A DNA stretch of 38,214 bases, from assembly GCA_049999805.1 (NCBI GenBank), contig JBNGIO010005464.1:1-38214 (forward strand). Reading direction: 5' to 3'. The position numbers and the translations under genes are program-made. The DNA comes from Folioceros fuciformis. Lineage: Eukaryota. Numbering within the stretch: position 1 is the first letter of the stretch; every line of letters starts with the position of its first letter. Under the pieces are notes generated by a model. That model had not been told where the DNA came from, did not search any database, and saw only the letters and a list, made by a program, of their open reading frames with translations. This document shows positions 1 through 38,214 of the stretch, piece after piece.

Positions 1-106
1 TGAACGATAGTGCGCCTAAGTGTGTTCTAGTGACTAAAAAACGTTTTTGTTAGTTTTTGGGATTTTTTTTACCATTATGCTCTTAAAATGTGTGCTAGCT
101 ATTTTA

Positions 107-279
107 TGGAGTGCACTTGTATGTGCCAGCTTGGTTATGGTGCACACTTGTGCATGCCAACACGGTCGTGGTGCGCACTAGTGTGCGCTAGGGTTGTCAT
201 GGCGCACACTTGTGCGCACCAACTGAGTCATGGTATGCACAAATTCATACCAGCTAGGTCATGGTGCACATTTGAGCAC
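107..279. repeat. Degenerate ~31-bp tandem repeat (about 5-6 units) with quasi-palindromic units
   Basis: Successive units: tggtgcacacttgtgcatgccaacacggtcg / tggtgcgcactagtgtgcgctagggttgtca / tggcgcacacttgtgcgcaccaactgagtca / tggtatgcacaaattcataccagctaggtca. Confidence 0.65.
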
Positions 280-2087
280 GAGCCTGCTCAGAGCAAGAAC
301 TTGTGTGTGGTCGTCTGCTCCTAATGCAAGTTTTTGTGTGACAACTAGTTCTTAGCAAGGACTTGAAATGCCACTTGGCTTCCAAACCATAGTTTTAGAT
401 ACCAATAGATTGATTTGAAGGCTTCCATACGTGGGGAGGGTAAAATGATAATGAAACCCTAGAATTTGAATCCTTAGCCTGTTGGTTAACCATTTTTTGA
501 GGCTTTTAAGGTTGCTTCAACATCTTGAACATCATTATAACATCCCATCAACACTCAATGCTAAAGAGGAAGAGGAAGCAGAAGAAGGGAGTGCCTTGCT
601 AGCAATGTCTTGGAATTGCCTTGATTTCTATAGCCTGTTATGATGGTATCTGGTGCATAGCACGCACTTGGGCGTGCCAGGCATTGTGGTGGGTGTCTAC
701 TTGTGTATGCCATCAAGAAAGCCCATAGGTTTTGTATCCTTGAAATCCATGATTTGAAATTAATCACACACGAGCAAAAAGCAAGGGTTTCTTAGAACAA
801 AGAATATGAATGGACGTTCAAAATTAAGTGTGCATGGAAATCTAATACATTTGTGTCCTGTCATATCGTTCATGTTCCGATTGCATCGTGAAGAGTTCTT
901 GTTGTCTTCCTTTTACCACCTACAAAAACCCGCACAAACAAAGTATAATGGTGAGAATGGCCATCAACTATTCGGATTTAAAGCAAAACCCCATTTTTGT
1001 GGATAGACCCGAACTATTCAGACACCGTTATATATAGATATATAAATAGATAGCTATATATATATGTGTATAAAGATCTATATAGGATTTTACATTAGGC
1101 ATGCTCAAGGCCACATATAGAGCATGCAAGTCAAGCAACTGCTCAATGTGGATTGTTGGATACTATGTTAATGTACATCATTTGACTTTGGTAGGAACAA
1201 ACTCCGCCTTCATGGCCTCGATCTAGCATGGTAAACATGATAGTAAACTCGATCTACCATCACTAATCTAGTGCAAGATGTGGTTTGCAATTCGTTGTCC
1301 ATGACGATTATGGTGGACACGATCGTACGACCTCCCCAACATTGGCAACAACGAAAGGAGAAAAAGTTCATGGTTTTGGATAAAACGCAATGAGAACTGT
1401 AATTGTACAATACTGATTTGTGTTGAGGATGCACCAGCACATTCGTGACCCTAGGTCGGGTGATCACTACAAATGTGTTTTGTCCCACCCCAACCCCCCA
1501 ATTCGCACATGTATTCCACAATAGTGGCAAGGGGTTTTGGGTTTAGGGTTTGATACAATGCAGCATGTGGTTTGCAATTTATTCTCCATGTATGGTGGGG
1601 TCCACACACTACCGCGGCTGTGTGCATGCAAACATTAGCACCTTCCAAAGCAAGGGTTGCCACTTTGTAGGCCACCCTTCATAAGTACCACTCATATTCC
1701 AAGCATGTTCATGCTGTGCATTTAGAGGGTTCATCTTTTCCCCTTTTTACATGCTAATTATGACTGACCCACTCGAAAATAGCAGGTCTACCGGATATGT
1801 TTCTTTACACAACACGTCTGCCCGATTGGGGGTTTGGTATGAATGTGGGCATGCTAAACATACGAATCCACATCCATGATTTGCACCTTTAGATATTTGT
1901 AGGTATCGATTCAAAACTTCAACGCCATTTCCATTATTCTAGTACCATGCTTCCTCATTGTTCAACTCTATACTCACACAAGTTTACTATGTGCAATGGG
2001 CCCTTGGGTGGTTCATGGTCGTGACTTGTGCGACATTGGGATAGTGTTTTCTTTTTTAGGGTTTGGGGATACGTGGTGGATGTGTCA

Positions 2088-2489
2088 AGACCTTATATGC
2101 TAATGGTCAACCTCGATCCCACAAAGGGCACCTTATATGCTAATGGCCACATAGGCAGCGACTCCGTAAATGGGACCCTTTATGTCAACTGTGAAATAAG
2201 TCTCGAATCCGCAAAGGTGCCCTTTTATGGAAATGGTCAAATGGGTGTCAATTTTGGAAATGGCACCTTTTACGGTAATGGTGAAGTAGGTCTCCAATCT
2301 GCTAAGGGAACATTATATGGAAATTTTCAAATAGGTCTTGAATCCGCAAATGTGACCTTATATGGAAATGGTCAACAAGGTCTTGGTTCTGCATATGGCC
2401 CTTGAATGGGATTGTTCGTCTACGGTTTGATTCCCGACATGCGCACTTTTATGGCAATGGTCAAATAGGACTCAAAATTGTAAATGGGG
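2088..2489 (+). repeat. Degenerate 45-bp (15-codon) tandem repeat, about 9 units
   Basis: Translates as GTLYANGHIGSDSVN / GTLYVNCEISLESAK / VPFYGNGQMGVNFGN / GTFYGNGEVGLQSAK / GTLYGNFQIGLESAN / VTLYGNGQQGLGSAY, then a frameshift, then AHFYGNGQIGLKIVN. Confidence 0.8.
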
Positions 2490-4231
2490 CTGTGGGGGAA
2501 AATATTGTACCCGGGGGTACCGCGAGGTCCACACAAGCCCTCTATGTCATTGTGACCATGGGATTTAATCCCAAGGGAATGATTCGTGCCAAATAACACA
2601 GGTTGCTTATAAAAGTCGACTCTAACCTAGGTCAGGCTTTATCTACCTTCAGTTCCACTACCTGCTAGATCTACTACCCCTACCTTTTAGTGGGCTTAGC
2701 TACCTCGACCTGAACTTACAACCCGCAAGACTCACTCAGCTACCGAGGTAGGGGTCTTTACAACTACTGACATTTCACCTACCGAGGGGCCTCCACAACC
2801 GGTAGTCGATTCCACTACCAAGGTGGGTCCCACTTCCAACTGTTAGGGTTAATTAGTTTAACCTGCTTAGGTTAAATATATCCAAGGGTCACACCCTTAG
2901 GGTTGCCCAAACAAGAAAAGTACTTTACACAATGTTTTTGAACACTTTTAATACATAAGTTTTGTACACAAGTCTCAGCCTCCTGGCTCTCTTGCCTATC
3001 TATGCTAGATGACTATCTTCTAATAGCTCACATGGTATTAGAGCCTAATCCCTCTGTGCCATTCGGTGCAGCCAATGCACTCTGCACTTGGTCTGCTAGG
3101 ATTGGCGAACATGTTGCTGCACAAAAATACGAGCAGCGTGCATTAGCAATCCATGAGAAAGCAGCCAAGTGGCTGAGGAAAATGAATAAACAAAGTTCTC
3201 ACCTCTTGTCTAGGAGATGAACCAGCAGTAGGCACAATGCCTCGAAGGTCTGCAAATAGGAGAGGTGGCCCCCGACCTAACCACCTGTTTAGACAGAAAC
3301 AAGACATGAACAAAAAATCAGCACATGCTGGATATTCAAAAGTTGATTGGCAACGAGGGAGACAGACCTCACATTGCTGCGAAAGGAGAAGGATCACACC
3401 TCCACCCAATTCGTCAAGTGGCATATCCAACTGCACCACAAATAGGACGATCATCAGAAGCGATCCTAACCAACGTGGTGTTCAGACAATTGGCTGTGCT
3501 AAAGCAGGTGGAGAAAATTCAGTCATTGCTGCTACAGAGTCAAGAAGAGATTCTGAACAACGTTGAAGACATAAGGAATTCCCTTATGCAAACAACAATT
3601 GTGGGATCAGAACAAATAAAGAAAGACATGAAGAGCATTGTTGTTCTTCTTCTATAGAATCTGAATCTAAGAGCATCTGCCGCCAATTGCGACAGATCTT
3701 CACATATTTGATGACCTTTCCTTGCTTCTGCTGTTGGAGAGCCAAAGGCACCCACACCCGGTGTCGCTGAGGCCATAGATTTGAAGAGCTACAATCAAAG
3801 AGGTGTCCCTTGGCATTCTTGCATCCCTTAGAGTGCTAGTGGTCCAACTGTAAAGACACCAAGGAGTGATAGTTAGGGTTTACCTGAAAGAACATGCTTT
3901 TAAAAAATAATTAATTAAGTCATGTCTGTTCACACCTAACGAAGTATTATTAGTCTAAACTAAGCATAAATAATTTAGGCAAGAATACTTTAGTATCCCC
4001 TCCCCTTCGAACTCACCCTTCCCCTCTAATCCTAGACTGTAATGCTAGTGTTAGAAAGTAAAGAAATCTAGTGGCCTAAGCTACTAACCGGTGTCACTAG
4101 GGCCATATCCCTAGTTACCTTGTTAAGATCTTATGTCCGTAGGTTTTGCTGCATCCATAAACTCCTTAATTGGTCAATTCCAGAGCCTAAGTTTCATATA
4201 GTCTGCTGTCAACTTTAACCAGCCTGTAGTA

Positions 4232-4321
4232 ATGGCTGTCACTACCACCAAGGCAACATACACGTTAGAACTGAAGGAGAAAGATCGCTTCAATGGGACA
4301 AGGTACCCAGTTTGGCGGATT
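4232..4321 (+). mobile_element. Ty1/copia gag N-terminal fragment (truncated)
   Basis: MAVTTTKATYTLELKEKDRFNGTRYPVWRI resembles the copia gag start motif (F-x-G-x-N-Y-x-x-W); it abuts a minus-strand gypsy RT fragment. Confidence 0.5.
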
Positions 4322-6862
4322 GGGGCACCAAACGGTGAGACAAAGGTTTTGACAAAACCCCTCTGCAGGAGGTCATCCACCTGCCTCTTGATCTCCTTGC
4401 TTTCTGTTGGTGAGGTTCTGTAAGGGGGAATGCTAACCGGTTTATGTCCTGGTAGAAGCTCAATCCGGTGGTCAACAACCCGTCTGGGAGGGAGTTCTGT
4501 GGGTTCTGCAAATACATCATGGAAATCGTGTAGCAGTTTCCTCATGGGTTCAGGTAACTGATCCTCTTGTTTCTTCTGATTCGCGGCCCATGATTCGGTG
4601 GTCCCCAGAGACGGTAACACCTGTTTTAGCAGTGCTATGTATAGAAATTGCCCTCGGGCTATGGCTTTATTCAAGGCTGAAACCGCGTACAAGTGTTTGT
4701 AAGGGAGGTGGCTCTCCCCTTGCATAACATGTCGTTGGGCGTCTATGGTCAACACCACCTTGTTGGTGGACTAGTCTACTTTCAAGTGATTGGAATGGGT
4801 TGCCATCCACAGTTTCCCGAGGATTATGTCGTGGCAGAGGTTGGGCTTGATGGTGAACCTGAGCTTCTCCTCATATTTTCCAGGGAAGGTAAGGACTATC
4901 TCCGTCCACTCTTCTTTGCTGGTGTCACGTTCGTTGAGAGCCGTAACCACCGTCGAATAGTGACCGGTATCATGTATTTTTAGTCCGGCTCTCCCTGCTG
5001 CTGACCGGGTTATGTAATTGTGGCTGGTTCTTGAGTTGAGTAGCGCTGTGGCTTTCATATCCGATAGTCCTACCAGGAGTTTGACAAAAACATGGTCCAG
5101 CTGCGTCGTGAGGTGCCCCTCCTGGTGCATACGTATTGCCGCCGTGAGGGTTGGGGCTGTGTTGTCCTGGAGTTTGGGCTCTTCTTAGGTTTGAATAGCG
5201 TGACTATGCTTGGCAAGTGGAATGACCGGAGTCTAAGGGGCCTGTCCTGTCTCTTTGACCCAAGGAAAGAAATCCCTGCGGTGAGGGCAGGTTTTGGAGG
5301 CATGGTCCGGCGAGGCACAAGTAAAACACAACTTCTTCTCGTAGTACGCTTGCTTCTCTTGCGCCGTCAGAATGTGGGTTTCTTGTCCGTGGCTTGTGCA
5401 AACTTGTTTCCCCAGCTTGTTGTGGGCATGGGCAGGTATTTATACTTGTTAGTCCCATAGTTGATTACTGCCTTCATAACGTCTTCCAACGTAGCAGGAC
5501 TCGTCTGGTATACATCTACCCTGAGCTCTTGCCTAAGCCCGTCGATAAACTTTTCTACCTTTTGTTCTTCATCTAACCTTGGCATGTCGAGGGTGAGTTG
5601 CAAGAACCGGTCATAGTACTCCTGGACCGTGGTTTGCTGAGTTATGGTCCTGAATTCGTGATATAAGTCCCTCTGGTGGTTAACTGGTAGGAACTGTGTC
5701 AAGAAGGCCTGACGGAACACCGCCCAGGAGAGGATAGGTGGTGCCAACCCGAGATCTACCTGACGCTCCAGCAGTCGCCACCAGCGATACGCATACCCTT
5801 CAAGGTTCATCACACAAAACTGGATCCTCTACAGGTCATCTTTGTTACTCAATCCCAGGTACTTGTCCATCTTGTCAATCCAGTCATAGGTGTGTTGTGC
5901 TTCCTTGATTGAACCATCGAAGGTAGTCGTTTGATCTTCCTTTGCAGGTCCTTGTCCAATAGGTTACTGGATTTGAATGGGATTAGCTCGTCTTCCATAA
6001 AACCGAGTTCAAGTGAGGACCTACCTTTTTGGGCTTCGTAGTTCTCATATCGCATCAGGTGAAGCCTTCTCACCAAGGCTTGGATCTCCGAATTCTCTTT
6101 CTCGCCTGGTTGTAGGTTTACTAGTAGTTTCTTGAGAGCTTCCTCGTCATCCCCTACCCGGGGCNNNNNNNNNNNNNNNNNNNNNNNNNNNNNNNNNNNN
6201 NNNNNNNNNNNNNNNNNNNNNNNNNNNNNNNNNNNNNNNNNNNNNNNNNNNNNNNNNNNNNNNNCGGTTGTTGCAGGGCTGGGGTTTCCTGTTCCGTGTG
6301 GCCTAGCGCCTGCAGCACACCTTCAAGCTGGCGCTCTACCTATGTCTCGAGGCGGCGCATTGTGGCTTCTACCTCCTTCAACTGCCGATCTTGGGAAGCG
6401 AGGGTATTGGTGATTTCTTCACACGTACGCTCAACTTTCATGGTGTGGGTTTCCCAATCATGCCATCGACTAACCTCGTTCCTTTCTGTCCGGTCGTCTT
6501 GTGTTGCAGCCGGGCAGATTCCTCCCCTTGATAGCGGTCTGGGGGCGGTTGGCCCACAACCTCTTCGCCTTCTTCACGCGCTATCCTCTTCCACGATTGG
6601 GGTGCCATGGAATTGCCGAGGTCTGCCGAGCTGCCTAGGTGTTGTGTCCCTTTCATACTTGGTGTATGATCCGGCTTGGTGTCGGCGCTCAGCCCTCCTC
6701 CTCACCGACCTCCAATGCCCAATAGGGATTCGCCGTTGTCGCTTCCGTTGGAGATTGTCTTCTCCATCTCCGCCAGAGGTATGATTTCACTCATCTCCAC
6801 TAGCTTCTGTTTGCTTGGGGACTTGGTAGCCGTGATCCCAAGCCGCTTGTGGATCAGAACTC

Positions 6863-6874
6863 GATCTGATACCA
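6863..6874 (-). promoter_or_regulatory. Primer binding site (initiator tRNA-Met type)
   Basis: Minus strand TGGTATCAGATC, 2 nt inside the LTR end. Confidence 0.8.
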
Positions 6875-6876
6875 AA

Positions 6877-7325
6877 TGCCACAACCTGAATATTGCAGAT
6901 ACAACAGGTTGGGCTGGATGTGTGCACAAGATTGCTTGCCTGCTTCCGGGGCAACTTCCCCTCTTATACATGTGTGGGGGTTCTGGCCAAGAAGGCTGCC
7001 CCAACTTTTTATCTAACCATTTCTAGTTATCGGTCCTTACTTGACTACCTGCCTAGTGGGTAGTTACCCGATAACTAGTAGTGGTTACCTGATAACTAGT
7101 CTAGCTAACATAACGAGCTAGATATTCTGCCAGTCCGAACAGCAGTAAGTAACGGATAACTGGTAACTAGATCATAGTGGATTACGAAACTAATTAAGTA
7201 CCTTATCGATAACGGATTGTGGATTACGAGACCGAATTAATATCTTATGGGACCCGGTACGTTTGCCCATGTGCCCTAGCCCTTGTTCCCGTTCCCGCCG
7301 TTCCAGCCGAATCATTGTTGTGACA
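6877..7325 (-). repeat. 5' LTR of the gypsy element (~449 bp)
   Basis: Termini tgccacaa...ttgtgaca form a near-perfect inverted repeat; adjacent to the PBS. Confidence 0.8.
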
Positions 7326-7329
7326 GCCT

Positions 7330-9400
7330 CCATTGACATGGGGTGGTTTTGTGTATTCCACAAATACCACCTAACACTCATAACGATTGCGCGCAAATCT
7401 GCCCTTCAAATGCCGCCTCCATGATGTCTTCCACCTATCCATAATACTGAGAAGGCTGGTTTGCCATCTCAAACATACCACAAACCCAACTATCCTTAGT
7501 TGCCTTGCAATGGGAATTGCCAAGAATGGTCTTGTAGTGGTAGCCCATTATGGAAGCCATGGAATGTTTGCACCAACCGCCTAGGGCCATTAATGCGAGT
7601 GCCAATGTCATGGCACTCCGGGTAGTCCTCCCACTGGCCTTCCTAAAGGCCACTCTCTAACCAGGGTAGTAATTCTATTGTGAGAATGGCCCAATGTGTC
7701 GAATTCTTCTTTGAGGGTTGCAAGAGTCTTCGATTGCAATAAGAAATCCGAGTGTAAGTGCTTCAACTCCACTGCAATAGTGTTCGCGGCTTGGCTTTCC
7801 CATTTGGTTACTCCTCATTGCCCACGGATAATGTCCGGCGATAGAGGGAAGTCTTTGCTGGATTTTGGCCCTTCATGTAAGCCTCATCAAAGAACATATT
7901 CTCCATGACAATGTATCCTGTTGCCATAGACCCCTCTGGTCGTGCTTTCTAGCAGACAAAGTGCTTGAGGGCAGTAATGTGCCTTTCAACAGGGTACATC
8001 CATATGCAATGGACAATGTCGTGTGATGCAACCTCATCAATCAAATGGGCAAGCAAGTGTTGCATTGGGTTCTAGAAGATGGAAGGGTAGTAGCGCTCGA
8101 GATCAATGACTGTATTCACGACTTTTCGCTTCATTGCTGGAATGTCCAATGGATTGATTGCCTTCTGGCATATCCATCAGCAAATTGAACTTATTGCAAC
8201 GAAGGCATCGTACTCCGGCCCCTGCAATTCTCTACGCAAGGCAATTGGGAAGAAGAATAGGAGGAAGAGGTACCACTCATGACTCTTCAAGCCTAACTCT
8301 TTGGCTCCACCAAACAATGTTGCTAGATTGGCTCTGAACACTATTGGGGGGCACATGCGGCACAACTCATTCTTGATAGCTTGGATGCCTTGCGTGGACA
8401 GGGTGTATGAAGTGTGGGGTAAATGGAGTTCCTTGTTGTCGTCCTCCGCTAGCCAAAGCCTTGGCTTGGAGTCCAAGTCCATAAGATTAGTTCTATTGTT
8501 CATGGTGTCTTGGGAACCAATCCATATGCACTAGACAGCTTGACAATTGTTGTCAGCTATGTGCATGACATCCTTTAGCCATAGTTTGGGGATGTGAGGC
8601 AAGTAAGGCAATCGTAAGAGGAATTGAGATTGACACTTCACACCCCAGTCCTTGCTAACTGCCCGGGCAGTAGGCGAGGCATTCCCCCACACCACCATCT
8701 CTTGAAGAATGTTAGAGACAGAACGCACCATGGGCTGTGGTCGAAACTCAGGTTGGTTGTTAAAGTACTCACGGTTTGTGGTCCGTGCCATGATCTCTAG
8801 GAGGGAGCCAGCATTTATGGCCGTCGCGGACTACTTTATCCAAGGCACAAGACCAACGAGGTTGTAACCCAACACCCTAATCGATACAGCATTGATATCC
8901 ACGGACTTGCAGCCCGAACAAGGCTCCAAGGTCCGGGTAGTTGCAGGTGGCATGAAAGCAGCTTGGCGTGGAGGTGGAAAGAGTGCCTTTGGTCTAAACT
9001 GGAAAAGAGAAGTCACAGACAGGGACACCAACCCACAAAGCCATAAACTCTTCTATCAAAGGTTGCAAATACACGCCCATATTCTTGGCTTATCTCAAGC
9101 CGGACACAATGACAAGCATGAGAATTTGCTCTTTCTTGCCAGTCAGGGAGAGGGAAGTTGTGAATGAAGAGCAGGACATGCCATATGGCATATGCCACAG
9201 ACCGCTGACCGCTGGGGTTAAAGCCATCTTTGCAAATGCCAAATCGTATGTTTTGAGCTTCAAGCCTAAAGCCATCAACACCATCTAGTGTTGCCCATGC
9301 TGGGGTATCTAAGTCGAGGTATGAATAGCAAACCAGAGTTCGGCTCGCATCAGGCAAGGATTGCATATTTTATTTTGATAGGAAAGTAGCAGAGTTGGTC
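7330..9400 (-). pseudogene. CACTA/En-Spm (Tnp2/Transposase_21-type) transposase relic
   Basis: Motifs NIRFGICKDGFNP...WHVLLFIHNFP, DVMHI, GLKSHEW...PIALR, MQHLLAHL and WMYPVER (~7982-8002); many stops and frameshifts; boundaries approximate. Confidence 0.85.
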
Positions 9401-12400
9401 CACTTGTACACATACGTTGGTGTCCACCTTTTTGGCCCGAAGTTTAATTGAACCTCTTCTACCTTCTCTCTTGGGATGGCATTTGCAATTACTATGCGCC
9501 ATGCTTTATGCCGCATGTGAATATTGTGGATATTAACCATTGAAGATGATTATTTTTAACAATGATTGTCCATCCTACTCTAATTAGCATTAAAATTTTG
9601 GAACCTTAGCCTTCTGTCTTCTTTGTGGGGTAGGGTGGAATGAGTTGAATGCTCCTTTGTTTGCTCCTACATTGATTGTAAGCATTCTACGTACTTACTC
9701 ATCTTTCTTTCTGTATTTGCTACCTTTCCCCTTGAACTTGATGGCCTTTTTTGCTATCTTCTTTCCTCTATTGCCTCCACCTTCTTCATCTGGTTGACCC
9801 CTTTCTTTCCCCTTACCATCTTCTTGCTTCAATAGCTTATATGCTTATAAGCTTCCTCCTTGGCCTACTCCTTTTTCCTTTATGCCACCTACCCATCTTT
9901 CTCCCAATCACATTTTTGACAGGGATATCAAGTTGTCTTACATTCCCCTTACTTGGAACCCTCTCTCGTTTGCCCCTCCCTTCACCCAAGCTTTGTTTCT
10001 ACAAAGATGAGTTTCATATCATTTCCCCTTTGGCTTCCCTCTCTTTCCTTGTTACCTCAGTTCTCCTCTCTTTCAATCTTCGTACTCTTATTGGTCAATT
10101 TTGAATTAGCTCTTATTATCTTCATAATGAGATTGATTGAAGGCTTCACTGTGCCTCTTCTCGGGAGGCTTGTCTTGATAAGCTTTGTTCTCTAGATATT
10201 GAATATGAATCCCACTTCCTTTTTTTTTTTGCTATGTTTATGCACACATTTGTGCTCGTTATACTCTTCTCTTGAAGTGTGATAGTTTTCCTTTGCACCA
10301 TTTTTTCTCCATCTATATTCCTAAGTCCATTGGTCTTTGCCTCTTTGAACTCTATAATTATCGGTAGTCTCAATTAGATTCTTTATAAGTCTTTGCTTTC
10401 TTCATTCTATGGCCTTTTCTTTCACACAAATCATATAGTTTTTGTCTCTCTAGTTCATATGTAATAATGTGTACAATGCAATAATACCTCTGTATTGAAG
10501 TATAGGTTAAGCAGCTTCTTCGGCATAGGTGGTAGGTAGGCTTTTTGTTATTCCAAATCAGTTTGGGAGTGGTAGGTCGTTTTTGAAAATGATGTTCGAA
10601 GAGGCTAGTACCCTTTTAGGCCTTTGGCCCTGATTGGGTTGTTCCTCCAATCTTTGGAGTAAATAGGACTTCCCATCTCTTTTTCAATAATAGAAATAAT
10701 TATATTCTATACAATCTCTATCCCATGATAGTTTGACCATCCTCTGTCGACAAATAAAATTGATTGATTGGCATTGGCGTTAGTGCAAGAGAGGTTTTCT
10801 GCTNNNNNNNNNNNNNNNNNNNNNNNNNNNNNNNNNNNNNNNNNNNNNNNNNNNNNNNNNNNNNNNNNNNNNNNNNNNNNNNNNNNNNNNNNNNNNNNNN
10901 NNNACAACCAGTGGCTTCGAAATGTGGACATTGTACCAAGTATAGAGATTAATCAAGTGATCTAGGATAACAACTTTGCCGACTTAAGGTCGAGTCATGT
11001 TAGATTAGGTGGATAGTGTTAGTTTGGTTGGAACAATTTGTTTAGGTCACGATTTATCCGGACGTGAGGTGCTAATATGGTGAAGAATATGTATGAAATG
11101 ATCCTGCTATTTTAGTAAGTACATATGGCTTCCAACAATATATTTTTTATAAGATAGTAATAACATTCAAAATTGTGCGTCCACATGCACACATCATATT
11201 TTCGACCGAAAAGGGATAAAATTTGGAAATGCAGTTAGGATTACCCTTTGTGAAAATGGCGTCCAATGAGATTTTAAGAATTCGCCCATATTGTGCACAT
11301 TATGTTCTCTAGTTGCCATCAGGTTTCAATGCAGGATTCAACAATGCCCTCTAGAGAAGTCACATTCTTCAACTGTGCAATATATAGGAAACTATTATAG
11401 TGTAACCCTTTGACACCCACCTTGGACAATTGAGAATGAGTTTTTGAATATTTGATACAATCCATGAGAACAACATTTGTAAAACTAGTTCCTCTTTGTC
11501 CAGAAAGGCCCACTTAGAGAAAAATACTTCAAGATAATATATAAGGGGTGCACCTTGTAATGGAAAAAATAATCCTTTCTCGATCAATGAAAACATTAAA
11601 TTGTTTGTGTTTTGGTCCATGACATTGTTTATTTTTTGGGCAATAAAAACATGATAACATTCATTTTTCTGTTAAAAAAATATCATATTATTTGTCTTTT
11701 TGAATTGTGCTCCATGTGGTAATACTTTTCCAAGTCCACAAAACCCGGCGAATCCGAACTTAGTGAGCAAAGAAAAAAAATACAAGGTAGCCACAGCCCA
11801 TGTGGGACCCAGTGAAGAAAGGCCTTCTTCTACTGCTGCGATAAAATAAAAAATCCCTAATGAACCATCATGTAATGTTACCCTACATAATAGTTGCAAA
11901 CGGAAACCTCCAAGTTCTAGTCCACAATGCAAGTCTGTTGAATCTCTAGAATACAGCGAGCGTGTACCGTTTTGACCATGGACACAATCCTTCACATCTC
12001 TTTGGCATCACACTTATCCACCATTCTTGCTGCCTATACTACTCCATGATCCATCTCCATGCTGTGTCACCGGCAATAACACCAATCACTGGCCAAAATG
12101 AATAGTGTAAGGTAACACATGAAAGGGACTCAAAAGTTGCAATGACAGTTTACTCTTTGACAAGCAACTGCAATTTAAGTTCACAAGTCGTCTAGTTCGT
12201 GCTATCTAAAACCAATTTTCGTTTCATAGCAAGAGTAAAACATGCCGTTCAGTGCAAGCAGTTTCAGCGAACCGCCAATCCATGAAGGTTCTTTGTGTTT
12301 GAGGGAGCAAGTCACACACGAAACTATTCTCAAAGGCATACAAGACTGCTGTGAGAGTTGATGAAAAAATGATCGAGATCTCAAAACCGATGTAGCCAGT

Positions 12401-12463
12401 CAGAACAAAACTGTTCTTGCAGATCCTTGAGAACCGAACTTGAGTGCTGAATGTAGACAGTGC

Positions 12464-16142
<3,679 letters not shown>

Positions 16143-16675
16143 CTCGTCACGTCAATGTCACTCGCCGGAGAAGCTCCGAACACAGGGAACGAATACAGAA
16201 CTTCTCTACGAACAGGGAGGTAGAGTGTGTACAGTGGAGATGTCATGCCAGATACTATTACGTGCGAACACGCCAACGACCTAAAAGATTAATGCTGTGC
16301 TTGAACCTTGGAAGTGGTAGACAACTTATAAATTTTATATGGCGGGTCCGGCAGAAAACTTTTTGNNNNNNNNNNNNNNNNNNNNNNNNNNNNNNNNNNN
16401 NNNNNNNNNNNNNNNNNNNNNNNNNNNNNNNNNNNNNNNNNNNNNNNNNNNNNNNNNNNNNNNNNTCATAAAAAATTTTAAATAGGTCATTCACACGGTT
16501 GGTTGAAATATCATCCGAATCTACATTTAAAACTTCAGTGGCACTAACCAAATTCTTTCAACACTATTCTACTAGCTTAGGGTTTTTGATTCACCCTTCA
16601 TGGTGGAAGGAGGTGCAGGGTGCAACATCCAGTTTAGGGTTCTTTTCCTTAGTGTTCCGTCCATTACTCTCTAGC

Positions 16676-16843
16676 TCCCTCCCTACCTACCTACTTGCGC
16701 CTCCTCCCTCCCTTCCTGCGCCTCCTCCCTATCTACCTACCTGCACCTCCTCCCTATCTACCTACTTGCGCCTCCTCCCTATCTACCTACCTGCGCCTCC
16801 TCCCTCCCTACCTACCTACGCCTCCTCCCTCCCTACCTACCTA
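16676..16843. repeat. Pyrimidine-rich minisatellite (ctacctacctgcgcctcctccct-like units) running into a 400-N gap
   Basis: Directly visible repeated units; gap 16844-17243. Confidence 0.8.
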
Positions 16844-19800
16844 NNNNNNNNNNNNNNNNNNNNNNNNNNNNNNNNNNNNNNNNNNNNNNNNNNNNNNNNN
16901 NNNNNNNNNNNNNNNNNNNNNNNNNNNNNNNNNNNNNNNNNNNNNNNNNNNNNNNNNNNNNNNNNNNNNNNNNNNNNNNNNNNNNNNNNNNNNNNNNNNN
17001 NNNNNNNNNNNNNNNNNNNNNNNNNNNNNNNNNNNNNNNNNNNNNNNNNNNNNNNNNNNNNNNNNNNNNNNNNNNNNNNNNNNNNNNNNNNNNNNNNNNN
17101 NNNNNNNNNNNNNNNNNNNNNNNNNNNNNNNNNNNNNNNNNNNNNNNNNNNNNNNNNNNNNNNNNNNNNNNNNNNNNNNNNNNNNNNNNNNNNNNNNNNN
17201 NNNNNNNNNNNNNNNNNNNNNNNNNNNNNNNNNNNNNNNNNNNATCCTATAGACCGGGCCCGAGGCCATCGCAACTTGCGATGGCCCCAACCTCGCTGGC
17301 CTCGCGCTTGGTCTGTTGCGCTCATTCTCCTTCATACAGCCCTGTGTAACGGCCCTCTGGCTATCGCAATCACCAAAGGTCTCAAGCAATCAAGCTCTAG
17401 CCCTCCCCTCCCTCCTACAGCATTTACATCTGAGGCAAGGTCAAGGCATCAAGCCTAGAGCTCGTTTGCCGACTAATCATGAAATAGATCCACTAAGTTC
17501 AATTGCCCATTTTGCTCACCACAGCTTATGGTTTCACACCATTTGCAATGCAAGCGGTTTACACCATTCACAGTACAAGCGGTAGTTCACATTATTCCCC
17601 TCAGTGCGTCTCACTCATGTCTCACAGTGTTCTGCGTAGCGCATCTCACTCATAACTCATACATGCTACCATCCTATCCCTAACAACCTACACACACTTC
17701 TACCAATGCAACTCAACGAGCCCACTTGCAGCCTACACTCACTTTGAATTTTTGTGGTTATCGTGAATCATTTAGTGATCCTTTGTTGTAGCTAGCAGAA
17801 CTTAAGCTCGATAGCTGAGGCCCCTTCCTGGATGTAATGTGCTAGATGCACACGGGTTGAGGACCATTGAAGTAGGTATCTTACTTGATTCACAGGGCTG
17901 AGGGCCATTCTGGTGTGTTAGAAGAATGCATCACTTGATCATGAGGAATTTGTAGGCAGTGGTAGAAAAGAAACCAAGCAAAGCTTAGTTTCTTAAACAG
18001 CTTTCTAATAAGGAGCACGGCTTCGCTTGGTTTCTGAAGTAGCAATTAGGGTTTTCTTGTTCATTGTGTCTGAAAGACGTGGCCATGGCTTAGGCTCGAT
18101 CCAAAACGTAGTTACAATTGAGGTAGTGATCGCTGCAATGTATAATGGCGAAGCCTGGCGGCTCTGCGGCCTTATGTGTGGATTGAAGGAACCCCGAAAG
18201 AACCCTAAATGAGCAAACCCTAACCCATGGAATGAATGGTGAATAATGGATGAATGTAAAATGAGAATTGTTTCTTAGAAAAAACTCTAAAGAGATGTGA
18301 GTGTCTGATGTGGGAAAGTCCCTTTTGGGACGATGTCCAAATTGGACAATCGCAAAAACCATCTTGGGGGATATTCCCTTAGATACCCGAGGTGAAAACC
18401 ATAAAATAGTGCACCTTCCCCTCTATCCGATTTGGTATGCCATAACATCACATGTTTGGTTTCTTAACAAGAAAGACACCCATTTTACAACCTTCAATGT
18501 AGTGTGTGGAGAAGGGGGCTTCAACATTGTGAGTTTCTCTTAGAATGGCCAACTACTCACTTTCAAGAAGATACCCTCTCTTTTCCTCCTTTCTATCCAA
18601 GGGGCGGCCTATCTTTGTACTTCCCACTAAGAAGTAGTACAAGCATGTAGTGCAAACTATCTACATGAACTCTACTTTACCCTAATCCTCTCATGCCATT
18701 ATTCCCTCTTAATTAGGGACGTGAGTAGTCTCCCAGCTTTTGGCTAGGCCTTGTACCTAGAAGGTTCAAATAACACTAGTTTCTTTTTCTACAAGGATGA
18801 GATTCTGTTTGGCACGGTCTAAGTATTTAGTTTTTTCCCTCCTAGCCTATTTGTTTTTGTAAACATACAAATGATTATGCAAAATGTTCAACAAGTTCAT
18901 AAGCACCAAGCGCGCTAGTTGTTGTTATCACTAAAAACAAAAAGGTAGCCCTAATTTACTCATAACCCTGAGCCATATAGCCAATGCAAGAAATAATTAA
19001 TGCCCAGTCGTCCTTGTATTAGATTCAAGCGCCCATGAGGACCTTGCTACTGACCTCGTTTTTGTCATGAGAGGTGTTGTTTTCAGGCTTCACTTTGGCT
19101 GCTGACCACTCTCCTTCTCCAATCACTCCACCTACTCATCCCACTACTTGCACCAGCCCTAGGGGGTTCTTGACACCTCATTGTCTAAGTGTGGGACTGA
19201 CCAACTATCCCATAGGAATTTTTGGGTATACTAGCGCTTACTAATTTTACTGACCTATTGATCAGATAGGTTGTTTGCAAGTCTACCATCTTACATCCTC
19301 AAATTCCAATAAGAGGTTAGCTCTTGCAACTCTCCACTAATGTTATGCTTGGGAGTTGAGGTAGTAAGAAAGGTAGACCATTCATCCATCCGTTCCAGAG
19401 AAAGAGAGGAAAATCCGTCACTTCATGGGAACGAAACCCAGTGTCTCAATGATAGTGGGATAAGTGTGGTCACTAGAGGTAGCCCAAGGCCTCTGTCATG
19501 GCATGGTGAGGGCCACGTGTTTTGCATGTGAGTACCCCAGCCAAGACGGATTAAAATAGCGAGTCATACAATCAACGGGACCAAATTTTGTGGTAGGTGG
19601 AGTTAGTGTAAGGCGGTGCTTCGTTTATAAGGGTGTGTAGAGGCCTAGCCTAGATGGATTTGGCTAATGTTCACTAATGATAGTGGCCAAACGGGAATCC
19701 CAAAGAATGTGCAGCGGGGTGACTGAATCGATCAAAAGCGCAAATGAAGTAACAGAGGTTGTTCACATCAGCCAAATTTGCTCCTAGCAGAAAGGCTACA

Positions 19801-19849
19801 CAACGAGTGCGGAGCGGGTGTCTGGAAGAGTACAAAGCTTGTGGGCAAA

Positions 19850-22800
19850 CAAGCATAGATAAGCAAGAGAGGAACTGATGGTGAAGACTTCGCAGTCATT
19901 CGATGGAAGCTGGGACATTCAAGAGTTGGCAATCCTATTGGAAATCGAACGAGAGGAATTGTGGAAAAGGTTGTGAATTGAATTCATTGACCTGTTGATG
20001 TGGTTGGCAGATTGGACGCAAGGAGGGAGCAACTTGGACTTCGACCACATGCCATATATCGTGTCCCATCGAGGAAGGGGATGGCGCAATGGTGATGCTT
20101 TGATCCGGTTGGATGAACAAAAGCACGCCTGCCCAAGGGAGCTAGGAGCTGGTGACTGCCCATCCTTTGGTACACAAGAGTAGGGGACAATTTGAGTGGA
20201 GTTGCAGCCCTATGAGGGCACTAGACTTCGAGGAGCCATGCCAAATGGAGCACGAGATAGTTCCTAGCAAGAATGATGTCTTCACTGGGCACCATGGGAG
20301 CATGTCTCTTGTTGACTTCAAAGAGAAATTTAGGTGATCACTAGACGAGACGATGCCTAGGTCCAAATCAGAGTTCACTCCAGAGATGGCTCTACTGGAA
20401 AATAAGCACCTTCCCGATAGGAGAAGTGCTCACGTGCTATTGAGACTCTAAAGAGAAAATCCTGGCGGACACATGTTTGGTGGCTAAAGGCAGGCAAAGC
20501 AAAGGGTTGATCAAAGGAGATGATGACGAGACCGGGTCTTTTGAGTTGGCTGATGTGATGACCAGTTTGGTGGATGAAATGCTTAGGAGGTTTGCTAAAA
20601 TGTTTCCCGTCTCGTTCATTGAGAAAAATACAGGAGCTTGCCAAGTTCTCAATCATGCCCAATAAGCCGCTGCGGTTTGCATACTTGAGACTACAGCAGC
20701 TGGTTAAGGACACGAGGGTCAAGACCACGAGAGAGGCGGCATAAATTTATGTTGCAACATTGTTAAGATGACATCGGAGAGTGATCCCCAACTTTCTACA
20801 CATGCTTCAAGGAGTGGGTTACGAGCTTGAACATGCATATGAGATGGTGGAGCAATCATGAAAGGTGTTGTTGTGACCTATGCGTACTGGGAGGAGCATC
20901 ATATAGGATGGGCGCACACTAACATGGCTGGGCTGCCTAAAACAGGAAGCAGGGGAGTGTACCAAGAGCAACACCCTAGTGGAGGGTAGCGGAAACAAAC
21001 TCCACCAAGGAGAGAGTAGCTAGTAGTGTAGCAATGGTGAAGGTGGCGACTAAGTGCTTGAGATGCAAAAGGGCACACAAGACGGGTGATTGCAAGTATC
21101 GGAATGGGGGGCCGAAGGAGAAGAAAACATGCAGGGCATGTAGAAAAACGGGACATTGAAGTTGCATGCTAGCAAGCTCACCCAGAACGTAGACCAAAAG
21201 GGAATGGTGCAAACCTATGGGGGGCTACACACGCAAAGCACTATTGAGTGAGGTCCATAAACTTCAGGAGCAGTTGGCTATGAGTGTGAGCATGAATGCA
21301 CCCAACAAAATGATTGAGGAAGAATCTGATGATAAAGGGAATATGCATGCCTGGTGGCCGACAAAGTGTCTGAGCAATGGCATGTGGATGAAGACTTTGG
21401 AAAGGGAGTGAGAAGAAAATTAGAGGAACCTTGCCCAACAGCCAGCATGTCGAGATCCTTCAAACTAGTGGAGGACATTGAGTTAGGCTCACCCGTGAAG
21501 AGCAGGGTAGGGAAAGATGAAAAGGCATTGGTCGAGATGATGAACACACTGATAATGAGCCTACAAGACCTTGGGGTCAAGACCCATTCACTCAAATGGG
21601 TGGTGCAAAGGTGGAAAGTGAGGGAAGATGACACCACATCTATGAGTGGGCTAACCAGTTTGTGTGGAGAGCATCTTAAGCTCGAGAACAGGGGCAAGGG
21701 CAGAATAGCCATGGTGAAGAATGAAGATCGACATGTGATGTTCAACAGCTTTGCACCAAAGCGGGTGTTGGTGGATACAGGTGCCGATCCAGTCCTGTTG
21801 GGAGCTAGGTACAGACAGTGCTGAAGCTATATGGTGATCGATTGAAGCCAAGTGACGTCAAGATAGCGACATCCGCAAGAACCAAGCAATAGGTTTTGGG
21901 GATAATAAAGGATCCGATTGACATAGAACTCAAACCAGGAACATCAAAGGCTTGCATCGTGAAGGTGCAATGTCTAGTGTTGGATGCAGAGAATTATGAT
22001 GTCTTGCTTGGGGCAGATCCCATGCATAAACCAGCAATGGGGGTCGATCCCCTGCACACAGAGGCATTTTATCGACCGGGTTGGCAAACCGGTGATTTCA
22101 GTCATGTAGTAAGGACTCCTCTGGATATGAAAAGGCATGGAGGACAATCAGGAAGCATGCTCACACTATGGACAAATGTAACTCAAATTGTGCACAAATG
22201 TGTGTTGTGCGAAGAAACACAAGAACTAATGAATGACAGGTCAGTCGATATAAATGAAAATGCATTTGGTATGGTCATACGAAGCAGTGTGGGACTTGAT
22301 TAGGCATTGGAGACAGAACGACAAAGACTACAAAGGCAAAGGCCTTGGGTGCCTTCGAGCACGTGCCCAGAGAGCAGCTTACCAAGAGGAATGACGATTG
22401 TCGAGAGTGAGTTCCGCATCGACAATTAAATAATATCCTGGAAACCGAGCAGCCAAGGAATTCACATCTTAGAGTTGTGTTCAGGAATCAGTAGTGGGTT
22501 GGAGGCAGTGTTGAGATGCAGGATATGAATGCGAAAATATACGTGTGTAGAGATAGATCAAAGAACCAGTGAAGTAGAAAAGGCAAGGATTTTGTGGATG
22601 CAAAAGCTTTTCCCTGAACAACTGAACATGGAGGCCATGAGGGGATGTGAGAGTAGGCTGAATGTGGATATCAAGATGGTGGGGAAGCGACAACTGGAAG
22701 CAATGGGTTGCACCGTGGACATGGTCATAGTGGATGGGAGTGCCAAACGTTCTCCAAGGCCGGATGAGGCCTGGGAGACGGGTTGTTGCAAGCCTATGGT

Positions 22801-23254
22801 TCTCATACTCGAGGAGGTTCAGCGATAGAATCCAAGATGCTGGTATGTATTGGAGAACGTTTGTGGAGCATTCGACAAGAGAAGGCATGTAAGGGCCGAA
22901 TATGAATGAGAGAGACAGTGGCTAGGGGATGAGTTCATCATGGATGTTGTCCAAGCAAGCTCGTATGCACATCAATTATGCAGTTTTTTGACAAATGCTG
23001 TAGATGTTTCTGTGTTGCAAGAGCATCGAAGCACTACAGTGCCTCCGGTATAATATGTTGATCACATACTAGAAGAGGGCCGGAAGGTAAAACCAGTCAA
23101 AAGAGATGACAGGCTACCAGATTTCCCAGTCAACTTGGTGGGTGGCGCGAGAAGAGCATGGCCCACACTTGTTAGCAAATCATGGTCGTATGCTTTCAAG
23201 AATGGAGGAGCTGGTATGCTCTTGGATAGAAAGGGGAAGAAGTGGGCAAACCAA
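19850..23254 (+). mobile_element. Ty3/gypsy-type retrotransposon A (gag with two CCHC knuckles, protease, DNMT), degenerate and truncated by the element B LTR
   Basis: Knuckles CLRCKRAHKTGDC and CRACRKTGH at ~21055-21170; protease RVLVDTGADPVLLG (~21760-21805) then LKPGT...NYDVLLG...YRPGW; DNMT motifs follow. The 5' boundary is a guess and no LTR was identified. Confidence 0.8.
22439..23254 (+). pseudogene. Retrotransposon-encoded C5 cytosine DNA methyltransferase domain (degenerate, C-terminally truncated)
   Basis: Motif I ILELCSGISSGLEAVL (22466-22513); motif II-like YTCVEID; motif IV VDMVI/GWECQTFSKAG (22732-22764, local frameshift); motif VI YVLENV (ENV 22853-22861); motif VIII DVVQASSYAHQLCSFLTN (22943-22996); then PVN...WPTLVS...AF. 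Same frame as the protease ORF 21896-22303. Confidence 0.85.
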
Positions 23255-23782
23255 TGTCATGTGAGGCACACAGCAGACAGTCAAGCTGGTGATAAGTGTG
23301 GCAACCTCCAACCAGGAGCATCAGTTGAATAACACAGCACGTACCAAGGAAAGTGGTAAGAAGGTTAGCATCACGCAAGGTGCTGAGCACTGGGATAATG
23401 TGGAACCCCCATCCACACTCTCGGTGTGAGCCCACGGGTTTCAGCAAGGCAGCTGTAAGCATGCCCTAATCCACCTTCTCTAGTTCTTGGTGTTTACTAA
23501 TTACTGTTTAGCGTTTGCTAATTGCCAACATTCAAATGGCATTATCCTAAACTAATCCTTATTTAAAGGATAATTGTTTCATGCTGCTTACTCAACCTTA
23601 AGCTCACCTTTGGTATCGTGACAGCTGTCGTGCGAGGCACAGAGCAGATGGTCTAGCTAGTGATAAGTGTGGCAACCTCTAGCCAGGAGAATCAGCTGAA
23701 TAACACAGCACATACCAAAGAAAGTGGTAAGAAGGTTAGCATCATGCAAGGTGCTGAGCACTGGGAAAATGTGGAGGCCCCA
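23255..23782 (-). repeat. 3' LTR region of element B, containing two 157-bp direct repeats (23255-23411 and 23626-23782)
   Basis: Both copies start TGTC and end CCCCA on +; the right copy abuts the polypurine tract. Confidence 0.75.
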
Positions 23783-23798
23783 TCCCCCCCCCCCCCCC
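23783..23798 (-). promoter_or_regulatory. Polypurine tract of element B
   Basis: Run of 15 G plus A on the minus strand immediately before TG, about 60 nt after the pol stop. Confidence 0.75.
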
Positions 23799-23877
23799 AG
23801 CTAATGAGAATGGCTGGCAAAAAGAAAGGGCTCGTCCACGTCGGGTACCCATGCCCTCAGCTAGCTGTAAGAACAAC

Positions 23878-24012
23878 ACACTGGGGGCAATACCATAACT
23901 GTTCAGGTACCTCAGTCAGCGGCGGATCCAAGCAAAACAAATGGAATCTGCCATTGCATCCATCACAGAGCAGCATGAGCCCTAAATCATCTACCCTACG
24001 ACACACCTGGCA
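23878..24012 (-). other. PHD finger (C4HC3) at the integrase C-terminus
   Basis: CQVCRRVDDLGLMLLCDGCNGRFHLFCLDPPLTEVPEQLWYCPQC; all eight zinc ligands present. Confidence 0.92.
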
Positions 24013-26009
24013 AGGGTAATCCTCCGAAGGAACCCAATTGGCTGTGACAATGGTGGGGTCCAAGTTGGGTAGGTGGCAGGGGGCACAATTCTTGGTGTGA
24101 TATGTAATAGTCCTGCCATCTGCCCCCTGTAGCAGCAGCACGCTGTTAGGTCTCACTTCCCTGATCCGCAGCATATGGCGACTAGTGTTGGTGTCTAGTG
24201 TATCACCAGTCTATCGCTGCAAATACACAAAGTCCCCAAATTGGAACTTCTTGAGTTTAAGCCTGAAACTTCCGCTCCTAGTATAGGCATACCTAAGAGT
24301 GTCCCTGTGCTGTGCGATGTGCAAATTTGCCATAGCTATGGGCATGACCTGCCTAAACATCGTAGCCCTCTCCCCAATGACTTTGGCCCATACAGCCGGA
24401 CTATCTAAGTCCACCACCTGCTGCAGTTGCTTGGCGATGGAGCTAGGTGGCATTGGCTCACGGCCAAAAAGTAAGTAATACGGTGAGAAGTGTGCCAAAG
24501 AGGCATGCTTACTCATCCGGTATCCCATTGTGATGTAGGGCAAGGCGAGATCCCACTCGGTCTAAGGCATCTGCAGACAGAGCTTCCTCAAGCCCTTCTT
24601 GAGTGTCTGGACTATTTGCTCTGCAAGACCATTAGCCTAGGGATGGTCTCTACTTGTCCTACGATGATCTATTAACGCTGCGTCCAATAGATCTTGGAAT
24701 TCACCCTGAATTCTGACCCCTGGTCAATTAAACATTCTGCACAGCTATCGAAATGGCTGAGTACATTCTGCAAGAATGCTTGAGAGGTGCTCCTAGACAT
24801 CTTGTCAGGCAGCACGACAGCCTCCACCCACTTGGAGAAATGCTCCATCATGACAAGCACGTACACATTCCCACGTGTAGTGCGTTGCAGCTCCCCAATC
24901 AGGTCAATCAGGTCACATGACCATCTGAAAAAGAGGCCCATGATAGGCAAAGGATGTAGCTCCGGGTGCTGGATGGTGAAGGAAGTCTTCACCCTGTCAC
25001 ATGGCTCGCAGCAGGCAACCCAGTCACGCACCTGACCATGCATCCCATGCCAATAAAACTAAGGGGATAGCAGGCTGTAAGTGTGTTTGACGCCAAAATG
25101 ACCCATATCATCGTGCACCTTACGAATTAGTGCAGCTCTGTCAGCTGGTGGCGGCACCAAGCGTTCAACTCCATGTGCCAGCTTCCTAATAACATAACCA
25201 TCCTGCCAATAATATGTGGCAACACGATGCTTGACCTGTTCAGCTATGGTTGGTGGCAACGTTGCATCCAGCTGTCCTATTTGTGGATACTGTAGTGTGT
25301 AAGGATCCTCCCAAATGTCCTTAGCCAGTCGGGTGGGTACAGCTATGCTGCCACTATCGACACACACCACGGCCACCAGAGCAGCGACCTTAAATGGTTC
25401 ATAAGGCTCATAATCCTGCCTTGCCTCGGTGATGTCCTGATAGCTGCTGTCTGGATTCTTGAAGAGAGTGTCTGCATTCTGATGCTTCAGACCTAGTCTG
25501 TGAACCACCTCGAAATCATAATCCTGAAGAATCATGGCCCATTGAGCTAGCTTGCCGCTGAGCTTTGTGTTGGCTATGAGCCACTTGAGGAACTGGTGGT
25601 CTGTCACCAGCGTGAATGCCTGTCCATAGAGATAAGGTTGGAAGTGGCAAACTGCCCAAACAGCGGCGAGGCGTTCACCTTCATAACTACTGTAATTGGC
25701 CTTCACCTTGTTGTTGCTACGGGACGTATAGGCTATCACTCTCTCATTCCCTTCTTCATCATGCTGAGCCAAAACTGCCCTAAGGCCCAAGCTGCTCCAC
25801 TCTATGTGTAGCACAAATGGCTGCTTGAAATCAGGTCTAGCCATCATAGGTGCAGAAGTCAACTTGGATTTCAGGGTATCAAACGCCTCCTCCATCACCT
25901 CAATCCAAGTCCATACCACGTCCTTTCTGAGCAGGTCATTGAGAGGCTTGGCAATACGGCTGAAAGTCTGGATATATATCCTATAATAATTGCAAAGGCC
26001 AAGGAATGC

Positions 26010-26190
26010 TGCGGAGCTCCTGTAAGCGATGAGCAGCTATCTGCCGTGCTTCCCCGCTGCTGTCATAGTATACCTAACGCCTGATAGGGAGGCCTGCCTT
26101 AAGCAAAGCCTCTAGGCTTGTACAAATGCCGCCAAACAGCTCCACGAGAAAAAGGCCGGTGGCTGGGATAGGCCAATCAATCACCTGAGA
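26010..26190 (-). pseudogene. N-terminal fragment of a C5 DNA methyltransferase domain in element B
   Basis: IDWPIPATGLFLVELFGGICTSLEALLKAGLPIRR*VYYDSSGEARQIAAHRLQELR (VELFGG at 26128-26145); in frame with the protease ORF 26512-27279. Confidence 0.8.
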
Positions 26191-28276
26191 CTTGACAACA
26201 TGCTCTTGCATGGGATCCTTGAGTCCTCGCTGCAACAGAGCTTGCACCTACTGGACATGCTTGGAATCATCCTGCAGCACTCCCTCAACCTGTGTGGGAT
26301 GGTCAGCGGCCTTGATCAGATCTATCAATCTGCATGTGGCTGTGGTGTTGTTGGAGTAGTTGTCACAATGCTCCTCCTCTTGCTCTCACTCTAGGTGGTC
26401 CTCATCCTGCAAATGGTTGTTGGGCAAGGGTGTTCCCTTACTGACCAGGACTGCTATACAGGCTTGTTGCTCTACAAGTGTAGCTGTGTCAGCCTCTGAC
26501 ATGTCATGCAACTAAAGGGGTAAGTGTGCCACCCTTCTCCTTCCTTGCTTCCAATCTGGACAGTAATACGCCTGCTCTGTCCAGTTGTCCACACTTAAAC
26601 CTGGTGGAAACAAAAATTCTTGCCCTAACAGCACGTCATAGTTTGTGGTTGTTGTCACTAGGCATGGAAGACTCTGCGTCATGGCATCTGGAGTGCCTGG
26701 CTTGAGTGTGATATCCACAGGCTTGACAGTCGCTCCGGCGACTGGCTCAATGGCTCCTGACGCTGTCCTTATGTTCCAAGGAGAGCTCTTAAGAGTTGAA
26801 CCATCAAGGTTGAGCCTGGCAGCTAATGTCTTGCCAATGATCACTAGTTTAGCACCAATGTCGAGCAATACAACCCTTGTGGCATACCCATTCACCGTAA
26901 TATGCCCCGCATCATTGTCAACTAGTGCATTGCCGACTTTGACTACTAGGCGGTTGGTGGGTTGGATCCTAGGAGAGCTAATGGGTTGAGGAGGCTGCCT
27001 TCCAGCTGCTGCAACTTCAAAAATGCTTCCAGCTACTGTCTCCTTGGCGCAAGGTGAGATGCTACCAGGTACCACCCACCCATTTGGAGCTAGTGGCCAA
27101 CATGACCCTCCTGAAGACAATATAGTTGCTTGCGCTGGTTGCAATTCCTTGGGCAGATGCTCGTGTCCTAGCCCCATGTCTTGCAAAGAAAATAGAGGAA
27201 TGCCAGTCAGTTTCTCAAATAATTGTTCCACATTGAAGGCCCTGGGCATCAAGTAGACTGGCCCACTGGCTGACACCAATGGTTGCGGCGGAGGCCTGTC
27301 TACTGTCTATGGCCCTCCTGCCAATGTGGAATGCTCTTGCCCTCAAACTGGGATTGCACTTCTTGGTGACAATGGTGCAAAAGATTGGGGCATGATCGCC
27401 CTCACTCCTTGTTGCCCGAGTGACTGGCCCTGCTGTTGTCTCCAACACTGGTGGGTATAAATGTTGCCCTACCCACGTCTGTGGCGACTCAGTAGTTGTC
27501 ATCTCAGCCTCCATCCAGTTGGCGACACACACTTGATGTGGTGAGCCGTAATCCTCCTCCTTGTCTCTGACCAGTTCAACAACAGTGGTTGGTTTGGGTG
27601 AGGTTGCGCCACTACTAAGACTGGCTGTAATCGCGCCCAATTGTGAAGATAACGTTGCAACAATGGCTTCTAGGGTAGATACCTTCTCTGCATTGGATGC
27701 AGCCTTAGCTTTGGCCTTGTCCCTTTGTTGTCGGCTGCGTGAGACCCCAACACTAATACTAGCTTCTGTGGTAGTTGTACCTCCAGCATTGACTGCTGTA
27801 GTCCTTGTCCCACTGCTTGCATTTTTCTGAGATCTTCTCTTTGCATGCTTCTGAAAACATATTGTGACCACATGTCCATTCTTGTGACAATGTGTACAGC
27901 ACAAGCCTTCCGGTGGGCATTTGCAAGCTGGGCTCAAATGCTCAGAACTACCACAGTAGTTGCACAAAGAAGCAACTATAGCTGCGGCTGCTCCAGCCTT
28001 GACAGGCTTGGCTTGCTGTGACTTGGCCCATGAACCTGTTGCAGTAGACCCCTTTGTGGAGAACATAGACTGGTAATGAGTAAATGCCTTGGAGTGTTGT
28101 GAAGCATATGCAGAGAAAGCGATCTCCTTGTGTTCATCTTCTTCATGTACTTACTCCAAGGTATACCTATCACCATATTTATCCACCAACGCTGTGATGA
28201 GCTGAAAGTGAAAGAGTGGGTCTTCTTCCAAGGTTGTTAGGAATTTCTCCGCTGCTTCCTAGTTCGTTAGCATTCC

Positions 28277-29495
28277 TGTGAAGGATTGCTACAGGAGCTA
28301 CATGGTGAAGGAGGAGAGGAGAAAGAGAGGTCACACTCTCACATTCAGAGTCTCAATATGCAAGGGAGCTCAAGGGGGTATTTATACCCTCTAGAAGAGC
28401 TCCCTAGGAAGCTTCACAAGAAGTGCACAAGAAGCTGCGCAAAAAGTTTCTTATAGAATAGCTTAAGCTAATCTAAACTAATGGTACTTAACTAGACACT
28501 AATCTTAGACTGCACATTAGTCTAAGCACATTGGGCTTTAATAACCCTACAACCTCCCACTTAAAGGCCAATTTACCTTCATACGAGAGTGGTCTACCTC
28601 ATGCCCATGAGTGTTCGAGCTCGTGCGAATTGCTCTGTAGAGAGCCCCTTGGTAAGAACATCTGCAGGGTTCTGACTAGTGTGAACTTTAACAAGCCGTA
28701 CCCTCTTGTCTTCCAACACCTCTCAAATGAAGTGATACTTCACTTCCACATGTTTGGTCTTCGCATGAAACACTGGATTCTTCACCAATTGAATAGCACG
28801 CTCGCTATCACAATGCAACACTGGCAGCTCAACCTTGATCCCCAAATCTTCCACTAAACGAGCAAGCCACAAAGCTTCCTTGCAAGCCTCAGTCACTGCA
28901 ACATACTCGGCCTTTGTGGTAGATAGCATTATGCACGATTGCAAACGAGATAGCCCTGAGACTGCCCCTCTAATGCACATCAAGACATAACTTGATGTGG
29001 ACCTCCTTTTGTCCATATCTCGTGCGTAATCAGCATCCGTGTATCCCACTACAGATGCATCTTCACTACCAAAACATAAGCACAAAGCTTTCGTACCATT
29101 CAAGTACCTCATAACTCCTTTTACTGCCTCCCAATGCTTCCTGCCAGGGTTTGACATAAACCTGCTAACCACTCCCACTGCAAAGGCAATGTCAGGACGT
29201 GTAGCAATCATTGCATACATCAAACTCCCTACAGCTAATGAATATGGAACCTTCTCCATTTCAACTTTGTCCTCTGCAGAACTTGGGCAATCCTTGTTTC
29301 ACATATGGAGGCAACGGGGTACTCAATACCTTCCCCTTCTCCATATTGAAACATTGAAGCACCTTATTAATGTACTAAGTCTAAAACAAGTAAAGCAAAC
29401 GCTTTTGTCTGTCTTGACAAATACGCATGCCAAGAATATGCCAAGAATATGTCAAGAATATGCCAAGAATATGTCAAGAATATGCCAAGAATATG
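28277..29495 (-). mobile_element. Ty1/copia fragment (RT C-terminus, RNase H, PPT, 3' LTR ~28277-28551) inserted into the gag of element B
   Basis: VPYSLAVGSLMYAMIATRPDIAFAVG, GYTDADYA, STTKAEY, TKHVEVKYHFI, NPADVLTK; PPT gtgggaggt before TG at 28551; TATAAATA in the LTR. Confidence 0.9.
29427..29492. repeat. 11-bp tandem repeat x6 (atgYcaagaat)
   Basis: Directly visible; derives from the copia RT HILGMRI codons. Confidence 0.9.
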
Positions 29496-29872
29496 GTGCA
29501 TAGGATGCTACATATATAGCCTTCAGGCCGGGGCAACCCTCGATAAGGTAAGCCTTAGTCTCAAGAGTGCAATATCTTGGCATATCCTGATATATCCTAA
29601 TAACACTTAGGTGGTAGATAACTACGAGTTCAATATGGGATAATCTACACTATCCTATACAGAAACAGGAGAAGCAATCTCACTTAGGAAAAATGATCAC
29701 ATGTATCAAACAAGCAAAACTCTTTTTGTCTTGTGTCATGTGCTATGGTGGTTAGGTATTTTGTAGTCATGTGTCTTTTCACATCTTGACTTTCTAACCC
29801 TAACTAAGCTTATTTAGCTTAACCTAGTTGTTGACTAGCTGACGCTAGACTATTCCTAGGCTTCACTTTGCA

Positions 29873-30371
29873 CCCCCACTTAGTCGTAGCCGTCAGTCTT
29901 TACTTGATCACTTCATCCTCTTTCTTCTCGGCTTCAATGTCAGACCTGTGTTTCAAGCCAAGTCCAACAACATGCAAGTTATGTTTTTCTTTGGTTAGAG
30001 CCTTGGTCAGTAAATCAGCTGTATTGTCATCTGTGGGGATGTCACTGAGACTGATTGTCTTGTTGGCTATCGCATTTCTTATGAAATGCTGCTTCACCTC
30101 CACATGTCTGGTTCGAGCATGTGAGATAGGATTCCTAGCTATCGCAATGGTGGACTGGTTGTCGCAATACATCGGCGTAGGATCCTGCTGCTGGTAACCT
30201 ATAGTCTCCAAGAAATTCCGTAGGTGCATGACTTCTTGGGCTGCAGCTGTAGCTGCTGCATACTCGGCCTCCGTGGACGATAATGCAACCACGGTCTGCT
30301 TCTTTGAGGACCAGCTGACGAGGCCCCCACACACCTTTATACAGTATGCTGAGATGGACCTGCGTGAATCC
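29873..30371 (-). mobile_element. Ty1/copia RNase H fragment with PPT
   Basis: [46 protein letters not shown]; aagtggggg PPT; ends at an N-gap. Confidence 0.9.
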
Positions 30372-30471
30372 NNNNNNNNNNNNNNNNNNNNNNNNNNNNN
30401 NNNNNNNNNNNNNNNNNNNNNNNNNNNNNNNNNNNNNNNNNNNNNNNNNNNNNNNNNNNNNNNNNNNNNNN

Positions 30472-31190
30472 CTATTCCTAGGCTTCACTTTGCATCCTAA
30501 GTGTTGCATGCTCTTAATAACAATTCAGTTAGAGCTTGATTTCTAACACTCCCCCTCAAGCTCAGACTATTTGTAACACTCCAAGTAGTTCACGAAAGTG
30601 TAAGAACTTATCTCTACTTAGTGACTTAGTAAATATATCTGCTACCTGGTCTTCGGTCTTCACGTGCCGAAGATCTATCTTCTCAGATAATACCACTTCC
30701 CTGATGAAATGATAATGTACTTCTATGTGCTTCGAACGAGCATGAAACACATGATTAGTAGCCAACCTCATGCTACTCATGTTGTCACAGTAGATTGTGA
30801 CCTTGTTGTTCACTATATTTCCAAGATCATGTAGCAACTTCTGCAACCAAGCTGCTTCACACGCTGCCATTGCAGCTCCTCGATACTCTGCTTCTGTGCT
30901 TGACAAAGCAACTGTCGGTTGTTTCTTGCTTTGCCAGCTGATCATACTCCTTCCCAAACTGAATGCATATCCACTGGTTGATCTTCTATCATACGCACAA
31001 CCAACCCAATCAGCATCTGTATATCCTGTCAGTTCAAGATGCTTCCTATGCTCATAAAGCAATCCAAACTCAGTAGTTCCTTTCACATATCTCATGATTC
31101 TTCTAACTGCATCTAAGTGCGGTTTCCTTGGGTTTTGCATGATTTGACTAATCAATCCTACTGCATAATTTAAGTTAGGACGTGTAATAG
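30472..31190 (-). mobile_element. Ty1/copia RT C-terminus/RNase H, PPT (30549-30560) and start of 3' LTR
   Basis: [45 protein letters not shown]; gagggggag followed by TGTTAG at 30548. Confidence 0.9.
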
Positions 31191-34100
31191 ACTTGGAATA
31201 GCGCACTCTCAGCCACGCCCAATCACCAACTTCATATTGTTCATGTTGTTGCTTCTTGTTGGCATGCGTTGACCTTTGATGGTTGATGGCTCTCATTCGC
31301 TGCATAGCCTCTGCTAGGGTTTTCCCCATCTCTTCGGTGAGTTCAATCACATATTGAGGGACTCCTTGCAGCACCACTTGACACCTCGTGAGTCCCTTGC
31401 TACCATTACTCATACATAACTATGCGTCGAGCCTCCATCAATGAGGAAGGACATTGACCAGTCACCAAGCCTGCCCTCCACGGTCATGGACTGGTGCTTC
31501 AAGTGCTCAAAAGCCCTTTCTTCTGCCTGCTTCGAATTCTGCAAGCTCTCGATGTCAAGTTGTTGATTGACGTTGTTCTGGCCCTGCAGCCTCTTCAACT
31601 CATCACTCAACTCAATCTGCACCCTTGTGCAAGCATTTATCTTAGCAACACCTTGCCTCACAGTGCATCCAGCGTGCTTGACACCCTTCAGCCATTTACC
31701 ATACATGGTGTTGTACGGACATGCCCTCGCCACATGTTCTGGCTTTGCACAGATGAAGCACAGGCCTTTTGCCATGAATTCTCTTTTTTCACCCTCACTT
31801 CGCTGCTTGAACTCAATGGGTTTCAATTCCTTTTGCTGGCTGATTTGTGCAACTGACCTTGCAGGTTTGCCTCTAGGCCTCCACGTAGGGGCAGCTTGGC
31901 ACCTTGCCCCTTGAGCATGGTATGGCTTCTGCTGATGGCTTGTGGCCCTTGCCATTGCTGGTTGCACTGCAGACAAACACAACGCAGCTGGAGCCTTCAC
32001 ACCAAAGTGTTCGATGTCCATGGCAGCTTGCATAGCTTCCTCCACTGTTTTGCAATGTCGTTGTTTGATCCCCAACTTGTACTCAGGTTTGATTGCATGA
32101 AAATACCTAGCCAATTTGGCTTCTTGCTCCAAGTCTGGCAGTTTCAACATGGCGTTCATGAACAGCAAGTGAAACTCCTCCAGCGAGCTTGTGTGTTTCA
32201 AACTGTACCAGGCTGACCAACATCGCTCTTTGTGGTCCTTAGGCAAAAAGGCTTGCAATAACTTTGCCTTCATCACCTCCCATGACATGATAGGTACTTT
32301 CTCCCCACGTTTGCTAGCCTCCTTTCGATTTTCCCGCCAAGCTCTAGCCAAATGGCTGGTGTAGTGTACAGCTAAATCAATCTTCTCCTTCTCTGACATG
32401 CTCACAGCTTCAAAGTACACTGAGAAGGCCTTGGTCCACTCTTGTAACTTTGTTGGAATCCTGTCAGTGCAACTCAGGGTTTCGAACTTGGCCCTCTTGC
32501 GGAGATCGTCGTTCTTCGTTGATTTTGGACCCTTGTCAAAAAGTAAGCCTTCTCGCATTGCCATGTCATGGTCATCATGTGCCTGAGCTCTCTCGTGATC
32601 GGCTATCTGTAGCCTGCTTGATATTTCAGCTATCTTGGGATCCTCCTGCTCCTCTGGAGTGAGCCCTTGAATTCTAAAGTGCTTGAGAGTTGCTGCTGAT
32701 GAAATTGCAAGGTGTGCAGGCTGGGCAGTCTTATTGGGAGTCACTGTTGAGGCCGGCTGCATGCTATTAGGGATAGGCTCGTCACCTTGATTTACTTGTG
32801 GTTCTCCTGGACGGTGGCTCTCATGACCTCTGGGTGGCCTCTGGAGTGCCTGAACAAGCATGTCTCTCAAGGCTTGCTCGCGCTCAGCATTCTATGTAAG
32901 CAACTCTGCCACCATCTTGTCATGTTGGGCCTTTTGCTCTTCTAACATGTGACGCAAAAATTTCTTGGGCCTCAGCTTCCATACGAGATCAAAACTCTAC
33001 CGCGCTTTGCTCTCCCCAAGGTGTCTGATTTGGAAGTGTCTCCTCGTGATAATCTCTGGCAAGAACCTCCTCCATCACGGGTGTCGGCTCTCGAGTTGGT
33101 TCAGGTTCACTTCTTCCCTTGTTGGCAGCTCTAGACTTCTCTCCCCGTGCTCTAGTCGTGGTAGTGACGCGTTCCTGCTCTGTTTACGTGCTCTTCTATT
33201 GTCGTCGAGGTTTCTTGGTGCCAATTGTGGCTGCTAGTCCTCCCCTCTTCCTGACTCCACCACCTCTAATTGCAGGATTTGGCTCTGAGTGTCCGGCTTC
33301 GACTATGGGCACGGTTCTTTTTCTCAATCGTGAAGAAATTCGACTAGCCTCCGTGGTAACGCAATCGACCAACCAATAGATCTATCTTGGTGCCCGCAAT
33401 GAACCAGGCCTTTGTTCCAGGGAAAGAAATTTCCCTCCCACAAGCACTAACTACCCAATGCTTCACCTTCCACCTTTGGACTCTTGGGACACTCCACTAA
33501 AGATGAACCAGCTTCCGAGCAGTGGTCAAGCTTTGCAGCACTCACGAGCTCCCTCGTCACTGACCTTTCCAAAGCTCTTTCCTCCTGATTGCTCGCACGA
33601 ATAGCAAATTCCTCCTTGACAAGATCCAAGACTTTCTGGCTTCTTGAATTTAATCTCTACATTCCATGAGAACTCGTATTGTGTCCACAATGCACACTGT
33701 CCCCCCAAACTTTGAATAGTCTGCAAAGGCTGTCAAGAACCACTCTACCCCGCCTACATATCTCGCATCACTGCCCCATCACTCATCTTTCATCCCGAAC
33801 CTCAAAATTCCAAGATGGCAAATCTCCACGAGCATACGTCCTCTCCCAAGTATGTTGCTCCCTCTTGTCCTAGCCACGAGCTCCACCGCGGATCTTGCAA
33901 TCTTGAAATTCTCATCCCTCCCCCAATCGCTTGGCTTTGATACCAAATGTAAAGAAAAGTCGGTCAGCCAACAAGCCCATGGCTCCCAAGGAAAACAAAC
34001 AAGCCCCCCACATCCGTCCTCATTTGGGTTCTTGACCCCAATTAGTTGACTTGCTTCTTGGGTTAGTTACTAACTCGAGTTCGTCTAACTTGAGTTACTT

Positions 34101-34288
34101 GACCCCTAGTCCTAACCCTAACTACCTAGCTGGTTCTCTTCTAAACTCTAGCCATGCCCTAAGCTGATATAGTTGCAGCCAATTTTCGTACGCTAGCAAC
34201 TTCATCTGGGCACTGATTAGGTGCCCAGTCCCAGTTCTCATCAAGCTAGCCTTAGCTCGTAAGCTCACGGCTATAGCTAGCCGTGACA
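31191..34288 (-). mobile_element. Ty3/gypsy element, internally deleted (5' LTR 33948-34288, PBS 33934-33945, gag, protease start, integrase tail)
   Basis: 486-codon gag ORF 31410-32870 with CFICAKPEHVARAC, ending [12 protein letters not shown]; then [38 protein letters not shown] tgtaaag...cgtgaca inserted in a copia gag. Confidence 0.88.
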
Positions 34289-35479
34289 CCTTGTGACTTT
34301 GCTTTCCTTGAAAAAAGTTCCGAGTCACCTTTGTGTTCATTTTTTAATGAATGCACCAACTTCTCTTGTAGAAGCAACCCAACCACCTCTCTTATTGTCA
34401 CTTGTTTATTACTTGAATGCATCGCTGCTGATATCCTAAAAGACACCACAAATTGCATGTATGTAGATGGTAAACTATTCAATAACACTATAATACTCCT
34501 TCCTTCAGAAGGTTTGATGTTTGCAGCTTGCATTTGATCAACCAAGTTCTTCAACTTGTTGACGTGTTGTTGAATCATGTCCTCTTCAACCATCTTGAAG
34601 TTGGACAATTGTTGCTACAACAACATGCCACTCACCATACTTCTTTTTTTGTAAATATGGCAAAGGGTAGTCTATGCTTTCTCCGATGTTGCACACTCAC
34701 TCAATTGAGAGAGTATGTCATTAGACACATTAAGAAGGATTGCATTTAATGCTCGTCCATCCTTATCAAGGTCTCCTTCGCTGGGTGTGTCTTCGAGGCC
34801 CTTGTCAACGAATTTCCATACTCCTCTCTTAATGAGAAGCATCTTCATCTTTAAATGCCATAGTGTGAAGTTCTTGCCTCTAAACTTCTCCACAAGCATG
34901 TCTCAATGAAACATGTCTCCATGCCTGTTGACGCCATCTATTATATCCTCTCGAATTTCAACCTCTTGCTATAGAATGAATACTATCAATACCTTTACAA
35001 CTACACACGAGCTTGTACAAGCCCCAAGCTAAGAGCTATGCAATTGTTTGTAAACTCTCACAAGCACAGGGCTAAGAGTTTATTCCTTGCACACAAGTTC
35101 TTTCTAGCACTTTGCTAAGAACTATGCAAAAGGTGTTGACACAAGTGCACAACTATAATAGCCAAGAGAAAACTACTAGGCTCTAGAACATGGCTCTGAT
35201 ACCATGTTAGAAATATACGGATCTAGCCTTCACTGAGAGGACATATTTTACAAGACACAGGAGTGTGAACAACATGTAAGAGCTCAATGAGCTCAAACAC
35301 TGATGCTTATCTATTCACCACTACATTATAGAGCGTCGCCATGTCCCCTTATATACTAGAGAGTTTAGGGTTTAGGGTTTAAACCCTAAACCCACCATGT
35401 TTTTATCCTAGACACTATCTATTCTATAGTAATAAACTTGCTTAGACTACAAGCAAAGTTCTTCTACCACTCTCTAATA
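34289..35479 (-). mobile_element. Ty1/copia 5' part (LTR ~35205-35479, PBS, gag), interrupted by the gypsy LTR
   Basis: VEKFRGKNFTLWHLKMKMLL, IVLLNSLPSTY; perfect PBS TGGTATCAGAGCCA (35191-35204); LTR tgttagaa...ctctaata (alternative right end 35554). Confidence 0.88.
35368..35393. promoter_or_regulatory. Palindromic telobox pair in the copia LTR
   Basis: gggtttagggttt|aaaccctaaaccc, a perfect 26-bp palindrome of plant telomeric repeats just upstream of a minus-strand TATATAA. Confidence 0.7.
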
Positions 35480-35862
35480 TGGCATAAATATTTAACTGTT
35501 AATTTAGAACAATTACTCTTTTGATGTGTTGTCCAAAACCATCCATTTCTAACAGTTTAGTCCTAATATCGGTTCTCTTGCTCTTGATCATGGGCAGCCC
35601 GTACTTAGGGTCTGGCAACGGACTCTCACATCCCTCAGCACCGAATCTTCTGCACATATTTCCATACTCATGAGAGTGAATGTTGCCCCGTAGCCGTACT
35701 AGAAGTGAGGTGAAAGTGAGCAAATTGAGAAGACAAAGCAAAACAACATTCCTACTTGCGTTCTGGCTTCCACGTCCAGTCCCAACAAAGATAGGAACCC
35801 AGAGTAGCAGTGATGGCTCCTTCCACCTCCAATGACACTTTCTCGCTCACCCTCTTCTCAAC

Positions 35863-36205
35863 ATCATGTTCACGTCCTCAGAGTATGGGAGCCTTGTAAT
35901 AGCGACAAAACACAACTCCTACAGTGGAGAGTCCCAAGAGCCTGGTTTGTGAGTGTGCGGGCATCCTTCAGCTTGTGCACCTCTTCGCAGATGAGGAGGT
36001 CACAAGCACCTTCCTTTTGAAACTCTTTGACATGTATTCCGAAGGTCTTCTACGAGCGGATAAGAACCTGGCAGTGATTTTGTGGGGCAAGGAAGGAAGC
36101 AATTTGAGACAAAGTATTAGCCTTGGTGGACTCGCAAATGGCTAGCACATTCACCTGGTTCTCCAACCATTTGGTGATCTTGGACTCCCAATTACTCACT
36201 AAACT
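35863..36205 (-). pseudogene. RAD54: Fragment of a RAD54/CHR25-like SNF2 helicase (intronless, degenerate)
   Basis: SLVSNWESKITKWLENQVNVLAICESTKANTLSQIASFLAPQNHCQVLIRS*KTFGIHVKEFQKEGACDLLICEEVHKLKDARTLTNQALGTLHCRSCVL, then in another frame FCRYYKAPIL*GREHD; follows the motif Ia-II order I recall for plant RAD54. Confidence 0.75.
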
Positions 36206-36719
36206 GCCACTGTCTACTTGTGGTTCGATCCTTAGATGTGTTTGCCCAGTTGGGGTTCGCATCTGATCAACTCCAGGCGCTACCCAGGATCTCCGGGCTC
36301 AAGCTTCTTGCAAGCCCTCCATGAGCGAGCACCATTTTGGCTGCAGATGTGGAAGAGCTGGTAGATACGCATGGGTCCATGACGCAAGGCAAGAAGATGA
36401 CTTCATATTCCTGCCTCCTATCTCCACTCCTTGGCAAGAGTCCATAGGGCGACATCCGGAGCTTGCTCCAGTGAGCGGCTTGGCTTCGACTCCGATTGAA
36501 TTTCGTCATTCTGGAGTGTAATGCACAGCTAGATCCGAGTTGTTTGTGGGGTTTTGCTTCTACCGGAGTATTGTTATGAACTTGGATACGGGGCCGGTTT
36601 GTAGTCATGACAAACCTGGTCCGAAGAACCGCTCTGGTTCGACACTATCTTGAGACCATTGGAAAAAATTAAAAAAAAAGCTTTTCAAGTTCGTAAATTT
36701 TGGGGCTTACGCCTGGACT

Positions 36720-37900
36720 AAGCTGTGAAGGTAGGGCAATATTTTGGCACAAGGCAGCCTCATATTGTCTAAAGCAAGGTATGTTGTACAAGCTAGGGCC
36801 CAACGGTAAGGTGTGACGTTGTTTGGAGATGAATGAGGGAGTTGTGGTGACAAAAGCTTTGCATGCTAAGGAGGCAAGAGGCCATTACTCAATACCTATC
36901 ACCATCAAGAAGATTTTGGACATAGGATTTTGATGAAGCACCATGCAAAGGGACATTTGGGAATTTGTAAAGAGATATGATGCTTGTCAGCGGGTAGGGA
37001 GGCCCACATTGATGACTAGATGGTCTTTGACTTACATCATACCCCTAGCTCTATTTGAGAAGTGGAGGATAGATTTTGCAAGGCCAATTCATCCCCCTAC
37101 TCGTTGGACAAGGAAGCAGTACGTCCTGGTGGCTACAAATTACTACACCAAGATGGTGAAGGCAGAAGCTACTTGTTGCGATGATTCCCTTATAGTAGCA
37201 AAGTTCTTGTTTGAGAACATCATCACGTGCTACGAGTGTCCCTTGGAGTTGGTTAGTAATAGGGGGACACATTTCGTAAATGAAGTCATCACCTCCTTGA
37301 CCACATACTTCAACATCTGTCATCGAAAGACCACCCCCTACGACCCGAAGGTGAATTGACTGACCAAGAAAACTAATGGCCTTTTGGAAACCATCTTGAC
37401 CAAGGTGATTGTGACTCAAATGTATGACTTGGACACCAAGCTCCATTTAGCACTTTGGGTCTACAGAACAGCAAAAAGGATTACCATTAAGAGAACACGT
37501 TGCTTCCTGACATATGTTATGTCATCCGCCCTCCCTATTGAGTTTGAAATTTCCACTCACCGCGTCATGGAGGAAGCTAGGCTCCTAGTGAGGGAGAGCC
37601 AAGAGGTTAGGTTGGAGGCTTTCATCACTTATGAAGAGGAGAGGAAAGGGGCCTTGGAGGAAACTTACCACATGTAGGAAGCATCGCCATGACGATAGGT
37701 TGAGGAACAAGGGGATCTGGTACTACTATATGATGGTAAGTACGTGGATTTTCTAGGTAAGTTGCGGTTGAGGTGGATAGGTCCCTACAAAGTGGAGGAA
37801 GTGTTTGCGAATGGGTCTGTCCAATTGAGAGTGCTGTATGAAACTTGTTGCCAACAAGAGTAAATGGTTGGCATGTTAAGAAGTATTATCCACTATGAGC
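36720..37900 (+). mobile_element. Ty3/gypsy (non-chromovirus, Tat/Athila-like) integrase relic
   Basis: ALHAKEARGH...DACQRVG, KWRIDF, SNRGTHF, TTPYDP, ALWVYRTA, GDLVLLYD...WIGPYKV; possible PPT/LTR start near 37932-37945. Confidence 0.85.
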
Positions 37901-38214
37901 AGACTCTTTGTTTGCGAGGATGCAAACAAATGGGAAGGGTGGCATGTGAAACACTAAATTTTGGGGCATTGGTTTAGTTTAGTCAAAAAAGGGTCTCATG
38001 TGGCTTAGTAAGGTTTTTTCCATTTTTTTAATTTTATTTCCTTTTGATTTTTCCCATTTGTACTATTAGTTAGGCCAACTGATTGGAGGATGGTAGGTAG
38101 TGTTGTCAACAAGATGAGAGTAGGTCCACTACCAAGCCTAAGAAAACTTGGCTTTGGTACCATACCATAGGTTCAGCTTGATATTAGGTCTAGGTATAGG
38201 TCTGGTTTTTGGCT

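Follow-up and report, generated by a model that had tools for sequence, protein, structure and literature searches.

A decayed Gypsy-DNMT3 retrotransposon relic in an apparent land-plant scaffold

Retrotransposons that carry a cytosine methyltransferase

Some retrotransposons encode the very enzyme class that is normally used for silencing them, and such DNA methyltransferase (DNMT)-carrying elements are described in PMC5890265 from dinoflagellates and one charophyte alga, as an earlier note on the present DNA had correctly stated. The description of KnitGypsy-Dnmt3 from Klebsormidium nitens (de Mendoza 2018, PMC5890265) is of a DNMT3-type, non-rearranged C5 domain within the Ty3/gypsy Pol of a streptophyte host. 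According to the same source, its methylation was undetectable in yeast, where human DNMT3B failed as well, the authors hence treating the test as inconclusive, and the K. nitens Gypsy-DNMT3 copies have Ka/Ks < 0.2. SymbioDIRS-Dnmt3 and SymbioLINE-Dnmt of the Symbiodiniaceae, and the EpiLTRs (10.64898/2026.05.21.726589), are also described as carrying a cytosine methyltransferase, but these are DIRS or LINE elements, or bear a DNMT4-related module together with an adenine methylase, and their hosts are unrelated. That May 2026 preprint (10.64898/2026.05.21.726589) names only Symbiodiniaceae and streptophyte 'Gypsy-DNMT3', and a full-text literature search returned no report of methyltransferase-bearing retrotransposons from land plants.

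The locus described here (element A) lies in a window of 38,214 nucleotides, the whole stretch of DNA that was analysed, and is a non-functional member of Gypsy-DNMT3, a known kind of element (de Mendoza 2018), probably the first to be seen in a land plant. Compared by published description, it has the DNMT3-type, non-rearranged C5 domain, the Ty3/gypsy Pol setting and the streptophyte host in common with KnitGypsy-Dnmt3 (PMC5890265), but it is dead and truncated, its host is apparently a land plant and no terminal repeats survive.

Element A, a truncated and decayed copy

The recognisable parts of element A are as follows:

20276..23254, + strand: element A, a 3'-truncated Gypsy-DNMT3 relic with gag knuckles, protease and most of the DNMT
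21055..21156, + strand: gag zinc knuckles, CLRCKRAH..C and CRACRKTGH, in frame 1
21705..22120, + strand: aspartic protease of Ty3/gypsy type
22418..23254, + strand: decayed DNMT3-type C5 cytosine methyltransferase domain, motifs I-VIII only, directly downstream of the protease
22469-22507, + strand: motif I, LELCSGISSGLEA, on the family column ELFGG..AGLEA
22547-22558, + strand: motif II, VEID, located as a motif string
22732-22764, + strand: motif IV, GWECQTFSKAG, in frame 1 at HMM positions 110-125, catalytic Cys codon kept
22850-22861, + strand: motif VI, (L)ENV, on the invariant Glu column (E137 of the alignment's first row)
22961-22981, + strand: motif VIII, SYAHQLC, where the family has AHRxR

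Its left limit, 20276, is the start of a single-copy stretch and its right limit, 23251-23254, the end of homology; in contigs of public runs it is single-copy at >=80% likeness, with a depth of 9-20 across 19872-22937 (exact contigs likewise 9-14) against 77-357 for the neighbouring element B. The surrounding contig (17244-30371) is without gaps, as the earlier note had said, and 20276-23309 is matched by contigs of two public runs with 0 differences and 0 gaps, so that the frameshifts and stops of element A were recovered by a second assembler; since these runs may be of the same sample as that behind the window's assembly, the agreement does not amount to independent sequencing. A search of 17244-30371 for LTR pairs and inverted repeats found none, and no pair of repeats borders element A. 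Downstream of 23254 the + strand holds none of its RT, RNase H and integrase; the sole + strand integrase (36880-37539) belongs to another lineage, with 24% identity to the polyprotein P0012 in a tblastn comparison. With none of these parts surviving, the status of element A as an LTR retrotransposon is inferred from its gag knuckles, its protease and its relatives.

The gag knuckles were detected by tblastn with P0126 (E 2e-6, 47% identity, 34 aa); a Pfam scan of the 59-aa ORF that holds them gave no match, and no capsid part of gag was detected with either the relatives' N-termini or the gag of element B as queries. The protease was located by tblastn with P0012 and P0004, Pfam scans of its ORF pieces giving no match. 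Its VDTGAD (21771-21788) lies in frame 0 and its remainder in frame 2, with a frameshift near 21825, so the earlier claim that the DNMT continues in the frame of the DTG motif was mistaken: the DNMT shares frame 2 with the rest of the protease. The broader claim of a C5-DNMT in a Ty3/gypsy pol holds, with protease and gag knuckles upstream on the same strand.

All five motif strings that the earlier note had listed in order (I, II, IV, VI and VIII) lie where it placed them, and they fall on conserved family columns both in a MAFFT alignment with 17 relatives and in an 18-sequence HMM built without the window; the family column of motif I aligns in turn with LSLFDGIATGL of DNMT3A. The domain is badly damaged. 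The main frame holds seven stops between 21833 and 23254 (21890, 22301, 22427, 22526, 22826, 22907 and 23051), five of them within the DNMT, which carries in addition two frameshifts and one stop (TGA, 22765) in its shifted catalytic piece. The two frameshifts, at ~22725-22731 and 22770-22790, compensate each other and flank the GWECQ codons (22732-22746), and so the few stops proposed earlier are real while the single local frameshift is in fact a pair. Likewise the catalytic Cys is kept as a codon, as had been claimed, but motif IV is not in the main frame and runs into the TGA; its Pro-Cys pair has Glu in place of Pro, as in most family members. Motif VIII has decayed in the way first described, reading AHQLC with both Arg of AHRxR gone (codons CAA and TGC), which leaves no RxR. 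Since homology ends at 23251-23254, motifs IX and X are missing: nothing in element A corresponds to the ERExAMGF and GxxMD columns, and the last ~60 profile positions are absent. The string 'LVSKSWSYAF' was considered as the DNMT3A motif X and rejected, because the alignments show the true motif IX-X columns to be missing from the window. Broken, truncated and without RT, RNase H, integrase or LTRs, this copy is dead and can methylate nothing.

The methyltransferase family and its domain orders

Translated with X at stops, 22445-23254 matched 314 proteins at E<=1e-3 (120 at <=1e-10) in a library of 1.84 billion, the best, well outside anything that chance would give, at 1.0e-27 (113 bits) across query positions 1-267 of 270, and a second database search gave 149 matches. 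With an HMM made from 18 PR-DNMT-type domains, the window excluded, the match to the window reaches 203 bits and spans positions 6-293 of 354. By contrast, the DNA_methylase HMM search proposed in the earlier note finds nothing in the window's own translation, in 0/3 whole frames at E<=1 or 0/4 pieces at E<=10, literally the outcome that the note had named as refuting its claim, and phmmer of the window against PDB sequences gave no DNMT, only two malate dehydrogenases at E>1. The identification of the domain therefore rests on its intact relatives. Nine of the ten relatives scanned pass the PF00145 cut-off of 22 bits: the first six all did so (26.7-63.7 bits), followed by P0151 (60.1), P0004 (32.4) and P0015 (31.4), with P0145 (20.5) falling below it.

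Among solved structures, host DNMT3A/B of animals and DRM of plants are the nearest to the 18-row family profile, with motifs I, IV, VI, VIII and IX-X aligning (DNMT3A 3.1e-23, DNMT3B 9.6e-20, tobacco DRM 3.9e-16, DRM2 1.6e-13, M.HhaI 1.8e-8); the ranking DNMT3A > DNMT3B > DRM > M.HhaI > DNMT2 is one of profile scores and not a phylogeny with the host classes. The family differs from DNMT3A in having Glu-Cys-Gln where the host enzyme has Pro-Cys-Asn, in being without PWWP and ADD and in being embedded in Pol, and it differs from DRM in being without the DRM-type rearrangement. The ECQ form of motif IV occurs in 102/150 and 12/21 family members (SPCN in the aligned DNMT3A), AHRxR in 143/150 and 17/21, and the catalytic Cys and ENV/ENT are kept as well.

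The order protease-DNMT or DNMT-RT is found in 21 database relatives, and together with element B these argue against the one-off capture of a host fragment that the earlier note had raised against itself. Polyproteins from Closterium spp. and metagenomes (P0012, P0015, P0151, P0004, P0145 and others) have the order PR-DNMT-RT-RH-INT(-PHD), exemplified by P0012 with zf-CCHC, protease, DNA_methylase (978-1226), RVT_1, RNase H and integrase; the relatives of this order that carry names are all from Closterium, a streptophyte alga. These are the nearest to element A in family signature (GWECQ / ENV / AHRxR / AWPTL..SYAF), in HMM score and in the tree, although identity is 29-35% and their frames are open, as none in element A is. 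The HMM of the PR-DNMT group gives element A 195.9 bits and that of the other group 163.4, and in the tree element A joins two PR-DNMT proteins with SH-aLRT 87, in an unstarred placement on a long branch (1.77). Chlorophyte gypsy polyproteins (Scenedesmus sp. PABB004, Haematococcus lacustris, Monoraphidium neglectum) have a homologous DNMT with ECQ in motif IV, but theirs lies between RNase H and integrase (RT-RH-DNMT-INT-PHD) and they fall on the other side of a branch of the tree (SH-aLRT 85). In many relatives the integrase carries a PHD finger at its C-terminus. Wherever the host of a relative is named, it is an alga (Closterium spp., Scenedesmus, Haematococcus, Monoraphidium), and no relative exceeds 35% identity to the window.

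With 314 and 149 matches, two domain orders and a common Glu-Cys-Gln motif, the family speaks for a domain acquired once and long ago in the green lineage, with shuffling of domains afterwards, and not for a capture specific to K. nitens.

Element B, the host genome and the origin of the relic

Immediately downstream on the same contig lies a divergent relative in the opposite orientation:

23255..28279, - strand: element B, a divergent relative, with a boundary and loose ends at 28279
28150-27215, - strand: gag
27075-26518, - strand: protease
26157-25987, - strand: DNMT, N-terminus only, after the protease; RT core deleted
26009-25389, - strand: RNase H
25355-24274, - strand: integrase
24210-23857, - strand: PHD finger
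23255-23414 and 23626-23785, no strand: two 160-nt direct repeats, 89% identical, in the multi-copy 3' end of element B

Element B also has the protease followed by the DNMT, and its protease shares 38% amino acid identity with that of element A across 99 aa. Its PHD finger at the integrase C-terminus is like that of the chlorophyte polyproteins, and its DNMT piece scores 56.9 bits on the chlorophyte-type HMM against 45.3, though its 57 residues are too few for interpretation. The direct repeats from 23255 on mark the cut-off of element A, and depth rises there.

The host is most likely a non-seed land plant; its placement made use of a gene elsewhere in the scaffold:

12467..16142, - strand: DEAD-box RNA helicase gene with 12 exons, on another contig of the scaffold

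In the helicase tree all named land plants fall, together with the helicase of the window, into one clade (SH-aLRT 100) that leaves Mesotaenium outside. The land-plant-like host of the earlier note is supported, with the caveat that the helicase gene lies on a different contig, with N gaps at 16366-16465 and 16844-17243 between it and the contig of element A. The relic in such a scaffold suggests that the Gypsy-DNMT3 lineage crossed, or re-entered, the transition to land.

We consider it very likely that 20276-23254 (+) is an old, single-copy, non-functional Ty3/gypsy fragment whose ancestor carried in Pol a DNMT3-type C5 methyltransferase between protease and RT; its DNMT homology, post-protease position, decay, truncation and copy number are established, as are intact relatives with gag-PR-DNMT-RT-RH-INT. 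In the intact ancestor the DNMT would have been translated as part of Pol and would have shared the particle with RT and integrase, so placed that it could have methylated new cDNA or the integration site, and the C-terminal PHD finger on the integrase of relatives could steer integration by reading histone tails. Methylation of its own cDNA or insertion sites, as first proposed for this element, is beyond the present broken and truncated copy, and self-methylation of cDNA is hypothetical even for intact relatives. On this view element A was cut at 23254/23255, where the multi-copy family sequence of element B starts, and has since decayed in a genome depleted of CpG, its lesions including CpG-type changes.

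That the contig of elements A and B is an algal contaminant or a mis-scaffolded piece and so does not belong to a land plant, or that the element came into the plant by horizontal transfer from an alga, we regard as improbable. The exclusively algal named hosts of the relatives, the single-copy state of element A, the ceiling of 35% identity, the N gaps to the helicase gene and the failure to find nucleotide-level repeats common to the window's contigs would all be in keeping with such an origin, but a long-resident, decayed lineage would likewise give low identity to algal sequences. A copia-type repeat in the gap-free contig, with a summed depth of 15,000-35,000 in the public runs where unique sequence has ~10, is more in line with the sample's main genome than with a minor contaminant, and against the latter there are also the ~10-20 fold depth of the element B family in these runs (at >=80% likeness) and the similar CpG depletion and G+C along the whole window (CpG observed/expected 0.32-0.45 over 20-28 kb). 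It is barely credible that the domain derives from a host DNMT3 gene, a piece of which was taken up a single time by an ordinary gypsy element or came by chance to lie beside the protease. Non-seed land plants are reported to have host DNMT3 genes, and DNMT3A/B are nearest to the family profile among solved structures, but the proteins that the window matches best are retrotransposon polyproteins of protease-DNMT order, the GWECQ of the window is the family's unusual form of motif IV where canonical enzymes have Pro-Cys, element B is arranged alike with so divergent a protease, and no intron-like interruptions were seen.

A further reading concerns the intact ancestors themselves, in which the domain might have been inactive on DNA, as a pseudo-enzyme or as an RNA or structural module of Pol. 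The Glu that replaces Pro of the catalytic dipeptide in most family members and the missing methylation by KnitGypsy-Dnmt3 in yeast (PMC5890265) speak for it; against it, the catalytic Cys and ENV/ENT are retained in the family and AHRxR in most of its members, and the published account has both the failure of human DNMT3B in the same yeast test and the low Ka/Ks of the K. nitens copies (PMC5890265). On balance we think such inactivity unlikely, though less so than an algal origin of the contig.

Returning to a relic whose ancestor encoded a DNMT3-type enzyme, element A is of value as a marker of where intact elements may be sought, the copy itself being dead. Only tentatively would we extend this to the proposal that gypsy elements with a DNMT3-type domain and a PHD finger make up an old lineage that spans the green line as a whole (chlorophytes, Closterium and land plants) and not a Klebsormidium oddity, that they were active in land plants until fairly recently and that intact copies with a working de novo methyltransferase may persist in the plant. 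Such persistence is suggested by element B, whose family combines its depth in the public runs with long open frames, and in whose copy in the window at least one stop, that at 26074, is Tyr in every other contig. A language-model atlas returned RNase H clusters for element B and, for P0151, a PF00145 cluster in which Streptophyta are commonest, both of them generic leads.

Reality and identity of the methyltransferase reading

The earlier note described an LTR retrotransposon with its own cytosine DNA methyltransferase (DNMT) in pol at 21760-23254, on a gap-free contig. The contig (17244-30371) contains 0 N, and the five DNMT motif strings that the note named in the retrotransposon relic (element A, 20276-23254) are all present where it placed them. 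The recognisable parts are:

21055-21156 (+), gag zinc knuckles, frame 1
21705-22120 (+), protease; VDTGAD at 21771-21788 in frame 0, remainder shifted near 21825 into frame 2
22418-23254 (+), DNMT domain, frame 2
22469-22507 (+), DNMT motif I, LELCSGISSGLEA
22547-22558 (+), DNMT motif II, VEID
22732-22764 (+), DNMT motif IV, GWECQTFSKAG
22850-22861 (+), DNMT motif VI, (L)ENV
22961-22981 (+), DNMT motif VIII, SYAHQLC

The general picture of element A therefore stands, but the DNMT does not share the reading frame of the DTG protease motif, as had been claimed: DTG lies in frame 0 and the DNMT in frame 2. The frame-2 translation of 22445-23254 (270 residues, X at each stop) was searched against 1.84 billion representative proteins, of which 314 matched at E<=1e-3, 120 at <=1e-10 and 0 at <=1e-30; the top match (E 1.0e-27, 113 bits, 33% identity) spanned query residues 1-267, and matches of this strength exclude a chance resemblance of motifs. 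Contigs from two public runs, possibly the window's own source sample, recovered 20276-23309 with 0 differences and 0 gaps, so the stops and frameshifts of element A were reproduced by a second assembler.

Pfam scans of the window's own translation returned no family, either in three whole frames (E<=1) or in four shorter pieces (E<=10), and a PDB sequence search with it returned two malate dehydrogenases only, both at E>1, and no DNMT. The proposed search for the DNA methylase family PF00145 thus failed on the window itself but succeeded in nine of ten intact relatives: six of six exceeded the 22-bit cut-off (63.7, 34.3, 30.5, 45.5, 46.1 and 26.7 bits), as did three of four further relatives (P0151 60.1, P0004 32.4 and P0015 31.4 bits), with P0145 under it at 20.5 bits. 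The predicted identity of the domain as a cytosine methyltransferase comes via these intact relatives. On an HMM of 18 relatives with the window left out (354 positions), the frame-2 reading scored 203 bits over positions 6-293, and the frame-1 piece SGWECQTFSKAGXGLG fell at positions 110-125. Element A is very probably a decayed relic of the Gypsy-DNMT3 type.

Relatives, domain orders and methyltransferase class

Relatives, mostly from metagenome contigs, were sorted by the order of their protease (PR), DNMT, reverse transcriptase (RT), RNase H (RH), integrase (INT) and PHD matches. The DNMT follows RNase H in 150, typically as RT-RH-DNMT-INT-PHD (n=103, some of these gypsy polyproteins with a G-patch), and follows the protease or precedes RT in 21 (the PR-DNMT type); P0012, for example, reads zf-CCHC, PR, DNMT, RT, RH, INT, and P0145 has a PHD finger in addition. 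Named hosts of the DNMT-after-RH group are chlorophytes (Scenedesmus sp. PABB004, Haematococcus lacustris, Monoraphidium neglectum), and the named members of the PR-DNMT type, six in number, all come from Closterium species, which are streptophyte algae. Element A scored 195.9 bits on an HMM of the PR-DNMT type versus 163.4 on one of the DNMT-after-RH group. A 61-row DNMT tree (44 of the 150 DNMT-after-RH relatives, 40 of them random, 16 of the 21 PR-DNMT relatives, plus the window, X-masked where it runs out of frame) set the DNMT-after-RH group apart by a single branch (SH-aLRT 85) and grouped element A with P0151 and P0004 (SH-aLRT 87), an exact placement that is weak because the join is unstarred and the branch long (1.77).

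An 18-row alignment of the window and 17 short relatives, run as a profile against PDB sequences, ranked DNMT3 structures first (DNMT3A 3.1e-23, DNMT3B 9.6e-20, DNMT3C 8.2e-19), followed by DRM structures (tobacco DRM 3.9e-16, DRM2 1.6e-13), M.HhaI (1.8e-8) and DNMT2 (about 7e-4). Since DNMT3A leads this ranking, the domain family is classed as DNMT3-type, by order of profile scores and not by phylogeny with host enzymes; KnitGypsy-Dnmt3 is reported as the same class in the available text of PMC5890265. Most family members read Gly-Trp-Glu-Cys-Gln at motif IV, with Glu where the catalytic Pro-Cys dipeptide has its Pro. This unusual Glu-Cys-Gln, in place of Pro-Cys-Gln, occurs in 102/150 DNMT-after-RH and 12/21 PR-DNMT relatives (PCQ in 20/150 and 4/21), and the window likewise has it. 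Being common to both groups and the window, it favours a single origin of the retrotransposon DNMT and, as a sequence signature, argues against fresh capture of a host gene.

The kind is already known from the Gypsy-DNMT3 of K. nitens, and element A is a dead further member. In its available text a May 2026 preprint (10.64898/2026.05.21.726589) lists as earlier TE-borne DNMTs only those of Symbiodiniaceae and the streptophyte 'Gypsy-DNMT3', DNMT4-related EpiLTRs being its own addition. Across full-text literature outside subscription journals and supplements, we found no report of Gypsy-DNMT3 in land plants and no description of the chlorophyte RT-RH-DNMT-INT-PHD group. Although a fossil, the copy points to a lineage and a genome in which it would be worthwhile to look for intact elements.

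Decay of element A and its neighbour element B

Seven main-frame stops lie within 21833-23254 (21890, 22301, 22427, 22526, 22826, 22907 and 23051), and the catalytic motif is flanked by two compensating frameshifts, then a TGA at 22765. Motif VIII is AHRxR in 143/150 and 17/21 family members and AHQLC in element A; the codons CAA and TGC standing where the family has Arg might have arisen from CGA and CGC through CpG transitions, consistent with a CpG observed/expected of 0.32-0.45 around the element. Homology ends at position 293 of the 354 in the 18-relative HMM, and the C-terminal lobe is absent (family columns ERExAMGF and GxxMD, matched in the profile alignment to the motif IX-X region of DNMT3A). 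RT, RNase H and integrase of element A are also absent, the remainder of the element not being in the window, and a search around it found no LTR pair. Tests show that element A lacks several features that define a working enzyme and a complete element, and the window copy is a fossil that does nothing. Its single-copy stretch starts at about 20276, beside an unrelated high-copy repeat; a high-copy repeat of depth about 4,000 occupies 19434-19871.

A 160-nt direct repeat starts at the truncation point (23255-23414 and 23626-23785, 89% identical), where depth, 9-20 over element A, climbs to 200-310; it is 77-357 throughout 23814-28193, within element B, a divergent relative on the same contig (23255-28279, minus strand):

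28150-27215 (-), gag
27075-26518 (-), protease
26157-25987 (-), DNMT, first ~57 residues only
26009-25389 (-), RNase H, following a jump into the RT tail
25355-24274 (-), integrase
24210-23857 (-), PHD finger at the integrase C-terminus (PF00628, E 1e-13)

Element B is short of P0012 by about 580 residues between the DNMT start and the RT tail, and its stop at 26074 is Tyr in all other contigs. At a likeness of at least 80%, element A is single-copy and the element B family reaches ~10-20 fold depth, a sum of contig depths and not a strict copy number, which suggests ~10-20 copies. Identity between the two is 38% across 99 residues of the protease and 29% across 56 residues at motif I of the DNMT, and they represent two old lineages of a single kind. 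Chromoviruses carry a chromodomain at the integrase C-terminus, the site of the PHD finger in element B. The integrase PHD finger, found in element B and most relatives, may by analogy with those chromodomains recognise histone tails and so steer integration. At 36880-37539 (+) a different gypsy lineage is represented by an integrase that shares 24% identity with P0012.

Judging from the order in open relatives, the intact ancestor would have made its DNMT within Pol, between protease and RT, where it would be on hand as cDNA is made and integrated. Self-methylation of cDNA is a published hypothesis (PMC5890265); in the available text of that paper, activity is shown only for Symbiodinium DIRS enzymes, and no signal was seen in yeast with the Gypsy enzyme of K. 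nitens, a result that the authors call inconclusive.

Host genome and present methylation

An intact-looking DEAD-box RNA helicase gene of 12 exons lies at 12467-16142 (-). Its N-terminal exon matches a liverwort, Ginkgo and Wollemia; its C-terminal exon matches Ceratodon (83%), Physcomitrium (80%), Calypogeia (78%) and Sphagnum (77%), with lower matches to Diphasiastrum (70%), Mesotaenium (69%) and Ginkgo (65%). Whole-gene tblastn sums were 944 bits for the liverwort Calypogeia fissa, 930 for the moss Ceratodon purpureus, 906 for Physcomitrium, 894 each for Sphagnum and Diphasiastrum, 883 for Ginkgo and 806 for the alga Mesotaenium. The helicase tree set the window gene within a clade (SH-aLRT 100) of all named land plants without Mesotaenium, its inner position being unresolved. 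Matches and tree together indicate a land plant, so the genome holding element A is likely that of a land plant, and probably of a non-seed plant. Two N gaps separate the helicase gene from the contig of elements A and B, and no nucleotide repeats are common to the window's contigs; a copia-type repeat on the A/B contig (28194-29945) has a summed contig depth of 15,000-35,000, against about 10 for unique sequence, and this depth in the same runs, with uniform composition, favours one genome for both.

Run X3, which shares its sample with runs X1 and X2, resembles a bisulfite-type library: over 17244-30371 its departures from the window are chiefly C>T (636 places) and G>A (388). Of the X3 changes listed, those that were complete lay in CHH context in 13 of 13 cases, 12 of them X3-only and that at 17550 partly in X1/X2 too. 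Per contig, the X3 differences over element A nearly equalled its CHH cytosines in number (78 against 79, 100 against 102 and 98 against 107), and these counts, which are not per-site calls, suggest present-day methylation of the relic by its host in CG and CHG.

Elsewhere in the window, a tandem repeat at 16650-16843, proline-rich and LPTYLRLLPPYLPAPPPS-like when translated, extends into a 400-N gap. A copia-type RNase H ORF lies at 28723-29298 (-), in a repeat whose end at 28279 adjoins element B, and an open gag-like ORF of 493 aa (31410-32891, -) stands beside another copia RNase H ORF (30562-31419, -).

Follow-up and report, generated by a model that had tools for sequence, protein, structure and literature searches.

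Element B, which lies on the minus strand at about 23255–28279 of the window (the whole 38,214-nt stretch of Folioceros fuciformis DNA analyzed here), is very probably a defunct remnant of a Ty3/gypsy LTR retrotransposon, one whose lineage would carry, in a single Gag-Pol frame, gag with a CCHC motif, protease (PR), a DNMT3-like methyltransferase (DNMT), reverse transcriptase (RT), RNase H (RH), integrase (INT) and a PHD finger, in that order. The order gag-PR-DNMT-RT-RH-INT-PHD, which a preliminary description of the locus had proposed as ancestral, exists intact in the relatives P0273 and P0242 and in the P0272/P0268 family. Copy B itself is dead and can neither read nor write, because motifs IV–X of its methyltransferase and most of its RT are deleted and it has accumulated ten premature stops. 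In the living family, one polyprotein would most likely hold reader and writer as distinct modules, without the fusion into a reader-enzyme that characterizes DNMT3. The features of B and of the neighboring element A are:

21336–23251, plus: element A, protease and decayed, C-terminally truncated DNMT3-like domain (DNMT part 22433–23251)
23255–23856, minus: probable 3′ UTR or LTR-derived flank, a possible LTR remnant, which we infer to belong to B
23857–24210, minus: integrase C-terminal tail and complete C4HC3 PHD finger (Pfam PHD E 1e-13); natural stop at 23857–23859
24211–25058, minus: integrase with H2C2 finger, rve core and C-terminal region (Pfam rve E 9e-10, Integrase_H2C2 E 1.5e-05)
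25059–26007, minus: RT thumb, RNase H and start of the integrase zinc-binding domain; open frame ending at stop 25061
26009–26014, minus: deletion junction, joining P0268 DNMT position ~90 to RT-thumb position ~762; the frame shifts
26008–26178, minus: DNMT3-like remnant, motif I (ELFGG) to motif II region only; in-frame stop at 26076
26179–26511, minus: protease-DNMT linker in protease phase; in-frame stops 26388 and 26250; stop 26514 ends the protease ORF
26512–27306, minus: aspartic protease ORF, phase different from gag (Pfam gag-asp_proteas E 4.8e-08, Asp_protease_2 E 2.7e-07)
27215–28279, minus: gag region with CCHC-type zinc knuckle (blastx of 28279–27587 against P0272 residues 190–424, 26% identity, E 2.5e-16)
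28261 and 28153, minus: in-frame stops of gag, from phase reading

Structure and Decay of Element B

Pfam reads PR, RT thumb/RH and INT along B, which is the PR-RT-RNase H-INT order of Ty3/gypsy elements. The open frame at 25059–26007 matches RT_RNaseH (E 7.2e-32), RT_RNaseH_2 (E 3e-30) and Integrase_H2C2 (E 9.8e-05), and the RT thumb, RH and integrase start are 53% identical to P0268 residues 762–1190 in blastx. When B is laid on P0268 by blastx, window 26187–26014 corresponds to residues 33–90, 26009–24705 to residues 762–1190, and 24720–23878 to residues 1186–1466. About 671 codons (about 2 kb) are gone, from just after DNMT motif II through the RT palm, and with them the RT fingers and palm. 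The integrase changes frame near 24705–24720, where blastx frames −3 and −2 overlap, and has stops at 24639 and 24564. Altogether, ten in-frame stops interrupt B prematurely, its frame changes three times and its 5′ end is truncated.

This truncation is caused by a very high-copy repeat that cuts B at 28279. At this position there are 41 (run X1) and 40 (run X2) loose contig ends, and contig depth leaps from about 100 to over 27,000. Contig depths are sums over contigs and not copy numbers, and come from two runs of one sample, X1 and X2, containing 0.47 of the words. Repeat searches of 18000–30000 and of the whole window found neither an LTR pair nor a target-site duplication for B; since B is a truncated relic, the missing LTRs are no argument against its Ty3/gypsy membership. 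The sole pair returned for the whole window was a 160-nt segment (23255/23626) present twice in the probable 3′ flank of B, at 23626–23785 and 23255–23414, with 371 nt between the two positions and 89% identity. The same flank has a polypurine-like G-run at about 23777–23797 on the minus strand. Summed contig depth is 258–400 over 23255–23856 vs. about 60–240 within B.

The CpG observed/expected ratio of B is 0.35, compared to 0.47 for the whole window and 0.37 for another gypsy gag. Because values across the window are similar, this depletion is not specific evidence for self-methylation.

The Methyltransferase Remnant

An ELFGG-type segment in frame with the protease had been noticed in the preliminary description and compared to motif I/II of element A. 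The segment, VELFGGICTSLEALLKAGLPIRR*VYYD at window 26062–26145 on the minus strand, indeed has the reading phase of the protease ORF 26512–27306. It begins 124 codons past the protease-ORF stop and 166 codons past the protease YDVLLG motif, while the matching distance in element A is 159 codons; the earlier figure of about 110 codons was approximately right. A DNMT profile built only from the DNMT domains of relatives, with the window rows excluded, was run on six frames. It matches B at 26008–26178 (E 9.1e-14, positions 3–59 of 330, 57 residues) and A at 22433–23251 (E 7.8e-63, positions 2–279 of 330), and a third, weak match at 22729–22776 is motif IV of A in another frame. Judged by these sequence comparisons, the match in B is far beyond chance and the ELFGG segment genuinely derives from a C5-methyltransferase domain.

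The proposed homology to element A holds as well, the two elements being colinear from the C-terminal half of the protease to the ELxxGI motif (BLASTP E 2e-18, 28% identity, 232 columns). In blastx, window 26979–26014 is colinear with P0272 residues 695–1001 (33% identity, 333 columns, E 9.9e-45), and the DNMT remnant is 45% identical to P0268 residues 33–90 (E 6e-08). Pfam returned 0 families at E ≤ 0.1 for the DNMT pieces of A and B. The sole PDB match of the DNMT region of A was malate dehydrogenase at E 1.5 (phmmer), and a word-based protein search with its PR-DNMT region gave 2103 candidates, none at E ≤ 0.001. By phmmer, element A has 335 homologs at E ≤ 0.001. Its protease changes frame between 21824 and 21893, and the element stops where the flank of B starts. 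In the DNMT tree, A sits on a long branch, sister to P0268/P0271 (support 86).

The relatives indicate which kind of methyltransferase was lost. When matches of the family profile to the PDB are ranked, DNMT3A (5e-24) and DNMT3B (6e-21), with DNMT3C beside the latter, precede DRM (2e-16), M.HhaI (4e-08) and DNMT2 (1e-05). Motifs I, IV–VIII and IX–X of the relatives align in canonical order with DNMT3A/B/C, their best solved matches, and PF00145 is found in 14 of 18 alignment members. By similarity, the family methyltransferase is DNMT3-like. A DNMT3-related C5-methyltransferase inside the Pol ORF, with canonical motif order, would place the relatives among Gypsy-DNMT3 elements. The relatives have retained the catalytic Cys as well as the ENV and RxR motifs: the motif IV Cys is present in 29/29 forms with the PR-DNMT-RT order and 65/77 with the RH-DNMT-INT order, and motif VIII in 26/29 and 71/77, respectively. 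Most relatives read E-C-Q instead of P-C-Q in motif IV (18/29 and 42/77).

Intact Relatives and the Probable Ancestral Domain Order

The clearest example of the complete order is P0273, a protein of 2358 aa with all domains in one ORF: PR at residues 662–767, DNMT at 937–1274, RT at 1383–1614, RH at 1659–1796, INT at 1908–2114 and PHD at 2297–2345. Its precomputed Pfam families are PF13650, PF00145, PF00078, PF17917/17919, PF00665, PF17921 and PF00628. In P0268, both PF00145 (27.8 bits) and the PHD finger (27.2 bits) are over the cut-off. In all, 43 of the 245 fetched proteins combine a DNMT with a PHD finger. Motifs IV, VI and VIII follow the ELFGG segment in relatives; the preliminary description had allowed that they might be absent. 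The DNMT takes two alternative positions among relatives, PR-DNMT-RT and RH-DNMT-INT, and some PR-DNMT-RT proteins have no PHD finger according to Pfam (P0249) or precomputed Pfam (P0276 and P0288).

Among 291 proteins, gag and PR-DNMT of B are closest to P0272, and RH and INT-PHD are closest to the P0001/P0268 cluster (68–70% identity over 281 columns for INT-PHD). P0272 and P0268 are 84% identical across the DNMT. Identity of B to this nearest family is uneven, 26–33% in gag/PR vs. 53–70% in RH/INT/PHD, which fits faster evolution of gag/PR and also leaves room for recombination.

Alternative Explanations

Such recombination is the basis of a different view of B, namely that it is a chimera of the gag-PR-DNMT part of one gypsy family and the RH-INT-PHD part of another, joined at 26009–26014 by recombination, template switching or mis-assembly, and that DNMT and PHD never shared one ancestor of B. 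The junction falls together with a frame change, the difference in identity just given divides at it, the bin 26010–26183 has the lowest summed contig depth (X1 26.3, X2 80.7), and no contig among those listed bridges 26009–26014. However, the same nearest family is found on both sides (P0272; P0001/P0268), DNMT and PHD share one ORF in P0273, P0242 and P0268, and contigs of 8407, 9242 and 13562 carry P0272-type and P0268-type proteins, equal size alone being what identifies them as the same contigs. We therefore consider a chimeric origin improbable, and the concern raised in the preliminary description that the two halves might come from different families is not borne out. Even less credible, to the point of being negligible, is that the ELFGG segment is no DNMT remnant but resembles one by coincidence or as a generic SAM-binding motif of the Rossmann type. 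Only about 57 residues are left and neither window piece has a Pfam match, but the E-value of 9.1e-14, the colinearity with PR-DNMT relatives over 333 columns and that with element A, whose own DNMT domain scores E 7.8e-63, speak against it. The profile match together with the colinearity with relatives effectively refutes this reading.

A rather unlikely alternative, though less so than the chimera, is that the deletion is not private to B. B would then belong to a non-autonomous subfamily (gag-PR…RH-INT-PHD, without DNMT or RT) copied in trans by full-length elements. About 1500–1600 contigs match the 5.2-kb stretch at ≥85% likeness in the two runs of one sample, which indicates many copies of the family, and all 30 bins are covered, including the junction bin. 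But contigs cannot give copy number, none among those listed bears the junction, and the frame change there need not be tolerated by a propagating subfamily.

The PHD Finger and Its Likely Role

As the preliminary description stated, the integrase of B ends in a complete PHD finger. It covers positions 1–47 of the 47-position PF00628 profile (E 1e-13), and all eight C4HC3 ligands are legible in the translation; the pattern is whole in 55 of 57 DNMT + PHD proteins. The nearest solved PHD fingers are those of CHD4, KDM5A/B/D, Lid, KMT2C/D, BAZ2A/B, PHF21A, AIRE and UHRF1, and KDM5 PHD1, CHD4 PHD2, PHF21A (BHC80) and AIRE PHD1 are among the best solved relatives. Fingers of the CHD4, KDM5, BHC80, AIRE, UHRF1 and BAZ2 type bind unmodified H3K4/R2. 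By similarity, the finger of B is a putative member of this H3K4me0-reader subtype, which is characterized by binding to the unmodified H3 N-terminus and by the lack of an aromatic cage for K4me3. It has Arg and not Trp two residues ahead of the zinc-binding His.

The preliminary description had also envisaged an element able to read the histone H3 tail and write 5mC, with a reader-plus-catalytic layout reminiscent of DNMT3. The structural part of this interpretation, the DNMT remnant and the domain order, stands. The functional part overreaches: the copy is dead, the PHD finger is far from the DNMT, and a published yeast assay, inconclusive according to its authors, was without methylation. 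The layout also differs from that of DNMT3, the PHD finger being over 1000 residues past the DNMT, at the integrase C-terminus, with RT, RH and INT between them. This position suggests a targeting module in the manner of chromoviruses. The PHD finger would most likely steer integration, instead of serving the methyltransferase as a DNMT3-style reader, and by analogy it would most likely tether the integrase to particular chromatin as the chromodomain does in chromoviruses. Pfam found no chromodomain (PF00385) in the C-terminal ORFs of B, where the PHD finger takes its place, and B is not a chromovirus by this measure. The element's own protease probably processes the polyprotein. As proposed for other retrotransposon DNMTs, the DNMT of the living family may methylate element cDNA or the new insertion. 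The DNMT domain of the Klebsormidium Gypsy-DNMT3 produced no methylation in yeast, a result its authors call inconclusive (PMC5890265).

Relation to Known Elements

Elements of this kind were already published in 2018 as Gypsy-DNMT3 of Klebsormidium, with KnitGypsy-Dnmt3 of Klebsormidium nitens described in the main text of de Mendoza et al. (2018; PMC5890265); the name ‘Gypsy-DNMT3’ is used for streptophytes in the text of a preprint (bioRxiv 10.64898/2026.05.21.726589). Like the family of B, KnitGypsy-Dnmt3 is described as a Ty3/gypsy Pol polyprotein with an intronless, non-rearranged Dnmt3-type domain and conserved catalytic residues, from the green lineage near land plants. Unlike it, B is dead and most of its DNMT is gone. 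A PHD finger has 0 occurrences in the main text of PMC5890265, and the literature searched makes no mention of a constant pairing of DNMT and PHD-integrase, although Fig. 4c or the supplements of that paper may show either. The texts searched likewise do not mention the second DNMT position (RH-DNMT-INT). The DNMT sequence of KnitGypsy-Dnmt3 was not identified among our protein matches; the sole named Klebsormidium protein, P0008, reads RT-RH-INT-PHD, without DNMT in its model.

Chromoviruses are Ty3/gypsy elements whose integrase carries a chromodomain at its C-terminal end (Gao et al., 2008, as cited in PMC6673714). They share with the family of B a histone-tail reader fused to that end of the integrase, where it presumably directs integration; the reader is a chromodomain in chromoviruses and in B a PHD finger, predicted by similarity to read unmodified H3K4 instead of H3K9me. 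In host DNMT3A/3B, too, one gene product joins a DNMT3-type catalytic domain to a PHD-type zinc finger, and the fingers of both would be readers of H3K4me0. In the host enzymes, however, the ADD reader accompanies the catalytic domain, whereas in P0273 the PHD finger (2297–2345) comes after the integrase and the DNMT is at 937–1274; neither PWWP nor ADD was found here.

PHD fingers are known and widespread in retrotransposons (Kapitonov and Jurka, 2003, for CR1-like elements; Perez-Alegre et al., 2005; both as cited in PMC6673714), but those reports, going by the citing passage, do not concern elements that also have a DNMT. Other retrotransposons carrying a DNMT are SymbioDIRS-Dnmt3, SymbioLINE-Dnmt and the ‘EpiLTRs’ (PMC5890265; bioRxiv 10.64898/2026.05.21.726589). 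They differ from the family of B in retrotransposon class, host and DNMT clade. The preprint places the EpiLTR DNMTs as sister to DNMT4, and EpiLTRs additionally have a chromo domain for chromatin targeting (bioRxiv 10.64898/2026.05.21.726589).

Wider Significance

Being a dead copy, the locus adds nothing functional by itself. It does draw attention, though, to a family of considerable size among public sequences, in which catalytic and zinc-binding residues are largely conserved, and whose named relatives reach Marchantia polymorpha and Scenedesmus. Few retrotransposons carry the enzyme that ordinarily silences them, and those that do are poorly understood. A broader reading, which we regard as possible but doubtful, is that PHD-integrase gypsy elements with a DNMT3-like domain constitute an ancient and extensive clade within the green lineage (chlorophytes, charophytes, liverworts), that the two DNMT positions correspond to two DNMT clades, and that an H3K4me0-type PHD finger and DNMT3 repeat the ADD-plus-catalytic logic of the host. 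If true, the element would insert selectively into unmarked chromatin, and self-methylation would follow. Supposing that the PHD finger directs integration toward chromatin devoid of H3K4 methylation and that each new copy is methylated by the DNMT, such elements would be self-placing and self-marking, an idea that is testable in Marchantia or Klebsormidium. With the RH-DNMT-INT-PHD order, one mature protein could even comprise writer, integrase and reader. The two DNMT positions amount to a natural experiment in how a polyprotein accommodates domains captured from the host.

A DNMT3-like remnant in element B

Element B lies on the minus strand from about 28279 to 23857 and comprises gag, aspartic protease, linker, the segment from ELFGG (motif I) to VYYD, RT thumb/RNase H, integrase and PHD finger, in that order. 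Its recognizable domains are as follows.

Start of B, minus strand: gag region with CCHC knuckle
Minus strand: aspartic protease (Pfam, E 4.8e-08)
Minus strand: RT thumb and RNase H (E 7.2e-32)
Minus strand: integrase (rve, E 9e-10)
Minus strand: complete PHD finger (PF00628, E 1e-13, profile positions 1-47 of 47)

The ELFGG-VYYD segment (26062-26145) shares the reading phase of the protease and is separated from the protease YDVLLG motif by 166 codons, compared to 159 in element A, the decayed plus-strand element next to it. Pfam found no match for the DNMT pieces of either element, and DNMT identity was therefore sought via relatives. When the 310-residue region of element A (stops as X) was used as phmmer query against 1.84 billion representatives, 335 matches were obtained at E<=0.001, of which 123 reached 1e-10; many matches fell within polyproteins of 1600-3400 residues. 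An alignment of 16 short matches with the A and B pieces (18 members, 14 of them matched by PF00145) presented the C5-methyltransferase motifs in canonical order. The best solved relatives of its profile were DNMT3A (E 5e-24), DNMT3B and DNMT3C, followed by plant DRM and then M.HhaI, and motif I, motifs IV-VIII and motifs IX-X aligned in order with the solved structures. A second profile, made from relatives only and run on six frames of the window, matched B at 26008-26178 (E 9.1e-14, positions 3-59 of 330) and element A at 22433-23251 (E 7.8e-63, positions 2-279 of 330). Motif order, PF00145, DNMT3A likeness and the relatives-only matches thus confirm that the segment is a DNMT remnant in phase with the protease, as the preliminary description had proposed. 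Roughly the first sixth of the DNMT3-like domain remains in B.

Nearest family and ancestral order

With the B RNase H ORF as query, 95 longer proteins were retrieved at E<=1e-10, headed by a cluster with the layout RT-RH-INT-PHD (P0001, 50% identity) and by P0008, a "putative retrotransposon protein" of Klebsormidium nitens with a C-terminal PHD as in that cluster. One cluster member, P0268 (1471 aa), carries a full DNMT domain, RT, RH, INT and PHD in one ORF, with PF00145 (27.8 bits) and PHD (27.2 bits) each over the cut-off, its own PHD finger having two zinc-ligand substitutions. Alignment of B to P0268 gives three blocks.

26187-26014, minus strand: P0268 33-90, 45% identity, DNMT motif I-II
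26009-24705, minus strand: P0268 762-1190, 53% identity, RT thumb, RH and start of INT
24720-23878, minus strand: P0268 1186-1466, 68% identity, INT core to PHD

From this map, about 671 codons, corresponding to the remaining DNMT and the RT fingers and palm, are gone at the junction within 26009-26014. The best match of B gag and PR-to-DNMT was P0272, a gag-PR-DNMT protein (33% over 333 columns, E 9.9e-45). Because the 5' half of B leads to P0272 and the 3' half to the P0268 cluster, and P0272 and P0268 overlap in DNMT at 84% identity, both halves of B indicate a single family. In addition, precomputed Pfam finds protease, DNMT, RT, RNase H, integrase and PHD together in P0273 (2358 aa), a single protein whose order by phmmer probes is PR, DNMT, RT, RH, INT and PHD. 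P0242 (2710 aa) resembles it, with PF00145 at 20.5 bits, just below the cut-off of 22. The ancestral order suggested earlier, gag-PR-DNMT-RT-RH-INT-PHD, was correct, as shown by intact relatives (P0273, P0242 and the P0272/P0268 family).

Two architectures of retroelement DNMTs

Classification of the first 245 proteins fetched, using phmmer probes, placed DNMT and PHD together in 43, and DNMT and INT without detectable PHD in 18, some of which are truncated. Two architectures were found: PR-DNMT-RT-RH-INT(-PHD), the type of A and B, and the commoner RT-RH-DNMT-INT-PHD (77 of 106 DNMT domains; e.g., P0004, P0098, P0122 and the Scenedesmus sp. PABB004 "pol"). In a FastTree phylogeny of these 106 domains (29 PR-DNMT-RT, 77 RH-DNMT-INT) and element A, 25/29 PR-DNMT-RT domains formed one clade with element A (support 95) and 75/77 RH-DNMT-INT domains a separate one (support 94). 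Three label changes were needed overall, the exceptions being on long branches.

Catalytic residues are conserved among relatives at the sequence level. Of the PR-DNMT-RT and RH-DNMT-INT domains, 29/29 and 65/77, respectively, have the motif IV Cys, while motif VIII is found in 26/29 and 71/77. Motif IV is mostly E-C-Q rather than the canonical P-C-Q (18/29 and 42/77), with the catalytic Cys retained. C4HC3 is intact in 55 of the 57 proteins with both DNMT and PHD, and is kept in P0273 and in 8/10 P0268 cluster mates examined. PR-DNMT-RT relatives without PHD also occur: P0249 (Pfam), and P0276 and P0288 (precomputed Pfam). Named sources of matches were Marchantia polymorpha (four proteins), Scenedesmus sp. 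PABB004 ("pol") and Klebsormidium nitens.

PHD type and proposed mechanism

The solved fingers nearest to the B PHD (E 1.8e-16 to about 1e-9) were CHD4 PHD2, KDM5A/B/D and Lid PHD1, KMT2C/D, BAZ2A/B, PHF21A, AIRE PHD1 and UHRF1. These fingers recognize an H3 tail without modification (K4me0 or R2). No classical K4me3 reader was among the 60 matches listed, and B has Arg at the position where cage-forming readers carry Trp. The finger occupies the C-terminal end of the integrase, where chromoviruses have a chromodomain instead. By analogy, we infer that the most economical model is one in which the PHD finger would tether integration to chromatin without H3K4 methylation.

The DNMT between PR and RT might methylate cDNA or the new insertion, which is the proposal of de Mendoza et al. 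for retrotransposon DNMTs (PMC5890265). A Klebsormidium Gypsy-DNMT3 domain produced no methylation in yeast, a result regarded as inconclusive by its authors (PMC5890265), and the methyltransferase activity of Gypsy-DNMT3 is putative. The likeness to the reader-plus-catalytic layout of DNMT3 holds only in part. DNMT and PHD do share one polyprotein, but in P0273 they are more than 1000 residues apart, with RT, RH and INT in between, and a protease is encoded in the polyprotein itself. This argues against a DNMT3-like fusion of reader and enzyme. The two are most likely separate modules, and lie side by side only where the order is RH-DNMT-INT-PHD.

In 2018, Dnmt3-type domains were reported within Gypsy elements of Klebsormidium nitens (PMC5890265). 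These elements were later called streptophyte Gypsy-DNMT3 (bioRxiv 10.64898/2026.05.21.726589; PMC12344493), and PHD fingers in retrotransposons are likewise known (PMC6673714). Element B is a dead member of this published kind. The term "PHD" is absent from the main text of PMC5890265, and full-text literature searches returned no description of DNMT and PHD in one LTR element; the figures and supplements of that paper, outside that count, may show one. The regular pairing of the DNMT with an integrase that carries a putative H3K4me0-type PHD, the occurrence of the DNMT at two positions and its extension to liverworts and chlorophytes may be under-described. These family-level points merit a specialist's look, while not being highly surprising.

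Decay and genomic surroundings

B cannot function. In addition to the deletion, its frame is broken prematurely by stops at 28261, 28153, 26514, 26388, 26250, 26076, 25061, 24639, 24564 and 24213, and there are frame changes at the gag/PR boundary, at the deletion junction and near 24705-24720. Repeat searches of the window found no LTR pair for B. Element A is also decayed, with stops and the last ~50 profile positions gone. Its motif IV was weakly detected at 22729-22776 (plus strand, E 0.003) in another frame than the remaining DNMT domain, and local frame changes are therefore indicated there.

The DNA of the window is eukaryotic and plant-like, with numerous retrotransposon fragments and five runs of N (800 bases together). 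A DEAD-box RNA helicase is the sole host gene apparent.

107-261: tandem repeat, period 31 nt
2123-2392: tandem repeat, period 45 nt
13200-16150, minus strand: DEAD-box RNA helicase gene, exons with introns (by eye, AETGSGKT-type motifs and helicase C-terminal region)
16675-16845: tandem repeat, period 25 nt, adjoining runs of N
28723-31419, minus strand: three Copia-type RT/RNase H fragments
31410-32891, minus strand: gag-protease ORF (CCHC knuckle) from a different LTR element, after the Copia fragments

The stretch 28723-32891 is a nest of retrotransposon debris. At 28279, where many contigs have loose ends, the 5' end of B is sharply truncated by a very abundant repeat (28272-28600; summed contig depth 27,000-46,000 vs. 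~100 within B), which may represent the LTR of the 28723-29298 Copia fragment.

Just 3' of the B PHD stop, a 160-nt segment occurs twice (23255-23414 and 23626-23785; 89% identity, 371 nt apart), and a run of G is located at ~23777-23797 (minus strand). The DNMT similarity of element A stops at 23251, where the first copy starts, and a single contig links 23474 to 23865 with 16 other letters in between. Contigs of sequencing runs X1-X3 differed from window 23400-28600 mostly by transitions (in X1, A>G 72, C>T 77, G>A 69 and T>C 83, with each transversion at 7-15). CpG o/e in B was 0.35 and TpG+CpA 1.45, in line with old methylated repeats, the CpG depletion being common to other window sequences.
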